Positions 1 through 64,000 of a stretch of 64,000 nucleotides of DNA are shown in pieces. Source of the stretch: Bacilli bacterium (GTDB lineage Bacteria > Bacillota_I > Bacilli_A > RF39 > UBA660); contig JAFYER010000012.1 of NCBI GenBank assembly GCA_017544165.1, forward strand, positions 67,401 through 131,400, in the 5' to 3' direction. The notes under the pieces were generated by a model. The model did not search any database, had not been told where the DNA came from, and worked only from the letters and a program-made list of their open reading frames with translations. A program made the translations under genes and the position numbers. Numbering within the stretch: the first letter of the stretch is position 1; each line of letters opens with the position of its first letter.

Positions 1-1
1 A

Positions 2-1210
2 ACTAAGCCTGAAGAAACTAGGGCTGCTGATGAAAAAGGCAAGTTAGTTGCAGTTCCAACAAGGGAAATTGACAAAACAAAAAAAGGTGAACTTGTAAAA
101 ACTGGGCATAAAATTATTGATGTAATTCCTGAAGAAAAACAACAAGAAACAACAAAAAAAGAAAGAGATAGACTTAACAAAATTCTTAAAGGGATCTTCT
201 ACACCCTAGGTTCAGCTGCTGCTGTTGCTCTTATGGTTGCTGCTATTAAGTATTGTGTTAATCATCCAAATGGTAGAGAACTACCTGATGTTCCAACTAC
301 TACACCTAGTTCATCTTATTCATCTGATAGACTTAGACCAGGATGGACTACTGATGATTTACCAGTAATTACAGCTGCTCCACAAATAGTGAATCGTATT
401 GGTGACATTAACATTAATGACTATGATGAACTAATGGAATATGCAACTCAAATTCAAAGTGAATTAAAAGGCGATGAAAGTTCTAAAATATCTATTTATG
501 ATATTATCAAAGCTATTAAAATGGCTAACTGGGATTCATTAGAGGACAAAAGTGTATTTGACAATCGTGAAAGTGTAGTTCGTAGTACTTATAATGAAGG
601 TCTTATTGCTTCTGAACTTGGTTCTGATGCAATAGTTCAAAAAGATGTTAATTCTGATATTTTTATCACAAAACATCAAATGACTGATATATTAATGTGT
701 GTAACTGATAACAAATTATCTATCAATTGCTTTGATTGTGCTAAAGTTGATGATAGAGGTTACGATATCTATGCTGTAATTGATACTTGTATTTCAGGTA
801 TGAATAAACACGTTGATTCTGAAGTTGAGGAAGAAATCGAACAAGATAGATTATATGCAATGGTATTTAACGATGTTGTATCAAGAGCTGTTAGAAACTT
901 TACTATAGTAAACTCTGATGAGGCACTTGTAAGTACTATTTATTATGTACTTGGTACATTTAATGCAACATTACCAAGAAATATAGAACTTACTGCTGGT
1001 AGATCATATGGTACTGCTTATGGTAATGGTCATGAAAATGACGGTGGTTACGGAGACATATGTATCGAAGAATTATCTTCAGCTCTATATATTGTTCATG
1101 AAAGTACTAATCAATATACCGGAAATGATCAAGCGTGTATTTTCTACGGAGAATTCATAGATAAAGCGCTAATTGAACCATACCAAGGTCAAAGTTTGGG
1201 ATTAAATTAG
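2..1210 (+). CDS. Membrane-anchored protein of unknown function; 5' end lies outside the window
   Basis: The frame of tracked ORF 233..1210 stays open back to base 2 (TKPEETRAADEKGKLVAV...). One hydrophobic span (GIFYTLGSAAAVALMVAAI) is followed by about 320 aa of soluble sequence. No family recognised by eye. Confidence 0.6.
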   Translation, partial: TKPEETRAADEKGKLVAVPTREIDKTKKGELVKTGHKIIDVIPEEKQQETTKKERDRLNKILKGIFYTLGSAAAVALMVAAIKYCVNHPNGRELPDVPTTTPSSSYSSDRLRPGWTTDDLPVITAAPQIVNRIGDININDYDELMEYATQIQSELKGDESSKISIYDIIKAIKMANWDSLEDKSVFDNRESVVRSTYNEGLIASELGSDAIVQKDVNSDIFITKHQMTDILMCVTDNKLSINCFDCAKVDDRGYDIYAVIDTCISGMNKHVDSEVEEEIEQDRLYAMVFNDVVSRAVRNFTIVNSDEALVSTIYYVLGTFNATLPRNIELTAGRSYGTAYGNGHENDGGYGDICIEELSSALYIVHESTNQYTGNDQACIFYGEFIDKALIEPYQGQSLGLN

Positions 1211-1231
1211 AAAGTTTGGGGGTTTTGAAAA

Positions 1232-4168
1232 ATGTATAATAATAAAAATGGAAAAATATTAAATATCCTATTAGGCATTATTGCCCTATTCTTAATAATT
1301 TTCATCATTGCCTGGGTAGTTAATAAAGGAAGTAACACAGCTAATGCTGAAGCAAACTTTAAAAGTGATTTAAATAATATTCAAGAAAATGTTAAAGATT
1401 ACTTTGCAAATGATTTGCCTAATGAAATTGGTGATACAAATGTTTTATCCTTACAAGATTTATATGACTTAAATCTAACAAAAGAAGTTAGTTATGGTAA
1501 AACAAAATGTGATCCAGTAAACAGTTATTCATCAATTACTAAAATTAATGCCAATGAATATAAAATTAAAACAAATTTAATATGTGGTACAAAAGTTGAT
1601 AATATAACTGAAAAAATTACAAGAAATACTGTTGTTAATGATAATGACGGTAATGAAATAATCAATGAAGAAAAAGACAAAGTTCAATTAGATGTTAACA
1701 AAAGCGTTAACTCTAAGGATGGTAAAACAGCTGATGTTGTAAATTGTACTGGTCCTATTTGTACTGTACGTGAAATACCAACAACTTGTACAACTACTTA
1801 TACTTATGAATACGTAAAAAGAAGTGTTGAATGTCCAAGTGGTTACATACTACAAAATGGTACTTGTATTAAACAATCAAATGATATAATCGATGCTACT
1901 AAGAATTATTCTAAGGCTACTACTAAAGTTGTTGACGCAAGAGTAAATAATGGTGAAAGTTATAAAGTTTATACAGATCCAACTATTACACCTGGTACAT
2001 CTACTAAAGTATGTGATAATGGTAAACTTGAATCAGATGGATATTGTTATGTATATAAAAATAAATCATCTGAAATCGTTACATCTTGTCCTGATGGTTA
2101 TAAAGAAAAAGATGGTGCTTGTTATAAATACACTGATGTAATTACTAGCACTACTACTTCTTGTCCTGACGGTTATACTAAAGAAGGCAATTATTGTTAT
2201 AAATATACTGACTTAGTTACTAGTACTACTACTTCTTGTCCTGATGGTTATACTAAAAACGGTAATTACTGTTATAAATATACTGATTTAATCGAAGATG
2301 TTTCTTACTCTTGTCTATCTGGTTATACTAGAGAAGGTAATTATTGTTATAAATATACTGATTTAATTACCGATACTACTACTTCTTGTCCTGATGGTTA
2401 TACTAGAGAAGGTAATTATTGTTATAAATATACCGATATACTTACAGAAACTATTACTTCTTGTCCTTCTGGTTATACTAAAGAAGGTAACTATTGTTAT
2501 AAGTATGCTGATTTAATTATAAGCACTACTAAAACTTGTCCTGACGGTTATACTAAAGAAGGAAATTATTGTTATAAGTATGCTGATTTAATTACTAGCA
2601 CTACTACTTCATGCCCTTCTGGTTATACTAAAGAAGGTAACTATTGTTATAAGTATGCTGATTTAATTATTACAACTACTAATTCTTGCCCTTCTGGTTA
2701 TACTAAAGAAGGTAACTATTGTTATAAGTATGCTGATTTAATCACTACAACTACTACAACTTGTCCTGATGGTTATACTAAAGATGGTAATAAATGTTAT
2801 AAAACTGCTTCTGCTGTTAAAGCTTATACAGCTTGGGGTAATCCTGTAAGTACTTACCAAACATTTACTCAAGAATCTACTTATACAAACGAATTAACCA
2901 AAAAGGTTTTAGTAGGTACTGGTACAAAGGCAGGCATGACAATTTATACATATTCTATCTATCAAAGAACTTCATATTATACATGTGCTGCTGGTACATT
3001 AGGATCTGACAATAAATGTTATATTTATGCTAATCCTGTTAATGAAAGCAAAACCGAATGTCCTTCTGGTTATACTAGAAATGGTAATACTTGTTATATA
3101 AGAACTAACGTATCTACTTCTTCTTCATCAAAATGTCCTGATGGATACACTAGAAATGGTAATACATGCTACATGAGAACTAATGTAACTACTACTTCTT
3201 CTACTTCTTGTCCTTCTGGTTATACTCGAAGCGGAAATACTTGTTATATTAGAGCTAATGTAATTACAACTAATACTGGTTCTTGTCCTGATGGTTATAC
3301 TAAAAGTGGTAATACATGTTATTTAAGAAGAAATGTTACTAAAACTACTAACACTTATTGCCCTTCTGGTTATACTAAAAATGGCGATACTTGTTATATT
3401 AAGAAAGATTTAATTAAGTCTACTACCGGTTCTTGTCCTTCTGGTTATACTAAAGATGGCAATACTTGCTATATGAAAAGATCTTTAACTAAGAATACAT
3501 ATATTCATTGTCCTGATGGTTACACTAAAGACGGAGACACTTGTTATATTAAGAAAGATTTAATTAAATCTACTACTGGTTCTTGTCCTGATGGTTATAC
3601 TAAAGACGGTAATAAATGCTATATTAAGAAGAATGTAACTAAATCTATTACTGTTTCTTGTCCTTCTGGTTATACTATAGATGGCGATACTTGTTATATT
3701 AAGAAAGATTTAATTAAAACAACTAAATCGTATTGTCCTGATGGTTATGCTGATAATGGTACTAGATGTTATAAAAAATCTAAACCAAGAATTGAAACTA
3801 CTGAAACAACTTATAGTTGCAAAAGCGGTTATACAAAATCTGGTATTGGTGAAAACACTAAATGTTACAAAATAGTTAAGAGTGCTGATACTTACTATTG
3901 TGAAGATGAAAGCGCTACATTAAAAGATAAAAAATGTTATGTTACAGTTGAATCTAAATTTACTGGTTATTCTTGTCCAGCAGGTTATATAGTAAATGGT
4001 AGCCTATGTACAAAAACAACAACTGAAACAACTTCTCCAATATGGAGTAATGTTGATTACATTTACAGCAAAGAGGATTATGTTGCAGGATATCAAAAAA
4101 CTGGTAATGCTAAATTTGTAACAAACTGTGTTGAAATTAAAGAACCTGAAGAAATACATTATAAATAA
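1232..4168 (+). CDS. N-terminally anchored Cys-rich tandem-repeat surface protein (about 26 C-x10-13-C modules)
   Basis: ATG 1232 lies 9 nt after a GGGGG SD (1218-1222). N-terminal TM segment ILNILLGIIALFLIIFIIAWVV. Repeated motif CP[DS]GYT[KR]xG[ND]xCY separated by Thr/Ser-rich linkers. No LPXTG motif and no recognisable enzymatic motif. Long uninterrupted ORF in AT-rich DNA. Confidence 0.8.
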   Translation: MYNNKNGKILNILLGIIALFLIIFIIAWVVNKGSNTANAEANFKSDLNNIQENVKDYFANDLPNEIGDTNVLSLQDLYDLNLTKEVSYGKTKCDPVNSYSSITKINANEYKIKTNLICGTKVDNITEKITRNTVVNDNDGNEIINEEKDKVQLDVNKSVNSKDGKTADVVNCTGPICTVREIPTTCTTTYTYEYVKRSVECPSGYILQNGTCIKQSNDIIDATKNYSKATTKVVDARVNNGESYKVYTDPTITPGTSTKVCDNGKLESDGYCYVYKNKSSEIVTSCPDGYKEKDGACYKYTDVITSTTTSCPDGYTKEGNYCYKYTDLVTSTTTSCPDGYTKNGNYCYKYTDLIEDVSYSCLSGYTREGNYCYKYTDLITDTTTSCPDGYTREGNYCYKYTDILTETITSCPSGYTKEGNYCYKYADLIISTTKTCPDGYTKEGNYCYKYADLITSTTTSCPSGYTKEGNYCYKYADLIITTTNSCPSGYTKEGNYCYKYADLITTTTTTCPDGYTKDGNKCYKTASAVKAYTAWGNPVSTYQTFTQESTYTNELTKKVLVGTGTKAGMTIYTYSIYQRTSYYTCAAGTLGSDNKCYIYANPVNESKTECPSGYTRNGNTCYIRTNVSTSSSSKCPDGYTRNGNTCYMRTNVTTTSSTSCPSGYTRSGNTCYIRANVITTNTGSCPDGYTKSGNTCYLRRNVTKTTNTYCPSGYTKNGDTCYIKKDLIKSTTGSCPSGYTKDGNTCYMKRSLTKNTYIHCPDGYTKDGDTCYIKKDLIKSTTGSCPDGYTKDGNKCYIKKNVTKSITVSCPSGYTIDGDTCYIKKDLIKTTKSYCPDGYADNGTRCYKKSKPRIETTETTYSCKSGYTKSGIGENTKCYKIVKSADTYYCEDESATLKDKKCYVTVESKFTGYSCPAGYIVNGSLCTKTTTETTSPIWSNVDYIYSKEDYVAGYQKTGNAKFVTNCVEIKEPEEIHYK
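2084..2803 (+). repeat. In-frame 75-nt (25-aa) tandem repeat array A, about 9.6 units, consensus SCPDGYTKEGNYCYKY[TA]DLITSTTT
   Basis: Unit starts at 2084, 2159, 2234, 2309, 2384, 2459, 2534, 2609, 2684 and 2759. An identical 53-nt stretch (ccttctggttatactaaagaaggtaactattgttataagtatgctgatttaat) occurs three times, in the units starting 2459, 2609 and 2684. Confidence 0.9.
3056..3775 (+). repeat. In-frame 75-nt (25-aa) tandem repeat array B, about 10 units, consensus SCP[DS]GYT[KR]xGNTCYI[KR]xN/DLxKxTxx
   Basis: Unit starts at 3056, 3131, 3206, 3281, 3356, 3431, 3506, 3581, 3656 and 3731. The last five units alternate two subtypes, giving a 150-nt higher-order period. Confidence 0.9.
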
Positions 4169-4169
4169 A

Positions 4170-4198
4170 AAGCTAAGGTTTAATTCCTTAGTTTTTTG
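4170..4198. terminator. Bidirectional intrinsic terminator between convergent genes
   Basis: Hairpin ctaagg(4173-4178)/ccttag(4186-4191) flanked by an A-run and a T-run (4192-4197). It overlaps the stop codon of the minus-strand gene. Confidence 0.65.
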
Positions 4199-5768
4199 TT
4201 TGCTCTAAAATTGTTTTTCCAATCATCTCAGCAACTTTTATACCATCAATTGCAGCGGAAGTAATGCCCCCAGCATAACCAGCTCCCTCACCGCATGGAA
4301 AGATTCCCGAAATATTACATTGCAAATTATCATCTCTAATAATTTTTATTGGTGAGGACGATCTAGATTCTACTGCTGCTATAATTGTATCATCATTTGC
4401 AAAACCTTTAATTTTTTTGTCAAAATAATCAAAGGCAGATATAATATCTTCGTTAATCTCTCGATTAAATAATTCACTTAAATTCGCAAATGCATAAGCT
4501 CCTTTAAAAAGCGGTTTAACCTTACCAAAACCAGTTGAAACTTTCCCCTTTTTATAATCACTAAGTAATTGGATAGGTATACTTCCATGACCGAGATTAT
4601 ATGCCGTCTTTTCTAATTTTTCTTGATATTTAATACCATCTAAAGGATGAGTGCCAAAATCATCAGGTGTTACTGTTACAATAATAGCACTATTAGCATT
4701 TTCTGAGTTTCTAGCATGATTACTCATGCCATTAATGGCTAAATATCCTCTTTTACTCGAAGCATTTACTACATATCCACCTGGGCACATGCAAAAGGAA
4801 TAAACACCTCTTTTATGAACTGATTGATAAGTGAGTTTATAACTAGCACTTTCCAGTATTTCAGCATATTTTTCACCATACTGAGAATGATTAATCATTT
4901 TTTGGCTATGAGAAACACGAACGCCTACCGCAAAAGGTTTTCCTTCAATTTTAATTTTTTTATTGTAAATTAAATTAAAAGTATCTCTAGCGCTATGTCC
5001 TAATGCTAATACTAAATAATCACAAGGAAGATGCTCTTCTTCATTAATAATTATTTCTTTAATTGCCCCGTTTTTAATAATTAAATCTGTCATTTTACTG
5101 TTAAAAAGAAAAGTTCCACCCATTAGTTCTATTTTCTTACGAATATTCACAATTACCTTAGATAATAAGTCTGTTCCTATATGTGGTTTATAACTATATA
5201 AAATATCTTCGGGAGCTTGATTATCTACAAAAACGTCAAATACTTTTTGATGACGAACATCATCCTTAACATTGGTATTTAATTTACCATCAGAAAATGT
5301 ACCAGCTCCACCCTCGCCAAATTGCACATTACTTCTTTCATTAAGATCACCGGTATCCCAAAATTTTTTAACACTTCTAAGTCTTTCCTCAATCATTTGG
5401 CCTTGCTCAACAACAATTGGCTTTAAACCATTTTCTGCTAAAACATATGCGCATAAAAGTCCGGCTGGTCCAGATCCAACAATAACAGGATTTGTTTTTG
5501 AATTAACTTTATAAGGATAAGTATACTTTTTTTCTTCATAAATACTTACATCTTTATTATTTAAAAATCTATTTTCATTCTTAACTTCAGCAATTAACTC
5601 GTAAACATAAAGAATTTTATTTTTATCCCTAGCATCTAAAGATTGTTTTTTTAATTTATAAGTTAAAATATCATCCTTTTTGACATTGAGTTTTCGACAC
5701 AACGCCTTAATTCTTTCCTGTTCATTATCATTTAATGCGTCAACCTTAACTTGTCTTACTCTAAGCAT
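4188..5768 (-). CDS. FAD-dependent oxidoreductase (COG2509-like)
   Basis: Dinucleotide-binding motif VIVGSGPAGLLCAYVLAENG and C-terminal GEGAGYAGGI motif. Start moved to ATG 5768 (MLRVRQVKV), which abuts the upstream stop at 5770. Confidence 0.75.
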   Translation of the reverse strand: MLRVRQVKVDALNDNEQERIKALCRKLNVKKDDILTYKLKKQSLDARDKNKILYVYELIAEVKNENRFLNNKDVSIYEEKKYTYPYKVNSKTNPVIVGSGPAGLLCAYVLAENGLKPIVVEQGQMIEERLRSVKKFWDTGDLNERSNVQFGEGGAGTFSDGKLNTNVKDDVRHQKVFDVFVDNQAPEDILYSYKPHIGTDLLSKVIVNIRKKIELMGGTFLFNSKMTDLIIKNGAIKEIIINEEEHLPCDYLVLALGHSARDTFNLIYNKKIKIEGKPFAVGVRVSHSQKMINHSQYGEKYAEILESASYKLTYQSVHKRGVYSFCMCPGGYVVNASSKRGYLAINGMSNHARNSENANSAIIVTVTPDDFGTHPLDGIKYQEKLEKTAYNLGHGSIPIQLLSDYKKGKVSTGFGKVKPLFKGAYAFANLSELFNREINEDIISAFDYFDKKIKGFANDDTIIAAVESRSSSPIKIIRDDNLQCNISGIFPCGEGAGYAGGITSAAIDGIKVAEMIGKTILEQTKN

Positions 5769-5769
5769 A

Positions 5770-6969
5770 CTAAACACTCTTTCCCGCAATATAACCACTT
5801 ATAAAAGCAAAAGCTAAATTATATCCCCCACATATTCCGTCAACATCTAACGTTTCACCAATATAATAAAGACCTTTAACCTTTTTACATTCCATTGTGT
5901 TTTCATCAATTTCTTTTAAAGATATACCGCCAGTACACACTTGAGCCTTATCAAAAGATCCATATCCATCAATTTTGATATGAAAATTTGTTATAGTCTT
6001 AACAAATAATTCTTTTTCTTTATCAGTTAAACTTTTCCAATATGCGTTTGGATTAATATTACATTTTTTAAAGAAAATATTACTAAGTTTATAATTAAAT
6101 AAACTTTCACATAATTCCTTTATATTTTGATTATTAATTATGTTGCTTCTTTCCTCAAAAAAATGATAAAAATCCTCTATAAATGGTGCAAAATTTATAC
6201 TTAAAAAAACATTTTTGCCTTCCTCAAAAGATCTTATTGCTTTGCCACTTAAATTAAAAACACATATACCACTTACACCATTATCTGTAAGCTGTATTTC
6301 TCCTATTTCACTATTAACATATTTATCGTTAATAAATAAAGATACTTTAGCATCCGTTCTAATACCACTCCAATCTTTTAAAAAGTTTTCTGAAGTGTTA
6401 AGACTGACTAATGAAGGTAATACTTTATTAACATTTATATTAAATTTCTTAGCAATTTCATAGCCAAATCCATCACTGCCACTTTTAGGCATTGCTTTAG
6501 ATCCTGTAGCGATTATCAATTTATCACATAAAATAGTTTCATTATCACTAATTATCTTAAAACCATAGTCTTCTTTTTCAATTTTTATTACATTAAAATT
6601 ATACTTAAAATCAATATTTCTCTTTTTCAATTCACAGGCAAATATCTCTCTAATGCTATAAGCAGAATTTGACTGAGGATAATAATAACCATCTTTAATG
6701 CGAGGGTAAATTCCTAAAGATAATAAATAATCATATACCTCTTCGCTATATGATAATATACTTTCTAAGCCATCATAATCATCAGTATAATAGGCATCTT
6801 TTGAAATATTATCATGCCAATAATTACACCTTCCATTTCCTGTAACAAGTAATTTTTTACCACATTTATCATTTTTATCAATTAATATGACATGATTATT
6901 CTCACTTGCCTTCAAAGCAGCAATAATACCGGATGCTCCCGCACCTATAACAGCTATTTTCATATCCAC
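5770..6969 (-). CDS. HI0933/BaiN-like flavoprotein (aminoacetone-oxidase-family FAD-binding protein)
   Basis: N-terminal IAVIGAGASGIIAA GxGxxG motif, the GNGRCN motif typical of the HI0933 family, and C-terminal GGYNLAFAF. Confidence 0.75.
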   Translation of the reverse strand: MDMKIAVIGAGASGIIAALKASENNHVILIDKNDKCGKKLLVTGNGRCNYWHDNISKDAYYTDDYDGLESILSYSEEVYDYLLSLGIYPRIKDGYYYPQSNSAYSIREIFACELKKRNIDFKYNFNVIKIEKEDYGFKIISDNETILCDKLIIATGSKAMPKSGSDGFGYEIAKKFNINVNKVLPSLVSLNTSENFLKDWSGIRTDAKVSLFINDKYVNSEIGEIQLTDNGVSGICVFNLSGKAIRSFEEGKNVFLSINFAPFIEDFYHFFEERSNIINNQNIKELCESLFNYKLSNIFFKKCNINPNAYWKSLTDKEKELFVKTITNFHIKIDGYGSFDKAQVCTGGISLKEIDENTMECKKVKGLYYIGETLDVDGICGGYNLAFAFISGYIAGKSV

Positions 6970-7003
6970 CTCTTTTTAATTATACTAAATAAAAGATTTT
7001 TTT

Positions 7004-7034
7004 GCTAAAAAAATCAATCCATAAGGATTGATTA
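7004..7034 (-). terminator. Intrinsic terminator after the CxxC gene
   Basis: Stem aatcaatcc(7012-7020)/ggattgatt(7025-7033), followed on the minus strand by a U-run (plus-strand A-run 7005-7011). Confidence 0.65.
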
Positions 7035-7622
7035 TTTTCTTTTGCTTAACGCTTCAACAACACGATTTGTATCACATGAAGATTTAATTAAGTATGTAAC
7101 TAAAAGCACAATTACACAAATAATATTTGTTATAATAACGCCTACACTGCTTCCACCAGAAGATGATTCCTCTTTTAAATGGTCTAAGCAATTAGTTTTG
7201 CCTTTTTCATAACATTTTACAATATCTTTATCGCCATCTTCATATACTTCGTTGATTACTGTTTCAAGGCTAGAATTATAGCCAGCAGCAGCATATACGT
7301 CACTGACTACAACAAATGGTGTTGCTTGATAAGTTGCATCTTTAAATTTAACTGGATCAGCAGCAAGGAAAGCCTCAGCAACTTTTTTACCTAAAGCATA
7401 ATCTTTACCATCTTCCCAATCAACATGGTCAACATAAAGTTCTTTTTCAACAATTTCAAATTTTTCATTGTATGAATCAAGTCCTTGAAGATATTCCATT
7501 TGCGCTTCGCAAGCAGGACATCCACCAGCTTCGAAAATATAAACTTTTACTTTACTCTTAGCATTTACTGCTATAGGTAAAAGGCAAAGAACTGCAACAA
7601 TTGTAACTATTAATTTTTTCAT
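7032..7622 (-). CDS. Exported thioredoxin-fold CxxC protein with C-terminal membrane anchor
   Basis: Signal peptide MKKLIVTIVAVLCLLPIAVNA, KVYIFEAGGCPACEAQ (beta strand followed by CxxC, as in thioredoxin/glutaredoxin folds) and C-terminal TM segment VGVIITNIICVIVLLVTYLI. Confidence 0.6.
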   Translation of the reverse strand: MKKLIVTIVAVLCLLPIAVNAKSKVKVYIFEAGGCPACEAQMEYLQGLDSYNEKFEIVEKELYVDHVDWEDGKDYALGKKVAEAFLAADPVKFKDATYQATPFVVVSDVYAAAGYNSSLETVINEVYEDGDKDIVKCYEKGKTNCLDHLKEESSSGGSSVGVIITNIICVIVLLVTYLIKSSCDTNRVVEALSKRK

Positions 7623-7643
7623 CTTACTCCTCCTCTAAGGTAA

Positions 7644-7672
7644 TTATAACATGTTTGTCTATATTTGTTAAG
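7644..7672 (-). promoter_or_regulatory. Sigma-A-type promoter for the CxxC gene
   Basis: Minus strand reads TTAACA, a 17-nt spacer, then TATAAT. On the plus strand these are tgttaa 7667-7672 and attata 7644-7649. Confidence 0.55.
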
Positions 7673-7691
7673 AATTTACATGTAAACACTG

Positions 7692-8123
7692 TTATTTTTT
7701 AGATTTAAATAAAATATCATATACATTATAAGCTGATATTAAAAAGAATATTAGAGCAACGCCAATAAATATATACGCCTTTGTATGATCACAATCATAA
7801 CAATTAAACATATCTCCGGACCAAAGTAAAATCCAACCACTTAGAAGCATTACAGGAATAAAAATAACTAAACTAATAAAGCGAGAATAACTTTTTTCTT
7901 TATCTTCATTACTTTCATTTTCACTTTTATTTAGTTGTTCTATATATTCTGAATAATCATGAGTTATTTCTTTTGCCCCAACAGAAGTAGGAATGCTAAT
8001 TGGTAAATCATTTTTTTGATTAATTTGCTTATGTTCTTCTTGAGCTTGTTCATGCTTTTTTTGACATTCATCACATAACGTTTCTTTCTTTGATATCTTT
8101 TTTCCACATATATTACAATACAT
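7692..8123 (-). CDS. Zinc-ribbon membrane protein, function unknown
   Basis: N-terminal CNICGKK...CDECQKK (paired CxxC motifs), an acidic linker and two C-terminal TM segments. Confidence 0.5.
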   Translation of the reverse strand: MYCNICGKKISKKETLCDECQKKHEQAQEEHKQINQKNDLPISIPTSVGAKEITHDYSEYIEQLNKSENESNEDKEKSYSRFISLVIFIPVMLLSGWILLWSGDMFNCYDCDHTKAYIFIGVALIFFLISAYNVYDILFKSKK

Positions 8124-8151
8124 ATTTAATACCTCTTATACTACAATTATA

Positions 8152-8967
8152 TCAACTATGTTGATGCTTTTTATATATTAATCTTATTAGTTTACATATC
8201 GCGAAAATAAGATATCCACCGCTTAGTATGGCAAAAAAATACAAAAACAAGAAAACTAAATATGGAGTGTGTGATTGAATTACATCAAAAACAGGAAGAC
8301 TACTTATAAAATACGGGCTAATGTAAAACATATTAAATGTCTCTCCATTAATGATATTAAGATTATAAAATGTTATATTCATAATTAAAGCTATTACAGC
8401 AGTAATAACAAAAATAAAATATCCATTAAAAAATGATTTTTTACTTAATTCTACTTCCTTAGACATAATAAGATAAACTGATACTATAAGGCTTCCTAAA
8501 TGTAGATACATTGTATGAATATTGATAAGAATTGTTCTTACAAAACAGCTTTCAGGATATATTGCGGTGCTTAGACTACCAAGGATAGTAAAAAAAGCTA
8601 AATATGCAAATAAATTATCTCTTAGTTTGCTTTTTTTTAAAAAAAGGCATATAAGACATATATAAATCGGTGTTGAACAAAGTTGATAAGGAAAAGCATA
8701 CCATTGATAATCCCAAGTAACTAAGTTAAGACTAGGATCAAAGTTGAATGACCAAACTATTTGCTTTAATAATTCTAAAATAAAAGCTCCTATTGCATAG
8801 GTAGCTAAAACTATTTTTAAATTTTTTTCCGTATAATTTTTCTTTTTAAATAAAATGATTATTATTAAAAGCATTATAAATAAACAAAAGAAATGGTAAA
8901 AACCATAACTACTTGGCCTTTCCATTTCTTTTTGTAAAAAGTATAGTATTTTTTCAAAAAAATTCAT
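8152..8967 (-). CDS. Polytopic integral membrane protein, function unknown
   Basis: About 7 hydrophobic spans. Start moved to ATG 8967 (MNFFEKILYF), preceded by AGAGGG, which removes the overlap with pheT. Confidence 0.55.
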   Translation of the reverse strand: MNFFEKILYFLQKEMERPSSYGFYHFFCLFIMLLIIIILFKKKNYTEKNLKIVLATYAIGAFILELLKQIVWSFNFDPSLNLVTWDYQWYAFPYQLCSTPIYICLICLFLKKSKLRDNLFAYLAFFTILGSLSTAIYPESCFVRTILINIHTMYLHLGSLIVSVYLIMSKEVELSKKSFFNGYFIFVITAVIALIMNITFYNLNIINGETFNMFYISPYFISSLPVFDVIQSHTPYLVFLFLYFFAILSGGYLIFAICKLIRLIYKKHQHS

Positions 8968-8977
8968 AACTACCCTC

Positions 8978-11398
8978 TTATTCTTGACGAAGTTCTGCTC
9001 CACATTTTTTATTTAAGGTATTAAGTACTTCATCCATTTTTTCACTGATTTGCTCAGCATTCATTGAAACATCTTCGTTGATAAATCTTACCTTTAAAGT
9101 AAGTGATTTTTTACCATTAGGTATTTTATCTCCATAATACTCATCGACAAATTCAACTTCATAAGCCAAATTCTTAATTGCTTTATAAATATCATCCCAT
9201 TTGACTGATTCATCAATGATAATGGATAAATCTTTTTCAATAAGAGGAAGTTCTGGAAGTTTTTTATATTTATTAGTCCTTGAGGCAAACGGTTCAAGCA
9301 TGCTTGCATCAAGTTCAAAAATTGCAACATTTGTTCTTTTTATTTTCGTTTCACTCATTACCTTTGTAGAAAGCAGTCCCAAACTACCGATAATTTCATT
9401 ACCTTTGATGATATTTAAATAAGCATTAATATCAGCCCAACTTGGTTTTTCTTTTTGCTCTAAACGAATATTTTCCATGTGGGTATATCTACTCATTTCT
9501 TCGATTACACCCTTTAGTTCATAGAATATACTTTTAGCATCTTTACCCGTTATTGAGGCTACTAAGCTTTTAGTTTGAATAGGAAGAATCTCATCTTCAC
9601 TCGAAGGGCTATACTTTCCTTTTGAATATACTTCATCATATTCAAACATCTTAAAGCTATCATAATAACGTAAATTTTTTGAAATGGCTTCGATCATACC
9701 AGGAATTAATGATGATTTTAAATATTTAAGTTCAGGTGCTGGTGGTGTTGCAAGTGTGATTGATTTTTCCTTATCTATACCTGCTGCATCAATGTATTTT
9801 TCATCAATCCATGGATAAGTAAATATTTCATAAAATCCACATCGATAAGCTAAATATTCTTTTATTCTTCTTTCTAAAAGAATATCATTTTGTTTTATCG
9901 AAGAAGTAAAGCTAATTGTAATAGGACTTTTTTCAAAACTATCAAAGCTTAGTATTCTTGCAATATCACCCATTACATCATCTTTCATTGTTACATCACC
10001 GGTTGAGCGATATGTTGGAACTAGTACTTTGTATGTTCCTTTTTCTAATTTTACTTCATAACCTAAAGATGTTAGAATTCTATTAATAACTTTTGAATCT
10101 ATCTTTTTACCAAGTCTTTCTGTAAGCCAATTTTCCGATACCTCAATTTCATTTCTTATAGTTTCATGAGGATAAACATCGTTATATTTGATAATTTTAC
10201 TATCTGGGAATATTTCCTTTATCAAAGATAGAGCTAAATTAATACCATCGTCTACTCTTTGCGTATCAAGAGCTTTTTCATAACGATTTGCTGAATCAGT
10301 CTTCTCTACAAAACGTTTATCGGTCTTACGAATTGTTCCCGCATCAAAATTAGCTACCTCTAAAAGGATACCAGTTGTATCAGGTAATATTGAGTCATCT
10401 TTACCACCTTTGATACCGGCTAAACACATTGGATTTTTTTCATTACATATAACCAAATCATCGCTAGTTAAACTAATAGTATTATCATCAAGTAAAAGAA
10501 GTTTTTCGCCCTCTTTGGCATTTCTAACTATTATTTTTTCGCCTAAAACATGTGTTTTATCAAAAGCATGAAGTGGTTGACCAGTTGTTATCATGACGTA
10601 ATTTGTTATATCAACAATCGCATTAATTGGACGCATCCCACATTTAACTAAATATGATTGCATCCACATTGGTGATGGTTTTTCTTCAATACCATCAATT
10701 TCTGCGGCAAAATATCTTTTACATTTATCTTCATCTTTGATTGTTACATCATATTTTGGCAAATTTTTATCTAATTCATATTTTTCTAATGGTTTTAAAT
10801 CTATATCAAATATAGTTGCTATTTCTCTAGCAATACCATAGTGGCCCCATAAATCCGGACGATTAGAAAGTGATTTATTATCAATTTCTAAAATAGTATC
10901 ATTTAAATCCATTATATCTGAAATTAAATCACCTGGTTTGCAATCTATGCCTTTTAAATCGACAATTTCAGTTTCGCTTGAAGTTGGGAAAAAGTTTTCT
11001 AAAAACACTTCAGAAGATGCGCAAATCATGCCAAAAGAATCTTCACCACGCATTTTTGTTTCTTTTATTTTTACAGGCTCACCTTCGCCATGCCATATCA
11101 CTTCCGCACCTGGAAGTGCCACAACAACTAGTTCATCTTCATAAAGATTTGAACCACCGCAGACAATTTGAATTTCTTTATCGCCAACATCAACTTTACA
11201 AATTCTTAGTTTATCAGCATTAGGATGAGCTTTTAATTCAACAATTTTTCCAACAACAATATCATGAAGTTTTTCACCTAGATTTTCCACATTTTCAACT
11301 TCGACAGTTCGTAAAGTTAAATCATAAGCAATCTTTTTTTCATCGACATTTTTAGGTAAATCAATATATTTTTTTATTAAATTTAATGAAACTCTCAT
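8978..11398 (-). CDS. pheT: Phenylalanine--tRNA ligase beta subunit
   Basis: 806 aa. N-terminal tRNA-binding domain (HPNADKLRICKVDVG), B3/4 and B5 regions, and C-terminal anticodon-binding-like domain. Lies immediately downstream of pheS. Confidence 0.95.
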   Translation of the reverse strand: MRVSLNLIKKYIDLPKNVDEKKIAYDLTLRTVEVENVENLGEKLHDIVVGKIVELKAHPNADKLRICKVDVGDKEIQIVCGGSNLYEDELVVVALPGAEVIWHGEGEPVKIKETKMRGEDSFGMICASSEVFLENFFPTSSETEIVDLKGIDCKPGDLISDIMDLNDTILEIDNKSLSNRPDLWGHYGIAREIATIFDIDLKPLEKYELDKNLPKYDVTIKDEDKCKRYFAAEIDGIEEKPSPMWMQSYLVKCGMRPINAIVDITNYVMITTGQPLHAFDKTHVLGEKIIVRNAKEGEKLLLLDDNTISLTSDDLVICNEKNPMCLAGIKGGKDDSILPDTTGILLEVANFDAGTIRKTDKRFVEKTDSANRYEKALDTQRVDDGINLALSLIKEIFPDSKIIKYNDVYPHETIRNEIEVSENWLTERLGKKIDSKVINRILTSLGYEVKLEKGTYKVLVPTYRSTGDVTMKDDVMGDIARILSFDSFEKSPITISFTSSIKQNDILLERRIKEYLAYRCGFYEIFTYPWIDEKYIDAAGIDKEKSITLATPPAPELKYLKSSLIPGMIEAISKNLRYYDSFKMFEYDEVYSKGKYSPSSEDEILPIQTKSLVASITGKDAKSIFYELKGVIEEMSRYTHMENIRLEQKEKPSWADINAYLNIIKGNEIIGSLGLLSTKVMSETKIKRTNVAIFELDASMLEPFASRTNKYKKLPELPLIEKDLSIIIDESVKWDDIYKAIKNLAYEVEFVDEYYGDKIPNGKKSLTLKVRFINEDVSMNAEQISEKMDEVLNTLNKKCGAELRQE

Positions 11399-11408
11399 AT
11401 TACCCTCC

Positions 11409-12446
11409 CTACTTATATTCCTTTAAAAATCTTAAGTCAGCGCTGTGGAATAATCTTACATCATCGACACCATAGCGCATCATGACAAGTCTATCTAAGC
11501 CAATATTGATATAAAAGCCAGTCCACTCTTCAGGATCTAGATTAGCGGACCTTAAAACATTTGGATGAATTACACCACCTGGCATAACCTCTATCCAGCC
11601 ATTATGATTACATACTTTGCAGCCTTTACCACCGCATACTAAACATTCCATATCAATTTCATAACCGGGCTCCGTAAATGGGAAGAATCCTTCACGCATT
11701 CTTGTATTAATCTTTCTACCAAATACTTTCTCCAAGATAGTTTGAATCATAACCATTCCTGATGAAAAAGAAATATTCTTATCGACAATTAAAGCTTCAT
11801 ATTGATAAAAAGCTCTTTCGTGTCTTGCATCAGTTGTTTCATTTCTAAATACAGCTCCTGGATAAACAAAACGCGCTGGAGCACCATGTTTTAATAAGTA
11901 TCTTACTGAACCGCCAGTTAAATGAGGTCTTAAACAAAGTCTTTCGGCACCTTCCTTATCTTCAGTTCCCTCAAGCCAGTACGTATCCATTGATTGCCTT
12001 GCAGGATGATCTTTAGCAAAATTTAGATTATCAAATGCATATTTTTCACTACTGATATCATCTTCACTATAAACTTCAAATCCTAAAGATAAAAAAGCAT
12101 CGTTTAAATCATATTTCATTTGCGTAATTGGATGAAGGGCTCCTTCACTAACCTTTTTTCCAGGCAAACTTAAATCTATTGGCCTATCTAATACACTTTT
12201 TTGGTCAATTAACTCTTTTGCTTTTTCATCTAGTTTTTCTGCAAAAACATTTTTAATCTCTGTCGTAAGAATACCGACGTTTTTTCTCTCATCATTTGAA
12301 AGATTACGCATATTTTGCATAACTTCAGAAAGTTTACTTTTCTTACCAATTAAATCTTTGCGAACAACTTCTAGTTCCTCTAAATCTTTGGTATTAGCTA
12401 TTTTTTCTATGCCTTCTTCTTTAACTTGTTTTAATGATTCTTCCAT
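11409..12446 (-). CDS. pheS: Phenylalanine--tRNA ligase alpha subunit
   Basis: 345 aa with class II aaRS motifs (HPARQSMDTYW, FRNETTDARHERAFYQYE, GLDRLVMM). Confidence 0.95.
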   Translation of the reverse strand: MEESLKQVKEEGIEKIANTKDLEELEVVRKDLIGKKSKLSEVMQNMRNLSNDERKNVGILTTEIKNVFAEKLDEKAKELIDQKSVLDRPIDLSLPGKKVSEGALHPITQMKYDLNDAFLSLGFEVYSEDDISSEKYAFDNLNFAKDHPARQSMDTYWLEGTEDKEGAERLCLRPHLTGGSVRYLLKHGAPARFVYPGAVFRNETTDARHERAFYQYEALIVDKNISFSSGMVMIQTILEKVFGRKINTRMREGFFPFTEPGYEIDMECLVCGGKGCKVCNHNGWIEVMPGGVIHPNVLRSANLDPEEWTGFYINIGLDRLVMMRYGVDDVRLFHSADLRFLKEYK

Positions 12447-12690
12447 ATTCTTCTTCCTTTCTAAAAAAAACGAGTAATCTAATCCTTAAAAGGACGAAAT
12501 TACTCGTGGTACCACCTTTTTTTATAGCATACGCTATCTTTAAGCAATTAACGCTTGCTACTCGTTTTGACTCCGTTATGTGAATTTTTTTAGTTAGCCT
12601 TATCTATTACAATTTTCAGTCGCTGATTGTAATTCCCTTTTTAAGAAGTGCTACTAAATACTTGGAATAACATCTCCATCAAATTACAGC
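12447..12690 (-). promoter_or_regulatory. T-box leader (tRNA-sensing riboswitch) of pheST with terminator/antiterminator
   Basis: Minus strand carries the T-box sequence AAAGGTGGTACCACGAG (plus 12503-12519). It overlaps the 5' arm of a terminator (stem 12499-12506 / 12471-12478) followed by U8 (plus-strand A-run 12463-12470). UUC (Phe) triplets occur at 12647-12645 and 12584-12582 (UUCA). Which one is the specifier was not resolved without folding. Confidence 0.85.
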
Positions 12691-12693
12691 TTT

Positions 12694-12722
12694 ATTATAT
12701 AATTATTGCCTATCTTTGTCAA
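12694..12722 (-). promoter_or_regulatory. Consensus sigma-A promoter of the pheST leader
   Basis: Minus strand reads TTGACA (plus 12717-12722), a 17-nt spacer, then TATAAT (plus 12694-12699). It overlaps the stop of the upstream TPR gene. Confidence 0.75.
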
Positions 12723-14611
12723 ACACTCTTAGGAGCTAAACTTAAAGAAAGAGGAACTTCTAAATACTCTTTTTGTTTTTGACAAAAATCTCTATTTTTT
12801 TGAATTGTACTTAATAATCTTTCAATATTTGTACTCTTTATTTTCAAATCATAAACTGATTGAAAAAATTCATCGCCCTTTTCAATATCACCAGAAGCAT
12901 AAAAACACTTGGCATAGATTAATTTAATTAAACTTCGAGTTTCGGGAAGCATTCCCATTTTGCTACATGCTGTATCGACATCTTCGCCAGAGGCCATAAT
13001 CTCTTTGTTTATTTTATTAAAATCTTTTATACCAAAGAATTTGTTATCTATTCTTTCTTCATCGTTTCCATTAACTTTTTCCCGTAAATGGCCAATTAAT
13101 CCTAAATAATCATTTTGACTATTTTCTTTTTTAGCTAAGTAATCTGCTACGACTAGATAATCTATAGCCCTGCTTAAATCACCCATTTTATAATATGCTA
13201 AACCTAAAAGTGAATAAACATAATATCTTGGCTCATACATTATATGGATAAGAACTAAGGCATCTTTAATACACATCTCATAATCACAAGTATTGTAAGC
13301 TGTTTTAGCCTCATTTAAGATATTTCTTGTTTCATAACCACTTCGATTCATTACCGGTCTATAACGTAAAGCTATTCTTTTTTGGCCATTATCTTCGATA
13401 ACAAATGGCATAATATCGATATATCGTTCAAATATATTCATTAATAATTTTGTTGTTTCATCATTATAATTCTCAAGGAGCATTATTCCTTGCATTTTTA
13501 TTAATCTTTGGTGAATCTCTTCGGCAAATTGTTGTTCTTCAGGAATCACTATAGTTTCCTCTAAACTCTCATTTTCCTCAACAAGAGGCTTTTCTTTTTC
13601 TCTAATTTCAGTTATCTTTTCGCAAACAGCGTTTAAAGCTAAAAACATTGGGTTTTCTAAGTGGTTAATTTTTTTTCGTAAATCATATGCCTTACACATC
13701 AAAAGAGCGCCAAAGTAATCTTCATGTTCAATAGCTTCAAATATCGAATTTGGTTCAGTTAAATTTGGCATAGGAATTGCTCTAGTCTTTTTGATAAACT
13801 CCAAATCATTAAGAACAATAATAAGATGTCTTTCACTATGAGAAATTGTACCTAATTTTTCCTTTTCTTGCAAAAGTTCTATTGCCTCAGCATATTTTTT
13901 ATCTCTTAACAAGCTAGCAAGATTTGCCCGCTCATTAATAACATTTTTTACTCTTTTATCATTTAATAAACGAGCCCTTTTATATAACTCTTTAGTCACA
14001 AATATTTGAAAAGGAATAGTTTTACTATCCTTAAATACAATATTAAGTTCTCCTTCAGCTATACCAAACTTTTTTAAAAAAGCTTGTTTTCTTGACTCAT
14101 TATAATCCCTTTGTTCACTATTTTCGGGAATCTCAATATTTTTTAATGTCATGTTTCTAACAAGCACCTTATATTCATAAGGTAATTCAATAATTGAACT
14201 AATTAAATATAAATAATAGTTATAATCATAACCACGATTAATAGCATCAATAGTCATTAATTTGTTATATAAACTAAGAGCAATATCATACTTTTGGGTA
14301 AATAAACAAAATAAAAAATAATTGAAAACAATCGAAGAATTCTTTTGGTTAGTTTCATATGCTTTTCTAAAATATTGCTCAGCAAGTTGTAAATCATTAT
14401 TAAAAGTAAGTTCAATTCCTTTGGCAGCTAATACTTCCGCATTATAAAAAATAAAGTGACCTGGCTTAATGCGATGTAAATATCCTTCCTCCACAAAAGT
14501 GCGGATATTTTTGGCATTAAAACCTTCTTCTTTTAACTTTTTTGTAATAAGTGGTCTTTCATTAACAACCATCGTCAATAATTTGTTTAATTTTTCTGTA
14601 TTCATCATCAA
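12719..14611 (-). CDS. Winged-helix (AbiEi-like N-terminus) plus TPR-repeat protein, function unknown
   Basis: N-terminal ERPLITKKLKEEGFNAKNIRTFVEEGYLHRIKPGHFIF resembles AbiEi_4-type wHTH domains. Multiple TPR-like A/Y-rich helical repeats follow (e.g. YSLLGLAYYKMGDLSRAIDYL, AKCFYASGDIEKGDEFF). Confidence 0.55.
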   Translation of the reverse strand: MMMNTEKLNKLLTMVVNERPLITKKLKEEGFNAKNIRTFVEEGYLHRIKPGHFIFYNAEVLAAKGIELTFNNDLQLAEQYFRKAYETNQKNSSIVFNYFLFCLFTQKYDIALSLYNKLMTIDAINRGYDYNYYLYLISSIIELPYEYKVLVRNMTLKNIEIPENSEQRDYNESRKQAFLKKFGIAEGELNIVFKDSKTIPFQIFVTKELYKRARLLNDKRVKNVINERANLASLLRDKKYAEAIELLQEKEKLGTISHSERHLIIVLNDLEFIKKTRAIPMPNLTEPNSIFEAIEHEDYFGALLMCKAYDLRKKINHLENPMFLALNAVCEKITEIREKEKPLVEENESLEETIVIPEEQQFAEEIHQRLIKMQGIMLLENYNDETTKLLMNIFERYIDIMPFVIEDNGQKRIALRYRPVMNRSGYETRNILNEAKTAYNTCDYEMCIKDALVLIHIMYEPRYYVYSLLGLAYYKMGDLSRAIDYLVVADYLAKKENSQNDYLGLIGHLREKVNGNDEERIDNKFFGIKDFNKINKEIMASGEDVDTACSKMGMLPETRSLIKLIYAKCFYASGDIEKGDEFFQSVYDLKIKSTNIERLLSTIQKNRDFCQKQKEYLEVPLSLSLAPKSV

Positions 14612-14661
14612 TTTCCTTGCAAATATTCTAAGTTAGTTTTAATGGTATGTCAATAAATTTA

Positions 14662-15498
14662 TTAACTAAGATGGGTTTTAGTTACTTTGACATTTGCTAT
14701 ATTTTTAGTTCGTTGATAACCAATAATCATTAAAATACCTGCGGCAATTTCTATAAAGGCTATCAGGATAAAACTATTTATGTTAATGCTATTAACAACC
14801 CCTGTTATGTCACTATTTGTCTCGATAAGTTTAATTCTAGCTTCATGACATAAGGCAAATATACCCGAAAACAAAAGACCACTTATTATTAAATCAACTC
14901 CTGTTATAACAAGCCACTTATAAAATGACCAATTGACTAGAGTAATTAGTACGAGTACCACTACTATTGCTAAAAATAAAATTGTCTTAATTCCCGTTGA
15001 GATTACCATTTCATACATAGTTATTACCTTACTAAAACTTTCCCGATCAGCTCCTTCATAAATACCATCGAAAAGCTCTTTTACCATATCGTTAGCATCA
15101 TTATAGTTTAATAACTCTCTTATTTTTTCTTCGGAATAATCAGTTTCCTCTAAAGCGTTTAGTTCTTCTCGATATCTTAAAACATAATTTAAAGCAAGTT
15201 CATAATCATCTTTTGATAAACTATAATCTTTATTTGTAAAATATTCTTTAAAATTAACCACAGCTCTTTTTAAAATTTTATCAAAATCGTTATCCTTGAT
15301 AATCTTTGTTACCAACTTTGTTTCATCTTCATTTAAATCGCTTTGGCTAATACCTTGAACAAGCATTTCTTTAAAAGTAGGAATCAAAAAATCATTTTCA
15401 ACAAAGCTCTTTGCCTTAAATGATATCGATAAAGCGACTATCAAAATCAGCAAAATAAATCCTAAAATAAAATTTAATGGTCCTCTTAATAATTTCAT
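14662..15498 (-). CDS. Membrane protein, function unknown
   Basis: N-terminal TM segment, a roughly 140-aa acidic soluble region, then 3 C-terminal TM segments. No motif recognised. Confidence 0.55.
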   Translation of the reverse strand: MKLLRGPLNFILGFILLILIVALSISFKAKSFVENDFLIPTFKEMLVQGISQSDLNEDETKLVTKIIKDNDFDKILKRAVVNFKEYFTNKDYSLSKDDYELALNYVLRYREELNALEETDYSEEKIRELLNYNDANDMVKELFDGIYEGADRESFSKVITMYEMVISTGIKTILFLAIVVVLVLITLVNWSFYKWLVITGVDLIISGLLFSGIFALCHEARIKLIETNSDITGVVNSININSFILIAFIEIAAGILMIIGYQRTKNIANVKVTKTHLS

Positions 15499-15643
15499 TA
15501 TAATACCTACTTTCTTTTTAACAAGTTTCCCCTTTAAAGGGGGGTTCTTCTTAATTATAACATTAATTAATTTAAAAAATAAGAATTATATTAAAAATTT
15601 TTTCGAATTATAATTGAAATATGTTTTTTTGGAGGTGAATTAT

Positions 15644-17239
15644 ATGACAAAATATGTATTTGTCACCGGAGGTGTTGTTTCAGGTCTTGGGAAAGGAATT
15701 ACAGCTTCCTCGATTGCTCTTTTATTAAAAAGTCGAGGATATAAAGTGTTTATGCAAAAGTTTGATCCTTATATTAATATAGATCCAGGAACAATGAACC
15801 CTATTCAACACGGTGAAGTATTTGTAACATATGATGGCTGTGAAACTGACCTTGATTTAGGCCATTATGAAAGATTTATTGATGAGGAGCTAAACTATAC
15901 TTCAAATATCACAAGTGGAAAGATATATAAATCCGTTATCGATAAAGAAAGACATGGTGATTATTTAGGTGCTACTGTCCAAGTTGTTCCCCATGTTACA
16001 AACGAGATAAAAAATAAAGTATATGAGGCCGCTAACAGCAGTGGTGCGGATATTGTTATAACCGAAATTGGTGGTACGGTCGGTGATATTGAATCTCAAT
16101 GTTTTCTCGAAGCAGTTAGACAAATTCAATATGAAAAAGGCCAAAATGATACTTTCTTTGTTCATTGCACATTAATACCTTATATATATGGCTCTAACGA
16201 ACTAAAAACAAAACCCACTCAAAATAGTGTTAGAGATTTAAGAAATCTCGGCATTAGACCGGATGCTCTTGTCTGTAGAGCTCCATTTAACACAAGCCAA
16301 AGTATGAAAGAAAAACTATCGATGTTTTGTAATGTGCCTGTTGAGAATATTATTGATTCAGTTGATGTTACTAACATTTATGATATACCAATTAATTACT
16401 ATAATCAAAAAATAGATGAAATAATTTTAAAACAATTTGGTCTAGAAGTAAGAAAAGCAAACATTGAGTATTGGGAAAAGCTAATTAAAACAGTCAACAA
16501 TCTAAAAAATGAAATTGAAATAAGCCTAGTAGGTAAATATACAGAATTGCATGATGCCTATCTTTCTGTTGTCGAGTCACTACATCATGCTGGTTATAAA
16601 CATAATGTCAAAGTAAATATTAATTGGGTCGATTCCGAAAAACTTGAAAATGAAGACAACCTAAAAGAAGACTTTAAAAATTCTAAAGGTATCATTGTCC
16701 CAGGCGGTTTTGGTTCTCGAGGTATCGAAGGTATGATAAAAGCAATAACCTATGCAAGAGAAAATAATATTCCCTTTTTAGGTTTATGTTTAGGAATGCA
16801 ACTATCTGTTATCGAATTTGCTAGAAATGTATGTGGTATCGATGATGCAAACTCAACTGAATTTAATCCTTTATGCGAAAATCCGATAATTGATTTAATG
16901 AGTGATCAAAAAAGCATCGTCAACATGGGAGGTACTCTTAGATTAGGTAATTATGAATGTACCCTAAAAAAAGATACCCTTGCCTATGCTGATTATAAAA
17001 AAGAAAAAATATTGGAAAGACATCGTCATCGCTATGAATTTAACAATAAATATCTAGAACAATTAGAAAAACAAGGCATGGTCTTTTCCGGTAAAAATGA
17101 ACAAGCAAACCTAATTGAAATAATAGAAATACCAAAGCATAAACACTTTATAGCTTGTCAATTTCACCCTGAATTTAAATCAAGGCCCACTAAACCACAC
17201 CCCCTTTTTGATTCATTTATTAAAGCTAGTAAAGAATAA
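15644..17239 (+). CDS. pyrG: CTP synthase
   Basis: MTKYVFVTGGVVSGLGKGI N-terminus and glutamine amidotransferase motifs GLCLGMQ and HRHRYE. Start set at ATG 15644, 6 nt after the GGAGGTG SD. Confidence 0.95.
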   Translation: MTKYVFVTGGVVSGLGKGITASSIALLLKSRGYKVFMQKFDPYINIDPGTMNPIQHGEVFVTYDGCETDLDLGHYERFIDEELNYTSNITSGKIYKSVIDKERHGDYLGATVQVVPHVTNEIKNKVYEAANSSGADIVITEIGGTVGDIESQCFLEAVRQIQYEKGQNDTFFVHCTLIPYIYGSNELKTKPTQNSVRDLRNLGIRPDALVCRAPFNTSQSMKEKLSMFCNVPVENIIDSVDVTNIYDIPINYYNQKIDEIILKQFGLEVRKANIEYWEKLIKTVNNLKNEIEISLVGKYTELHDAYLSVVESLHHAGYKHNVKVNINWVDSEKLENEDNLKEDFKNSKGIIVPGGFGSRGIEGMIKAITYARENNIPFLGLCLGMQLSVIEFARNVCGIDDANSTEFNPLCENPIIDLMSDQKSIVNMGGTLRLGNYECTLKKDTLAYADYKKEKILERHRHRYEFNNKYLEQLEKQGMVFSGKNEQANLIEIIEIPKHKHFIACQFHPEFKSRPTKPHPLFDSFIKASKE

Positions 17240-17250
17240 TATATTAAACG

Positions 17251-18135
17251 TCAATTATGGCGTTTTTTTATGTCCATTAAAAGTAATTTTAAAAAATCTT
17301 CATTATCCATTTCATTAATTGCAAAACATTTCTTTCCTAAATCTTTGAAACTTGCTCCAGATGAATATAGCTTTTTCTTATCAACTATGATAAATCTATC
17401 ATGAAATGAATCATTATTTATAAATGTTACATTATTATACTGACTTTCATATTTTTTCTTTAAAACATCATCGATATTTTTAGATACTATAGTTATCTTT
17501 TTATCAACATTCTTTAATATATCTAATAATTCTTTTCCTGCATAATTATCAATAATAATTATTTCTTTTTTGGCCTTCTTTAATATTGTCATTACTACTG
17601 AATATGCATCATATAATTCTCCCTCGAAAAAAAGATAATTTTTGGCTATATCTTTGGGATTAAATTTATCAAATAGTTCATCAATTCTTTTGGTATTATT
17701 ATCTACTTTATCCTCGAGTAGTAAGAATCTATTAGGTAGTAATTGATTACTATAATTTATATAATGTCTCATTTTTACAAAGGCATCCATTATTTGAATG
17801 CTTGTATTAATGGCTTCTTTTGATTTCAAAATTGTCGCAAGCATTGCTACACCTTGTTCTGTAAAAACTCTTATATCATATCGTCGTCCACCGTTGCCAT
17901 TTTTAATTGTGAGGTCGCATTTTGCGACCTCAAGATTTTTAAAATCATTTTGGTTAATTAACCAACTAAACCTTTCTGGAAATTTTCTAATATTTCTTTT
18001 TACTGCTTCATTTATTCTTTTTGTTTCTACATGATATAATTCTGCCAAGTCATAATCAAACATTACCTCCACTCCATTGATTTCATAAATCATATTTTTA
18101 ATATTTAAAACTTCTTTTTCTATTATTTCATTCAT
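17251..18135 (-). CDS. ORF6N/KilA-N-like DNA-binding domain fused to a PLD-like (HxK-type) C-terminal domain
   Basis: The N-terminus (LAELYHVETKRINEAVKRNIRKFPERF...FTEQGVAMLATILKS) is typical of ORF6N-family domains. The C-terminus (HDRFIIVDKKKLYSSGASFKDLGKK) resembles the phospholipase-D/nuclease-superfamily signature. Confidence 0.6.
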   Translation of the reverse strand: MNEIIEKEVLNIKNMIYEINGVEVMFDYDLAELYHVETKRINEAVKRNIRKFPERFSWLINQNDFKNLEVAKCDLTIKNGNGGRRYDIRVFTEQGVAMLATILKSKEAINTSIQIMDAFVKMRHYINYSNQLLPNRFLLLEDKVDNNTKRIDELFDKFNPKDIAKNYLFFEGELYDAYSVVMTILKKAKKEIIIIDNYAGKELLDILKNVDKKITIVSKNIDDVLKKKYESQYNNVTFINNDSFHDRFIIVDKKKLYSSGASFKDLGKKCFAINEMDNEDFLKLLLMDIKKRHN

Positions 18136-18271
18136 TTTCTTAAACCTCCTAAAAAAAGAAAGATACCTTGTTAAAAGTATCTTTCCGCATCATGTATATC
18201 TTATTTTGCCTCTAAGGATATACGCTATCGTCATAAATTGTCATATAAATATCAGGCAAACTATTTAATAT
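18136..18271 (-). promoter_or_regulatory. Candidate attenuator leader of the ORF6N gene, ending in an intrinsic terminator (18151..18186) directly 5' of the SD
   Basis: On the minus strand, gaaagatac-N10-gtatctttc plus U7 is immediately followed by AGGAGG (plus 18145-18150) and ATG 18135. There is no room for a promoter between the terminator and the SD. Confidence 0.5.
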
Positions 18272-18277
18272 AAACTC

Positions 18278-18306
18278 ATTATAGATAATAAGACTTTTAA
18301 AGTCAA
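18278..18306 (-). promoter_or_regulatory. Near-consensus sigma-A promoter upstream of the leader
   Basis: Minus strand reads TTGACT (plus 18301-18306), a 17-nt spacer, then TATAAT (plus 18278-18283). Confidence 0.6.
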
Positions 18307-18308
18307 TG

Positions 18309-18677
18309 TTACTTTTCTAGTATATATCTCTTATTTCCGATAATTACCCAATCACATTCAATTTCTATTATGATTTCAGTGTCATCTTGTAGAGTAAATT
18401 TATAGACTGTTGTATTATCTTCGCAGGCCATATTGGTTTCTTTACCAATTTTTATTTCTTTTAAATTATTATAAATTTTTTGAAAATCTTCTTCATCTAC
18501 TTCTTGAGTGTCATCTCCACCTTCGGTGTACTTGATAATTTCTATTTTTTTAATATTATATTCATCTATTTTTTGATAATCGCCGTAATCCATAAGTGAA
18601 GTTAATTCTTGAACTTTAGCGCAACTAGTAATAAAAAGTAAGCATGCAAGCAAAACTAATAATCTTTTTTTCATCAT
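18309..18677 (-). CDS. Small lipoprotein, function unknown
   Basis: Signal peptide with lipobox (LLFITSC). Translationally adjacent to the upstream gene (stop at 18679, start at 18677). Confidence 0.55.
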   Translation of the reverse strand: MMKKRLLVLLACLLFITSCAKVQELTSLMDYGDYQKIDEYNIKKIEIIKYTEGGDDTQEVDEEDFQKIYNNLKEIKIGKETNMACEDNTTVYKFTLQDDTEIIIEIECDWVIIGNKRYILEK

Positions 18678-18678
18678 A

Positions 18679-19797
18679 TCACTTTTCTATATATCCACTT
18701 ATGGCAGATGTATACATATCATCAGTTATTGTTTGATATCTTTCACCTTTATAATCATCAGTAAAGCCGTTATAGGCTTTATATATTTCACCAGTTTCTG
18801 TATCATATACTCTTTCATAGCCTAAAGTAGCATCACTTTGTTTTTGACTTATAATGTCATATGAATTATTTCTCTTTTCCCATGAATCCATAATCATATC
18901 TGATATTTGATCATATACTTTTTGATTGGCTTGAATTGTTGATAATATACTTGATTCTTCTTTATTAAATGAACTGACAAAATTTTCACTAAATTCTAAA
19001 GTCGCAATACAGTTATCTAAAATGCTTTGCCAGTTAATAAATTCATCATCAGGAGCAGTCATCAATATTGTGTTATAAACTATCAAAGGCCATACATCAA
19101 TTTTTTCACTAAATATATTAAAGATATTACTACTAACATAATAAGGTCCAACATCTTTGACACTTGCAGTAAATAATCCTTGGATTAACTCACCTTTATC
19201 ATTTTTATAGGTAGCTCTTAGTACATCGCCACCGATAATGTTAGCTCCTAGATTTTCTACTACGGTGAAATCATTCATTTGTTGTAAATATTCATATTTT
19301 ACATCATTGGCATTTACATAAGCTGCCGTTTCATTCCAAGCATTAAAGAATCCTTCAGTTGTATGAGGATCAATAACAGGAAGTTTAGCAAAGACAGCAT
19401 CAGGATAATATGTTTGTTGCCAGTTTTTAGCAGCTTGCGATTTATTAAATCCCTCGAGTTTCATCATAAATGTTACCATATAATTAGGGTTTTCAGGATT
19501 ATATACTTTAAATGAATAATGGATATAATCAAGGGCAGGTACATCTACTTTCCATCCTTTAGGAATCTTCATTGATATTAAACCATTATTATAATCTTCG
19601 TATTCAACTTTGCTAGCTAAAGTTTTAGCAATTTTAACTTTACCATTTTGTGTCTTTATTGTTTCATTTCCTTCGTTTGAGCTATTTAAAAGATAAATAA
19701 CTAATCCTGCGAAGAAAACTGCACATATCGCAATAATTATTCCTTTTTTATTAACTTTTATTTTTGCTTCTTTTCCCTCACTTGGTTTATCAACCAT
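18679..19797 (-). CDS. N-terminally anchored extracytoplasmic protein, function unknown
   Basis: Single TM segment (IIIAICAVFFAGLVIYLL) followed by about 330 aa of soluble sequence. No motif recognised. Confidence 0.55.
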   Translation of the reverse strand: MVDKPSEGKEAKIKVNKKGIIIAICAVFFAGLVIYLLNSSNEGNETIKTQNGKVKIAKTLASKVEYEDYNNGLISMKIPKGWKVDVPALDYIHYSFKVYNPENPNYMVTFMMKLEGFNKSQAAKNWQQTYYPDAVFAKLPVIDPHTTEGFFNAWNETAAYVNANDVKYEYLQQMNDFTVVENLGANIIGGDVLRATYKNDKGELIQGLFTASVKDVGPYYVSSNIFNIFSEKIDVWPLIVYNTILMTAPDDEFINWQSILDNCIATLEFSENFVSSFNKEESSILSTIQANQKVYDQISDMIMDSWEKRNNSYDIISQKQSDATLGYERVYDTETGEIYKAYNGFTDDYKGERYQTITDDMYTSAISGYIEK

Positions 19798-19891
19798 TTC
19801 TAATCAACTCCTTATATACTTTCATTATTCTCTAATATCAAAAGCATTTCAATCTTATTTACAATAATTTACTTATTGTTTACAAACGTAT

Positions 19892-20314
19892 TTATCTTTT
19901 TTTGTAAACTAAAAGTTCTGGATTATTGCCATTTTCTTCATATTCACAGACAAGTAAAAAATTCATATTTGCAAGTAAACCGAAACATTTTTTAGTACTT
20001 TCATCGTTAAAAGGGCACTCTACTTCATTACCAAGATAAGCAGCATTATCATCAATAAATTTAACTTTTTCTCCGTTAGGGAGTCTATATTCTAAGTTTA
20101 CATACTCTCCATGTAATGGATATAACTCATCTATTTTAGGCATACCATCAATATTTAAATCATTAAATTCTTTGATTAATGATTTTTTAAATTCTTCGTA
20201 ATAATCCTTACCATTTTCAATGTATTTAGCTATCCAACACTTCTTACACCCCGCACACTTTTTTGTTTTAAAAAAAACGCATTCATCACAATTTGCTCCA
20301 CATACTGCTTTCAA
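19892..20314 (-). CDS. Cys-rich small protein (possibly DUF3795-like)
   Basis: N-terminal CGANCDEC...CAGCKKC cluster. The family assignment is tentative and from memory. Confidence 0.45.
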   Translation of the reverse strand: MKAVCGANCDECVFFKTKKCAGCKKCWIAKYIENGKDYYEEFKKSLIKEFNDLNIDGMPKIDELYPLHGEYVNLEYRLPNGEKVKFIDDNAAYLGNEVECPFNDESTKKCFGLLANMNFLLVCEYEENGNNPELLVYKKR

Positions 20315-20380
20315 TAATAACCTCCATATATTAAATACTTCAATTATAGCCTCAATTCAAGACTTGAAAAAAACCAGCTT

Positions 20381-21094
20381 TTATGCTGATTTAATCTTTA
20401 AACTCTTTAAATAGTCTTTTTGCTTTTCACTAATTCGGTAGCTTTCCGCTGCTTTTTGAATAGTCTTATTATGTGTCCATAAGTCTAATTTATGTTTTTC
20501 AATAAATGGCAAAGTACTATCATATTGTTTGGCAAGAGCTGTTGCAAAAAACCATGCTCTCATCATATTTACATAATATTCCTCAGATTTAATGTTAGAA
20601 ACCATTTCTAAATACTCTTTTTTGAAGTTATCGTCCAAGAAATACTGCATAAGCATACTAATTCCAAAACGAATAGTATAAACCTTTTTTGATTTTATCC
20701 AAACTTTGATTTGTTTTAATAGTTCATCAAGGTGTTTTTTAAAAACTTTGGGTGACATTTGATCACAAGTTGCCCAATTATCGATGTATGGCAAAAAATC
20801 ATTAACTAAACTAATACATTCATCATAGTCTTTTATTTGGGAAATAATAAATGCATGTAATTGATTTTCATCAAAATACCTGTGAGGTAATTCATTTAAA
20901 AATGATAAATAATTCTCTTTTATTAACTCTTTTGCATAATCTCTAAGCTCAGGAGTTCTAACACCAATTATTTCATCGGGATTTATGGTAGGAATAATTT
21001 TAATTTGCATATCCCGATATTTTTTATCTTGCATTTTGAATAATTCTTTTTGAATATTTTTCATATATTTCCTAAATATTTCTACTACCTGCAA
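20381..21094 (-). CDS. DNA alkylation repair protein (AlkD/HEAT-like repeat family)
   Basis: The pattern ...YRDMQIKIIPTINPDEIIGVRTPELRDYAKEL... and overall helical-repeat character match the family. The alternative start ATG 21064 would remove the 23-nt overlap with the upstream gene. Confidence 0.6.
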   Translation of the reverse strand: MQVVEIFRKYMKNIQKELFKMQDKKYRDMQIKIIPTINPDEIIGVRTPELRDYAKELIKENYLSFLNELPHRYFDENQLHAFIISQIKDYDECISLVNDFLPYIDNWATCDQMSPKVFKKHLDELLKQIKVWIKSKKVYTIRFGISMLMQYFLDDNFKKEYLEMVSNIKSEEYYVNMMRAWFFATALAKQYDSTLPFIEKHKLDLWTHNKTIQKAAESYRISEKQKDYLKSLKIKSA

Positions 21095-22004
21095 TAGAGA
21101 GTAAATCTTCAGTTATCTCAAAACCCTTATTAATTAAATCCATAGCTATAAGCTTTGTTTCATCAGTAAAATCATACTTAAACAAATTAATTATAGCTAC
21201 CAATTCTTGATAATGTTTTTTGAAATCAGCATATATTTCACTATAATATCTTCTTTCATCTAAACCTTCATTTGAAAAATCTCCATAACTAACAACCAAA
21301 TATAGCATGCTAAAATCACTATTCAAAAGTTTCTTTATTACTTCCCGGTTATTATCACTTATAGGTATTCTTATATAATTAACTTTAGTTGAAATACGTC
21401 CAATTCTTTCAAAAGCATTTCCTTCGATATAACATGGTTTATTGGCATCAACTTGAACAATTTGATGAATGTAGCCTTTTTTTCTCAAGCCAAAATAATC
21501 GGCTACTTTTAGTTGCTCAATGATATTGGCAATACTTTTTTGAGTTTCCTCTCCTTTTCCACTATGGGAATTTATTATTTTTTGTTTTGATTCATCAATA
21601 TAATTAGAATATATTATTAAATTAGAATCATTAAAATCAATCGTTTCATCCCCTTGTATTGGGACATTTATATCATTTAAATATGTTTCACCCTCACCTT
21701 GTAGTTCATTAATAGCTCCTTGATATTCCTCAAGTTCGTCTTTTTCTAAAATATCTGCCTCTGTTTCTATTATTTCAACTAAAGCTAATATTTCCTTATA
21801 AATATCTAATATTTTGCACACTCTAGCATATTTAATTAAATCGTCTTTAGAAAGTGAAAACATTTGCATATACATTTCGATATTAATTCCATTTAAAACA
21901 TCATGATAATAGTGATATAATCCATTTGGAATTTTTCCTTCATAATGATATTTAATTGTTTTAATTCTTTCTATGAAGGGTTCATCATATTCTCTTTTTT
22001 CCAT
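21072..22004 (-). CDS. Hypothetical protein (310 aa)
   Basis: Long ORF with codon usage like its neighbours. No recognisable motif. First gene after the palindromic element at 22083-22130. Confidence 0.5.
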   Translation of the reverse strand: MEKREYDEPFIERIKTIKYHYEGKIPNGLYHYYHDVLNGINIEMYMQMFSLSKDDLIKYARVCKILDIYKEILALVEIIETEADILEKDELEEYQGAINELQGEGETYLNDINVPIQGDETIDFNDSNLIIYSNYIDESKQKIINSHSGKGEETQKSIANIIEQLKVADYFGLRKKGYIHQIVQVDANKPCYIEGNAFERIGRISTKVNYIRIPISDNNREVIKKLLNSDFSMLYLVVSYGDFSNEGLDERRYYSEIYADFKKHYQELVAIINLFKYDFTDETKLIAMDLINKGFEITEDLLSIAGSRNI

Positions 22005-22082
22005 ATCTATTCCTCATTTTAATCATACCATTCAATAAACAAAATATAAAGATTTTTATAATTTTCATAAATATTATTTCTT

Positions 22083-22130
22083 TTCAAAGTGCAAAATTTG
22101 CACTTTGAAATTATTTTTTTGCACTTTGAA
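22083..22130. promoter_or_regulatory. Candidate operator: 27-nt perfect palindrome plus a third half-site
   Basis: TTCAAAGTGCAAA-A-TTTGCACTTTGAA at 22083-22109 (13-bp arms). TTTGCACTTTGAA is repeated at 22118-22130. Confidence 0.5.
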
Positions 22131-22133
22131 TTA

Positions 22134-22160
22134 ATGAAAAAAGTAGATTTTCATCTACTT
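22134..22160 (-). terminator. Intrinsic terminator of the XRE-family gene
   Basis: Minus strand reads aagtagat-gaaa-atctactt followed by UUUUU. It overlaps the stop codon at 22159-22161. Confidence 0.7.
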
Positions 22161-23646
22161 AATCCATATTTTCTTGTAAATCAAATATTTGTTGTTGTAA
22201 TTTATTATTTTGCTTTTCAAGTTCTTCTATTCTATTTTCGTAGTACGTTCTTTCTTCATCATTTTGTTTTTCTTTTTCTAAATGATTAGACCAATTCTTT
22301 TTTAGTTTTTCGATATTATTTTGATTAGTATAAACGACCATTTTTTCAACGTGGTCACCCATTAAAAGTATTTTTTTATCATTAGCATTTTTAATAAATG
22401 CTCTTGCAATTTCAATTGGATTTTCACAATATACTCTAGCTACAATTGTATTTTCATCATGATAATCATCAATTTCACAGTATTTGTTAAAAGTATATTC
22501 TATTTTTACATTGGTATTATCTGATATAACATACTCTACTTCATAATCATAGTGTGGATATATTAATAAATCATCTTTCATATCATATTCTTTTGTTATG
22601 GTTTTAAGTATAGACTTATCATTTTCTATTACATCAAAGGAAATAGATCCAATAAAAATCATACCTCCGCCAATACCTAAAACAATTAATGAACTAATAA
22701 AACTCCATATCATTTTCTTTTTATCATTTTTTCGATTAAAGATAAAATTTAATAGCAAAAGAAGAATTACTATAATTATTATAGAAGATGATAAAATTGC
22801 CAAAAGTATTCCTGCAAATAAGAAACCAGTTTTATAAAGTAGGAATGATGCAATAAATGTTACAAATAAACATATTAATACAAATGCTACAAAGAAGCTA
22901 AAAAATAAAGCAAAAAATTTTATAATACCTACAATAAACTTAAACAAATTATTTAAAAATTTATATTCACTATGCTTAGGATCTCTTATAATGATTTTAT
23001 TATCATCTTTTTTAAATTCAACTTTGTCATTATTAACTACTTCATCATTTTTTTCATTATCATCATTTGTTTCTACAAATTCATCCTTTATTTTTTCATA
23101 ATAATCTAAATATCTTGTTTTAAAAATATGGGCAATTATTATAATAGATACTATCAAAAGAGCTACCACTAATATAGAATCAAGTAAGCTAAGAATGAAA
23201 TGATATACTTTAAATGGTAAAAATCCTATTAAATGTCCAAACAAACTATCTAAAACGCTATATATAAGCATTGAAAATAGTAATAATGCTAAGGCAATTA
23301 TTAATTGCTCAAATAGACATTTTATTTTACTTTTGAAGTTCATATTACTAAACATATTAATAGTACTTGTAATAAAACCCAAAAAGTCATCAATACCTTT
23401 GTTTATCCTTTTTTTGCTTTCCTCCTCTCCCTTTACTTCTTTAATATCTTTATGTAATAAATCATCAATATTTAAATTGAATTTTTCACACAAAGCTATT
23501 ATTTTATCCATTTCTGGATATGCGACAGCTGATTCCCATTTGGAAATTGCTTGTCTTGAAACGCCAAGTTCATCCGCAAGTTGTTCTTGTGAAAGATTAT
23601 TTTCTTTTCTAATCTTCTTTAAATTTTCTGAAAATTGATTATTCAC
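22159..23646 (-). CDS. Membrane-tethered XRE-family HTH transcriptional regulator
   Basis: N-terminal LKKIRKENNLSQEQLADELGVSRQAISKWESAVAYPEMDKIIAL (Cro/C1 HTH), several TM spans, a roughly 150-aa extracytoplasmic region and a C-terminal coiled coil. GTG start 23646, 6 nt after AAGGAGG. Confidence 0.7.
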   Translation of the reverse strand: MNNQFSENLKKIRKENNLSQEQLADELGVSRQAISKWESAVAYPEMDKIIALCEKFNLNIDDLLHKDIKEVKGEEESKKRINKGIDDFLGFITSTINMFSNMNFKSKIKCLFEQLIIALALLLFSMLIYSVLDSLFGHLIGFLPFKVYHFILSLLDSILVVALLIVSIIIIAHIFKTRYLDYYEKIKDEFVETNDDNEKNDEVVNNDKVEFKKDDNKIIIRDPKHSEYKFLNNLFKFIVGIIKFFALFFSFFVAFVLICLFVTFIASFLLYKTGFLFAGILLAILSSSIIIIVILLLLLNFIFNRKNDKKKMIWSFISSLIVLGIGGGMIFIGSISFDVIENDKSILKTITKEYDMKDDLLIYPHYDYEVEYVISDNTNVKIEYTFNKYCEIDDYHDENTIVARVYCENPIEIARAFIKNANDKKILLMGDHVEKMVVYTNQNNIEKLKKNWSNHLEKEKQNDEERTYYENRIEELEKQNNKLQQQIFDLQENMD

Positions 23647-23685
23647 AATTTCCCTCCTTTACACAAACATTTTATTATTTCTACC

Positions 23686-23733
23686 GGTTGCGCTCTACCA
23701 TCTTTAGGTTGTTTTTTGTAGAAATTCGGTTGC
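23686..23733. repeat. Three GGTTG(C/T) direct repeats phased at exactly 21 bp in the XRE gene upstream region
   Basis: GGTTGC at 23686-23691, GGTTGT at 23707-23712 and GGTTGC at 23728-23733. Confidence 0.6.
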
Positions 23734-23751
23734 ATTTATCATATTTTACCA

Positions 23752-23778
23752 TAAAAATAGCAGATTTTTATATCTGCT
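23752..23778 (-). terminator. Intrinsic terminator of the Ppx/GppA-like gene
   Basis: Stem agcagat(23759-23765)/atctgct(23772-23778). On the minus strand it is followed by AUUUUUAU. Confidence 0.65.
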
Positions 23779-23807
23779 TATATATTTATTATTTTTAGAC
23801 TTTTTCT

Positions 23808-24704
23808 CTAATTATCACTAATAAGAGAATTTTTAATACCATCTTCCATATTTATTCTCGTAGGAATAATATATTTAGCATCTATTTGATGAGAAATATA
23901 ATTTGTAATTACTTTCATTGCTCTTGAACCATCAAACCAACTTGGATTATCACTATTATTTCTAATTCTATCTAATGAAGTTATAAGAGCATCTTTGTCA
24001 TACTCATCACTCATATCAATAGTAATCATTTTACTTTGATTTTCATCTTCATAAAGAGTATTATCTAGTAATTTATATTCAGCATTATTGTACCAATAGA
24101 AATGATCTCCACCTGCTAGAATTAAAATATCAGCCTTAACATTTAAATCATTTATTAATTCACTTACATAGTTATAAATTTCATCGAAAGTGCATGTTGG
24201 AATATCATCTTTTAAACTTTCAAATTGATTAGTAACATCTACTACACCGAAATTATAATACTTTTTATCTATAATTTTTTTATTATTGACAAAAATAAGT
24301 TCAATAGAGCCGCCACCTCCGATAAATACACAAATATTACCATCATAATCTATATTTGCATAACAACCAAGAGCTGTATAGTATGCCTCTTCTTCTTGAG
24401 ATACAACAGTTATTTTTAATCTACACTCTTTATAAACTTTGTCATTTACTTCCTCTAATTCCTCTTCGCTTATATTTCTAAAAATACTACATCCATATAT
24501 ATGAACGTTTTTAGTATACTCTAAGGCTTTTTTTATAATATTAATAAGCTGCTCAACATCACTATCACTAATTTTGCCATTTTCTTTATAATTAGATTTA
24601 AGTTTCAAAGTAGTATTATCATCATAAATAACCTTTCCTTGTTCATAAACATGTGTTTTAGTGTTATAACTGCCAATTTCAATAATTGCAAATCTTTTTT
24701 TCAT
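23808..24704 (-). CDS. Ppx/GppA-family (ASKHA-fold) phosphatase-like protein
   Basis: IIEIGSYNTK (phosphate-1-like), VVSQEEEAYYTALGC and VFIGGGGSIELIF match the pattern of the Ppx/GppA N-terminal domains. Confidence 0.55.
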   Translation of the reverse strand: MKKRFAIIEIGSYNTKTHVYEQGKVIYDDNTTLKLKSNYKENGKISDSDVEQLINIIKKALEYTKNVHIYGCSIFRNISEEELEEVNDKVYKECRLKITVVSQEEEAYYTALGCYANIDYDGNICVFIGGGGSIELIFVNNKKIIDKKYYNFGVVDVTNQFESLKDDIPTCTFDEIYNYVSELINDLNVKADILILAGGDHFYWYNNAEYKLLDNTLYEDENQSKMITIDMSDEYDKDALITSLDRIRNNSDNPSWFDGSRAMKVITNYISHQIDAKYIIPTRINMEDGIKNSLISDN

Positions 24705-24737
24705 ATTTTTTATTCCATCCTTTCTAATATAAAAAAA

Positions 24738-25142
24738 TTATCTTATAAGTTTTTTATTTAAACAATATGGTATTACTTCGTTTTTTAGAGTATTAGATAA
24801 AATATCATACCCATCAGAGGATTCATACCACTTAAACGATTCAATTTCCTCAGATGTTTTAATATTTCCTTTTAATAAACCATTATATTTGAAAACATAA
24901 AAATGGATTGGGGTTATTCCATCACTTGTTGCTATTTCGTCAAATTCCATCACTAGTTCAATTAGAGAGCTATCAAAAATTGCTTCATCACCTAGTTCTT
25001 CATGGCATTCTCTGATGGCAGCATCAAGAGGGCTTTCACCATCTTCGACTTTACCACCAATCATTTGATATGTAGACCTTTTTCTCGGTTTATCAATTAA
25101 TAATCTTTGATTTTCAAAAAACATTGTTCCTACCACTTCCAT
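24738..25142 (-). CDS. NUDIX hydrolase
   Basis: Nudix box GGKVEDGESPLDAAIRECHEELG. Confidence 0.75.
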   Translation of the reverse strand: MEVVGTMFFENQRLLIDKPRKRSTYQMIGGKVEDGESPLDAAIRECHEELGDEAIFDSSLIELVMEFDEIATSDGITPIHFYVFKYNGLLKGNIKTSEEIESFKWYESSDGYDILSNTLKNEVIPYCLNKKLIR

Positions 25143-25144
25143 AA

Positions 25145-25627
25145 CTACCTCGAATTAATCATCTGCATTAAAGCCTTTTCCCATGTATCAAAAACAGCAG
25201 CATATTGAAGGCTTTCTTTTTCCTCTTTACTTTTTTTATTTAAATATTTCTCTACTAAACTATTAAGATATGGTTCAAATTCATTATAAATAGAATTATC
25301 AACACTTAATCCATTGCCAAATCCCATATAAAGATATTTGTACTTTCCTTGATAATCCTCTTTATTAGAGTTTTTCCATGTTTCATACCATTTAGGAAAT
25401 TGTTTTGTAACATCATCAAGTGATATTTTATATTCTTCTTTTTCATCTTTGCTGGGATACATCCATCCATCAATCCGATAAAATGTAAATAAATTATCTT
25501 TTTTTATAACAAAAGTCGTTCCATCTTCATCACCCATTCTACCTGGGTTTGTGATAAACATTACATCATCTTCATTTAAAGCTAAAAAATCTTTTTTTGT
25601 TATTTTGTTGGTTTTAAAACCATTCAT
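25145..25627 (-). CDS. Hypothetical protein (160 aa)
   Basis: ORF tightly packed between the NUDIX and methyltransferase genes. No motif recognised. Confidence 0.5.
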   Translation of the reverse strand: MNGFKTNKITKKDFLALNEDDVMFITNPGRMGDEDGTTFVIKKDNLFTFYRIDGWMYPSKDEKEEYKISLDDVTKQFPKWYETWKNSNKEDYQGKYKYLYMGFGNGLSVDNSIYNEFEPYLNSLVEKYLNKKSKEEKESLQYAAVFDTWEKALMQMINSR

Positions 25628-25630
25628 AGA

Positions 25631-26827
25631 TTACCTTCTTTCTAATATACAGACACTCTCGCAATGATAAGTGTAACTAAACATATCAAGGATATATACT
25701 TTTTTAACATTGTAATTATCTATAAATGATTTTAAATCTTCAGATAATTTTTGAGTTTCACATGATATGTAGATAATACTTTCGGGTTTTATCTCAAGGA
25801 TTTTACTAATTGTTCTTTGGTCTAATCCTTTTCTTGGCGGATCAATAATAACTGTATCAATTTTATCTTTAATAAGATGTATTTTATCTTCGACTTTACC
25901 TAAAATAAAATCTATATTGTCTCGTTTATTCATTTTAGCGTTTTTTAAGGCATTAACTACTGCACTTGGAATAACCTCGATGCCATAAACTTTGTTTGCA
26001 TTTTTACTAGCGACTATTGAAAGGGTTCCAACGCCAGAATATAAATCTAAAACATTTTTACCTTTAACATTATCATTAATAATTGCAAATAATTTACTGT
26101 TTATATAGGAATTTACTTGAAAAAAAGCATCATAAGCAACTTCGAAGAAAGTGTTATTTATAATATCTATAAATTTATTATCACCATAAATACATTTATC
26201 ATTTAAAATAATACCTACGACTTTTTTATTTGGATAATCTTCTTTATTTAAAATAATATCATCTTCAGTTTTAATAGATATTAGAAGTTCATCATTATAA
26301 TTACATCTAATGGTTACATCACCATTTTTAATATTCATTTTCTTTATATCATCAATAAAGGTATTTATACATGCTATTGTAATATGACAGTTATCTATTT
26401 CAATAATATTATGGGTTCCTTCTTCATAAAAACCAATAATTCCATCACTTACTTTAAGCTCTATTTTATTGCGATAATTCTTATCATTTTCATTTTTAAT
26501 AACTTCAATAACAGGTGTAATACCTACTCGATTTAAAATATTTTTTACTCTTTCTTTTTTATATTCAAGTGTTTTTTCATATTCCATATTTTGAAGTTGA
26601 CAACCACCACATTTATAGTAATATGGGCAAAAAGCTGATAAAGCATCTTCTTTTCTTTCAATAAACTTTTTTACTTTAGCTTTAATATACGTTTTTGTTT
26701 CTTTGATAACCTCGAAAATAACTTTATCACCAGGAATTGTTTTACTGACAAAAACAGTTTTACCATTGATAAAACCGATGCCGTTTCCCATATGATCCAT
26801 TTTTTCAATAACTACAACGTTTTTCAT
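25631..26827 (-). CDS. RNA (uracil-5-)-methyltransferase, TrmA/RlmD family, with TRAM domain and Fe-S cysteines
   Basis: N-terminal TRAM-like beta domain, the cluster CPYYYKCGGCQLQ, SAM motif VLDLYSGVGTLS, and C-terminal DPPRKG and the catalytic Cys region (YISCE). Confidence 0.8.
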   Translation of the reverse strand: MKNVVVIEKMDHMGNGIGFINGKTVFVSKTIPGDKVIFEVIKETKTYIKAKVKKFIERKEDALSAFCPYYYKCGGCQLQNMEYEKTLEYKKERVKNILNRVGITPVIEVIKNENDKNYRNKIELKVSDGIIGFYEEGTHNIIEIDNCHITIACINTFIDDIKKMNIKNGDVTIRCNYNDELLISIKTEDDIILNKEDYPNKKVVGIILNDKCIYGDNKFIDIINNTFFEVAYDAFFQVNSYINSKLFAIINDNVKGKNVLDLYSGVGTLSIVASKNANKVYGIEVIPSAVVNALKNAKMNKRDNIDFILGKVEDKIHLIKDKIDTVIIDPPRKGLDQRTISKILEIKPESIIYISCETQKLSEDLKSFIDNYNVKKVYILDMFSYTYHCESVCILERR

Positions 26828-26872
26828 AAGTTTATTATACTAAAAATCATCATAAATGATAATACTATAAAT

Positions 26873-28264
26873 ATGAATAATTATATTAAAAGAATTAAAA
26901 ATGAATTTGCAAGTAGTCCTGATTTAGTAATAAAAAAAATAAACATTAATTTATTACATAAAGTTTATGTAATTTTTTTAGATACATTAAGTAGTCAAGA
27001 TAAAATAAATGACTATATCTTAAAAAAGTTAGTAAATATTAATCTTATTTTTAATATTGAAAATATCTTACCGGGTGGAAATGTAGTTAAATTAAAAAAG
27101 TATGATGAAATAGAGTACTATCTATATAATGGTTTTACTATTGTTATTGATAATAAAAATATATATGCAGTAGAAACAAGAGCAGATATCGTAAGAAGCA
27201 TCTCAACAAATGAAACGGAGCCTTCGATTAAAGGACCTAAAAGTGCCTTTGTGGAAAACTTTCAAATCAATATTGGACTTATAAAGAAAAGAATTAAAAA
27301 TCATCATTTGAAAATTAAAAATATCACTATAGGAAGAATTAGTAATATAAATGTTGGCATATTATATATAGATAATATTGCTAAAAAAGAATTGATAGAA
27401 ACTGTTTATCAAAAACTTGAAAGTGTTGATATAGATCTTATAAATGACTCAGCAGACTTATACCCCTATTTAACTAAAAAAAGCATTTTTCCTACCCTTA
27501 TTTATACCGAAAGACCGGATAGATGTGCTGATGCTCTTGCAAGTGGTAAAATTGTAATTATTTGTGACGAATCGCCAAATGCTATCATTCTTCCTGCTTT
27601 TTTAGTAGATTTTCTTCATCCCTATTCTGATAGATATAATAAATCGGTTAATATCAATCTTACTAAAATAATTAGATTAATTTGTTTTTTCCTATCAATA
27701 ATGGTACCAGCCTTTTATATTTCCATTATCAATTATAATCAAGAGGCTATACCTACAAGTTTAATTATTAATTTTGCAACCCAGCGTAGTGATATTCCTT
27801 TTCCTGCGGTAATCGAGTGCTTTATGATGTTAATTATTTGCGAAATACTAAGAGAAAGTGATTTAAGATTTCCTACCAAATATGGTTCATCCGTCTCCGT
27901 CTTAGGAGCCCTTCTTATCGGAGAAGCTGCCGTAAGTGCTGGCCTTGTAACACCAATTATGATAATTATTACAGCATTTACTTATATATCTTCTTTAATA
28001 TTTACCGATATTGAAATTGGTAACGCCATTAGAACTTATCGTTTTATTTTTTTAATAATAAGTGCCATGTTTGGTCTATATGGCTTTATGATTACTTTTA
28101 TCTTTTTTATCCTTAATTTATGTGATACAAAAAGCTTTGATTTTTTTTATACATTTCCGATATCACCTTTTGATAATAGTTATTTTAAAGATGTCTTTTT
28201 TAAACTAAAAAACAATCTACGAAGTAAATATTTAACTAAAAACATCACAAAGGAAAAACTATGA
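26873..28264 (+). CDS. Spore germination protein, GerA (A-subunit) family
   Basis: The pattern ...SSPDLVIKKININ..., RADIVRSISTNETEPSIKGPKSAFVENF and C-terminal TM segments are typical of GerAA/GerKA. Start moved to ATG 26873 to avoid the overlap with the divergent gene. No obvious SD. Confidence 0.8.
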   Translation: MNNYIKRIKNEFASSPDLVIKKININLLHKVYVIFLDTLSSQDKINDYILKKLVNINLIFNIENILPGGNVVKLKKYDEIEYYLYNGFTIVIDNKNIYAVETRADIVRSISTNETEPSIKGPKSAFVENFQINIGLIKKRIKNHHLKIKNITIGRISNINVGILYIDNIAKKELIETVYQKLESVDIDLINDSADLYPYLTKKSIFPTLIYTERPDRCADALASGKIVIICDESPNAIILPAFLVDFLHPYSDRYNKSVNINLTKIIRLICFFLSIMVPAFYISIINYNQEAIPTSLIINFATQRSDIPFPAVIECFMMLIICEILRESDLRFPTKYGSSVSVLGALLIGEAAVSAGLVTPIMIIITAFTYISSLIFTDIEIGNAIRTYRFIFLIISAMFGLYGFMITFIFFILNLCDTKSFDFFYTFPISPFDNSYFKDVFFKLKNNLRSKYLTKNITKEKL

Positions 28265-29292
28265 AAAAAATATTGTTAATATTCATTATTTTGTTTTTAA
28301 CGGGTTGTTATGATTATATGGAAATAAATGATTTAGGTTTTATTACAGCAATTGGTATTGACTATGAAGAAGATACCTATAAAGCAACATTTGAAATACT
28401 TGATGATAGTGATGATATTCAAAAAATAAAGTCAGAAAGTAAAACAATAAGTAATTTATTTGATAATATCAGTTTAATTATTTCTAAAGTACCTGATTAT
28501 CATCATTTAAAAACAGTTATCATATCTAAAAGCGTAGCTCAAAATCATTTAAAAGAACTAACTGACTTTCTTATTCGAAGTCCCGAGATAAGAAACGAAT
28601 TTTTATTAGTCGTTTGTGAGGGTACAAGTCCTTTAGAACTATTTAAAAAAGATAGTAAAGAAAGTATCGGGGAAAAGATTGCTAAACTTATTAAAACTAG
28701 TAAAAATCAAACAAATATTTCTTATGATAGGTCTTTCGAGGATATTTTAGAAAAAATATTAAATAAAAAAATGGAAGCTACCGCTAGCGTTATTACTTTA
28801 GAAAATGATGAAATCACTTTAAAAGGTATTGGTCTTTTTAAGGGTTACAATTACAAATACTTCCTTGATACTAAAAAATCTTCCTTACTTAACATATTAA
28901 ATAAGGAAAATACCAACTACTCCATCTTTATAGAAAATATGGAAACCAAAATATATGAATCAAATGTTAAATATGATTTTAAAGAAAACACGGTAACTAT
29001 CAATATAAATGCTAAAGCTAAAATAATAGAAAATACTACTCAAATGGATCTAAAAGATAATAAAAACTATTTAATTATTGAAAAAAAGTTAAATAAAGTT
29101 TTAGAAAATGATTTAAATGATTTAATAAATAACTTAAAAGATAATAATATCGATGCTATTAATTTAAATGATAGACAATATAAAAAAACGAGGAAGAATA
29201 GAAATAATTATTTAAAAAATGCTGATATTAAAATTAATATCGATACTAAAATCAATTGGAAAGGATCAATATTTCAAATAGATGAAAACTAA
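28261..29292 (+). CDS. Spore germination lipoprotein, Ger(x)C family
   Basis: Lipobox LFLTGC followed by YDYMEINDLGFITAIGIDY, as in GerAC-type proteins. 4-nt overlap with the A subunit. Confidence 0.72.
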   Translation: MKKILLIFIILFLTGCYDYMEINDLGFITAIGIDYEEDTYKATFEILDDSDDIQKIKSESKTISNLFDNISLIISKVPDYHHLKTVIISKSVAQNHLKELTDFLIRSPEIRNEFLLVVCEGTSPLELFKKDSKESIGEKIAKLIKTSKNQTNISYDRSFEDILEKILNKKMEATASVITLENDEITLKGIGLFKGYNYKYFLDTKKSSLLNILNKENTNYSIFIENMETKIYESNVKYDFKENTVTININAKAKIIENTTQMDLKDNKNYLIIEKKLNKVLENDLNDLINNLKDNNIDAINLNDRQYKKTRKNRNNYLKNADIKINIDTKINWKGSIFQIDEN

Positions 29293-30235
29293 AGAACAAT
29301 TTAGTATAACTTACTTTTTAACAAGACCTTTTTTCTTTGGAATTATCTATTCCCAAATTTTTGGTTTGTCGGAAACTGATAGCATCATATCATGCTTATT
29401 AGGAACAATTATTGGATTATTTATCATCTTTCTAATATCAAAAATGGATTACTCAGATAAAAAATTTAAAACTATTCAAATATTTTTTTACTTATTCTTA
29501 TTTATTTTAGCAATATCATCGATTGAAACATATGCTTCATCTTTCCTGCTTACGAAGACTCCTAAAATAATTATTATAATACCCGCTATAATGCTTGTTA
29601 GTTATGCAAATCAAAAAGATATGAGTGTCATTAAAAAATGTGCTTTTATCTTTGCTATTATAAGCATTTTTTCCACTATCATAATTTGCCTTTTACTAAG
29701 TAATTATCTAAATATTCAAAATATCTTACCATTTTTTTCTCATAAACCCTTAAATATTTTGAAATCAGCAATGATTTTTGGAGTAATGTCAGCATCTCCC
29801 AACATACTTTTAAAAGATGAAAATATCCCATTAAAAAATCATCTTATTTTTTATTTAATTACAACGATAATTAATACCACAATAGCCTTTTTAACTCTTG
29901 CTATTTTAACGCCAGATGTAGCTAAGATTTATAGTTATCCAGAATATATGGTTTTAAAAAGAATAAGAATCTTTGAATTCATTGAGAATATCGAAAATTT
30001 AAGTGTTTTAATATGGTATTTTGATTATTTCTTTTTATTAGTTTATATCTTCAAAAAAATGCAAGAAATCATAAAAAAAAGAGTTATCTTTTTCATAATT
30101 ATTATTATGACAACTCTCTTAACAACCTTTTTTATAGCAAATGATTTTTATATAACAATATGGATTTATAAATACTCATCAATAATCATAAGTACTTTTT
30201 TAATATTATTTATATCCACCTTGAAACATAAATAA
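29282..30235 (+). CDS. Spore germination permease-like protein, Ger(x)B family (tentative)
   Basis: Polytopic membrane protein that overlaps the C-subunit gene by 11 nt. Assignment rests mainly on operon context. Confidence 0.6.
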   Translation: MKTKEQFSITYFLTRPFFFGIIYSQIFGLSETDSIISCLLGTIIGLFIIFLISKMDYSDKKFKTIQIFFYLFLFILAISSIETYASSFLLTKTPKIIIIIPAIMLVSYANQKDMSVIKKCAFIFAIISIFSTIIICLLLSNYLNIQNILPFFSHKPLNILKSAMIFGVMSASPNILLKDENIPLKNHLIFYLITTIINTTIAFLTLAILTPDVAKIYSYPEYMVLKRIRIFEFIENIENLSVLIWYFDYFFLLVYIFKKMQEIIKKRVIFFIIIIMTTLLTTFFIANDFYITIWIYKYSSIIISTFLILFISTLKHK

Positions 30236-30572
30236 CTCTAGTTGTAAAATCTTCATAATTGGCAAATATCTTAATTATTAAATCAATAAAGAATTTAACA
30301 ATATCTGGACAATCCCTTTTTACTTTAGCATTAGTAATTTGTTTTTGAACTTCTCTTCTAAAAAGATAATCATTTATATATTTACTAACAGCAGCATCAA
30401 GTTCTTTAACTTCATTAACCTCTTCTTCATTATAAATATCTATTTTAAAAATATATTCATGATACATTCTAATAATCTTTTGCGTAAGTTCATCATCCGC
30501 AAGGGGATTAAAATCAATTATTTGATAATAATTAGGACAATATTTCAATATTTTTTTATTTTCACTCATCAT
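30210..30572 (-). CDS. Hypothetical protein (120 aa)
   Basis: ORF convergent with the ger operon. No motif recognised. Confidence 0.4.
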   Translation of the reverse strand: MMSENKKILKYCPNYYQIIDFNPLADDELTQKIIRMYHEYIFKIDIYNEEEVNEVKELDAAVSKYINDYLFRREVQKQITNAKVKRDCPDIVKFFIDLIIKIFANYEDFTTRVIYVSRWI

Positions 30573-30686
30573 TTACCACTATCCTAAGTAAATAATAAAC
30601 TAATTTATCATATTTGTAAAGTTTTATAATTGATTTTCTTGCAGTTATATTATTTTAAAGATACAATTATCATAAGGAGACAAACG

Positions 30687-31634
30687 ATGAAAAAAAAGCG
30701 TTTAAAACTAAAAAAGAAAGTTTGGTATATTCTTGTGGCTATTATTTTTATACCAATTTTTATTATCTCATTTTTTAAAGTAAAAAATAATTATGAATAT
30801 AAAAAGACTTATGAATATCGTTTTATAAATGCTGGTTATTCCAAAGAAGAATATCAAGTATTAGCTAAATATTTTGACGATGATTATCTTGAAACACTTT
30901 TAAAAAATGATAAAGATGAAGATTTAATAAAACTAGTTAGTAATAAACATTTTATTTTAGAAAATCTCGATAGATACCAAAAATTATATAACCATTATCA
31001 TAATATAGATATCGACGAAATAGTATTAAATATCAATTTAAATCTCGATTATGATTATTATGAAGTAATCGAAGATACCGACATAAGTAAAAACAACTTA
31101 ATGCTTGTTAATAAATATAATAAACTTCCTGATGATTATGAGCCAGAAGATTTAGTAACAATTGGTGTTAAATATTGTTGGGGTGAAGGTAAAAAAATTC
31201 GTAAGGAAGTTTATGAAAGCTTTATGAAAATGTGGGAAGCTGCTTATGATGATGGCATTTATTTAGTTATTAATCTTGCTTATCGTTCATATGCCGACCA
31301 AGAAGCTATCTATAACCGATTAATGAATCAAAAAAATCGTAAATATGCCGATAGTATTGCTGCAAGGCCAGGACACTCTGAACACCAAACAGGACTTGCT
31401 ATAGATATCTTTGATCGAAATAATACAGATTTTGAAAATAGTGATGCTAACTCATGGCTTCAAGAAAACGCTTATAAATATGGTTTTATTCAAAGATATA
31501 CTGAAGATAACGTTGCTATAACTGGTTTTAATACTGAAAACTATCATTACCGTTATGTAGGAAAAGAAGATGCAAAAAAAATATTCGATCAAAAGATTAC
31601 TTTCGATGAATATTATCATTATAACGTCAAATAA
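30687..31634 (+). CDS. D-alanyl-D-alanine carboxypeptidase, VanY/peptidase M15B family, membrane-anchored
   Basis: SEHQTGLAIDI (HxxxxxxD) and ENYHYRYVG (ExxH) zinc motifs. Start set at ATG 30687, 6 nt after AAGGAGA. Confidence 0.8.
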   Translation: MKKKRLKLKKKVWYILVAIIFIPIFIISFFKVKNNYEYKKTYEYRFINAGYSKEEYQVLAKYFDDDYLETLLKNDKDEDLIKLVSNKHFILENLDRYQKLYNHYHNIDIDEIVLNINLNLDYDYYEVIEDTDISKNNLMLVNKYNKLPDDYEPEDLVTIGVKYCWGEGKKIRKEVYESFMKMWEAAYDDGIYLVINLAYRSYADQEAIYNRLMNQKNRKYADSIAARPGHSEHQTGLAIDIFDRNNTDFENSDANSWLQENAYKYGFIQRYTEDNVAITGFNTENYHYRYVGKEDAKKIFDQKITFDEYYHYNVK

Positions 31635-31946
31635 TTATTTGGCGTTTTTCATTACCTCTAAAATCTTGTCAAAGTCATCATCAATTGCCATTATATTGCG
31701 ATGTATTTCCTTGCATTTATCACATTTATAAACTATTTTATAAGTATCTTTAAATTTATCGATACTTATCGGTTTAAGTATTCCTTGACATTTATTTTGC
31801 CTATCACCAGGATTAATATCGACATGTTTACTACATAGACAATATGGACAGTGATCTCTTGCACTCACCTTAAGTGGTTCCACTTTTTGATGACACTCCT
31901 CACAAACAAAACCATCATCTATCATTTTAAATTTTTTTAAATCCAT
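31635..31946 (-). CDS. RNHCP-domain zinc-ribbon protein
   Basis: CEECHQK...ARDHCPYCLCSKH...CDKC matches the RNHCP-domain pattern. Confidence 0.6.
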   Translation of the reverse strand: MDLKKFKMIDDGFVCEECHQKVEPLKVSARDHCPYCLCSKHVDINPGDRQNKCQGILKPISIDKFKDTYKIVYKCDKCKEIHRNIMAIDDDFDKILEVMKNAK

Positions 31947-32009
31947 AAAAACCTCTTTTGTTCTAGTTTATCATAAAAACCTTTTAAAAATATATACTTT
32001 TAAAAGGAA

Positions 32010-32711
32010 GTGATAATTATTTTCTTTCATTTAATAAATATTATTAAAAATATGTTATTTTTTACAGGTAGTTACTCCAATAATGTATTTTTAGAGCCTC
32101 TTTCTAAAGAGGAAGAAGAAAAATATGTTAAATTAATGTTCGAAGGAAACGCTGATGCAAGAAATAAATTAATCGAACACAATTTAAGGTTAGTAGCGCA
32201 TATTGTTAAAAAATTTTCCGCTAATGATAATATGACTGATGATTTGATTTCAATTGGTACCATTGGTTTAATCAAAGGTATCGACACTTATAAAGATAAT
32301 AAAAAAACAAAAATTACTACGTATGCGGCTAGATGCATTCAAAATGAGATACTCATGTATTTTCGTGCTAATAAAAAAAGTAATAATGATGTTTCCCTAT
32401 CCGATTCAATTGGTTATGATAAAGAAGGAAACGAAATCAATTTAATTGATGTCATCGAAGATAAAACTCCTGATATGATTGAAAACATCTTTTTAAAAGA
32501 TAATATTAAGTCTTTAGAAAAGTATTTAAAACTACTTAATAACCGGGAAAGAGATATAATTGCTAAAAGATATGGTTTAAATGGTGAAGATGAAAAAACC
32601 CAAAAACAGATAGCTAAAGATTTCCATATTTCAAGAAGTTATGTATCGCGAATCGAAAAAAGAGCTTTAACTAAACTTTTAAAAGAATTTATTAAAGAAA
32701 AAAAACAATAA
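32010..32711 (+). CDS. sigK: RNA polymerase sporulation sigma factor K (pro-sigma-K), uninterrupted
   Basis: LIEHNLRLVAHIVKKF, DLISIGTIGLIKGI, TYAARCIQNEILMYFR and ISRSYVSRIEKRAL closely track B. subtilis SigK as I recall it. The GTG 32010 start gives a 21-aa pro-sequence before YSNNVFLEPLS (B. subtilis has YVKNNAFPQPLS). Confidence 0.85.
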   Translation: MIIIFFHLINIIKNMLFFTGSYSNNVFLEPLSKEEEEKYVKLMFEGNADARNKLIEHNLRLVAHIVKKFSANDNMTDDLISIGTIGLIKGIDTYKDNKKTKITTYAARCIQNEILMYFRANKKSNNDVSLSDSIGYDKEGNEINLIDVIEDKTPDMIENIFLKDNIKSLEKYLKLLNNRERDIIAKRYGLNGEDEKTQKQIAKDFHISRSYVSRIEKRALTKLLKEFIKEKKQ

Positions 32712-32769
32712 TTTGTTGAACTAATTGTATATTATATGGTAAAATTTTATTATAGTAAGGTGGTATAAA

Positions 32770-33777
32770 ATGGAGTTTTATAATTCAAAGACAGGTGAAA
32801 GAATACCTGATGATTTAATCAAGAAAGCTTTTGCCGGCGAGATAAAATTAGACAATGTCAGTATTGGTAATAGAAATATGGGTAATACCTCACCCGTTCA
32901 AGAACCAGAAATTGCCAAAGTTGAGGATACACCTAAAAAAGTTCAAGAAGAGCCAGAATTTGAATTTTTTAAGATGGTTAATGATCATGCTGATGATGTC
33001 AAAGCAAGAGAGGTCTTAAGTAGTTATGAAGCGGTTACTCATCGCGATACAAATCCAAGAACTCCCCAAAAACCAGAAGTAAAAAGAAGCGAAGCAGGAA
33101 CTACTCTATATTATAAAGCTTTAAATGCTAGTATTTCTCTTTCTAAAGGCGACGAATCGCCAAAAAATTTACCAAAACGTGATCGTAATCGTAAAAGTAA
33201 AATTGGAACAACAATTATTGCCCTAGCCCTTACGGGAATTATTACAATTACTGCTTATGCTGGTATTGAAAAGGTTGCTAAAAAAGTAAATGAAGGAAAA
33301 GATTTATCCGCAACACGCGAATCAATTAGTACCGTTTTATCTGATTCAAATGATTCAACAAGTATTGTAAAAAGACATACTCATCGTACTGATGATAATC
33401 AAGGATTTTGGTTTGATAATTTTGCAATGGCTGAGGATTTAATAAATAAACTTCCAGACTCAGCATTTGATGCCGCACTATACACCGTTTATCTAGATAT
33501 GGGTCAAAATGTTAGTAATGAATATATCGATAATTTTGGAAGAGTAATAAGTGCATGTGGTAGAATTGCTTCCCCAAGTGATAATCCGATTGCCTACTCA
33601 AGAACGAATAATTGTCATAATTTCGAAGAATTTGCTCGTAAAAATGGTTTTGTCGATGAAAATGGTGAGCCTTCGATGGAAGCATATAAAGCATTTGGAA
33701 TTACAGCAGTTAAAAGTTATCATAATTTTGGTGTAAATGTTGTTACTGAAGAAGGACCAGAATTGGGAGGAAGATAA
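32770..33777 (+). CDS. Bitopic membrane protein, function unknown
   Basis: About 150 aa of charged N-terminal region, one TM segment (IGTTIIALALTGIITITAYAGI) and a roughly 165-aa C-terminal domain. GGTGG SD upstream. Confidence 0.5.
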   Translation: MEFYNSKTGERIPDDLIKKAFAGEIKLDNVSIGNRNMGNTSPVQEPEIAKVEDTPKKVQEEPEFEFFKMVNDHADDVKAREVLSSYEAVTHRDTNPRTPQKPEVKRSEAGTTLYYKALNASISLSKGDESPKNLPKRDRNRKSKIGTTIIALALTGIITITAYAGIEKVAKKVNEGKDLSATRESISTVLSDSNDSTSIVKRHTHRTDDNQGFWFDNFAMAEDLINKLPDSAFDAALYTVYLDMGQNVSNEYIDNFGRVISACGRIASPSDNPIAYSRTNNCHNFEEFARKNGFVDENGEPSMEAYKAFGITAVKSYHNFGVNVVTEEGPELGGR

Positions 33778-33992
33778 TGATTGAATTAGAACAAATAATG
33801 TTAGAAAATGGTGTAGCCTATTCTATTATTAGGGAAAAAGAGTCATACGTTTATTTAATTAATCCCCAAGATGAAAATGACTTTTGTATTAGAAAAAATG
33901 TTACAATTGATGGCGAAGAATATTTAAAAAAATTGGATAGCAAAGAAGAATTTGATTATGCTCTATCGATTTTTAAAAACGAGGATGAATAA
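33777..33992 (+). CDS. Small acidic protein (71 aa), weakly DUF1292-like
   Basis: The ATGA start/stop overlap with the upstream gene suggests translational coupling. The family call is weak. Confidence 0.45.
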   Translation: MIELEQIMLENGVAYSIIREKESYVYLINPQDENDFCIRKNVTIDGEEYLKKLDSKEEFDYALSIFKNEDE

Positions 33993-34004
33993 TTCCTCTT
34001 TTTT

Positions 34005-34034
34005 TATAAAAAAACAATCCTTCGTGGATTGTCA
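34005..34034. terminator. Bidirectional intrinsic terminator
   Basis: Stem acaatcc(34014-34020)/ggattgt(34026-34032), with A7 on the plus side (U7 on the minus strand) and cATTTT on the other side. Confidence 0.7.
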
Positions 34035-34036
34035 TT

Positions 34037-34282
34037 TTAAAATGAATCAATATTGACTCTTACTTTAGGCATTTTATTTAAAAAAGCAAATGCTTGAACT
34101 AAAGTTCTTAGTGAAGTAGCTATTTTACCACCTTTACCAATAACAGCCCCATAATCATCACTATGAACGATTATTTCGACAATTGGTGCTTCATCATCAC
34201 TTTCAAAAAGTTCGACTTTAACCATATCTGAATTCTTAACAATACTTTTTACTAAAAACTCAGTATACTCTTTAATATCCAT
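34037..34282 (-). CDS. KH-domain RNA-binding protein (YlqC-like)
   Basis: 81 aa with the GKGGKIA GxxG loop. Immediately downstream of rpsP, as in many Firmicutes. Confidence 0.8.
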   Translation of the reverse strand: MDIKEYTEFLVKSIVKNSDMVKVELFESDDEAPIVEIIVHSDDYGAVIGKGGKIATSLRTLVQAFAFLNKMPKVRVNIDSF

Positions 34283-34284
34283 AA

Positions 34285-34569
34285 TTATGCCTTCTTACTT
34301 TTTTTAGATTTGCTATCAGCATATTTTTTCATAATGCCTTGGCTACTAAAAATACTTCTTACTGTTTCAGTTGGTTCAGCACCATTATTTAACCATTTTA
34401 ATGCTTTTTCTTCATCAACAGTAACAACTTCTTGACCCTTAATAGGATTATAAGTTCCTACAAGTTCAATAAATTTTCCATCTCTTGGACTTCTTGAATC
34501 AGCGGCAACAATACGATAAAAAGGTTTTTGTTTACCACCCATTCTCTTTAATCTTAATTTAACTGCCAT
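34285..34569 (-). CDS. rpsP: 30S ribosomal protein S16
   Basis: [35 protein letters not shown] is the canonical bS16 N-terminus. Confidence 0.95.
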
Positions 34570-34595
34570 AATTTCCTCCTTTTAATAGTACATTT

Positions 34596-34624
34596 AATAT
34601 AACATATTCATATATATGTGTCAA
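34596..34624 (-). promoter_or_regulatory. Sigma-A promoter of rpsP
   Basis: Minus strand reads TTGACA (plus 34619-34624), a 17-nt spacer, then TATATT (plus 34596-34601). Confidence 0.65.
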
Positions 34625-34627
34625 CCT

Positions 34628-35185
34628 TTAATTGTTGACAGTATTATCTAAATAATCATCATTTAAATCATCAACGTTGATATCAAGTTCCTTTTCATTT
34701 TCACTATCAAATATTTCCTCATACTCATCTGCATCTTCCTCGACTGCTATTTTTACTGTAGTATTACCAATTATTTCAACACCCAACTCTTTTTCAACTT
34801 TTAAAGTAATTAGTCCATTTGTAATTTTAACGTCAGTTACTGTTGGTTGTTTTAAGCATTCGACGATTATTTCACATTTATCATCTAATTTGATATTGTT
34901 TTTAAGATTTACGTTCATAATATCACTATAGTTAAATTTTCTAGTCACTACCGTCGTCTTAGTATCGCCTTCGTATGAATACCAGACATTTATATCAAAA
35001 GATCCATTTAAATTTACTTTTCCACTATTTATATGACCTGAAAAAGCATGATTGATAACCCAACAGCCCAAAACAGTATTTGGTTTTTCATCACATTCGA
35101 TTTCAAAAGTTGAATTACTATTTTTCTTACATTTACCGATTATTGCTTTCGTAACAATTTCCTTATAACTAGTCAAATATATCAC
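34628..35185 (-). CDS. cotE: Outer spore coat morphogenetic protein CotE
   Basis: YKEIVTKAIIGK..., LGCWVINH and DINVWYSY plus the acidic C-terminal tail parallel B. subtilis CotE as I recall it. The true start may be TTG 35176, which gives M-TSYKEIV after the GGAAGGTG SD. Confidence 0.8.
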   Translation of the reverse strand: MIYLTSYKEIVTKAIIGKCKKNSNSTFEIECDEKPNTVLGCWVINHAFSGHINSGKVNLNGSFDINVWYSYEGDTKTTVVTRKFNYSDIMNVNLKNNIKLDDKCEIIVECLKQPTVTDVKITNGLITLKVEKELGVEIIGNTTVKIAVEEDADEYEEIFDSENEKELDINVDDLNDDYLDNTVNN

Positions 35186-35195
35186 CTTCCTAATT

Positions 35196-35222
35196 TAATG
35201 TATGCAACCTATTATTAAAAGT
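35196..35222 (-). promoter_or_regulatory. Mother-cell (sigma-K/sigma-E-like) promoter candidate for cotE
   Basis: Minus strand reads AC, a 16-nt spacer, then CATACATTA. This fits the sigma-K consensus (AC, 16-17 nt, CATAnnnTA) and also resembles the sigma-E -10 element CATACAnT. Confidence 0.4.
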
Positions 35223-35262
35223 ACACAAATGACAAATATCACTAGTCTTAAAAAAATTTTTT

Positions 35263-35271
35263 TGATATAAT
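35263..35271 (+). promoter_or_regulatory. Extended -10 promoter element (TGaTATAAT) upstream of the HerA-like gene
   Basis: tgatataat at 35263-35271. The -35 element is weak. Confidence 0.4.
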
Positions 35272-35295
35272 TATCAATAGTAAAGGGTGACTAGA

Positions 35296-37044
35296 ATGCT
35301 AGGGAAAATTTATCAAATAAGCGACAATAACATTTATATTTCATTAAGCGTTGATGCCTACAGTATTCAAAACTTAATGAACTTATATGTTTTGATGCAA
35401 GATTCTACTGGTAGTTATATCGGAGAAATCGTCGATGTTAATCAAAATAAAGCAACGATTAACATGCTTGGCGAATATATAAACGGCAATCTAGTATATG
35501 GTTTTATTAAAAGACCTTCGTTTAATGCTAAAATTGATTTGATATCACCCAACTTTATTCAAAATTTAATTGGTAATTATATTGATGAGAATCATAGTCT
35601 GCTCATCGGCAATTCCCCTTTTTATGAAGACGTCAAAATTTACGCAAATATTAATTATCTATTTGGATCACATATGGCTCTTTTCGGAGTAACTGGTTCT
35701 GGTAAATCTTGCGGTTTTGCAAGTATTATGCAAAAATTAATCAATAAAAGAAATTTGTCAGAAAATATGAACATTATCATATTTGATGCTTATGGCGAAT
35801 ATCATGATGCTTTTAACATTGAAAATAATAATAAATATTCCTTTAAAGCTTATACATCAGGAGTTCATGAACAAGATGAAAAAATATGCATTCCTCCTTG
35901 GCTTTTAGATGTTGACGATTACGCTATTTTACTCGAAGTAACCAGTTCTCATCAACTTACAATAATTGAAAAAGCTTTAAGAAATGTTAATTTATTTAAA
36001 AATCCTAATGGTAAAGTTGTTAAATATAAAAATAGTATTATTGCTTCCGCTTTACTAGACATTTTATTAAGTGGTAGACCTGCTCCTCAAATAAGAGATC
36101 AAATCGTTTCTGCCCTATCAAAATTTAATACTGATATTTTAAATCTTGAAAGCATAATTGCTCAGCCAGGATATAACCGAACTTTAAGACAATGCCTTTT
36201 AATAGACGATAATAATAAAATAAACGCTATTGAACTTATTGCTGCTTTCTTTCAAAGCTTTATTGTCGATGAAATGATAAGCACTTTACCAGATGGTTCA
36301 TATGAATACTCACTTCGCGATTTTGCTGATGCCTTAGAATTTGCTTTAATAAGCGAAGGTATTTGGAAAAGTGAAAAGATTTTTGATGAAGCAAATATTT
36401 TAAAGGTTAGAATTGAATCTCTTCTTAATAGTGAAAATAGTACATTATTTAATTATCAAGGTTTAATATCTATCGAAGATTATATTAAAAGACTATTTAC
36501 TGACAAGTTTGGAAAAAAAGCCCAAATTGTTAATATAAGTATTGATTCTCTTGATGATCGTTTTGCTAAAACCATTGTTAAAATCTTTTCGAAATTATTA
36601 TTTAATTATGCTAAAAGTCTTACAAATAGGGCTTCTACACCATTTAACATTATTTTAGAGGAAGCCCATCGCTATGTCCAAAATGATAGTGATGTTGAAA
36701 TACTTGGCTATAATATATTTGAAAGAATTTCTAAGGAAGGAAGAAAATACGGAGTTTTACTTGGTCTTATTTCACAAAGGCCAAATGAATTATCGTCTAC
36801 ATGTTTAAGTCAATGTAACAACTTTTTTCTTTTCCGAATGACCCACCCAGTTGATGTTGATTATTTATCCAAAGCTATACCTAACATAACCTCACAAATT
36901 ATTAACGAAATGAAAACAGTTCCACCAGGACATGCTATAGTTTTTGGTAATGCTTTCAAAATGCCTACTTTAGTAAAACTAGAATTACCTAATCCAATTC
37001 CTAATAGTAGCAATACGCAAATTGATAATATATGGTTTGAGTAA
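35296..37044 (+). CDS. HerA/FtsK-superfamily ATPase (DUF87-type) with N-terminal HAS-barrel-like domain
   Basis: Walker A motif FGVTGSGKS, Walker B motif FNIILEEAHRYV, and KEGRKYGVLLGLISQRPNELSSTCLSQCNNFFLFRM, typical of HerA/DUF87. Start set at ATG 35296 after AAGGGTGA. Confidence 0.72.
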   Translation: MLGKIYQISDNNIYISLSVDAYSIQNLMNLYVLMQDSTGSYIGEIVDVNQNKATINMLGEYINGNLVYGFIKRPSFNAKIDLISPNFIQNLIGNYIDENHSLLIGNSPFYEDVKIYANINYLFGSHMALFGVTGSGKSCGFASIMQKLINKRNLSENMNIIIFDAYGEYHDAFNIENNNKYSFKAYTSGVHEQDEKICIPPWLLDVDDYAILLEVTSSHQLTIIEKALRNVNLFKNPNGKVVKYKNSIIASALLDILLSGRPAPQIRDQIVSALSKFNTDILNLESIIAQPGYNRTLRQCLLIDDNNKINAIELIAAFFQSFIVDEMISTLPDGSYEYSLRDFADALEFALISEGIWKSEKIFDEANILKVRIESLLNSENSTLFNYQGLISIEDYIKRLFTDKFGKKAQIVNISIDSLDDRFAKTIVKIFSKLLFNYAKSLTNRASTPFNIILEEAHRYVQNDSDVEILGYNIFERISKEGRKYGVLLGLISQRPNELSSTCLSQCNNFFLFRMTHPVDVDYLSKAIPNITSQIINEMKTVPPGHAIVFGNAFKMPTLVKLELPNPIPNSSNTQIDNIWFE

Positions 37045-37085
37045 TTGATTTAGTTTGATATAATATTATTTATAAAGGTGGTATT

Positions 37086-37454
37086 ATGGATTGTATTTTT
37101 TGTGAAATTGCTAAGAAAAATATTCCTAGCAAATGTATTTATGAAGATGAAATCATCACAGCTATAATGGATATTAAACCTATATGTGATGGACATATAA
37201 TGATTATTCCTAAAGATCATTATGAAACAGTTTTTGACGTTCCTAAAGATATTTTAAATCACATGTATGATGTTGCTCAAAAACTTACGCCAGTACTTAT
37301 GAAAGCATTAAACGAAGATGGTATGACCTTCTCTATTAATTATGGTTCTATGCAAGAAATCAAACATTTACACTTGCATTTATTACCTAATTTTAAAAAA
37401 AGTCCTTTGAAGACAATTGATGAAGTATATGATTCAATTATGGAGAATATGTAA
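37086..37454 (+). CDS. HIT-family (histidine triad) nucleotide hydrolase
   Basis: CIFCEI...HIMIIPK... and the histidine triad HLHLHLLP. Confidence 0.85.
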   Translation: MDCIFCEIAKKNIPSKCIYEDEIITAIMDIKPICDGHIMIIPKDHYETVFDVPKDILNHMYDVAQKLTPVLMKALNEDGMTFSINYGSMQEIKHLHLHLLPNFKKSPLKTIDEVYDSIMENM

Positions 37455-38749
37455 TGGCCAAATTTAGATTAAAGAAGAAAGCAAGAGTTTTTATTATTTT
37501 ATGCGTTTTAGTTTTTGCTATCACAATTGCTTTAGTTAGCATTTTTAGCGATAATTCAATAAAATTTGATGTTAAAAATAAAATTAGCGGCAAAGCAAAG
37601 AATAAAGAAGTTTGGCCCAAGATATCTAAATTATCATTAGTAGCCACAGGTGATGCCCTACTTCATAATTCTGTTTATATTGATGCTTATAATCGGCAAA
37701 CCGAAACATTTGATTTTTCCAAACAAATTGAATTTGTTAAAGAAGCTATTAAAGATTATGATATAAAGTATTATAATCAAGAATCTGTTTTCGGAGGTAA
37801 ACAACCTGATATTTATCCTGACGATAGTGCTTTAGAAATTAGAGGATATCATTCATTCCCATTTAATAGCCCTAGTGAGTTTGGTGATGCTATGATAGAT
37901 GCAGGATTTAATATGGTTTCTCTTGCTTCCAATCATAGTGCTGATTGCAAAACAAAAGCTAAAGAATGTATTTTAAATTCATATGATTATTGGAGCAAAC
38001 AAGAAGGTGTTGTTTTTGATGGATTTAATCCTGATGAAAATCACACTAATAATTATATAATAGCAGAAAAAAATGGTATTACTTACACAATGCTTAACTA
38101 TACAACTGATTTAAATGGTTGGGAAGGATATGTAAGAGGAAACGAATGGCTTGTTGACTTATACGACGAAGAGAAAGTTAAACAAGATATTGAAGAAGTA
38201 CGGGATAAAGTTGATGTTTTGATTGTTGCTATGCATTGGCATCATTTAAAAAATCACACAGCAAGTCCAGAATATTCTTTTACTGTTACTGATGTTAATA
38301 AAGAAATTGCTCAGTACTTATCTTCACTTGGTGTTGATATTATCTTAGGAACATACTCCCATTGTCTTCAACCATTCGATATTATTAATGAAGGAAAAAC
38401 AGTAGTATTCTACTCTCTTGGTAACTTTATTTCAAATCAAGGTGTATTGTTAAATAGCATTGGTTACAAAGGAATTATGGGTGTCCTTGCTTCAATGGAT
38501 ATAACTAAAACTTTATATGAAGATGGAACAAAAGAAATAAAAGTTGACAATCTTGGTGCTGAATTATTATATACTTATAGTAGTGATAAGAATTTTAATA
38601 CTTATTATGCTAAAAATCATAAAGTAATACCATTTAGTAAAATGAATGAAACATATGACAGCAAATATGTAGAGTTATATAATGATTATTCAGAGGTACT
38701 TACTAGTTTAAATAAAAACATAACTATTAAACCTTTACCTGCAAACTAA
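37454..38749 (+). CDS. CapA-family (PGA_cap metallophosphatase-like) membrane-anchored protein
   Basis: N-terminal TM segment, then LVATGDALLH, SLASNHSAD and VAMHWH motifs consistent with the CapA/YwtB family. Confidence 0.68.
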   Translation: MAKFRLKKKARVFIILCVLVFAITIALVSIFSDNSIKFDVKNKISGKAKNKEVWPKISKLSLVATGDALLHNSVYIDAYNRQTETFDFSKQIEFVKEAIKDYDIKYYNQESVFGGKQPDIYPDDSALEIRGYHSFPFNSPSEFGDAMIDAGFNMVSLASNHSADCKTKAKECILNSYDYWSKQEGVVFDGFNPDENHTNNYIIAEKNGITYTMLNYTTDLNGWEGYVRGNEWLVDLYDEEKVKQDIEEVRDKVDVLIVAMHWHHLKNHTASPEYSFTVTDVNKEIAQYLSSLGVDIILGTYSHCLQPFDIINEGKTVVFYSLGNFISNQGVLLNSIGYKGIMGVLASMDITKTLYEDGTKEIKVDNLGAELLYTYSSDKNFNTYYAKNHKVIPFSKMNETYDSKYVELYNDYSEVLTSLNKNITIKPLPAN

Positions 38750-38777
38750 AAAAGAAAGCAAATACTTTCTTTTTTTA
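38747..38777. terminator. Bidirectional intrinsic terminator
   Basis: Stem agaaag(38753-38758)/ctttct(38765-38770) flanked by an A-run and T6. Confidence 0.6.
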
Positions 38778-38897
38778 ATATCTTGTTCCACCAAGAACAA
38801 TCGCAAGTAAAATAAAAACTATTAATACAATAAAAGCATAGTTGACATTATTACCTTGTTGTTCTTGAGGATTATTTTTTTTACGACAGCAACTCAT
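38775..38897 (-). CDS. YjcZ-like tiny sporulation membrane protein (40 aa; not in the ORF track)
   Basis: Minus strand encodes MSCCRKKNNPQEQQGNNVNYAFIVLIVFILLAIVLGGTRY, with a GGGAGG SD 5 nt upstream. The FIVLIVFILLAIV core is as in the YjcZ family. Confidence 0.55.
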   Translation of the reverse strand: MSCCRKKNNPQEQQGNNVNYAFIVLIVFILLAIVLGGTRY

Positions 38898-38907
38898 AAA
38901 TGCCTCC

Positions 38908-38994
38908 CTAGATATATGCTCCGACAATGATTATAAGTAGTATAAATAATACAAGTATGATAGCGGCACCTAAACCATTTGAACAATTATTCAT
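38908..38994 (-). CDS. YjcZ-like tiny sporulation membrane protein (28 aa; not in the ORF track)
   Basis: Minus strand encodes MNNCSNGLGAAIILVLFILLIIIVGAYI, with AAAGGAGG 8 nt upstream. LVLFILLIIVG is the hallmark of the Bacillus YjcZ family. Confidence 0.6.
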   Translation of the reverse strand: MNNCSNGLGAAIILVLFILLIIIVGAYI

Positions 38995-39064
38995 AAATTT
39001 GATTCCTCCTTTTTGTCTTTTCATAATATTAAATGCTAAAACTTGATATTTGTTCTTGTTTTAA

Positions 39065-39093
39065 TTGTTTTTTACAATTGATGTTGCTATAAT
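39065..39093 (+). promoter_or_regulatory. Sigma-A promoter of prsA with extended -10
   Basis: TTGTTT (39065-39070), a 17-nt spacer ending in TGc, then TATAAT (39088-39093). Confidence 0.6.
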
Positions 39094-39114
39094 AAAGGTT
39101 ATGGAGGATTTAAC

Positions 39115-40134
39115 ATGAAGAAAAAAATATGTTGTTTGTTTTTAATTACCCTACTTGCTACAGGTTGTGGTAAAATACCAAAATTAGAAAATGGAAAGGA
39201 TGCTGTTGTATCATTTAATAATGATGAAAAAATTAGTGTAGATGATTTATATAATAATCTTAAAGATACTTATGGGTTATCAAGCTTAGTTGTCATGATT
39301 GATACTTATGTTCTTGAAAAGACATTTGATGACTACATTGATACCGCTCATGAATATGCTAAAAGCTATATTACTACAATCAGAGAGAATTTTGAATCTG
39401 AAGAGGCTTTTTTACAAGCATTAAGTCAAAACTTAGGAATTCAATCAGTTGAAGCTTATGAAAATCAAATATATTTAAGTTATATGCAAACTCATGCCGC
39501 TGAGGAATATGCTAGATTACAAATAACTGACAAACAAATCGAAGATTATTATGAAAATGAAGTTGTTGGTGATATTGAAATAAGTCATATCTTAATTACT
39601 CCAGAAGTAACTGATGAAATGACGGATGAAGAAAAAAGTGCAGCTGAGGAAACTGCTAAAGCTGAAGCAAGGGAAATAATTAATACTTTAAAAAATACTG
39701 ACAAAGATAAAATCGCGGATACTTTCAAAGAACTTGCTAAAGAACATTCTGATGATGCGGCAACTAAAGATAACGGTGGTTCTTTAGGCCGAATTAATAA
39801 GAATACTCTAAGTAGTAAATATAATGACTTAGTTGAAACAGCTTATGATTTAGAGGACGGCGAATTTGCTACTACTTTTGTTACAACCGAACTTGGTTAT
39901 CATGTTATTCTAAGAACAAAATCTTATGAAAAAGATACTTTAAAAAAAGCTAAAGATAGTATTATTAAGGTTTTAAGTGAAGAATATATGAATTCAGAAG
40001 CTGGAATCACTATTAAAGCATTACAACATTATCGTAAAGAGCTAGGCATGGAAATCCATGATAGTGAACTTGATAAATTATATTCAAATTATGTTCAAAA
40101 TCAACTAGCTAATGCATTAAATACACAAAATTAA
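39115..40134 (+). CDS. prsA: Foldase lipoprotein PrsA (parvulin-type peptidyl-prolyl isomerase)
   Basis: Lipobox LLATGC and parvulin core ISHILI...GGSLGRI...GYHVIL. Confidence 0.8.
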   Translation: MKKKICCLFLITLLATGCGKIPKLENGKDAVVSFNNDEKISVDDLYNNLKDTYGLSSLVVMIDTYVLEKTFDDYIDTAHEYAKSYITTIRENFESEEAFLQALSQNLGIQSVEAYENQIYLSYMQTHAAEEYARLQITDKQIEDYYENEVVGDIEISHILITPEVTDEMTDEEKSAAEETAKAEAREIINTLKNTDKDKIADTFKELAKEHSDDAATKDNGGSLGRINKNTLSSKYNDLVETAYDLEDGEFATTFVTTELGYHVILRTKSYEKDTLKKAKDSIIKVLSEEYMNSEAGITIKALQHYRKELGMEIHDSELDKLYSNYVQNQLANALNTQN

Positions 40135-40158
40135 AAGCTATCAATTGATAGCTTTTTT
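40133..40158. terminator. Bidirectional intrinsic terminator
   Basis: Palindrome aaagctatca-at-tgatagcttt followed by a T-run. It lies between convergent prsA and recX. Confidence 0.7.
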
Positions 40159-40900
40159 AAATGTTTGAAACATCATATCCTAAAGAATATAATTTTTGTT
40201 TAATCATTATCTCTAGTTTATCACCACTATACTTTTTAGATAGTTTATTTTTATATTTCTGATATTCTTTTTTAATGCTTGCTTCATCAGAATAATCTAT
40301 ATTTTTTAAACTATATCCATAATGAGTTTCATTATATCCCATATTATTTAAATCAATTTTTAGTTTTTGAATCAGTTTATTTTTAGAAATATTTCGAGCC
40401 ATTTTAATCTTTTTAGCAATTATTTTCTCTACCCTTTCTTGCCAATTAATATCTATACCATCTAAGTACATATCTATATTTTCTTCTTTAAAGGACATTT
40501 TACTTAAATTATATTTAATTTTAAAAGGGCCATTTAAGGTAAGATTGATTTGATCATTGATATAACTTTTAAGATAATCTTCGTCATTAAGATAACCCTT
40601 TTCATATAACTGATTTATTATTTTATCAGCGCTTTTCTTACTTACATGCAAAGATGAAAGTTTATTTCTAATTTCTTTTTCAGTTCTCTTTTTAAAAGTA
40701 ATGAAATTTATACATTTTTGATAGGCATCATAATAACTATTTGTATTGATTAGATTCATATAGGTATCGGAGTCTATTTCCATCGGTTTTAAAATATTTA
40801 ATTTCAAAAGCACATCACCTAAAATGATATGCTTTTTTTCATCAATAATTAAAGTATATTTATTATTTCCTGTTTGTTTAATTGAGGTAATATTTTTCAT
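40157..40900 (-). CDS. recX: RecX-family regulatory protein
   Basis: Three-helix repeat pattern (KRTEKEIRNKL..., ADKIINQLYEKGYLNDEDY) and a size similar to Firmicute RecX. Confidence 0.6.
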   Translation of the reverse strand: MKNITSIKQTGNNKYTLIIDEKKHIILGDVLLKLNILKPMEIDSDTYMNLINTNSYYDAYQKCINFITFKKRTEKEIRNKLSSLHVSKKSADKIINQLYEKGYLNDEDYLKSYINDQINLTLNGPFKIKYNLSKMSFKEENIDMYLDGIDINWQERVEKIIAKKIKMARNISKNKLIQKLKIDLNNMGYNETHYGYSLKNIDYSDEASIKKEYQKYKNKLSKKYSGDKLEIMIKQKLYSLGYDVSNI

Positions 40901-41919
40901 TGTTCTTCCCGGTCTAAATATTTTTCACAAGCTGCATCTAAATCCTTGAATAAGGCTTCGACATCACTTTTTTTAGCAATGCGAGCGCCTGCTGCGTAAT
41001 TATGTCCCCCACCATTATATTTATTGGCTATTTCATTTATAACGGGGCCACGACTGCGAATATTAGCTTTATAAACTTCATTTCGATCATCATATGTAAC
41101 AAAACACCAAGCAATTAATTCTTTAATAAAATGAAAATTATTGACAATAATCGAAGCAGTTGAATTATCAACACCATATTCGTCTATTATATTACTATCT
41201 ATTAAAATATAACCAAAACCATTATCAGTTAAAGTTAAATTATTAATGACATATGCTTCGAATTTACACTCTTTTAAACTTTTTTCATATAAATTGTCGT
41301 ATAAAGAAGTAAAATCTAAATTAAAATCCTTAATTAGTTTTAACACGACCTCGAATGTATGTGGTCTAGTATTTTTAAATAAGAATCTTTCACTATCAGA
41401 GATAATACCATAAAAAAGATTTTCGGCAATTGTTTTGTCAATTTGTAAACGCGTATTATAGATAATATCCGCTACCATTTCCGCGGCAGAAGAATAATCA
41501 CTTGAAGTAAAATCAACTGTTCCGACAATATCCTCGGCAGGATGATGATCAATTTTTAAAACGGCATCAAAAGTAAAGTCCTCGATGCCATCTACCCTAA
41601 AATAATTGGGAACATCTAAAACAATCAAAAGAGCACTAGTTATACTATTAGGATCTACTTTATCAAGATTTCCTAAGTATTTAAACTTACTAACTCCGGC
41701 ACCAATAGCATAAACTTTTTTGTTTGGAAACGTCAGTCTAATTGAATCTCTTAGAGCTATTTGCGTTCCAATAGCATCTGGATCAGGGCTAATATGTCTA
41801 GCAATGATGATTTGATCATAATTTTTAATTATTTTATAAATTTGCCTATAAATCTCCTTATTTATGGTAATCTCCTTCTTTCTATTCAGCCATTTTAAAT
41901 TCGTATGTATCAAGAGCAA
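40897..41919 (-). CDS. nrnA: DHH/DHHA1 phosphoesterase NrnA (oligoribonuclease / pAp phosphatase)
   Basis: ARHISPDPDAIG, KIDHHP (DHH) and GGGHNYAAGA (DHHA1) motifs. The tracked start is a TTG that overlaps ackA by 38 nt, so the true start is uncertain. Confidence 0.8.
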   Translation of the reverse strand: MLLIHTNLKWLNRKKEITINKEIYRQIYKIIKNYDQIIIARHISPDPDAIGTQIALRDSIRLTFPNKKVYAIGAGVSKFKYLGNLDKVDPNSITSALLIVLDVPNYFRVDGIEDFTFDAVLKIDHHPAEDIVGTVDFTSSDYSSAAEMVADIIYNTRLQIDKTIAENLFYGIISDSERFLFKNTRPHTFEVVLKLIKDFNLDFTSLYDNLYEKSLKECKFEAYVINNLTLTDNGFGYILIDSNIIDEYGVDNSTASIIVNNFHFIKELIAWCFVTYDDRNEVYKANIRSRGPVINEIANKYNGGGHNYAAGARIAKKSDVEALFKDLDAACEKYLDREEQ

Positions 41920-43066
41920 TCATTAATTCTTCATTAGTTGGAATTACGTATACTGGTATTTTACTATCCTCAGTCGTAATACATCTAAATTCACCACGGA
42001 AATCATTTTTACTTTCATCAAGTTTAACTCCTAAAGAAGCAATGTTTTCAAGAATTAATTTACGTGATAAACAACTGTTTTCACCAACGCCAGCCGTTAA
42101 AACAATAGCATCAGCACCATTTAACATATTATTATACATTGCAATATAATTAGCTATTTTTTGAATATACATTTTTTGGGATAAAATAGCTCTTTCATTA
42201 CCCTGTTCAACAGCGGCCTCAATATCTCTTGAATCGGAAGAAACACCGCTTATTCCTAAATAACCGCTTTTCTTGTTTAATTCATTAGTTATTTCACCAA
42301 TTGTTTTACCAGTTTTATTAACCATATATTCAAGAATACTTGGGTCAATATCACCGCATCTAGTTCCCATCATAATACCTGCAAGTGGGGTAAATCCCAT
42401 TGAGGTCTCAATAACTTTACCTGAATCAATAGCAGTTATACTTCCACCATTTCCTATATGACATGTAATAACTTTTAAATCATCACGATTTAAATATTTA
42501 CAAATTTCCCCGTAAACAAAACGGTGAGAAGTTCCATGGAAACCATATCTTCTTACGCCATATTTTTCATACCATTCATAAGGTACAGGATATAAGAAGT
42601 GATCCATTTCCATTGTTTGATGAAATGCTGTATCAAAAACACCAACATTTATTGCATGAGGAAGCTTTTTCATAAATACTTCGACACCTAAAAGATTGGC
42701 TGGATTATGAAGTGGTCCAAGTTCATTATATTTAGAAATTCTCTTGACAACTTCTTCATCAAGCACAACTGGTTTACTAAATTCAGCACCACCATGCAAA
42801 ATTCGATGGCCTACTCCCTCGATTTCCTCAAGGTCTTTAACTATACCTAATTCAATTAAATCATTCATTAAACATTCAACTGCTACTGAATGATCTGGAA
42901 GTGGTACTTCCTTAACTATTTTTTCACCATTATACTTTATTGTATATAAACTACCATCAATGCCAATTTTTTCAAATAATCCACTGGCAATGACTTCTTT
43001 CTCTGGCAATTCAAATAATGTAAATTTTAAAGATGAACTACCAGCATTAATTGATATAATTTTCAT
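41882..43066 (-). CDS. ackA: Acetate kinase
   Basis: MKIISINAGSSSLKF, GFHGTSH and PTNEELMIA motifs. Start set at ATG 43066 after the GAGGTGA SD. Confidence 0.95.
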   Translation of the reverse strand: MKIISINAGSSSLKFTLFELPEKEVIASGLFEKIGIDGSLYTIKYNGEKIVKEVPLPDHSVAVECLMNDLIELGIVKDLEEIEGVGHRILHGGAEFSKPVVLDEEVVKRISKYNELGPLHNPANLLGVEVFMKKLPHAINVGVFDTAFHQTMEMDHFLYPVPYEWYEKYGVRRYGFHGTSHRFVYGEICKYLNRDDLKVITCHIGNGGSITAIDSGKVIETSMGFTPLAGIMMGTRCGDIDPSILEYMVNKTGKTIGEITNELNKKSGYLGISGVSSDSRDIEAAVEQGNERAILSQKMYIQKIANYIAMYNNMLNGADAIVLTAGVGENSCLSRKLILENIASLGVKLDESKNDFRGEFRCITTEDSKIPVYVIPTNEELMIALDTYEFKMAE

Positions 43067-43325
43067 TTCTTTCACCTCAAATATCATTATACAAAAAAAA
43101 AGCCATTTTGACTATCTTTTTGGCTTTTCTTTTAGATTATTTTGATTAGTATAACAAAAATCTTTATAATGACTATCATCAGTTTTACGACTTGCTAATA
43201 AATTGTATCCATAATCGTTAAAATATTCCTCTTTTAACTTTTGAAAACTATTAACAATAAACAAATCACAAGCTTTATAATACTTTTTCTTTATCATATT
43301 ATTATGATAGTCAAATATCTAAAAA

Positions 43326-44516
43326 TTATAACAAATCTTCATATTTCTTTTCATCATCATTTTCATTAATCAAAATTACTTGATGACTCTTTATCGCTTC
43401 GAACATTAACGTTTTAAAATCAACTAACTTTTCATATTCATAAACCAAATTTAAATCCGGATAAATAACAGGATGATCAGGAACAAATATCGTGCAGCAA
43501 TCCTCATATGGTTCAATGCTTGTTTCATAGGTTCCGATTTTTTTAGCTAAATCAATTATTTCTAGCTTATCATAAGTACATACTGGTCTTATAACTGGCA
43601 TTCTAATAGCTTCATTGATTACTTGCATACTTTTAAGAGTTTGACTGGCTACTTGGCCAATACTTTCACCATTAATGATGACATGGGCATTAACATTGCT
43701 AGCTACAAGAGCACTTATCTGATACATCATCCGTCTCATTATCGTTATTAAATAATAATTTGGTATGTTTTTAATTATTTCCTCTTGGATCTTTGTAAAA
43801 TTAATTACATGCAGTCTTATTTCACCATTATATTTAGTTAAAATCTTAGCTAAATCTTTGACTTTTTTTAAAGCCATTTGACTAGTATGAGGTGGCGAAT
43901 CAAAATAAATTGCTTCGATTTTAACCCCTCTTTTGATGGCAAGATACCCCGCAACAGGCGAATCTATTCCTCCACTTAACATCAAAAGACCTTTACCCAT
44001 CGAAGAAGTTGGATAGCCCCCTAAACCTTTTTCACCATCATTAAAGTAAACAAGGACTTCACCAAGTCTTATTTCCACATTAATAATTAACTCAGGATTA
44101 TGAACATCAACCTTTTTACCATTTAAATTCTTAAGAATGTATGCTCCCACAATTCTTGATACTTCAGGACTTTTAATCGGATATTTCTTATCACTTCTTT
44201 TAGTTTCAACTTTAAATGTTGAAAAATCTTTTTCTTTGGCAAGTTCTAAAGCTTTTTCATTGATGAAATCAATATCTTTTTCCTTAAATAAATAGCCAAT
44301 AACTATCTCATGAATACCAAATACTTCTTTGATTTTATCTACACTATTTTCAAAATCATCAGTATAAATAAGCATTCTGCCATAATCATATTTTATTTCA
44401 TGTTCGATATTACTTAATTTTTTATCAATATTATTCTTTAATGTCTTTAAAAAAAAGTTAATATTATCACTCTTAGTCGATAATTCCCCATATTTAATAA
44501 TAATTACTTTTTTCAT
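43326..44516 (-). CDS. thiI: tRNA 4-thiouridine(8) synthase ThiI
   Basis: N-terminal ferredoxin-like and THUMP regions, and PP-loop LSGGIDSPVA. Confidence 0.9.
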   Translation of the reverse strand: MKKVIIIKYGELSTKSDNINFFLKTLKNNIDKKLSNIEHEIKYDYGRMLIYTDDFENSVDKIKEVFGIHEIVIGYLFKEKDIDFINEKALELAKEKDFSTFKVETKRSDKKYPIKSPEVSRIVGAYILKNLNGKKVDVHNPELIINVEIRLGEVLVYFNDGEKGLGGYPTSSMGKGLLMLSGGIDSPVAGYLAIKRGVKIEAIYFDSPPHTSQMALKKVKDLAKILTKYNGEIRLHVINFTKIQEEIIKNIPNYYLITIMRRMMYQISALVASNVNAHVIINGESIGQVASQTLKSMQVINEAIRMPVIRPVCTYDKLEIIDLAKKIGTYETSIEPYEDCCTIFVPDHPVIYPDLNLVYEYEKLVDFKTLMFEAIKSHQVILINENDDEKKYEDLL

Positions 44517-45655
44517 TTTTCTTCCTTTGCTAATAATGTATTTAACATGTGATAATTTTTTTCAAATATTTCAATAAACTTAGTTATTTCCTCAGATGTA
44601 GTTATACTTGCAAGGCTTATTCTAATTGTATGTGTAGCTCTTTTTAAATCATTATATATGGCCATAACACTACTTGAAAGCTCGCCAGATGAACATGCTG
44701 TATTGGTAGAAATATATACCGCATCATTATCAAGAGCCCTAATAAATGTCTCGGGTTTAACATTCATTAAAGAAATATTTAAAATATGTGGAATAGAATA
44801 CTTTGTTTTATTAATAAGTATGCCATCCATAGTTGCAAATTTTTTACATAAGCGGTCATTTAAAAGGCCAATATATTTTTCTTTTTTCTCAAGATCATCG
44901 GTTGCAAGACGTAAAGCTTTAGAAAAACCAACAATCAAAGGCAGTGGCGGCGTTCCTGGTTTTAATTCATTTGACTTTCCACTGCCATATATAAGTGGTT
45001 TAACTGTAATTTGACTGTTTTTATAAAAAAGGGCAATTCCCTTAGGGCCAAAAATTTTATGGGAAGAAATGCTTGCCATATCCACATCATGAAGTGATAT
45101 ACTTGTTTTCCCTATTGCTTGAGTCATATCACTGTGTAATACAGTATTCGAATTGATTTTTTTAATTATTTGCCTAATCATTTTAAGAGGTTGTCTTACC
45201 CCTACTTCACTATTTACAGCGCATACACTAACTAGAATAGTATCTTCCCGCATAAGTTTTTTTAAATGTTCAAAATCAATTAAACCATCACTATCATTAT
45301 TTACATAACTTATTTCAAAACCAAGAGTTACCAGATAATCACAAATAGCATAGATCGAAGGATGCTCAAGTTTAGAAACAATAAGATGTTTACCCTTTTT
45401 ATAATTAGCAAGAGCATATCCAATTAAAGCTAAATTATTACTTTCCGTCGAAGAAGATGTATAAGTAAGCTCACTTTCTAAAACACTAAAAAGATTGGCT
45501 ATCTGTTTTGTGGCACTATTCATTAAATCTTTTGATTTTAAACCTAAAGCATTAAGAGAATTAGCATTGCCAATGAAATCCTTAGTAGTCTTGTTCATTA
45601 CATCTAAAACCTCTAAAGAAACAGGAGTCGTGGCGGAATAATCTAAATATATCAT
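44513..45655 (-). CDS. Cysteine desulfurase (class V aminotransferase, NifS/IscS-like)
   Basis: MIYLDYSATTP, SSHKIFGPKG (PLP lysine) and the active-site loop TNTACSSG. 4-nt overlap with thiI, like the nifZ-thiI pair in Bacillus. Confidence 0.85.
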   Translation of the reverse strand: MIYLDYSATTPVSLEVLDVMNKTTKDFIGNANSLNALGLKSKDLMNSATKQIANLFSVLESELTYTSSSTESNNLALIGYALANYKKGKHLIVSKLEHPSIYAICDYLVTLGFEISYVNNDSDGLIDFEHLKKLMREDTILVSVCAVNSEVGVRQPLKMIRQIIKKINSNTVLHSDMTQAIGKTSISLHDVDMASISSHKIFGPKGIALFYKNSQITVKPLIYGSGKSNELKPGTPPLPLIVGFSKALRLATDDLEKKEKYIGLLNDRLCKKFATMDGILINKTKYSIPHILNISLMNVKPETFIRALDNDAVYISTNTACSSGELSSSVMAIYNDLKRATHTIRISLASITTSEEITKFIEIFEKNYHMLNTLLAKEEK

Positions 45656-47385
45656 TATTCACCATCTCCTGTTTTATATTCAGCTAAAAGTTTTTTATGA
45701 ATGCCTGGTTCAATTATATTAATGGCACTTATTGCTTGCTCTAGACTATTTTTATAATTACCTTTATAAAAGGCATTTTCTGCTTTAATTAAACCAAAAT
45801 CGACATCTTTATTATTGATACGATAACGATTGCCATAGACAATTGCTGTTTCTGCCATTTTTGCAGTTTTAGTCGTTTCATTAATCGTATTATATACCTT
45901 CAATACTAAATCCCTAGCGGTATCAACCCTCATATTTAAAGTTTTAATGGAAATCGGTCTTTTTTCTAGTTCACTTACCATTTCACTTATAGCTTCGCTT
46001 GCTTCAGAAAGCTCAATATAATAATTCTTAGGAACGATTGGTAGTTTATAAGTTCTTGCCTTTTCTTTAGTTTGATATAAAATATCTTTTATTTCACTCA
46101 ATTGATCCTTAGCACGTAGTTCATCATCTTTTAAACTGCCTAGGTTCTTCAAGGTGGCGCTTAATTTAGTTTCGGTATTTAAAAGCTTATTATTGACAAT
46201 CTCCATCTCTCTTGCAAGATAAGAATATGCCATCTTTTTACCACGATATATTTCAATTATTTTATCGTATGTCATTCGCTCTTCGATTAGTTCATCACGA
46301 ATTTCACTAATTACTGCTAAATCTTCATCGGTTAAATCATAACTGTATTTAAGTTCACCCGTTTTACTATAAAGTTCATTATTGATTTTCTCAAGTTTCG
46401 ATGATTTTAATAAAATCGTTCTGGAATATTCATCAAATAATTTTCTAGCAAGTTTTTCTTTATCAAAATCACTATATAAAGAGTCAAAATAATCAAACAT
46501 TGTTTTAAGTTCAAAAGTAGAATCTTCGACATCTAAAACATTAAGTCTTTGGAAAATATCTTGAATTTTTTTATTTGCTTCCTCGATATTATAATCAATA
46601 TTTAGATATTCAAGATTATACCCATCATTAGTCATTTTCTTGTTAATTAATTTAATATCTTCGATTTTCTTAGGAATTAATAGTTCTCCATATTGGACAA
46701 TGGTCTTTGTTTCATCGACTACTACCCGAAGATTAGAAATAATTGTATCGATGGCCTTTACTATTTTACCTACTTCCGTATAAGCATTTTTATCCATCGC
46801 ATTTTCAAAAGATGAAAACAATTTATCAACATTTTCAAATTGCAATTCGATAGGATTCTTAATTTTTTCATAATCAGCAAGATTATCATTATAAGTTGTT
46901 CTAATTGCCCGATATTCTGCTTTAAGTTTAGTAATCTTTTCTCTATTTCTTTCCTCACTCAAAGTAATTTCACGAATTTCATCAAGTAAAAAATCAGCCT
47001 TATTTTTAAGATAATTTAATTCCATCTCAGCTTTAATCATCGATGTTTTTAATTTTTTATAGTCGCCATCTTCAAAATTAAGTTGAACCTCATTAATTAA
47101 ATCGGTTATTCCAGGCATATCTTTTTCTTTTATTTCATTAAATCTTTCTTGCCACTGATTATATTGCTCACGAAGTTCATCATTATTGACAAGTGATTCA
47201 ACTTTATTAAGTTCACTTAAAATTGAAGCTGAAATAATAAGATTTTTTTCTCTTTCTAACTCATCAATTTGTTTGCGATACTTTTTCTTATTAAGCCTAT
47301 TTAAGACAACCAAAACAATTACAATTATAATAATTGTAAAGACATAATAGCCAGCGGCGAATAACATAAAGGTTGATCTTGTCAT
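45655..47385 (-). CDS. ezrA: Septation ring formation regulator EzrA
   Basis: Single N-terminal TM segment followed by about 540 aa of coiled-coil repeats. Size and architecture fit EzrA. Located next to the desulfurase-thiI pair, as in Bacillus. GAGGGTG SD. Confidence 0.8.
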   Translation of the reverse strand: MTRSTFMLFAAGYYVFTIIIIVIVLVVLNRLNKKKYRKQIDELEREKNLIISASILSELNKVESLVNNDELREQYNQWQERFNEIKEKDMPGITDLINEVQLNFEDGDYKKLKTSMIKAEMELNYLKNKADFLLDEIREITLSEERNREKITKLKAEYRAIRTTYNDNLADYEKIKNPIELQFENVDKLFSSFENAMDKNAYTEVGKIVKAIDTIISNLRVVVDETKTIVQYGELLIPKKIEDIKLINKKMTNDGYNLEYLNIDYNIEEANKKIQDIFQRLNVLDVEDSTFELKTMFDYFDSLYSDFDKEKLARKLFDEYSRTILLKSSKLEKINNELYSKTGELKYSYDLTDEDLAVISEIRDELIEERMTYDKIIEIYRGKKMAYSYLAREMEIVNNKLLNTETKLSATLKNLGSLKDDELRAKDQLSEIKDILYQTKEKARTYKLPIVPKNYYIELSEASEAISEMVSELEKRPISIKTLNMRVDTARDLVLKVYNTINETTKTAKMAETAIVYGNRYRINNKDVDFGLIKAENAFYKGNYKNSLEQAISAINIIEPGIHKKLLAEYKTGDGE

Positions 47386-47456
47386 TGGCTCACACCCTCG
47401 TAATATAATTTTAACATATTTATTGTATTAAATGAAGTATAAAAAAGCGCTTTATA

Positions 47457-47485
47457 TTGATTTTTTACGATATTTATAATATAAT
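47457..47485 (+). promoter_or_regulatory. Sigma-A promoter for tRNA-Arg
   Basis: TTGATT (47457-47462), a 17-nt spacer, then TATAAT (47480-47485), about 24 nt before the tRNA 5' end. Confidence 0.6.
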
Positions 47486-47508
47486 TAATTTGCTTAAAAA
47501 AGCGTGAT

Positions 47509-47585
47509 GCGCCCATAGCTCAACTGGATAGAGCGTTAGACTACGGATCTAAAGGTTGGGGGTTCGAATCCCTTTGGGCGTACCA
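47509..47585 (+). tRNA. tRNA-Arg(ACG): tRNA-Arg (anticodon ACG), CCA encoded
   Basis: Cloverleaf folded by hand: acceptor GCGCCCA/TGGGCGT, D arm GCTC...GAGC, anticodon stem TTAGA/TCTAA with loop CTACGGA, T arm GGGGG-TTCGAAT-CCCTT, and A73-CCA. Confidence 0.93.
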
Positions 47586-47592
47586 TTTATTG

Positions 47593-47621
47593 TTGTATTT
47601 GCTTTATTTTTAAGGTATAAT
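47593..47621 (+). promoter_or_regulatory. Second sigma-A-like promoter between the two tRNAs
   Basis: TTGTAT (47593-47598), a 17-nt spacer, then TATAAT (47616-47621). Confidence 0.45.
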
Positions 47622-47666
47622 ATTTTTTAGGTGTATCCCCAAACGGGTGCACTAGAGTATCTAAAT

Positions 47667-47743
47667 CGAGAAGTAGCACAGCTTGGTAGTGCACCACGCT
47701 TGGGACGTGGGGGTCGCAGGTTCGAATCCTGTCTTCTCGACCA
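47667..47743 (+). tRNA. tRNA-Pro(UGG): tRNA-Pro (anticodon UGG), CCA encoded
   Basis: Acceptor CGAGAAG/CTTCTCG (C1-G72, typical of bacterial tRNA-Pro), anticodon stem CCACG/CGTGG with loop CTTGGGA, T loop TTCGAAT, and A73-CCA. Confidence 0.93.
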
Positions 47744-47751
47744 TTAAAAAT

Positions 47752-47780
47752 AACTAGATAGTTTAATATCTAGTTTTTTT
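47752..47780 (+). terminator. Intrinsic terminator after tRNA-Pro
   Basis: aactagata-gtttaa-tatctagtt followed by T7. Confidence 0.8.
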
Positions 47781-47816
47781 ATGCAATCTGCTACCCCCAT
47801 GGTCTATAATAATATA

Positions 47817-48584
47817 CTAATAATGATTATCTTTGTTGTAATCTATTACATGATCTAAGACAAATAACTTTTTTAAATCATACTTTCCAATTTTAAAATA
47901 GCAGCTGGCCCTATTTTTACCAATACTTGGTCCGTATTTTACTGGAGAAGTTGTTATAGAAACCGATATAATATTGTGCTCTATCAAATTTAAGAATATA
48001 TCAAATGATTTTATTTTATAACATTCTAATTTAAAATACTTAAAAAATTCTTTTCCGTTTGTTTTTTTAGAAAGTGCATGAACAAAACCTAAATATTTTA
48101 GTTTGCCATTTAATTTTTCTTTAATATCATCGAACAGCCAATATGCACAACTATCAATAAGATTATTATTGATATCAAATATAAATAAAATTATTTTTTC
48201 ATTTTCCCTGTTAACATATAGATTAAAAAAATATCTATTACATATTAAAGTATTTTTTGAACAATAGAACTCCGCATTTAATTTTTTATCATCATCACTT
48301 GAATAATCGTAATAACCAAATGTCCTTCTTATACGATCTATTTCTGGGAATTCCTCTCCCCAAGGTGCAAGTCCAAAAAGCGTAATTGGATAATTAGAAG
48401 TAATTCTCTGTGTCTTAATTTCAATATTATCGAAATCAGGATAAGAAAAATTATCTTCAGACTTTCCAAGCAACTGTTCAAAAGTCATTCCAACTCCATT
48501 AGAAATTGAATTAATGCTTTCAGTCCAACCTCTAGCGTGAATTTCTTGAAATACTTTATCAAGATTATCAAATACCTTTTTCAT
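47817..48584 (-). CDS. MvaI/BcnI-family PD-(D/E)xK restriction-endonuclease-like protein (orphan)
   Basis: The stretch GMTFEQLLGKSEDNFSYPDFDNIEIKTQ...ITLFG...IRRTFGYYD...KKLNAEF parallels the BcnI stretch ILERQFGVQENNITLGDLGEFELKG...LTLFH...IFNRFGYV...KKKLFTTI as I remember it. The PD...ExK catalytic triad is intact. Confidence 0.55.
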   Translation of the reverse strand: MKKVFDNLDKVFQEIHARGWTESINSISNGVGMTFEQLLGKSEDNFSYPDFDNIEIKTQRITSNYPITLFGLAPWGEEFPEIDRIRRTFGYYDYSSDDDKKLNAEFYCSKNTLICNRYFFNLYVNRENEKIILFIFDINNNLIDSCAYWLFDDIKEKLNGKLKYLGFVHALSKKTNGKEFFKYFKLECYKIKSFDIFLNLIEHNIISVSITTSPVKYGPSIGKNRASCYFKIGKYDLKKLFVLDHVIDYNKDNHY

Positions 48585-48637
48585 AAAAAAACCTCCCTAA
48601 TGGAGATTATTTTAAGACATCAGTTAAATAAAAAATG

Positions 48638-49609
48638 TCATTTTTTGTCAGATATGTTTTGCACTTGAACTACTGTAATTGCAACAGCTCCAACGATATC
48701 ATCAATGCTACATCCTCTTGATAAATCATTAACTGGTTTATTTAAACCTTGGGTAATTGGGCCATAGGCACCAGCTTTAGCTAGTCTTTGAACAAGTTTA
48801 TAGGCACTATTGCCAGCATCTAAGTTAGGAAAAACTAAAACATTTGCTTTACCTGCAATGTCAGAATCAGGACATTTTAATTTGGCAACTTCCCTATCTA
48901 TGGCGGCATCAACTTGTAATTCACCTTCAATTTTTAAATCAGTGTATTTTTCTTTAGCAATTTTTGTGGCATTTACTACTTTATCGACAAATTCATGTTT
49001 AGCAGAACCCTTAGTTGAATGAGAAATCATTGCTACATATGCTTCGTTATTTGTAAGTGTTTTGAAGCTGTCTGCAGATTCTTTAGCTATAATGGCGAGT
49101 TCCTCTTCATTTGGATTTTGAACTAAACCACAATCAGCAAAAACAAAAGTGCCATTTAAACCGTACTCACAGTTTGGTACTTCCATTAAAAAAAATGAAG
49201 ATACTACACTACTTCCTTTTATTATTTGAAGGGCTGGCCTTAAGGTATTAGCCGTCGAATGACAAGCACCTGAAACAATACCATCAGCTAAGCCTTCATG
49301 CAAAAGCATACAGGCAAAATACATATAATCATTTAAAATTAAATCTTTCGCTTCTTCATAAGTAAGGCCTTTTTCTTTACGCATTTCATATAGCTTATTT
49401 ATAAATTCTTCTGTTTTATCATACTTCAAAGGATTTATTACTGTTACTTGTTCATTTATGACTTTATCGCCAATTAAAATGACATCAGCTATACCCTCTT
49501 TTTGAATAATTTCCGCAGCTTTTAAAACTCTTTCATCCATTGTTTCTGGTAAAACAATTCTTTTTTTATCGCTTTTAGCTTTTTGAATGATTTCATTAAT
49601 AAAACTCAT
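48638..49609 (-). CDS. pta: Phosphate acetyltransferase
   Basis: MSFINEIIQKAKSDKKRIVLPE N-terminus and C-terminal GPITQGLNKPVNDLSRGC. Start set at ATG 49609 after the AGGTGA SD. Confidence 0.9.
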   Translation of the reverse strand: MSFINEIIQKAKSDKKRIVLPETMDERVLKAAEIIQKEGIADVILIGDKVINEQVTVINPLKYDKTEEFINKLYEMRKEKGLTYEEAKDLILNDYMYFACMLLHEGLADGIVSGACHSTANTLRPALQIIKGSSVVSSFFLMEVPNCEYGLNGTFVFADCGLVQNPNEEELAIIAKESADSFKTLTNNEAYVAMISHSTKGSAKHEFVDKVVNATKIAKEKYTDLKIEGELQVDAAIDREVAKLKCPDSDIAGKANVLVFPNLDAGNSAYKLVQRLAKAGAYGPITQGLNKPVNDLSRGCSIDDIVGAVAITVVQVQNISDKK

Positions 49610-49660
49610 ATTATCACCTACTTTATTTATGACACATTTATTAATTATTTGCAATCATTT

Positions 49661-52600
49661 TTACATTTCTTTCAAATCACCATTCATAATTGAATATAAA
49701 TATACTTTAGCATCTTTTCCCATTGCACTTTTAATATATTTTTTATAAATATTTAATTGTTTTTGATAAGCATCATCATCAATATTTTTTAATTTATAGT
49801 CTACTATTTTTATTTCATCATTGTTTACCAGCAAAAGATCAATAATACCATGAGTATCGTCAAAAATAAATTCATATTCTTTATAAATCTTTGTATCGCA
49901 TGTAATATTTAGTTTTTCTTTTAAAATAGTTAGTTCTTTTTTATAAGGAAAGTCATCAGGTATATTGAAAAAATCGACAAGTTCAAATGCTTCATGAACA
50001 TTACTCCCATATTTTAATAAATCATTTTCCTTCCTAGTTATAACTTTATTTATTTCTTTCGAGGCATGTTTTTTACTAACTATTTCATTATTAATTTTTA
50101 TATTTTTAAAAATGATTCTTTCTTTTTCAGTTACTTTATCTAAACTTTTACTATTTTTCTTAAGATAGTCTTTACTCATTTCAAGTGTATTTAAATCTAT
50201 CTTTTGAATATATTTTTCAATATTACCATTAATCGAATTTAAAATATCAAGAAAAGAATTATATCTTTTGCGAATAACTGTATCTACGAGCCCTTTTACA
50301 TGAAGTTTAACTTCTTCGTTTATTGGACTTACGATTATCATTTTTTCTTTAGCTCTTGTCATAGCTACATACAAAAGCCTTATTTTTTCGGAAATGTCAT
50401 TTAAATTGTATTTATCTATAAGTAAATCATTGGTAATTATTGTACCTATTCCTTCGTTAAAATATGGTGTAATAATTCCATATGTATTATCAAAGGTAAA
50501 TCTTTCTTTAATATCACTTTTATTAAAGGTTTTATAAAAACCAGAAAAATAACATACTGGAAACTCTAAACCTTTTGATTTATGAATATTCATAAGTTTT
50601 ACACTGTTTGTTTCCTTACTATTATCTTTATATTTAATTTCGTAATTACTTTCAATCATTTGGCATAAATAATCACAGAACATTATATAGGTATAACCTA
50701 AATTACTTAGATTGTTAACTATATCTAAAAGATTATCTATTCTAATTAAAATATCATCGACATTACCTATTTTGCTTATTTTTTCATAAAAGTTAAAATC
50801 TTTTAAAATACTTTTAATAATATCTACAGCATTTAGATTATTTATATTTCTTGCAATATTTAAACACTTTTGATAAATTTCTGTTTTTTCATAATCACTA
50901 TTATTAATAATCTTTAAAATATCATTATCACTTAATTCAAAAAGAAATGATCGTGCAATAGAAACAAAAGCATATTTAAAATTAGTATCAATTTGATTAT
51001 ATTTTATTTTTAAAATGAGCGTATAAATATTTTTAATAAGTAATATATCTATTTCACTAGTAAGTTTTCGATCTTCATAAATATGAATCGGTAATCCTTT
51101 ATATTCAAAAACTTTTCGATATGTATTAAAGGCACTACCCCTATCCATAATTATACAAAAATCTGAATATGCGGCATCTCGAAGTGCATTTGTCTTACTA
51201 TCAAAGACTTGATAATGATTTTTAATTTTATTTATGATGTCATTTGCAATAATAAAACTTTCCGTTTCTTCCTTAGTAAAACTACTTTCATCATAAGTTA
51301 AAATATCTAAATCATAGTTTTGATTAGCCATCAAATCAAAAGCATTATTACCATATACCATCTGATGATCTTTTTGGTAATTAGCTCCTCCTATAAAATC
51401 ATCCATGATTAAATTAAAAATCTCATTAATTGCATTTAAAACATTACTGCGTGACCGAAAGTTTTTAAGTAAATCAATTTTAAGGCCACCGATACCTTTG
51501 GTGAAACTATCATATTTGTTTTTGAAAATAATTGGATTAGCATTACGAAAACCATAAATAGATTGTTTAATATCGCCAACCATATAGACATTATCATTTT
51601 CAATAAGACTTATAAAGGCCTCTTGAACATCATTAGTATCTTGATATTCATCAATCATGATTTCTTTATAAAATTCTTTAATTTCCTTTAAAATATCTTC
51701 GTTTTCTTTCAAAAGATTAATAGCCATCATTTCAATGTCAATAAATTCATATAAATCATTTTCATGTTTATATTTATTAATTCTTTCTTCGAAAATGTTT
51801 ATTATCTCAATAATAACTTCAGTATAATCTTTAGCTATAGCAAATGAATCATAGATATCTTCTATGTTATTAAATCTTAAATAGCTCTTTATTTTAGTAA
51901 TTGAATTAGAAATATTTTCTTTAAAAGGTTTAATTTCTTCGTCATCACTAGTAAGTCTTGGCAAACTTACATCGATGTTTGTCTTTAAGTCATCATAACT
52001 TTTACTTCTTATAAGATTTCCTAACTTTTTAGATAGTTCATCATAATAACTTGAACATCCACTTTCAGAAATAATCGTCATATTTGTTTCAATATTATTT
52101 ATTTCCTCATAGATTAAATCCATGTACTTATTTAATAAACTATCTATATATTCTTCATTAAAATATTTATCTATATAACTATCTAAATATTCCTTTTTAT
52201 CAACTTTTTGATCAATTAAACTGATAATATGTAATATTTCTTGTTTTAATTCTTTATCATTTTTAATACAAAAATCATTAATTAATTTAGTAAATTTTTC
52301 ATCTGAAGATTCATAAAATTCATCAAAAATATTGTCTAGTAATTTTTCTTTATAGATACTTATAAAGCTATCATCAACAATACTTAACGATGCAGATACA
52401 TTTAAAACATAACTATATTTTTTAACTAGGGAAAGACAATAAGAATCAAATGTTGTAATATAACTACTTTCCAGTAAATCAAGATTATCTTTTAAATTGG
52501 GATTCTCGCTAATTTTTTTCCTGATTCTTTCTTTCATTTCCCCGGCCGCAGCATTAGTAAAGGTTAGAATCAAAAGCTCATTTATCCTTATTCCATTTTT

Positions 52601-52732
52601 AAGATGCTCAATTACTCTTTCAGATAGAACAGCTGTTTTACCAGAACCGGCTCCCGCAGATACTATAATATTGCTACCTTTTTTTTCGATAGCATCCTTT
52701 TGATCTTTTGTCCAATTAGGCATCTTCATCAC
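49661..52732 (-). CDS. addA: ATP-dependent helicase/nuclease subunit A (AddA)
   Basis: UvrD-type motifs SAGAGSGKT, MIDEYQDTN and VKLMNIHKSKGLEF, plus the C-terminal RecB-type nuclease motif GIIDLLL...IVDYK. Confidence 0.9.
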   Translation of the reverse strand: MMKMPNWTKDQKDAIEKKGSNIIVSAGAGSGKTAVLSERVIEHLKNGIRINELLILTFTNAAAGEMKERIRKKISENPNLKDNLDLLESSYITTFDSYCLSLVKKYSYVLNVSASLSIVDDSFISIYKEKLLDNIFDEFYESSDEKFTKLINDFCIKNDKELKQEILHIISLIDQKVDKKEYLDSYIDKYFNEEYIDSLLNKYMDLIYEEINNIETNMTIISESGCSSYYDELSKKLGNLIRSKSYDDLKTNIDVSLPRLTSDDEEIKPFKENISNSITKIKSYLRFNNIEDIYDSFAIAKDYTEVIIEIINIFEERINKYKHENDLYEFIDIEMMAINLLKENEDILKEIKEFYKEIMIDEYQDTNDVQEAFISLIENDNVYMVGDIKQSIYGFRNANPIIFKNKYDSFTKGIGGLKIDLLKNFRSRSNVLNAINEIFNLIMDDFIGGANYQKDHQMVYGNNAFDLMANQNYDLDILTYDESSFTKEETESFIIANDIINKIKNHYQVFDSKTNALRDAAYSDFCIIMDRGSAFNTYRKVFEYKGLPIHIYEDRKLTSEIDILLIKNIYTLILKIKYNQIDTNFKYAFVSIARSFLFELSDNDILKIINNSDYEKTEIYQKCLNIARNINNLNAVDIIKSILKDFNFYEKISKIGNVDDILIRIDNLLDIVNNLSNLGYTYIMFCDYLCQMIESNYEIKYKDNSKETNSVKLMNIHKSKGLEFPVCYFSGFYKTFNKSDIKERFTFDNTYGIITPYFNEGIGTIITNDLLIDKYNLNDISEKIRLLYVAMTRAKEKMIIVSPINEEVKLHVKGLVDTVIRKRYNSFLDILNSINGNIEKYIQKIDLNTLEMSKDYLKKNSKSLDKVTEKERIIFKNIKINNEIVSKKHASKEINKVITRKENDLLKYGSNVHEAFELVDFFNIPDDFPYKKELTILKEKLNITCDTKIYKEYEFIFDDTHGIIDLLLVNNDEIKIVDYKLKNIDDDAYQKQLNIYKKYIKSAMGKDAKVYLYSIMNGDLKEM

Positions 52733-55079
52733 CTCCTAAAAAAGAAAGGTCGTTTATTTCGTTATAAATTACATAATCATTTTCTTTCTTAAAGCATATA
52801 TCTTTAAACTTACAATATTGACAACCAACATCCTTAATAAAGCTAATTTTCTTAGGATTAATATCAAATTTACCATTTAAAATATTATCAAGCATTTCAT
52901 CAATTTTTTCTTCAGCTATATCGACTATTTTATCCATTTGTTTTTCACTTAATACTTTTGCATAATGATAAAAATTTCCGTCATTTTTAGTTTTCATGCC
53001 ACTTATTAATTTACTATTGGCATAAGAAGAATCAAACTTCTTTAAATACTCCCTGTCATTTAGAGAATATCCAACAAGTTTTAAATTATTTTGTTTTTGT
53101 TCTAAATAAGTTTTTTTCGGATCAATTGCAATATTTTTATCTAAAATATATTCTAGATAAAAACCTAAACATAATGGATTAGCAAATATATTTGCTTTTT
53201 GAACAAGATATAAATACATAGGAAGTTGCATGCCAAAACCATAAGGAAGATATTTTAAATCTGATTCCACACTTCCTGTTTTATAATCAATAAGAGAAAA
53301 TAATGTCTTATCTCCAGTTTCTTTGTATAAAATCTTATCGATATAACCAATAAAATTTATAGGTATTTCTTTTGATTTATCAATTACTATTTTTTGTTCA
53401 TATAAACTATTATCAAGCGAAATTAATTCTTTTTGTTTTTTAAGTTCTTCGATAACAAATTCTATATCTTTAATAACCTTTTTTACAAAGAAATCTTCTT
53501 TGGCATTTAATGTTTTATTATTATCTTTTAAATACTTGTTTATTTCATCTTTAACATTTAAATCATTGCTAAAACATTTAGATAAAATATCATGAAAAAT
53601 TGAACCAATAAAGGCTTCGAAGTTTTGCGAATATTCATCTAGTTTTAAAACATTATTTAAATAATATCTAAATGCACATTTATTATAAATATCAAACGAA
53701 GAATAAGATAAAGTTAGTTTATTATTTAATGCTTTTAAAAGTTCTTTTTTATCCAAACCACTAAACTTATTATCAAAACTATCATAATTAGTATCTAATG
53801 AATTTTGATATAATCCTAGATCACTATTTATTTCCCCATATTTATTATATAAATCAAGCATTCTGGCATAATTAATCTTACTATATAAACTTGAATAGCT
53901 TTCTTTTATATCATCATTTTCTTCGATAATATTTAAATTCATATCATAAATAAGAAGTGAAGGAAAATGCTCTACTCCATTAATACTTTTGGAATAACTA
54001 ATTACTAGGTTTTTAATATTTTTAAGTCTATTAATTGTATACTTCTTTATTTCTTTATTGATATCACTTGTTAGTTTTAAGTTAACAAAACCTTTGATAC
54101 TATCTGTTATATAATCTTCATCACTATGATATTTAGGAATACTTCCCATATTAAAATTCAAAACAAAAACATAATCGGTTTCATGAGTATAGTCGTCAAT
54201 ATCAATTATCTCAACATAATTTTTTAAATCATAATCATTTATTTTAGTATTTTTAAAATCCTCGATTATAAAATTTTTTACATTAAGATAATCGTTAGTG
54301 TAAGCATATTTATTACAAATACCCACTATTTTTGTTACTAATTCTTGATCAAAATCTTTTATTTTATCAATAGTTTTATTAATATCACTATCATAGTTAT
54401 CAACAAAAATTTTAGCTATTTCTAAACTATATAAACTTTTTTGATTAGGTATTTTAATAGGAATATCATAAAAAAAAGCTAATTTTTCTAAGGTATTATA
54501 GTAATCACTTGGTACATTCATTAGTTTTATTTTATTTATAGATATACCATCTTCGATTAAATGACAAATTCTTTTTAAAACAAAACTGATTTCTAATTCA
54601 ACACTATCAAACGCATAAACAACACTGTGATTATAACTATTATCAAAGGATTCATAAAAAGCATCTAATTTATCAAATACATCTTTTTCATAATTATCTA
54701 AAAAAGAATAACCGAAAACATTGATATTTTTATCCTTTAAAAATTGTTTAAATAAAGAATTATAAACAAGGTATCCTTGATCATTTAAATCATTTTTAAT
54801 ATCAGCAAGTTTTTTTAATCTTTCATCAGCATAACGACATTTTTCATCAATAAAATATAGGTTTTTCAAATACATTTCAGCAATTGATACTTTATATCCA
54901 TATTTATTTGTTAAATATTCTAATGTTTCATCTTTATATTTAAAAAAGTAATTCTCAAAAAATTCTCTTTTAGTAAAAAACTTAACATTTAAAAAAAGTT
55001 TATTATCGCTAAACTTTTTTAATAAACTTTCTTTATAGGAATTTTCACATATTATTATTGCATTATCTTTTATGTTCAT
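52716..55079 (-). CDS. addB: ATP-dependent helicase/nuclease subunit B (AddB)
   Basis: Immediately upstream of addA and overlapping it. C-terminal nuclease motif (GYIDKIL...LIDYKTG) and Fe-S cysteines (C...CQYCKFKDIC). Confidence 0.85.
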   Translation of the reverse strand: MNIKDNAIIICENSYKESLLKKFSDNKLFLNVKFFTKREFFENYFFKYKDETLEYLTNKYGYKVSIAEMYLKNLYFIDEKCRYADERLKKLADIKNDLNDQGYLVYNSLFKQFLKDKNINVFGYSFLDNYEKDVFDKLDAFYESFDNSYNHSVVYAFDSVELEISFVLKRICHLIEDGISINKIKLMNVPSDYYNTLEKLAFFYDIPIKIPNQKSLYSLEIAKIFVDNYDSDINKTIDKIKDFDQELVTKIVGICNKYAYTNDYLNVKNFIIEDFKNTKINDYDLKNYVEIIDIDDYTHETDYVFVLNFNMGSIPKYHSDEDYITDSIKGFVNLKLTSDINKEIKKYTINRLKNIKNLVISYSKSINGVEHFPSLLIYDMNLNIIEENDDIKESYSSLYSKINYARMLDLYNKYGEINSDLGLYQNSLDTNYDSFDNKFSGLDKKELLKALNNKLTLSYSSFDIYNKCAFRYYLNNVLKLDEYSQNFEAFIGSIFHDILSKCFSNDLNVKDEINKYLKDNNKTLNAKEDFFVKKVIKDIEFVIEELKKQKELISLDNSLYEQKIVIDKSKEIPINFIGYIDKILYKETGDKTLFSLIDYKTGSVESDLKYLPYGFGMQLPMYLYLVQKANIFANPLCLGFYLEYILDKNIAIDPKKTYLEQKQNNLKLVGYSLNDREYLKKFDSSYANSKLISGMKTKNDGNFYHYAKVLSEKQMDKIVDIAEEKIDEMLDNILNGKFDINPKKISFIKDVGCQYCKFKDICFKKENDYVIYNEINDLSFLGGDEDA

Positions 55080-55125
55080 ATAAACTCCATCTATATTTTA
55101 TCATAAAAACCTATTTAATATAAAA

Positions 55126-56007
55126 TTATATTAATTCATATTCTCTTATAGTAATTCTAGGATCAGAGCAGTACTCAATTACAAACTTATTTTCTTTTTT
55201 GCAGATTATTATTCCTATTGTATTATTGTGATTTATTTCTTTAATATTTTTATCAACATAATTCATATATTTTTGAACTTGGGAAATATATTCTACTTTA
55301 AACTCTGTTACCTTTAGTTCAATCACTACAAAACAATTATATTTATAATTAAAAAGGAGTAAATCTATATAATTATTTCTATCCCCTATTTTTATCTTGT
55401 ATTCACTACCAATAAAACAGAATGAATCTCCTAATTCCTTCATGAATGCTTCTATATCTTCAAGTATTAAAGTTTTTAATGCTTTTTCTGTTACTATTTC
55501 CATGTTATTTTTATTCTTAATTAGAATTGGATTTGGAACAAAATCTTTTATTTCTACTTTTTCTTTTACTTTTAATTTTTCTTTAGTTTTTTCTGGCAAT
55601 CTTTCATATTCGTTAGATTTGATAATATCCTCAAGTTGTCTTTTAGATAGATTTCTTTTAGATACTTGATTTATATAATAATCTATTTCATTGTTATTAT
55701 TTAAGGAAAATAAAAGTCTATAATGAGAAAAAGATAATTGTGCACCCAGTGGGTGCACTTTTGAAAATAAATAAAGTTTTCTAATATCAAATAAATATCT
55801 AACACTATACTTTCTTCCTAATTCTATAACTAATTTTTTAGAATACTCTTTTATTACGTTATCGCCATATTTATTACCCGCCATATATAGAAGCTTTCCA
55901 ACATTATAGTAAGTTTCTATATCATTTTTGTTTTTGCTGTAGTCTTTAACCCTTTTGTATACTTCATTACTTATTAAAAGACTTTTTATTTGTTCATAAT
56001 AATTCAT
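55126..56007 (-). CDS. PDDEXK-nuclease-domain protein, DUF1016/YhcG family
   Basis: The N-terminal helical region (YYNVGKLLY...) and the C-terminal motif IDLLLFNYKYNCFVVIELKV (D...ExK) match the YhcG-like pattern. Confidence 0.68.
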   Translation of the reverse strand: MNYYEQIKSLLISNEVYKRVKDYSKNKNDIETYYNVGKLLYMAGNKYGDNVIKEYSKKLVIELGRKYSVRYLFDIRKLYLFSKVHPLGAQLSFSHYRLLFSLNNNNEIDYYINQVSKRNLSKRQLEDIIKSNEYERLPEKTKEKLKVKEKVEIKDFVPNPILIKNKNNMEIVTEKALKTLILEDIEAFMKELGDSFCFIGSEYKIKIGDRNNYIDLLLFNYKYNCFVVIELKVTEFKVEYISQVQKYMNYVDKNIKEINHNNTIGIIICKKENKFVIEYCSDPRITIREYELI

Positions 56008-56098
56008 TGTTATCTCCTTTCACCCTTATATATACAAGATTTTTATCCGATTTCCTTTTTTTTATGTTAAATTTCATAAAAAAACTATTAGTTTGATT

Positions 56099-57082
56099 CT
56101 AATAGTCTTTAATTTCATTATAGTAGTTATTTAGTATTTCAATTATTTCCTGTTTAGTTTTTGCTTTGCATATCGTATTTTTTATCTGAGCATTATTTGG
56201 CATGCCTTTTAAATAATATAAAAAGTGAGTTCTTATTTCAAGGACAGCTGATTTTTCACCCTTTTCCATGCATAGATTAGAAAGATGTCTTTTCATCATA
56301 TTAATTTTATCTTCATAAGAAATCTTTGCGGGTAAAGTGTTATTTTCTAGGTAATCAACGCATTCCTTGATAAGCCAAGGATTACCTAAAAGTCCTCTTC
56401 CTATCATTACTCCAGCGCAGCCTGTCTCCTCGAGCATTTTTTTAGCAGCAAAACAGCTTGTTACATCGCCATTGCCAATAACGGGAATATTTACATTTTC
56501 TACGACTTTTTTAATAAGGGACCAATCAGCATGGCCAGAATAACCTTGACTTCTAGTTCTTGCATGAAGAGTAATCGCTTTAGCACCTGCTTTTTCTATT
56601 ATTTTAGCAACCTCAACACAGTTAATACTATTTTCATCCCAGCCACTTCTTATTTTGACAGTAACTGGAATTGGAACTGCCTGAACTACGGCTTTTACTA
56701 TTTCGTAAATCTTATCTGGATTTTTTAAAAGCGCACTACCCGCTTGATTTTTAATAGCTACTTTAGGAACAGGGCATCCCATATTGATATCTATAATATC
56801 TGGATGCATTACTTCATAAACCTTTTTAGCAGCCATAACAAAACTTTCAATATCACTTCCAAATATTTGCTGAGAAATTGGTCTTTCTTTTTCGTCCATT
56901 TCAAGTAGTTTAAAAGTTTTACTATCACCAAACATAACCGCTTTATCTGATACCATTTCTCCGACAACTAGTGAAGCGCCAAACTCTTTACAAATCATGC
57001 GAAAAGTTTTATTGGAAACACCTGCCATCGGTGCCACAATGATGGGATTTTTTATTTCTACATTTCCTATCATGAAACTCAT
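56099..57082 (-). CDS. dus: tRNA-dihydrouridine synthase
   Basis: APMAGVSNKTFR, IDINMGCPV and HARTRSQGYSG motifs, plus a C-terminal helical domain. Confidence 0.9.
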   Translation of the reverse strand: MSFMIGNVEIKNPIIVAPMAGVSNKTFRMICKEFGASLVVGEMVSDKAVMFGDSKTFKLLEMDEKERPISQQIFGSDIESFVMAAKKVYEVMHPDIIDINMGCPVPKVAIKNQAGSALLKNPDKIYEIVKAVVQAVPIPVTVKIRSGWDENSINCVEVAKIIEKAGAKAITLHARTRSQGYSGHADWSLIKKVVENVNIPVIGNGDVTSCFAAKKMLEETGCAGVMIGRGLLGNPWLIKECVDYLENNTLPAKISYEDKINMMKRHLSNLCMEKGEKSAVLEIRTHFLYYLKGMPNNAQIKNTICKAKTKQEIIEILNNYYNEIKDY

Positions 57083-57090
57083 AATATCAC

Positions 57091-57708
57091 CTATAAATCA
57101 ATGACATCCATATCAACTATTTTTTTATTTTCATAAATAATCTTAATAATATCGACGTCTTTTTCGGTTTCATTATATATAACTTTATCGTTAAATTCAA
57201 CAATTAAATCATCATCTAGATTATAACCATTGTTGCCATATTTTATTAAGTAACCTAACATCGTTCTTTTGTGAGTAAAAACAGCTACCTTATAGTTTGT
57301 ATCTAAATACACTATTTTATTGATAACTTTTTCAATTCTATTTCCTACTTCACCAAGTGACTCACCATTTGTTAGTTTTATGTTGAAATCATGGTTTTGC
57401 ATAAATTTAACCATTTTAAGATTTTTATTTCCTAGTTCACCAATCTTACAATCATTTAATCTTTCATCAACCATAATCTTTTTATTTAGTCTTTCCGCTA
57501 AATACTTAGCGGTTCCTAAAGATGATGATGCAAGCGAAGAATAAATAAGAGATACCCCATTAAACTCTTCATTTATAGCAATTGCTTTGGCAAGATTTTC
57601 CCCTTCGATTGAAAGAGGTCTTGTCAGTTTTTTAAGCTCGATATCCTTAAGATCAGTAAAACTTAAATTGTTTTCATATAAATTATTACTTATTAAATAT
57701 ACTTCCAT
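57091..57708 (-). CDS. Histidine-phosphatase-superfamily-like protein with a degenerate catalytic core
   Basis: The fold pattern is retained (PLSIEGENLAKAIA, IYSS....TAKYLAE, NGESL, VAVFTHKRTM). The N-terminal RHG motif reads SNN, and the SPLxR arginine appears to be replaced. Confidence 0.5.
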   Translation of the reverse strand: MEVYLISNNLYENNLSFTDLKDIELKKLTRPLSIEGENLAKAIAINEEFNGVSLIYSSLASSSLGTAKYLAERLNKKIMVDERLNDCKIGELGNKNLKMVKFMQNHDFNIKLTNGESLGEVGNRIEKVINKIVYLDTNYKVAVFTHKRTMLGYLIKYGNNGYNLDDDLIVEFNDKVIYNETEKDVDIIKIIYENKKIVDMDVIDL

Positions 57709-57710
57709 TT

Positions 57711-58544
57711 TTACTCCTTTAGAAATTTGAAAGACAAAATAAATCCAATAGCAAATAACAATAAACCAATAACGATTTGAACAGTGCTACATGTATAGCC
57801 GAAAAGTGAAATTATTATATTTATTGCCGAAGCTCCGACAAAACCAATAACGGCAAAATAAGTTTTTGTTTCATGCTTTTCTAAGAAATAACCCATTAGT
57901 TTAGAAATAAGCAAGATTCCCATGATCATACCAATACCAAAAATAGCTATAATCAATATATTAGTGTTTAAATTAGTAAATTTAACCGTTTCTGATATTA
58001 CGGCAAGCATTGGTTCGTAAAAGCCTATTATAACAAGAAGTGCTGAACCACTTACTCCCGGTATCATCATTGAACCGGCAGCAAGGGCTCCTGCCCCAAA
58101 TATTTTAGCAAGGCCCGCAAAAGTTGTTTGTAAAATTACATCACTTTCTGTTTTAAAGAAAGATATGCCTACAAGAAGTAAAATACCAATAATCAGCCAT
58201 ATGAAATTAGATAATTTGTACTCTTTTTTTGTCTTTTTGAATAACTCAGGTATACCACCAATTATTAAGCCGGTAAAGCATAAAAGTGTAGCAACTGGAA
58301 ACTTTTTTAAAGTAAAGTTTATCAAAAGGCAACTAACAAGGGCCGAAAAAACAATACCAATAGCGAATGTTAATAAGAATTTAAAATCTTTTTTAATACC
58401 TGTTTTTAAATTGTTGATATCATCCAAAAGTCTTTTGTAAATACCTAGACCAATTGCTAAATAGCTAGCACTAATTGGAAAAATAATACCTAATCCCACG
58501 ATAAAACTTTTGATGAAAATTATTAAATAATTATCTTTTTTCAT
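57711..58544 (-). CDS. DUF368-family membrane protein (PopT-like candidate polyprenyl-phosphate transporter)
   Basis: About 8 TM segments with two GxPGVSGSA-like loops (IFPISASY..., MIPGVSGSALLVI), characteristic of DUF368. Confidence 0.68.
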   Translation of the reverse strand: MKKDNYLIIFIKSFIVGLGIIFPISASYLAIGLGIYKRLLDDINNLKTGIKKDFKFLLTFAIGIVFSALVSCLLINFTLKKFPVATLLCFTGLIIGGIPELFKKTKKEYKLSNFIWLIIGILLLVGISFFKTESDVILQTTFAGLAKIFGAGALAAGSMMIPGVSGSALLVIIGFYEPMLAVISETVKFTNLNTNILIIAIFGIGMIMGILLISKLMGYFLEKHETKTYFAVIGFVGASAINIIISLFGYTCSTVQIVIGLLLFAIGFILSFKFLKE

Positions 58545-59611
58545 TCTTTATGTTCAATCTCCTTTATGTCAACCCGATTAATTGAATCAAACCTTTTAGT
58601 TATCTTATCTGTTGTCGTTGTAAGCTCATCAATTGAGCTATTAACTGCCCGAATATTTTTAGATAGTTTATCCCATCTATCTTTATATCTTGTAAATTCA
58701 ACACTTAATTTGTTTAATTCTTCATGAATTATCTTTGCATAACGATCTCTTTCAATATTCTTAATTATCATCGAAATAGTCGATAATGTTGAAATAAGGG
58801 TTGTAGGTCCTGTAATCCAAACATTACTATTATAAGCATATGTTATAAGTTCAGGGTGATAAGCATTTATTTCGGCAAAAATAGCCTCCGCTGGTAAAAA
58901 CATAATTGCTTCATTAGTCGTTACTCCCGGAATAATATATTTCTCTTTTATATCATTTATATGTTTTTTAACATCACTTACAAAGAGTTTTTCTGCGGCA
59001 GCTCTTTCTTCTTTTGTTCTTGTCCTATCAGTCATCTTTTGATAGTTTTCTAAAGGAAATTTACTATCAATTGATATTGTTCCAAGGGGTGCTGGCGCTT
59101 TTAAAAGAGCATCAACTATATAACCATTATCAAACTTAACTTGAGTTTCATAAATGCCATTAGCACTAGATCCAAAGGCATTATTTAAAATATATTCAAG
59201 ATTTACCTCACCAAAAGTCCCTCTTGTCTTTTTATCAGTAAGTACACTTTGAAGAGAAATAATATCTCCGGATAAATCATCTATTTTCTTTTGAGCTTCA
59301 TCTATTTTAGAAAGACGCTCTAAAACATTCATGAATGTCTTATTACTCTTTTCGAAATTCTTATCTAGTCTTTCATTAACTGTATCATTAATGTATGTCA
59401 ATTTCTTTTCAATGCTTTGACTCAACTTTTCAAAATCGTTTGTTAAATTTTTGGAAAAATCAAACTTAAAATCACCAATCTCTTTGGTGATATCTGTTTC
59501 AAATTTACCTAATTTTTCTACCATTTCAGTATTATTTTGCTTTTTAAAAAGTAAAATTATCAATAAAATTATTACTATTACTAAAAGGGCAATAATAATA
59601 TACTCCATCAT
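58541..59611 (-). CDS. rmuC: DNA recombination protein RmuC
   Basis: N-terminal TM segment, a coiled coil and a C-terminal RmuC nuclease-like core (IDSKFPLENY...MFLPAEAIF...). Confidence 0.8.
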   Translation of the reverse strand: MMEYIIIALLVIVIILLIILLFKKQNNTEMVEKLGKFETDITKEIGDFKFDFSKNLTNDFEKLSQSIEKKLTYINDTVNERLDKNFEKSNKTFMNVLERLSKIDEAQKKIDDLSGDIISLQSVLTDKKTRGTFGEVNLEYILNNAFGSSANGIYETQVKFDNGYIVDALLKAPAPLGTISIDSKFPLENYQKMTDRTRTKEERAAAEKLFVSDVKKHINDIKEKYIIPGVTTNEAIMFLPAEAIFAEINAYHPELITYAYNSNVWITGPTTLISTLSTISMIIKNIERDRYAKIIHEELNKLSVEFTRYKDRWDKLSKNIRAVNSSIDELTTTTDKITKRFDSINRVDIKEIEHKE

Positions 59612-60018
59612 TTTTTCTTCCTCCCTGATTTTTTTATTAATTCCAATAATACTTCGTCCATTTTTTCAGGACTAATGTATATTTCATGACTTTCAAATTC
59701 AACACAAAGTCTTTTTTTACTAGTTGCATAAGATAAATAAATATTGTCGGTTATATAACACTTTTTAATATCTTTTAAAGGATAACTTTTTGTGAACCAC
59801 CCTATTTTTATCATTAATTCCTTTTTATTTATATAATAATATCTATCGTAAAAAAAGAATGTAAAAAGAATTGTAAAAATAAGGGTAAAAATGCCACATA
59901 TTAAATATCCTAAACACACATGTAAAATAATAACTATCATTGATAAAATAAAACACACTATTAAATATGAATTAAAAACAACATAATAATTATCATCAAT
60001 ATAATTTTTATATTTCAT
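59608..60018 (-). CDS. Membrane protein with bacterial PH (YdbS/DUF304-like) domain
   Basis: Two N-terminal TM segments followed by a roughly 70-aa beta-rich domain. The assignment is tentative. Confidence 0.45.
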   Translation of the reverse strand: MKYKNYIDDNYYVVFNSYLIVCFILSMIVIILHVCLGYLICGIFTLIFTILFTFFFYDRYYYINKKELMIKIGWFTKSYPLKDIKKCYITDNIYLSYATSKKRLCVEFESHEIYISPEKMDEVLLELIKKSGRKKK

Positions 60019-60120
60019 ATATCATCATCATATTTTATTATACTAAAAAAAAGGATTTAATAAAAGCATTTTCAAAAAGCATAAAAAAAGCAATCTATTT
60101 TCTATAGATTACTTTAATAA

Positions 60121-60639
60121 TTATCTACTACTAGGTGAAAAAGTATCTTTTAAGCTCTCTAATCTTGCAATTTCTTCGTTTGAAGCGTCTAATTGCTTTT
60201 CAACACATCTTAAAATATATTCTTGAAGATCTTCAGGACTCATTGCTTTAAATTGACGATAAGTATCTTTATGATCATTAACGAATTTTTCGTCGCCTTT
60301 TCTTAAACTGGCAACACGCATAGCTTCCCCAGCAATTATTTCTAGATAATATAATTTTTTTCTAGCATAATCTCTTTTTTGTTCTCTACTCATACTATCA
60401 AAAAACTCTGGTGAAGGATTAACAAAACTATAATGAGTTTCAATTTGTTTTAAAAACCAATCTATCTCTTCTTCAACATTTTTTTTAACAAAGTCTTCTT
60501 CACTAGTATTTTGAACCTCAAGATATAAAGCCATAATGCTACTTCTTAATTGATTTTCTTTATCTTCAAATCCTGCTCTTATAGCTTCAATTTGCGTATC
60601 AACGCTTTCAGCGATTGTATTTCTTTGTTCTTTTCTCAT
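60121..60639 (-). CDS. Hypothetical helical protein (172 aa)
   Basis: Start set at ATG 60639 (MRKEQRN), 7 nt after AAGGAG. No motif recognised. Confidence 0.5.
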   Translation of the reverse strand: MRKEQRNTIAESVDTQIEAIRAGFEDKENQLRSSIMALYLEVQNTSEEDFVKKNVEEEIDWFLKQIETHYSFVNPSPEFFDSMSREQKRDYARKKLYYLEIIAGEAMRVASLRKGDEKFVNDHKDTYRQFKAMSPEDLQEYILRCVEKQLDASNEEIARLESLKDTFSPSSR

Positions 60640-60702
60640 ATTACTCCTTTCGTTTGGCGTATAGTATAACAACATATATGTAATAAATCAATTAAAAAAG
60701 GA

Positions 60703-62634
60703 CTATTTTTTATAGTCCCATATTAATTTATAATAGTTTTTATCCATAATATATTTACTCATCGTTATCCGATTTCGAACATCCATATTCATATCATCGA
60801 CATAATTTTCATCAAGTTCTTCGTCCGTCGTTTGTTCAAACTTTCCACTTGAAGCATAATACTTACCTTTGTCAGATACCCATGAATTGTTGGCAAACAT
60901 TGCAAGACCTGGTTCAGAAGATAATATATCATGACCAATAAATAATCTTGAATCATATGGAAGAGCAAATAAGTTATATACGGTTGGAATAATATCTATT
61001 TGACTACCGATTTTATCAATTTTAACTGTTTCCATTTTGCTATTCCAAATAAACAAATGACTATGATTAACCTCGATTACACTATCTTTTTTGTATGATG
61101 CTACTTCATTTACCTGATCAATTGTAAGTTCATAAGGATAGTGATCACCAACAAGTACAATAACAGTATTATCAAGTTTTCCAGCTTCTTCGAGTTTTTC
61201 AAGAAGTAAGTTAATTGCGTCATCAAGTTCCATTTGGGTTCCTAAATAAGCTTGAACTGGAATAGAATATGGTAAATCAAGTGCTTCAATTTGTTCTTTA
61301 TGTTTTCTAGCCATTGAGTTTGACCAAGAATAGCCAGCATGGCCAGATACCGTTGCATAAAAGACCATAAACGGCTTATCGCTATCAATATAATCAGTAT
61401 ACGTTGTTTCAATCATTTCCACATCACTTTGTGGCCATTGCCCACAATTAATAAGTTTCTCAAGGCCATTATAGCATGCTTTAAAATTAGTGAAACCTAG
61501 CTTTTCTAAGTAGACATTTCTATCTTGGAAAGCATAAGAATTGTTATGATAAGCAAAGGTATTATAGCCTTCATTTTGAAATAATGTTGCTATGCCCATC
61601 GGGAATGAATTTTGGCCACTACGCCATTGAGAAAGGGATGAGAAATTAGCGTATAATCCAGAAAGTTCTTGGAATTCTCCACCAATTGTACTATAAATTG
61701 TTGGCGTATAATAATTTTTTAAGACAAATCCCTCTTTACTCATTTTGTATAATGTTGGTGTTATATCTTTACGAAGAGCAATTTCATTAAAGCTTTCTGC
61801 CATGAATAGAATTAAATTTTTACCCTTAAACATGCCGGTATATTCATTTTGTAAAGTACCAGTTTCATTTTTAAAATACTCTGACATTTCTTTTACTAAA
61901 TTGTCATTTGTGTCATTAATTAAACCATCAAAGTCTAAATCTAAATTATTATATCCATAGACAACTTCTTCCGGTTTAACTTTCTTTTTATTTTTAATAA
62001 CAATCTTTTCATCAAAACCAAAAACTACCCGATGAATATCTAAACAGAAAGTATTTAATACACCAACTTTTTCAATATTAAGTGATGGATTATTTACCTC
62101 ATGATATAAAACGTATGCCGAATATTGTTTATCCTTTTGGATATTTAAAGATAAATAATAAAGTCCATAGCTAGCAAAACATAAAAATAGTATTAAAATG
62201 CTCGCCTTCAATTTTCTCTTTTTAAAATTAATCTTGCGGTGAAAAATGCCACATAAAATAACTGGTAAGAAAATTAGAATTATGCCAAATAATCTTCTTA
62301 AAACTTCGATTACTGCCTTACCAAGAAATGATCCAACTTGGTCTGCTATTTGAAGGATAGAAAAAGAAATATAAAAATCCATAAAACTTTTGACAACATA
62401 CTGAGCAGAAAACCAAACGCATATAATGCTTAAAAAGATAAAAAAGAATACTTTATTTGCTTTTTCTTTTAAAAGTTTAGTAAATAAGAAAAGTGTCATC
62501 GCAAAAAACAAAAGAAATGCAATCATCGTAATATTTGCTGGAATAAACACTTTATCATATAAAAATATTCGATACAAAAATTCTAAATAAATAAAAGTAA
62601 CAAAATAAATTAAAAAGATATTAACTTTTTTCAT
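60703..62634 (-). CDS. ltaS: Lipoteichoic acid synthase family protein (LtaS-type sulfatase-fold)
   Basis: Five N-terminal TM segments and an extracellular alkaline-phosphatase/sulfatase domain (LILFMAESF, TIGGEF, GDHYPYE). Start probably ATG 62634 after GGTGA. Confidence 0.82.
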   Translation of the reverse strand: MKKVNIFLIYFVTFIYLEFLYRIFLYDKVFIPANITMIAFLLFFAMTLFLFTKLLKEKANKVFFFIFLSIICVWFSAQYVVKSFMDFYISFSILQIADQVGSFLGKAVIEVLRRLFGIILIFLPVILCGIFHRKINFKKRKLKASILILFLCFASYGLYYLSLNIQKDKQYSAYVLYHEVNNPSLNIEKVGVLNTFCLDIHRVVFGFDEKIVIKNKKKVKPEEVVYGYNNLDLDFDGLINDTNDNLVKEMSEYFKNETGTLQNEYTGMFKGKNLILFMAESFNEIALRKDITPTLYKMSKEGFVLKNYYTPTIYSTIGGEFQELSGLYANFSSLSQWRSGQNSFPMGIATLFQNEGYNTFAYHNNSYAFQDRNVYLEKLGFTNFKACYNGLEKLINCGQWPQSDVEMIETTYTDYIDSDKPFMVFYATVSGHAGYSWSNSMARKHKEQIEALDLPYSIPVQAYLGTQMELDDAINLLLEKLEEAGKLDNTVIVLVGDHYPYELTIDQVNEVASYKKDSVIEVNHSHLFIWNSKMETVKIDKIGSQIDIIPTVYNLFALPYDSRLFIGHDILSSEPGLAMFANNSWVSDKGKYYASSGKFEQTTDEELDENYVDDMNMDVRNRITMSKYIMDKNYYKLIWDYKK

Positions 62635-62664
62635 ACTACTCACCTTTTACATTATACTACAATT

Positions 62665-64000
62665 TTATTCATTTGGAGCTAATAATGATAAAGAAACTTT
62701 TTCTTTTTCTAAATCAATATCAATTACATAGACATCTACAATATCTCCGACACTTAAAACTTCACTTGGATGCTTAATATACCTATCTGTCATCTTAGAG
62801 ATATGTACTAAACCATCATTATGAAGACCAATATCAATAAATGCGCCGAAATCCACTACATTTCGAACAGTTCCTTGCAGTTTCATACCTTTTTTCAAAT
62901 CTTTAACTTCAAGAACATCACTCTTTAAAAGTGGTTTTGGCATTTCATCACGTGGATCACGATTAGGTTTCATCAGCGAAGCGATAATGTCATTTATTGT
63001 ATAAATATCACTATTTAGTTCCTTAGCTATTTTTTCAGGATTTTCCTTTGAAATTGCATTAATTAATTTCTCAGTTCCCAAATCATTAGTTGTAAGATTA
63101 AGCATTTTTAAAAGTTTTAAAGCTATATCATAACTTTCTGGGTGAATATCCGTTTTATCAAGAGGATTTGTCCCATCTAAAACTCGAATAAAACCAATTG
63201 CTTGTTCATATGTCTTATCAGTAAGGATTTTATTCTTTTTAAGTTCCTCTCTTGATAAAAACTTGCCATTCTCCTCCCTAAAACTAATTATTTTATCGAT
63301 ATTTTTCTTATTTATTCCTGATACATATTTTAAAAGTGAACTTGAAGCTGTATTGATATCAACGCCAACACTATTTACTGCTTTACTTACTACAAAATCG
63401 AGGGAATCGCTTAGCTTATTTTGAGCAACATCATGTTGATATAAACCAACGCCAATACTTTCCGGATCAATTTTAACAAGCTCCGCTAAAGGATCTTGAA
63501 GACGTCTACCAATACTTACGGCACTTCGTTCTTCGACATGTAAATCAGGAAATTCATCAATAGCTAGTTTTGATGCACTATAAACACTTGCTCCCGCTTC
63601 ACTGACAATGAGATACTCCACTTTTCGGTCAAGCGATTTAATGACATCAATAATAAATTTCTCACTTTCCCTTGAGGCAGTACCATTACCTATTGCAATT
63701 ATTTCAATATTATATTTATTAATAATATCAATGGTTTTTTTCTTAGCTTCTTCATACTTATTAACTGGTTCATGAGGAAATATTTTATCGATATGAATCA
63801 TTTTACCAACTTCATTTAAAACAGCTAATTTACAACCAGTTCTAAAGGCTGGATCAAGGCCTAATACCATTTTTCCTTTTAAAGGAGGTGTTAAAAGTAA
63901 GTTTTCTAAGTTTTTACTAAAGTTTTCAATAGCAACATCTTCAGCTTTTTCAGAAAGTTCTGCCCTAACTTCTCTTTCAACGCTTGGAAATATAAGTCTC
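62665..64000 (-). CDS. tex: Tex-like transcription accessory protein (C-terminal two thirds; 5' end outside the window)
   Basis: YqgF/RuvC-like GLDPAFRTGCKLAV, HhH region and C-terminal S1 domain (GTVRNVVDFGAFIDIG...GLVHIS). The frame remains open upstream of the tracked Met to base 64000 (...AIENFSKNLENLLLTPPLKGK). Confidence 0.9.
   Translation of the reverse strand, partial: RLIFPSVEREVRAELSEKAEDVAIENFSKNLENLLLTPPLKGKMVLGLDPAFRTGCKLAVLNEVGKMIHIDKIFPHEPVNKYEEAKKKTIDIINKYNIEIIAIGNGTASRESEKFIIDVIKSLDRKVEYLIVSEAGASVYSASKLAIDEFPDLHVEERSAVSIGRRLQDPLAELVKIDPESIGVGLYQHDVAQNKLSDSLDFVVSKAVNSVGVDINTASSSLLKYVSGINKKNIDKIISFREENGKFLSREELKKNKILTDKTYEQAIGFIRVLDGTNPLDKTDIHPESYDIALKLLKMLNLTTNDLGTEKLINAISKENPEKIAKELNSDIYTINDIIASLMKPNRDPRDEMPKPLLKSDVLEVKDLKKGMKLQGTVRNVVDFGAFIDIGLHNDGLVHISKMTDRYIKHPSEVLSVGDIVDVYVIDIDLEKEKVSLSLLAPNE

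Follow-up and report, generated by a model that had tools for sequence, protein, structure and literature searches.

How is a protein arranged, and to what end, when it is rooted in the membrane of a gut bacterium and carries 58 cysteines, most of them in short tandem repeats? The question is raised by an intact reading frame (ATG start, stop codon at 4166-4168) that encodes 978 residues within a 64,000-nt stretch of DNA, here called the window, from an uncultured host in a spore-forming lineage of gut Bacilli that makes peptidoglycan and LTA. The cysteines amount to 5.9% of the protein, and every one of them lies past residue 92. Twenty-four modules fit the pattern C-x2-G-x(6-7)-C with C-x10-C spacing and the consensus CPxGYTKxGNxCY; they start at residues 201, 261, 286-511 (10 copies, period 25), 585, 610-835 (10 copies) and 915, and three looser pairs (93/118, 863/878 and 890/902) accompany them. 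Each 25-aa unit has exactly two cysteines, an invariant glycine, and tyrosines after that glycine and after the second cysteine that are conserved in at least 90% of modules. At the DNA level, Tandem Repeats Finder reports two arrays with a period of 75 nt, at 2080-2803 (9.7 copies, 82% match, score 845) and 3059-3773 (9.5 copies, score up to 678), both far beyond chance. An earlier note on this DNA had estimated about 26 modules and 55-60 cysteines, and these counts therefore bear it out; its description of the protein as built almost entirely from repeats was wrong, as four conserved regions lie outside the arrays (residues 34-140, 171-285, 524-584 and 848-978; Table 1). The copy in the window is an expanded allele, most relatives being 600-850 aa long.

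Table 1. Features of the window around the 978-aa reading frame; residue numbers refer to the 978-aa protein.
Feature	Position	Strand	Description and basis
Partner gene, 5' end cut by the window edge	2..1210	+	Cytoplasmic helical region, one TM segment (GIFYTLGSAAAVALMVAAIKY), conserved ~300-aa ectodomain
Ribosome-binding site, purine-rich (TTTGGGGG)	1215..1222	+	In the 21-nt gap between partner stop and ATG
978-aa ORF, complete	1232..4168	+	ORF reading
Cytoplasmic tail (aa 1-11) and single hydrophobic segment (aa ~12-33)	1232..1330	+	Hydropathy, AF2
N-terminal anchor domain, aa 34-140	1331..1651	+	One helix and 4-5-stranded sheet, invariant pair C93/C118; AF2, alignment
Low-complexity linker (aa 141-170), then base region (aa 171-285)	1652..2086	+	Base region: three-Cys cluster C172, C177, C186 and isolated modules C201-C212, C261-C272; alignment, Cys tabulation
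Arm 1, 10 tandem 25-aa modules, aa 286-523	2087..2800	+	Consensus CP[DS]GYTKEGNYCYKY[TA]DLIxxTTxS; net charge -7
Cys-free central domain, aa 524-584 (KAYTAWGNPVSTYQT...IYTYSIYQRTSYY)	2801..2983	+	Proposed distal tip; alignment, AF2
Arm 2, degenerate module C585-C596 and 10 tandem 25-aa modules (aa 610-847)	2984..3772	+	Lys/Arg-rich linkers; net charge +17 over aa 610-847
C-terminal domain, aa 848-978	3773..4165	+	Cys pairs 863/878, 890/902, 915/926; alignment; AF2 pLDDT 82-88
C-terminal motif with single tail Cys, aa 936-966: PIWSNVDYIYSKEDYVAGYQKTGNAKFVTNC	4037..4129	+	Family-wide motif count

The module resembles the C-terminal end of an EGF domain, as described by the Pfam families cEGF (PF12662) and EGF_Tme5 (PF09064), with which it shares the pattern C-x2-G-[YF]-x3-G-x2-C of a two-stranded hairpin with one disulfide. 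A complete EGF domain, in contrast, has six cysteines and three disulfides in about 40 residues, whereas here there are two cysteines per 25-aa unit, in a bacterial host. Relatives of the protein exceed the cEGF cut-off (P0061 with 68.6 bits, P0033 with 48.2 bits); the 978-aa protein itself is not reported at E≤1 over its full length, its C-terminal fragment scores 10.8 bits against a cut-off of 26.6, and with EGF_Tme5 it reaches a summed 25.9 bits (cut-off 22) with no single domain passing. The earlier proposal of an EGF-like, single-disulfide hairpin is supported in relatives by cEGF, and in the 978-aa protein by the summed EGF_Tme5 score only. AF2 models give two or three short strands per module. 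Sequence searches of the PDB returned borderline peptide matches only, the closest to the module profile being an insect ENF peptide (Manduca stress-response peptide-1, PDB 6ee9; E 0.034), in which tsCPdGYtknGntC aligns with GTCPSGYVRRGTFC. ENF peptides are free-standing, one-disulfide hairpins that resemble the C-terminal sub-domain of EGF; this one is a single secreted peptide of 25 aa with no tandem array, and the borderline E value does not imply common ancestry. Granulins, whose fold is a stack of disulfide-stapled hairpins, share the local motif sCPDGYT (profile E 0.068), but they pack 12 cysteines with CC doublets into a 55-aa unit and match the module over eight residues only. On these sequence patterns each module would form a beta-hairpin similar to the end of an EGF domain, with a disulfide probably linking its two cysteines across the strands.

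Most of the documentation for the exclusion of cysteine from exported proteins concerns aerobic Firmicutes, and anaerobes show it less strongly (PMC2823432), so that the earlier argument, that such cysteine density is unusual for a low-GC Gram-positive, stands but is softer for a gut organism. A secreted CPAC thioredoxin-like protein, a candidate for a disulfide-forming system, is encoded at a distance of 3 kb; a conserved linkage of its gene to the operon was rejected, as among the related loci, whose flanks are short, it was seen only in L001 and L002. The reducing gut lumen speaks against disulfides. The cysteines might instead remain as free thiols in the anoxic gut and coordinate metal, giving a metal-binding or redox-sensing surface array in which, for example, two paired modules with two cysteines each would gather four thiolates per rung. 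We give this reading a low probability: the pattern C-x2-G-Y-x3-G-x2-C fits units that have a disulfide between these very cysteines (cEGF and the ENF peptide 6ee9), and the protein contains no C-x2-C knuckles.

Hydropathy analysis finds a single hydrophobic segment at about residues 5-35, and AF2 predicts one unbroken helix for residues 7-58 (pLDDT 83-92). We read the segment as an uncleaved signal-anchor, with cleavage at ANA/EA (residues 37-41) as the alternative; an N-terminal alignment shows no AxA site conserved among relatives. A motif search of the protein found no LPXTG, lipobox, GW, choline-binding or prepilin motif, and with its sole hydrophobic segment at the N-terminus it does not have the sortase-type C-terminus of LPXTG, hydrophobic segment and charged tail. 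Together with the Pfam and NCBIfam searches, these results support the earlier description of a repeat protein that is predicted to be anchored in the membrane and to lie outside the cytoplasm, and that lacks any known motif for wall anchorage or catalysis. The N-terminal anchor domain is modeled by AF2 with pLDDT 90-97 and has the invariant residues P63, G67, L74, C93, S98, K113, L116, C118 and E127. The reading frame in the window scores 183 bits with the family profile, and the profile of the N-terminal domain matches 2080 clusters in a library of 1.84 billion proteins; a separate homologous-protein search with the N-terminal profile returned short fragments only. In the AF2 model a long helix at the N-terminus lies against a small sheet that has a Cys pair. 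This suggested a modular type IV pilin or pseudopilin with a large C-terminal passenger, and NCBIfam gives a faint, sub-threshold match (E 0.0065) to a pilin-like conjugal protein. That candidate was rejected and is now hardly probable: a regular-expression search found no class III signal G-[FM]-T-L-x-E, no G...E register is conserved between clades, Foldseek with the model of residues 1-285 against the PDB gave a best E of 0.096 (the YadA anchor) with no pilin in the top 50, and pilus-machinery genes were not seen in the window.

The Cys-free central domain has eight residues that are invariant in the closer clade (W535, G536, N537, P538, Y572, Y574, Y577 and R579) and an AF2 pLDDT of 85-92. 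At the other end, the motif [WYF]x1-3TGx1-3[KRT] occurs within the last 60 residues of 188 of the 225 family members, compared with 116 of 1125 control windows; the 978-aa protein carries it there as W...G[YW]xxTGxx[KR] (IWSNVDYIYSKEDYVAGYQKTGNAK), and exactly one tail cysteine is found in 43 of the 44 closer-clade proteins tabulated. Pfam and NCBIfam hold no family for the N-terminal anchor domain, the central domain or the C-terminal motif. About half of the long proteins with the N-terminal domain bear other surface-type passengers (Big_2, Listeria-Bacteroides repeat) and no Cys modules, and these retain the C-terminal motif of the Cys-module members, which suggests that both ends work together.

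A search at E≤1e-3 gave at least 197 relatives, each of which has several modules and a TM segment at the N-terminus. By these matches the protein does not stand alone but is a member of an unannotated and unnamed family from metagenome-assembled genomes of uncultured gut Bacilli. The traits of this family are the N-terminal anchor domain, the Cys-free central domain and the C-terminal 'W...G[YW]xxTGxx[KR]' motif. One cluster at 90% identity, P0014, has 2080 member sequences. Repeat units are 93-99% identical in DNA within a genome and at most 83% identical between genomes, a sign of array turnover. The earlier note had missed the architecture of this family; it had also missed the partner gene and the way the two arrays evolve in step, both described below. 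It was right that no named bacterial family applies, as no curated family in Pfam or NCBIfam covers the protein, and PHROGs and NCBIfam gave nothing meaningful. The repeat is, however, not restricted to this lineage, as the module array also occurs in alphaproteobacterial TraN and in giant plasmid-encoded proteins.

TraN (PF06986), the adhesin that stabilizes mating pairs in F-type systems, is Cys-rich and has been modeled with all cysteines in disulfides, a tip domain, and a C-terminal part folded back on the N-terminal part (PMC9246713). Long alphaproteobacterial forms (P0092 and P0060) carry arrays of the same two-cysteine module with a period of 25-30 aa (BLASTP 6e-59 over about 700 residues), the similarity being limited to the repeats. 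In Shewanella, Sphingobium and Burkholderia, giant 'Ig-like domain-containing' proteins encoded on plasmids also have this module in long runs (tblastn, best 2e-40, covering 75% of the query), and one of them, 3267 aa long, adjoins TrbC. These proteins differ in being Gram-negative, plasmid-borne and set in other domain contexts, without the N-terminal anchor domain, central domain or C-terminal motif. Such matches, the best annotated ones, and one relative labelled TraN by JGI could point to an adhesin for conjugation or mating pairs, related to TraN or similar to it in function, that is carried by an integrated mobile element. We regard this as very improbable. The PF06986 domain (about 240 positions), which in P0092 and P0060 lies C-terminal to the common module array, has no match in the 978-aa protein or its relatives, and TraN is an outer-membrane protein of Gram-negative plasmids, whereas the protein studied here has its anchor at the N-terminus and a Gram-positive host. 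The vicinity contains no genes for a T4SS, relaxase or integrase; in place of an F-type T4SS cluster, the neighbors in the window and the related loci are ruvAB, pheST and FAD-dependent genes. The pheST, ruvAB and FAD-protein genes keep their synteny across many species, so the gene, from its constant position, appears to be a chromosomal core gene. A mobile-element origin was likewise rejected, as a search found no phage match and plasmid matches are confined to the repeats.

The related loci, which were found from an 11-sequence alignment, show that in each of the 19 loci of the closer clade (L001-L003 and L006-L022) an orthologue of the partner gene immediately precedes the stalk-protein gene in the same orientation. 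Positions 2-1210 of the window score 460 bits with the partner profile, and the partner protein has no Pfam, NCBIfam, PHROG or PDB match; a profile search of proteins returned unannotated relatives only. The partner is recognizably conserved in the closer clade only; in more distant members the upstream gene encodes another TM protein, one that has a J-like domain. No convincing internal promoter was found between the two genes, and the position of the ribosome-binding site in the short gap after the partner stop implies that they are co-transcribed. Upstream of the partner gene, all 19 loci carry TTGAC[AT]-N14-16-TGnTAnnAT followed by AAAGGAGG, by consensus a near-canonical, vegetative-type sigma-A promoter with an extended -10 element. 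Myxococcus TraA offers a parallel: it is a surface receptor whose Cys-rich repeat region is thought to be a presentation stalk, and it has an obligatory operon partner (PMC12045341). TraA differs in its N-terminal head and MYXO-CTERM anchor, and its partner TraB in being an outer-membrane barrel; matched-arm fold-back has not been reported for it, and the Myxococcus Cys-rich repeat model in NCBIfam gave no match for the 978-aa protein, for which the only hit was the sub-threshold pilin-like one.

The same promoter bears on whether the protein belongs to the spore, as a component of exosporium, coat or forespore membrane. Spore surface layers are often Cys-rich and cross-linked, the host is a spore former, the window encodes GerA/B/C, a sporulation-type sigma factor and CotE, and a related contig bears CotJB and GerA. 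The spore-appendage role suggested earlier is nevertheless not favored, because the operon carries a conserved sigma-A promoter; no sporulation-sigma consensus was found upstream of the operon in the 19 loci, and sporulation-specific expression was discarded for want of support from the promoter consensus. The Sec-type N-terminal anchor also sets the protein apart from coat proteins, which are assembled from the mother cell, and the neighbors (ruvAB and pheST) are housekeeping genes. We consider a spore-associated protein improbable.

How the arrays are arranged outside the cell is addressed by their lengths. The numbers of modules before and after the central domain are correlated across 40 proteins (r=0.97), and the second count equals the first plus one in 32 of the 40; in the 978-aa protein 13 modules and 27 cysteines precede the domain and 14 modules and 29 cysteines follow it. 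Automatic location of the domain by HMMER succeeded in the 978-aa protein with the filters off, a setting that adds noise. Among 32 phylogenetically disjoint sister pairs that differ, the change in cysteines is identical on both sides in 17 and in the same direction in 26, with five pairs changing on one side only and one in opposite directions. Alignments resolve these changes into one indel of 25-30 aa per arm, as between P0018 and P0014 (95.8% identity) or between L006 and the window, and in P0040/P0052 the indels form a mirror pattern (55,30|30,55). The distance of the insertion from the center in the left arm tracks that in the right arm (Spearman 0.82, p 7e-4, N=13); indel placement within tandem repeats is partly ambiguous. 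Sister proteins thus differ by one module per arm at mirrored distances from the center, which is a new observation. Not all of these events need be independent, since allelic recombination could spread pre-matched arms.

Two arrays that gain and lose units in step suggest a folded-back stalk that holds the conserved tip off the cell. We propose, at about even confidence, that the protein belongs to the vegetative envelope and forms a two-armed stalk of matched lengths with the central domain at its tip. The signal-anchor and the conserved juxtamembrane domain would hold it in the cytoplasmic membrane with the remainder outside the cell. The module arrays would not make one linear rod; they would run out and then back, which would put the central domain at the distal tip and bring the N-terminal anchor domain and the C-terminal motif together at a membrane-proximal base. 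Precedents are TraN, with its modeled fold-back below a tip, and the repeat stalk of TraA. In the 978-aa protein a disulfide from C966 to C172, C177 or C186 may seal this base, as bookkeeping of the cysteines leaves C966 with no partner except in this cluster; the parity argument breaks down in 18 relatives with a four-Cys base cluster. Stalk length would be tuned by the gain or loss of one module per arm, from about 3+3 in common alleles to 10+10 here, and the stalk would probably carry its tip across the wall or past it and, jointly with the membrane partner from the same transcript, serve in contact or binding. Complementary charges on the two arms are seen in close relatives; as a family-wide feature this was rejected, occurring in 82 of 132 members. 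The global arrangement in the AF2 model is unreliable (pTM 0.36), and the fold-back thus draws no support from it; Foldseek with the full-length model found no significant analogue in the PDB (best E 0.18) and one strong match in the viral BFVD (A0A6M6DDH0, which has no name; E 5e-13).

The main competing explanation is a linear rod adhesin, in which the arrays are serial spacers for a distal C-terminal binding domain and their matched lengths stem from shared ancestry or recombination. A linear rod is the default architecture of repeat-bearing surface proteins and is found in most repeat adhesins of Gram-positives. The C-terminal domain shows conservation and a confident prediction, and no structural model shows the arms paired. 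A rod leaves unexplained, however, why near-identical alleles differ by coupled indels of one module per arm at mirrored positions, and the joint retention of the C-terminal motif and the N-terminal anchor across unrelated passengers suggests that the two ends act together; we judge the rod rather unlikely. Extending the folded-back stalk, we tentatively suggest, with more doubt than conviction, that the protein could be the first example of an envelope organelle not described so far in Gram-positives: a ladder of mini-hairpins stapled by disulfides, rooted in the membrane and folded back so that its two arms pair one rung at a time. With its height set by compensatory gain or loss of half a rung in each arm, such a ladder would act as a molecular ruler or stilt that presents the tip at a defined distance from the membrane.

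The lock-step arrays provide an argument from sequence alone for a folded-back stalk that can be tested on recombinant protein, and the approach offers a general means to spot paired repeat arms elsewhere, including in TraN-like adhesins. If the reading is correct, compensatory indel co-evolution of two separated arrays in one protein would be an unusual case and a possible source of information on tertiary structure. As a compact and apparently modular spacer, the 25-aa, one-disulfide unit could be of use in protein engineering. Annotation has a gap here, as only the hairpin motif of the protein is covered by Pfam or NCBIfam, for a conserved family whose expression is probably high and whose hosts form a widespread, uncultured branch of gut Bacilli. 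Should its cysteines be oxidized, the protein would hold about 29 disulfides, exceptional for a Firmicute surface protein, and would imply a capacity for oxidative folding not yet described for this lineage.

The repeat protein contains 58 cysteines (5.9% of its residues), every one of them beyond residue 92, and 24 of its units match C-x2-G-x(6-7)-C with a Cys-Cys offset of 11 positions. Both cysteines and the glycine are invariant in the alignment of these units and each tyrosine is at least 90% conserved; in the DNA, Tandem Repeats Finder identified two arrays with a 75-nt period. With three looser cysteine pairs added, these values bear out the approximately 26 two-cysteine modules and 55-60 cysteines estimated in the earlier note. 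The protein has a single hydrophobic segment (residues ~5-35), and a motif search revealed no LPXTG, lipobox, GW, choline-binding or prepilin motif, in agreement with the N-terminal membrane anchor and lack of a recognised wall-anchor motif described there. The modules are as that note described them, but its view of a chain built almost entirely from repeats does not hold, as four conserved regions lie outside the arrays.

Positions of the repeat protein, its parts and neighbouring features (window nucleotides unless a related locus is named; aa, residues of the repeat protein)
Feature	Position	Strand	Description
Partner gene	2-1210	+	5' end cut by window edge; TM protein, conserved ~300-aa ectodomain
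Repeat-protein ORF	1232-4168	+	ATG start, uninterrupted, 978 aa
Array 1 DNA repeat	2080-2803		9.7 copies, 82% matches, score 845
Array 2 DNA repeat	3059-3773		9.5 copies
Modules	aa 201; 261; 286-511; 585; 610-835; 915		ten at an exact 25-aa period in 286-511; ten in 610-835
Looser Cys pairs	aa 863/878, 890/902, 93/118		
N-terminal domain	aa 34-140		invariant Cys pair C93, C118
Linker after N-terminal domain			variable, low-complexity
Base region			Cys cluster of three or four and two isolated modules
Central domain			Cys-free; invariant W-G-N-P and Y-x-Y-x-x-Y-x-R
C-terminal domain, end			...W-S-x8-12-G-Y-x-x-T-G-x-x-K-F-V-T-x-C
CPAC thioredoxin-like protein	7032-7622	-	196 aa; signal peptide, KVYIFEAGGCPACEAQ motif, C-terminal TM anchor
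GerA/GerC/GerB operon (presumed)	26792-30235	+	
Sporulation-type sigma factor (presumed)	32010-32711	+	
CotE-like protein (presumed)	34628-35185	-	
J-like TM protein upstream of Cys-module gene, distant clade	L004 6204-7979		J-like domain, cytoplasmic N-terminus
J-like TM protein upstream of Cys-module gene, distant clade	L005 5787-6977		J-like domain, cytoplasmic N-terminus

Alignments of eleven closer relatives and of 79 family members show the parts in one constant order: first a short tail with the TM segment, then the N-terminal domain, a linker, the base, array 1, the central domain, array 2 and the C-terminal domain. The N-terminal, central and C-terminal regions all fall outside the models of Pfam and NCBIfam. 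AlphaFold2 modelling with the family alignment gave a mean pLDDT of 72 and a pTM of 0.36; the N-terminal (pLDDT 90-97), central (85-92) and C-terminal (82-88) domains are predicted well, the arrays have moderate to low values with each module modelled as two or three short strands, and a separate model of residues 1-285 is consistent with the full-length one. The full-length model had a single strong structural match, found by Foldseek in BFVD: A0A6M6DDH0, an unnamed viral protein of 981 aa (E 5e-13, 17% identity, 813 columns), followed in that database by E5EQ87 (E 2e-4). A pilin-like module, prompted by the model, was rejected: Foldseek returned no pilin (best E 0.096) and the class III signal is absent.

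Profile searching with the first 140 residues matched 2080 clusters at E<=1e-3 among 1.84 billion representatives, and about half of the long matches contain few cysteines. Domains could be named in 3 of 10 scanned low-cysteine members and are other surface-protein domains, such as Big_2 and Listeria-Bacteroides repeats. These members share the C-terminal signature of the Cys-module proteins; 188 of 225 members have [WYF]x1-3TGx1-3[KRT] among their final 60 residues, against 116 of 1125 control windows. In one 671-aa member (P0122) the N-terminal alpha/beta domain occurs twice in tandem before three Big_2 domains, which indicates that this anchor domain can occur in duplicate and alongside passengers of unrelated kinds.

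The module is best described as the lone C-terminal hairpin of an EGF domain. Against Pfam, the summed EGF_Tme5 score of the repeat protein is 25.9 bits (cut-off 22), with all individual domains below the cut-off, and several relatives score above the cEGF threshold (P0061, 68.6 bits; P0033, 48.2 bits). When all PDB sequences were searched with a profile built from the 24 modules, the best match was the 25-residue insect stress-response peptide 6ee9 (GTCPSGYVRRGTFC, E 0.034), with granulin (sCPDGYT, E 0.068) as runner-up. The relatives' cEGF scores and the 6ee9 match support the EGF-like hairpin that the earlier note had proposed. By analogy, each module would carry one cross-strand disulfide; less probably, the cysteines may be reduced and bind metal in an anoxic habitat.

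The two arrays change length together. With the central domain placed by HMM and two-cysteine units tallied on each side, arm counts in 40 proteins of the closer clade correlate with r=0.97, and n2=n1+1 in 32 of them; the commonest (n1,n2) states are (6,7), seen 13 times, and (7,8), seen nine times, and the extremes are (12,13) in the related locus L006 and (13,14) in the window. Relaxed detection in 179 proteins gave r=0.72 with diagonal bands. As a control for ancestry, proteins were paired with their nearest neighbour by N-terminal domain in disjoint pairs. Equal cysteine change on both sides was found in 17 of the 32 sister pairs that differ, and change in the same direction in 26; five changed on one side and one in opposite directions, although allelic recombination may inflate the count of independent paired events. 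Pairwise alignments display one 25-30-aa indel per arm around a well-aligned centre: 25+25 aa in P0018/P0014 (95.8% identical) and in L006/window, 57+56 in P0113/P0101, and mirror-image indels of 55,30 and 30,55 in P0040/P0052. Across the 13 pairs in which each arm has a single insertion, left and right distances from insertion to centre correlate (Spearman rho 0.82, p 7e-4; permutation p=0.003), with indel placement in tandem-repeat alignments being partly ambiguous. One slippage or unequal crossover that lengthened both arrays would have to duplicate the centre as well, so it must be selection that keeps the arms matched. Both arrays are also in flux, since DNA identity between units reaches 93% within the window copy and 99% within L006, while the best between genomes is 83%; with most family members at 600-850 aa, the window copy is an expanded allele.

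What we claim beyond sequence, synteny and statistics we infer. A linear rod adhesin, the default and still a plausible reading of such a protein, leaves the coupled indels unexplained. An antiparallel fold-back is the simplest structure that would require arms of equal length and insertion sites that mirror each other: arm 1 would run outward from the membrane, the central domain would make the turn and be the distal tip, and arm 2 would return toward the base with modules equidistant from the tip lying side by side. The joint conservation of the N-terminal anchor domain and C-terminal motif despite differing passengers fits this fold-back. Both in the window protein and in 22 relatives, only the base cluster C172/C177/C186 and tail C966 are without an obvious neighbour partner; assuming that all cysteines are oxidised, the unpaired C966 would tie the tail to the base, an argument that breaks down in 18 relatives with a four-cysteine base cluster. 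In the window protein, arm 1 has a net charge of -7 and arm 2 of +17, and this sign pattern is repeated in close relatives but not family-wide. The gene for the CPAC thioredoxin-like protein lies 3 kb away; its product has weak Redoxin and Thioredoxin_2 matches, below cut-offs, and is a candidate extracytoplasmic thiol-disulfide oxidoreductase or oxidase. In the related loci L001 and L002 a copy with 69% identity lies at the equivalent position; none was found in the other locus flanks covered.

TraN provides a precedent for the fold-back, having been modelled with its C-terminal part folded onto its N-terminal part below a variable tip and all cysteines disulfide-bonded (PMC9246713), while Myxococcus TraA combines a Cys-rich repeat stalk with an operon partner (PMC12045341). 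Alphaproteobacterial TraN proteins carry ~700 residues of modules before the Pfam TraN domain (BLASTP 6e-59), and module arrays occur on 39 proteobacterial plasmids; phage records gave no match. A TraN-like role in conjugation is nevertheless disfavoured, as the repeat protein lacks the TraN domain, no T4SS genes lie nearby and the gene keeps a fixed place on the chromosome. On the Shewanella aestuarii plasmid pPN3F2_1 (L025, 4226-14029), a 3267-aa 'Ig-like domain-containing protein' with a long run of two-Cys modules adjoins signal peptidase I and a TrbC-family F-type pilus assembly gene, and may be an unrecognised mating adhesin.

The repeat-protein gene is the second member of a two-gene unit: 21 nt separate the partner stop codon from its ATG, with a G-rich ribosome-binding site in the gap, and downstream genes are convergent. 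The partner gene lies directly 5' on the same strand in 19 of 19 closer-clade loci, the pair being flanked by ruvAB and an FAD-protein/pheST block; family, PDB and homologue searches gave the partner no annotation. More distant members retain the pheST neighbourhood, with a different upstream TM protein bearing a J-like N-terminal domain (Pfam DnaJ E 6e-9 in L005, HPD tripeptide not evident), which hints at a cytoplasmic-side chaperone link. In all 19 loci TTGAC[AT]-N14-16-TGnTAnnAT precedes the partner gene, followed after ~21 nt by AAAGGAGG and the start codon. The motif amounts to a sigma-A promoter close to consensus, has an extended -10 and is conserved across species, which argues for strong vegetative transcription; the consensus derives from related loci, the promoter of the window copy lying beyond the left edge.

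The window is chromosomal, with a GC content of ~28%, and encodes what we take from translations to be pheST, CTP synthase, addAB, ezrA, ackA/pta and an LtaS-type sulfatase. Translations also presumably identify a germinant receptor operon of the GerA/GerC/GerB type, a sporulation-type sigma factor bearing a pro-sequence and a CotE-like protein, which would make this host from a 'Mycoplasma-like' MAG lineage an endospore former. That biology would suit a spore-surface role for the repeat protein, a reading disfavoured by the sigma-A-type promoter and Sec-type anchor. Right after the sigma gene, a 335-aa protein (32770-33777, +) combines a cytoplasmic part rich in Lys, Glu and Pro with one TM segment and an ectodomain that was not recognised. 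A lone 294-aa ORF (17251-18135, -) amid ctrA-like housekeeping genes, whose N-terminus we take to resemble phage antirepressor/ORF6N-type DNA-binding domains, may be left over from a mobile element.

All relatives come from uncultured gut and rumen MAGs, with labels including Bacilli bacterium, Bacillales bacterium, Mycoplasma sp. CAG:472, Mollicutes bacterium and Candidatus Coprovivens; the nearest, in L006, has 932 aa and 64% identity. The 90%-identity cluster of P0014 holds 2080 member sequences, including alleles one module per arm apart (P0014, 674 aa; P0018, 624 aa), which suggests that length polymorphism is common inside one abundant gut species.

Cys-rich repeat stalks and EGF-like hairpins are already known kinds. 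New are a family that has a partner and three conserved regions lacking annotation, the occurrence of such a Cys-rich repeat family in a Firmicute, and the lock-step, mirror-symmetric evolution of two arrays. The earlier note's premise that low-GC Gram-positives avoid extracellular cysteine stands for aerobic members, but exclusion from exported proteins, pronounced in aerobic Firmicutes, is weaker in anaerobic ones (PMC2823432). Strong conservation of the tip, synteny with core genes and the housekeeping promoter together suggest that the tip has a conserved ligand or a structural role in the envelope, more than a rapidly evolving host receptor as its target, and variation in stalk height could be matched to the thickness of the wall or surface layer.

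Follow-up and report, generated by a model that had tools for sequence, protein, structure and literature searches.

A solitary MvaI/BcnI-family nuclease in a tRNA-Pro slot of uncultured small-genome Bacilli is unlikely to act as an ordinary restriction enzyme

Introduction

How can a bacterium keep a gene for an apparently intact restriction endonuclease that has no methylase beside it? Restriction enzymes are expected to be lethal without a methylase, and solitary ones are usually dismissed as debris. The question is raised here by a single gene lying between a tRNA-Arg/tRNA-Pro pair and pta in an uncultured member of the Bacilli. The window (the whole 64-kb stretch of DNA that was analyzed) had been annotated in an earlier note from its letters, and the gene was read there as an orphan of the MvaI/BcnI type. 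Solitary restriction endonuclease (REase) genes have been catalogued and are largely unexplained, examples being a Bacteroides HpaII-like group and PacI; the proposals made for them are a change of function or a lack of sites (Ershova et al. 2012, PMC3488263). A literature search for this MvaI-like solitary clade (PF15515/MvaI_BcnI) found no paper.

Results

The nuclease gene and its locus

The features of the locus, in window coordinates, are as follows.

47509..47585, plus strand: tRNA-Arg(ACG), partner of tRNA-Pro in this genus, convergent with the nuclease gene
47667..47743, plus strand: tRNA-Pro(UGG), convergent with the nuclease gene and 73 nt beyond its stop; conserved anchor of the clade
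47754..47780, no strand: hairpin CTAGATA-N6-TATCTAG with A-run and T-run flanks, kept in G010 (the closest species) and in orthologous loci
47782..47804, minus strand: degenerate inverted tRNA-Pro copy, positions about 37-56 of the tRNA (local alignment versus shuffles)
47817..48584, minus strand: coding sequence of the solitary MvaI/BcnI-family nuclease, catalytic residues E35, D49, E54 and K56
48592..48597, minus strand: Shine-Dalgarno GGGAGG, 7 nt 5' of the ATG, as read from the sequence
48638..49654, minus strand: pta (phosphate acetyltransferase), upstream neighbor; a flank unconserved outside the sub-clade
49661-52732, minus strand: addA

The open reading frame encodes a whole-length PD-(D/E)xK nuclease of 255 aa. 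A Pfam profile search matched PF15515 over residues 12 to 241 of 255 (E = 3.2e-38), with 132.4 bits against a curated cut-off of 25 bits, and R.MvaI (PDB 2oa9) matched the protein at 1e-24 in a phmmer search. NCBIfam and PHROGs searches gave no match for the nuclease, and PADLOC returned generic Type II REase models only, with no homology to any established Type IV family. An AF2 model built on 11 orthologues (pLDDT 81.7) had the two-lobed DNA-clamping fold of the MvaI/BcnI family. In a Foldseek comparison, this model superposed on the MvaI-DNA complex 2oaa with a TM of 0.80 to 0.82, BcnI ranked second, and MvaI and BcnI chains were the only matches at an E value of 0.001 or below. The membership and the intact catalytic motif claimed in the earlier note were therefore upheld, as was the expected likeness to MvaI and BcnI; MutH, to which a likeness had also been suggested, was absent from the significant matches.

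The MvaI active site consists of Glu36, Asp50, Glu55 and Lys57 (PMC1874612). When a 3-residue numbering offset of the PDB chain was allowed for, these aligned with E35, D49, E54 and K56 of the nuclease, whose YPDFDNIEIK motif occupies residues 47 to 56, and all four were unchanged in 11 of 11 orthologues. Comparison with the 91% identical orthologue gave a dN/dS of 0.07 for the nuclease, 0.17 for pta, 0.19 for addA and 0.02 for ezrA, which points to strong purifying selection on the nuclease gene. By analogy, the protein is presumably a monomer. R.MvaI (CC^WGG; 2oa9/2oaa), a Type IIP monomer of the same Pfam family, shares with it a whole-length identity of 27 to 28%, the two-lobed fold and the E-D-E-K site, but the window nuclease lacks an m4C methylase partner, has replaced base contacts and is chromosomally fixed beside tRNA-Pro. 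R.BcnI (CC^SGG; 2odh/2odi), likewise a Type IIP monomer, has the same family and fold (Foldseek E of ~1e-10, TM of 0.62 to 0.70) and uses a single active site, but it is more distant (18 to 19% identity) and is part of a complete restriction-modification (R-M) system.

A 53-nt spacer separates the pta stop (48638-48640) from the nuclease gene. Since a promoter scan found no promoter-like site in this spacer, the gene is probably co-transcribed with pta. The hairpin at 47754..47780 is likely a bidirectional terminator common to the nuclease gene and the tRNA-Arg/tRNA-Pro unit. The inverted tRNA-Pro copy just inside it, which spans the anticodon loop to the T-stem (tRNA positions about 34-56 across relatives), marks the inner edge of a variable slot and was significant in the window and in L014, L016 and L115 (p < 0.005, local alignment versus shuffles); it was also seen just beyond the tRNA-Pro terminator in L076, L103 and genomes G006, G007, G014 and G015. 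The idea that it belongs to the nuclease gene was rejected, because loci with different cargo, or with none, also have it; it is a feature of the locus and may represent an old recombination boundary. A search of the 64-kb window for direct repeats of the tRNA-Pro 3' end found none at up to 3 mismatches. In L070, the spacer between the nuclease gene and tRNA-Pro (5807-6125) contains an additional, truncated copy of the 3' part of tRNA-Pro as well as a duplication of ~60 nt, which suggests a past rearrangement at the slot.

A functional link to addAB or pta was rejected, as that flank is not conserved; the repair connection on the addAB side raised in the earlier note fared no better, G020 having a P-type ATPase on that side. 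A HerA/DUF87-type ATPase (c60) lies directly upstream of, and divergent from, the nuclease gene in L098 and L100, and a solitary HerA-like ATPase is encoded at 35296-37044 of the window, 11 kb from the nuclease gene.

Absence of a methylase from the genome and from related loci

The assembly containing the window (G000; 13 contigs, 1.05 Mb, 28.9% GC, 87.8% complete) had no match to PF01555, PF00145 or PF02086 (Dam), and its sole PF02384 match was weak and corresponded to PrmC, beside prfA. Among 832 open reading frames of at least 150 aa, the amino-methylase motif IV, (D/N/S)PP(Y/F/W/H), was detected only in ThiI, a 240-aa NPPF protein and PrmC, and the single C5-motif match was an AMP-binding enzyme. 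A tblastn search of the assembly with five methylases from relatives found nothing. The immediate neighbors are pta and tRNA-Pro, not the adjacent methylase of a Type II R-M system. These results indicated that the orphan state of the nuclease is genuine in this 87.8%-complete assembly, and the earlier description of a single gene beside tRNA-Pro with no methylase, controller or integrase was confirmed and, for the methylase, extended from 64 kb to the assembly.

The same arrangement was found in relatives. No open reading frame with a methylase motif was detected within 6 kb in any of 45 related Bacilli-type loci, a count that rests on motif scans, the accompanying Pfam tally of 141 neighbor proteins covering the top 25 families. 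An adjacent C5 methylase was present in all four of the distant proteobacterial or Akkermansia relatives, whose proteins are longer. In hand tallies over 150 genomes, C5 methylases were found in 25 of 53 carriers and 43 of 97 non-carriers (p = 0.86). Full-length PF01555 matches, at a threshold of 60 bits that misses weak true methylases, were found in 10 of 53 carriers and 37 of 97 non-carriers (p = 0.017, uncorrected for relatedness). Neither family was detected in 24 of the 53 carrier genomes (at least 92% completeness). Genome G013 has two MvaI-family members and no PF01555 or PF00145 match, and G020 carries an orthologue of the nuclease together with a C5 methylase. A lack of a cognate methylase and a presence independent of host methylases, both observed for the nuclease, are properties of Type IV/IIM enzymes.

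Recognition residues and genomic sites

The base contacts of MvaI are made by D207, R209, H223-D224-H225 and R230. The window nuclease has S, T, N-R-A (with a one-residue deletion) and K at these positions and so lacks the contacts of MvaI-type CCWGG specificity, and other solitary subfamilies differ yet again. The only sampled member with a linked methylase, that of G131, keeps D207, R209, H223-D224-H225 and R230. This canonical MvaI orthologue shares bacterial family, protein family and length with the window nuclease, but it groups with MvaI in the tree, has all of the MvaI recognition residues and a convergent 418-aa SPPY methylase, and is not beside a tRNA. Because the recognition residues have been replaced, neither CCWGG nor CCSGG specificity should be assumed for the window nuclease, and the label of cytosine-site restriction enzyme used in the earlier note was not substantiated.

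The orthologues of G020 (L009:3598-4365) and G013 (L010:8541-9299) are 58% identical, and their recognition-lobe loop, at about residues 205 to 232, is almost wholly different. This loop is the most divergent stretch between the two proteins, which hints that specificity is diversifying within the orthologous group.

The assembly holds 382 CCWGG sites (observed/expected ratio [O/E] of 0.73) and 135 CCSGG sites (O/E of 0.66), and an enzyme of MvaI or BcnI specificity would therefore be self-destructive. Avoidance of sites, the solution associated with PacI, was rejected: no word was missing among the 4- to 7-mers with an expectation of at least 30, the range covered by the test, counts at 29% GC being uninformative for longer GC-rich sites. 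The most under-represented word was GATC (O/E of 0.51); CATG (0.67) and CASTG (0.58) came next. The assembly yielded neither Dam nor a GATC-type R-M system, nor a DNA methylase of any other kind.

Co-divergence with the flanks and occupancy of the slot

Orthologues of about 91, 71, 70, 50 and 46% identity (91 to 45% overall) hold the same slot. The 91, 71 and 70% identical proteins are encoded on metagenome contigs in the order addB-addA-pta-gene-(tRNAs)-ezrA-nifS-thiI-ackA, and the 50 and 46% orthologues come from two species of the genus, where they again adjoin these tRNAs and ezrA, although in one species the gene on the opposite side differs. A word-index homologue search returned 12 close relatives only. 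Identities of EzrA and of the nuclease fell together (97/91, 90/71, 86/69, 83/58, 71/49 and 71/45%), and divergence of the orthologues was in step with EzrA, NifS and ThiI. The discordant phylogeny and the near-identical copies in diverged hosts that mark homing were not found, nuclease identity being monotonic with that of EzrA.

When related genomes were compared, as the earlier note had proposed, the gene was present in 6 of the 22 species of the genus. The closest species, G010 (EzrA 86%), has a clean tRNA-Pro/terminator/pta junction with no remnant, and tRNA-Pro is identical in carrier and empty-site genomes. Species whose EzrA is near-identical to that of G013 hold other genes in the slot. 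By Pfam, the cargo of these siblings comprised Abi_2, Fic/DOC, a HipA-like kinase, a CdiA_C-like toxin domain and DUF3800, mostly as single genes, located 3' of or between tRNA-Arg and tRNA-Pro (loci L053, L057, L058, L059 and L063 in G016, G015, G014, G007 and G001). The slot after tRNA-Pro is thus a hotspot for conflict genes, in which the nuclease has resided for a long time but has been lost or replaced repeatedly. The suggestion of a tRNA insertion hotspot was thus supported by the variable cargo and the empty site in G010; a recent insertion was not, given the co-diverging orthologues at 91 to 46% identity. Two further occupants, of 275 aa in G012 and 322 aa in G019, had no Pfam match.

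Breadth of the clade and its tRNA anchors

A profile search of 1.8 billion representative proteins detected 1,530 family members; the orthologue cluster scored 416 bits and the next best 219. A pattern search of species genomes returned 50 loci, 45 of which were from uncultured small-genome Bacilli ('Tenericutes'/'Bacilli' metagenome-assembled genomes [MAGs], Candidatus Scybalousia and CAG:302). In a prevalence sample of 150 species of the order, PF15515 was found in 55 of 149 species (37%) and 32 of 86 genera of the taxonomic family and in none of 14 control genomes.

A convergent tRNA-Pro(UGG) was located 62 to 530 bp past the stop codon in 25 of the 45 loci, and the other flank of these loci varied, being mutY, the mraZ cluster, pta or an ATPase. 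A second group was co-directional and 143 to 291 bp 3' of tRNA-Met(CAT)/tRNA-Leu(UAG). In the tree, this Leu-anchored group was monophyletic (100/99) and sister to the clade of the window, which argues for one relocation, the position being inherited and not repeatedly targeted. A 140-aa gene beside the Leu-anchored subfamily was considered as a partner or immunity protein and rejected; it is a conserved flank and occurs in G000 without the nuclease.

Relatives were rare in viral contigs, with 8 loci detected, several at contig ends. In L119 and L120 (IMG/VR), they lie at the extreme contig ends, which fits host DNA flanking tRNA-site prophages and not phage genes.

A preferred reading of the nuclease

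The solitary nuclease is unlikely to act as an ordinary restriction enzyme. The reading that we tentatively place first, with some reserve, is a defense nuclease that works independently of a methylase, spares unmodified host DNA and is probably modification-dependent. The protein would be an active, monomeric, two-lobed endonuclease of the MvaI fold working without a cognate methyltransferase; activity is suggested by the invariant catalytic tetrad, the intact fold, the dN/dS of 0.07 and the strong ribosome-binding site (RBS). As a defense or conflict nuclease, it would act on a substrate absent from the host's own, apparently unmethylated chromosome. Base-modified DNA would be the likeliest such substrate, making the protein a Type IV/IIM-like enzyme derived from a Type IIP ancestor. 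Such an enzyme would cleave or nick phage or plasmid DNA that arrives with methylation acquired in another host; failing that, the target would be rare or unusual.

This reading is favored because no methylase was found in the assembly or at the 45 loci, because presence of the gene is unrelated to methylase content and because the slot holds toxin or Abi genes in siblings. It is also favored because solitary members have lost the residues that read CCWGG while the methylase-linked G131 protein keeps them. The fold also has a precedent for methyl-dependent nicking: MvaI nicks CCGGG only when the site is C5-methylated (PMC3001055). Type IIM and IV enzymes are alike in needing no cognate methylase. 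Of the options raised in the earlier note, a methyl-directed activity and a new single-gene defense function are still the best candidates.

Several observations weaken these preferences. About half of the carrier genomes, including G020, also hold C5 methylases, whose modification patterns an enzyme dependent on modification would need to leave uncut. It is unusual for a defense gene to be retained in a single slot while synonymous sites diverge to saturation. The nuclease has no sequence relation to the established Type IV families, its dependence on modification is putative, and because the assembly is 88% complete, an unlinked methylase may exist.

The clade resembles the solitary REases catalogued previously in that its members are whole-length, have no linked or identifiable methylase and are orthologous across species (PMC3488263). 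It differs in being much larger (37% of the species of one family), tRNA-anchored and altered in its recognition residues, with no 4- to 7-mer purged from the genome. A nuclease of the MvaI fold, catalytically intact by its residues, has thus been kept under strong selection without a methylase in more than one-third of the species in this family of uncultured, small-genome gut Bacilli, and its DNA-reading residues have been re-made. If modification-dependent, it would define a new Type IV/IIM family with a monomeric Type IIP enzyme as its evolutionary source, and it might serve as a new reagent for nicking or methylation-sensitive cleavage; cleavage of unmodified DNA would instead point to a methylase-free form of self/non-self discrimination. 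Either way, the tRNA-Pro slot is a compact hotspot for finding single-gene conflict systems.

Alternative explanations

Ranking second after defense, and unlikely, is domestication, whereby a former restriction nuclease would have taken a job in host DNA metabolism outside any defense system, e.g., as a site- or structure-specific nickase in repair, recombination or chromosome processing. Vertical inheritance of position and sequence, divergence that tracks EzrA, selection as strong as on the housekeeping neighbors and presence in 37% of the family's species would all suit such a job, yet only 6 of 22 species of the genus have the gene, the closest species has a clean empty site and in near-identical siblings the slot is occupied by toxin or Abi genes. 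The genes mutY-NUDIX-xth adjoin some relatives and addAB is close to the window copy, but these repair-gene neighbors are not conserved, and recognition-lobe residues vary between subfamilies, which would not be expected if the protein had a single conserved task in the host. Its fold is akin to that of MutH, the MutH/Sau3AI domains having a related catalytic lobe and acting as monomeric single-strand cutters without a methylase of their own (PMC1874612). A MutH-type nickase works with Dam methylation and a MutL that lacks endonuclease activity, whereas the genome of the window, which has MutS, encodes a MutL that is nuclease-proficient by motif, with DQHA(X)2E(X)4E (motifs DQHAAYERINYE, ACK and CPHGRP), and it lacks Dam. 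A MutH-like repair role, one of the options in the earlier note, was accordingly weak and was rejected, there being no significant MutH fold match either.

It is improbable that the gene encodes an ordinary Type II enzyme of a split R-M system whose methylase lies in the unassembled 12% or is too divergent to be recognized. R-M systems with separated genes are documented (PMC3488263), the assembly is 87.8% complete, and weak methylases can escape thresholds, as illustrated by the G131 methylase, which scores only 30 bits on PF01555. Against this, profiles, motifs and tblastn found no DNA methylase in the assembly, a linked methylase was present at 0 of 45 loci, G013 has two family members without a PF01555 or PF00145 match, and 24 of 53 carriers (at least 92% completeness) have neither family, the association being absent or negative. 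The ordinary split system named in the earlier note as a possible refutation is thus unlikely, since presence of the gene does not track methylases across 150 genomes.

Distinctly improbable is a toxin-like or abortive-infection nuclease able to cut host DNA and restrained by control of expression, not methylation, for example by low expression or by interference from the convergent, heavily transcribed tRNA unit. The filling of the slot by toxin or Abi genes in siblings, the convergence with tRNA-Pro kept in 25 of 45 loci and the lack of a partner gene are consistent with such restraint. However, a terminator lies between the nuclease gene and the tRNA, the sister clade is co-directional and 3' of tRNA-Leu, and the strong RBS, together with probable read-through from pta, points to steady expression.

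A selfish, free-standing endonuclease of the homing type that persists beside a conserved tRNA gene was judged very improbable. It would need no methylase and would account for distinct subfamilies tied to distinct tRNAs (Pro-UGG or Leu-UAG) whatever the other flank, as well as for a patchy distribution that includes clean empty sites and a single pseudogene. However, gene and flanks have diverged together, and near-identical copies in distant hosts are absent; the monophyly of the Leu-anchored clade argues for one relocation and not repeated targeting, tRNA-Pro is identical in carrier and empty-site genomes, and the inverted tRNA fragment is present whatever the cargo.

An equally slight probability was given to a relic that is catalytically silent or not expressed, or to a protein that binds DNA but has lost the ability to cut it. 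Solitary REase homologues showing no activity are on record, e.g., HindVP, BthVORF1149P and PaeR7I without its methylase (PMC3488263), but here the four catalytic residues are invariant, dN/dS is 0.07, and the fold is intact and whole-length behind a strong RBS. Scarcely credible is a functional coupling to the tRNA gene beside which the nuclease has persisted throughout the family, in which, for example, expression of a self-cutting nuclease would be gated by convergent tRNA transcription and unleashed when phage infection shuts off host tRNA transcription, as abortive infection without a protein antitoxin or methylase.

A second tRNA slot

A second tRNA slot lies ~2 to 4 kb beyond the end of the window (G000:C8:133388-135268), in the order 225-aa Cys/His-rich protein, 139-aa protein, tRNA-Met/Ile2(CAT), tRNA-Leu(UAG) and cargo. 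In relatives, this slot is the home of the Leu-anchored MvaI-like subfamily. A Leu-type member in G016 (G016:C3:88440-88682) has been reduced to a fragment with an in-frame TGA and TAA and is a pseudogene. In G000, the second slot holds a 106-aa open reading frame 58 nt after tRNA-Leu, whose product is putatively MazG-like from its N-terminal sequence.
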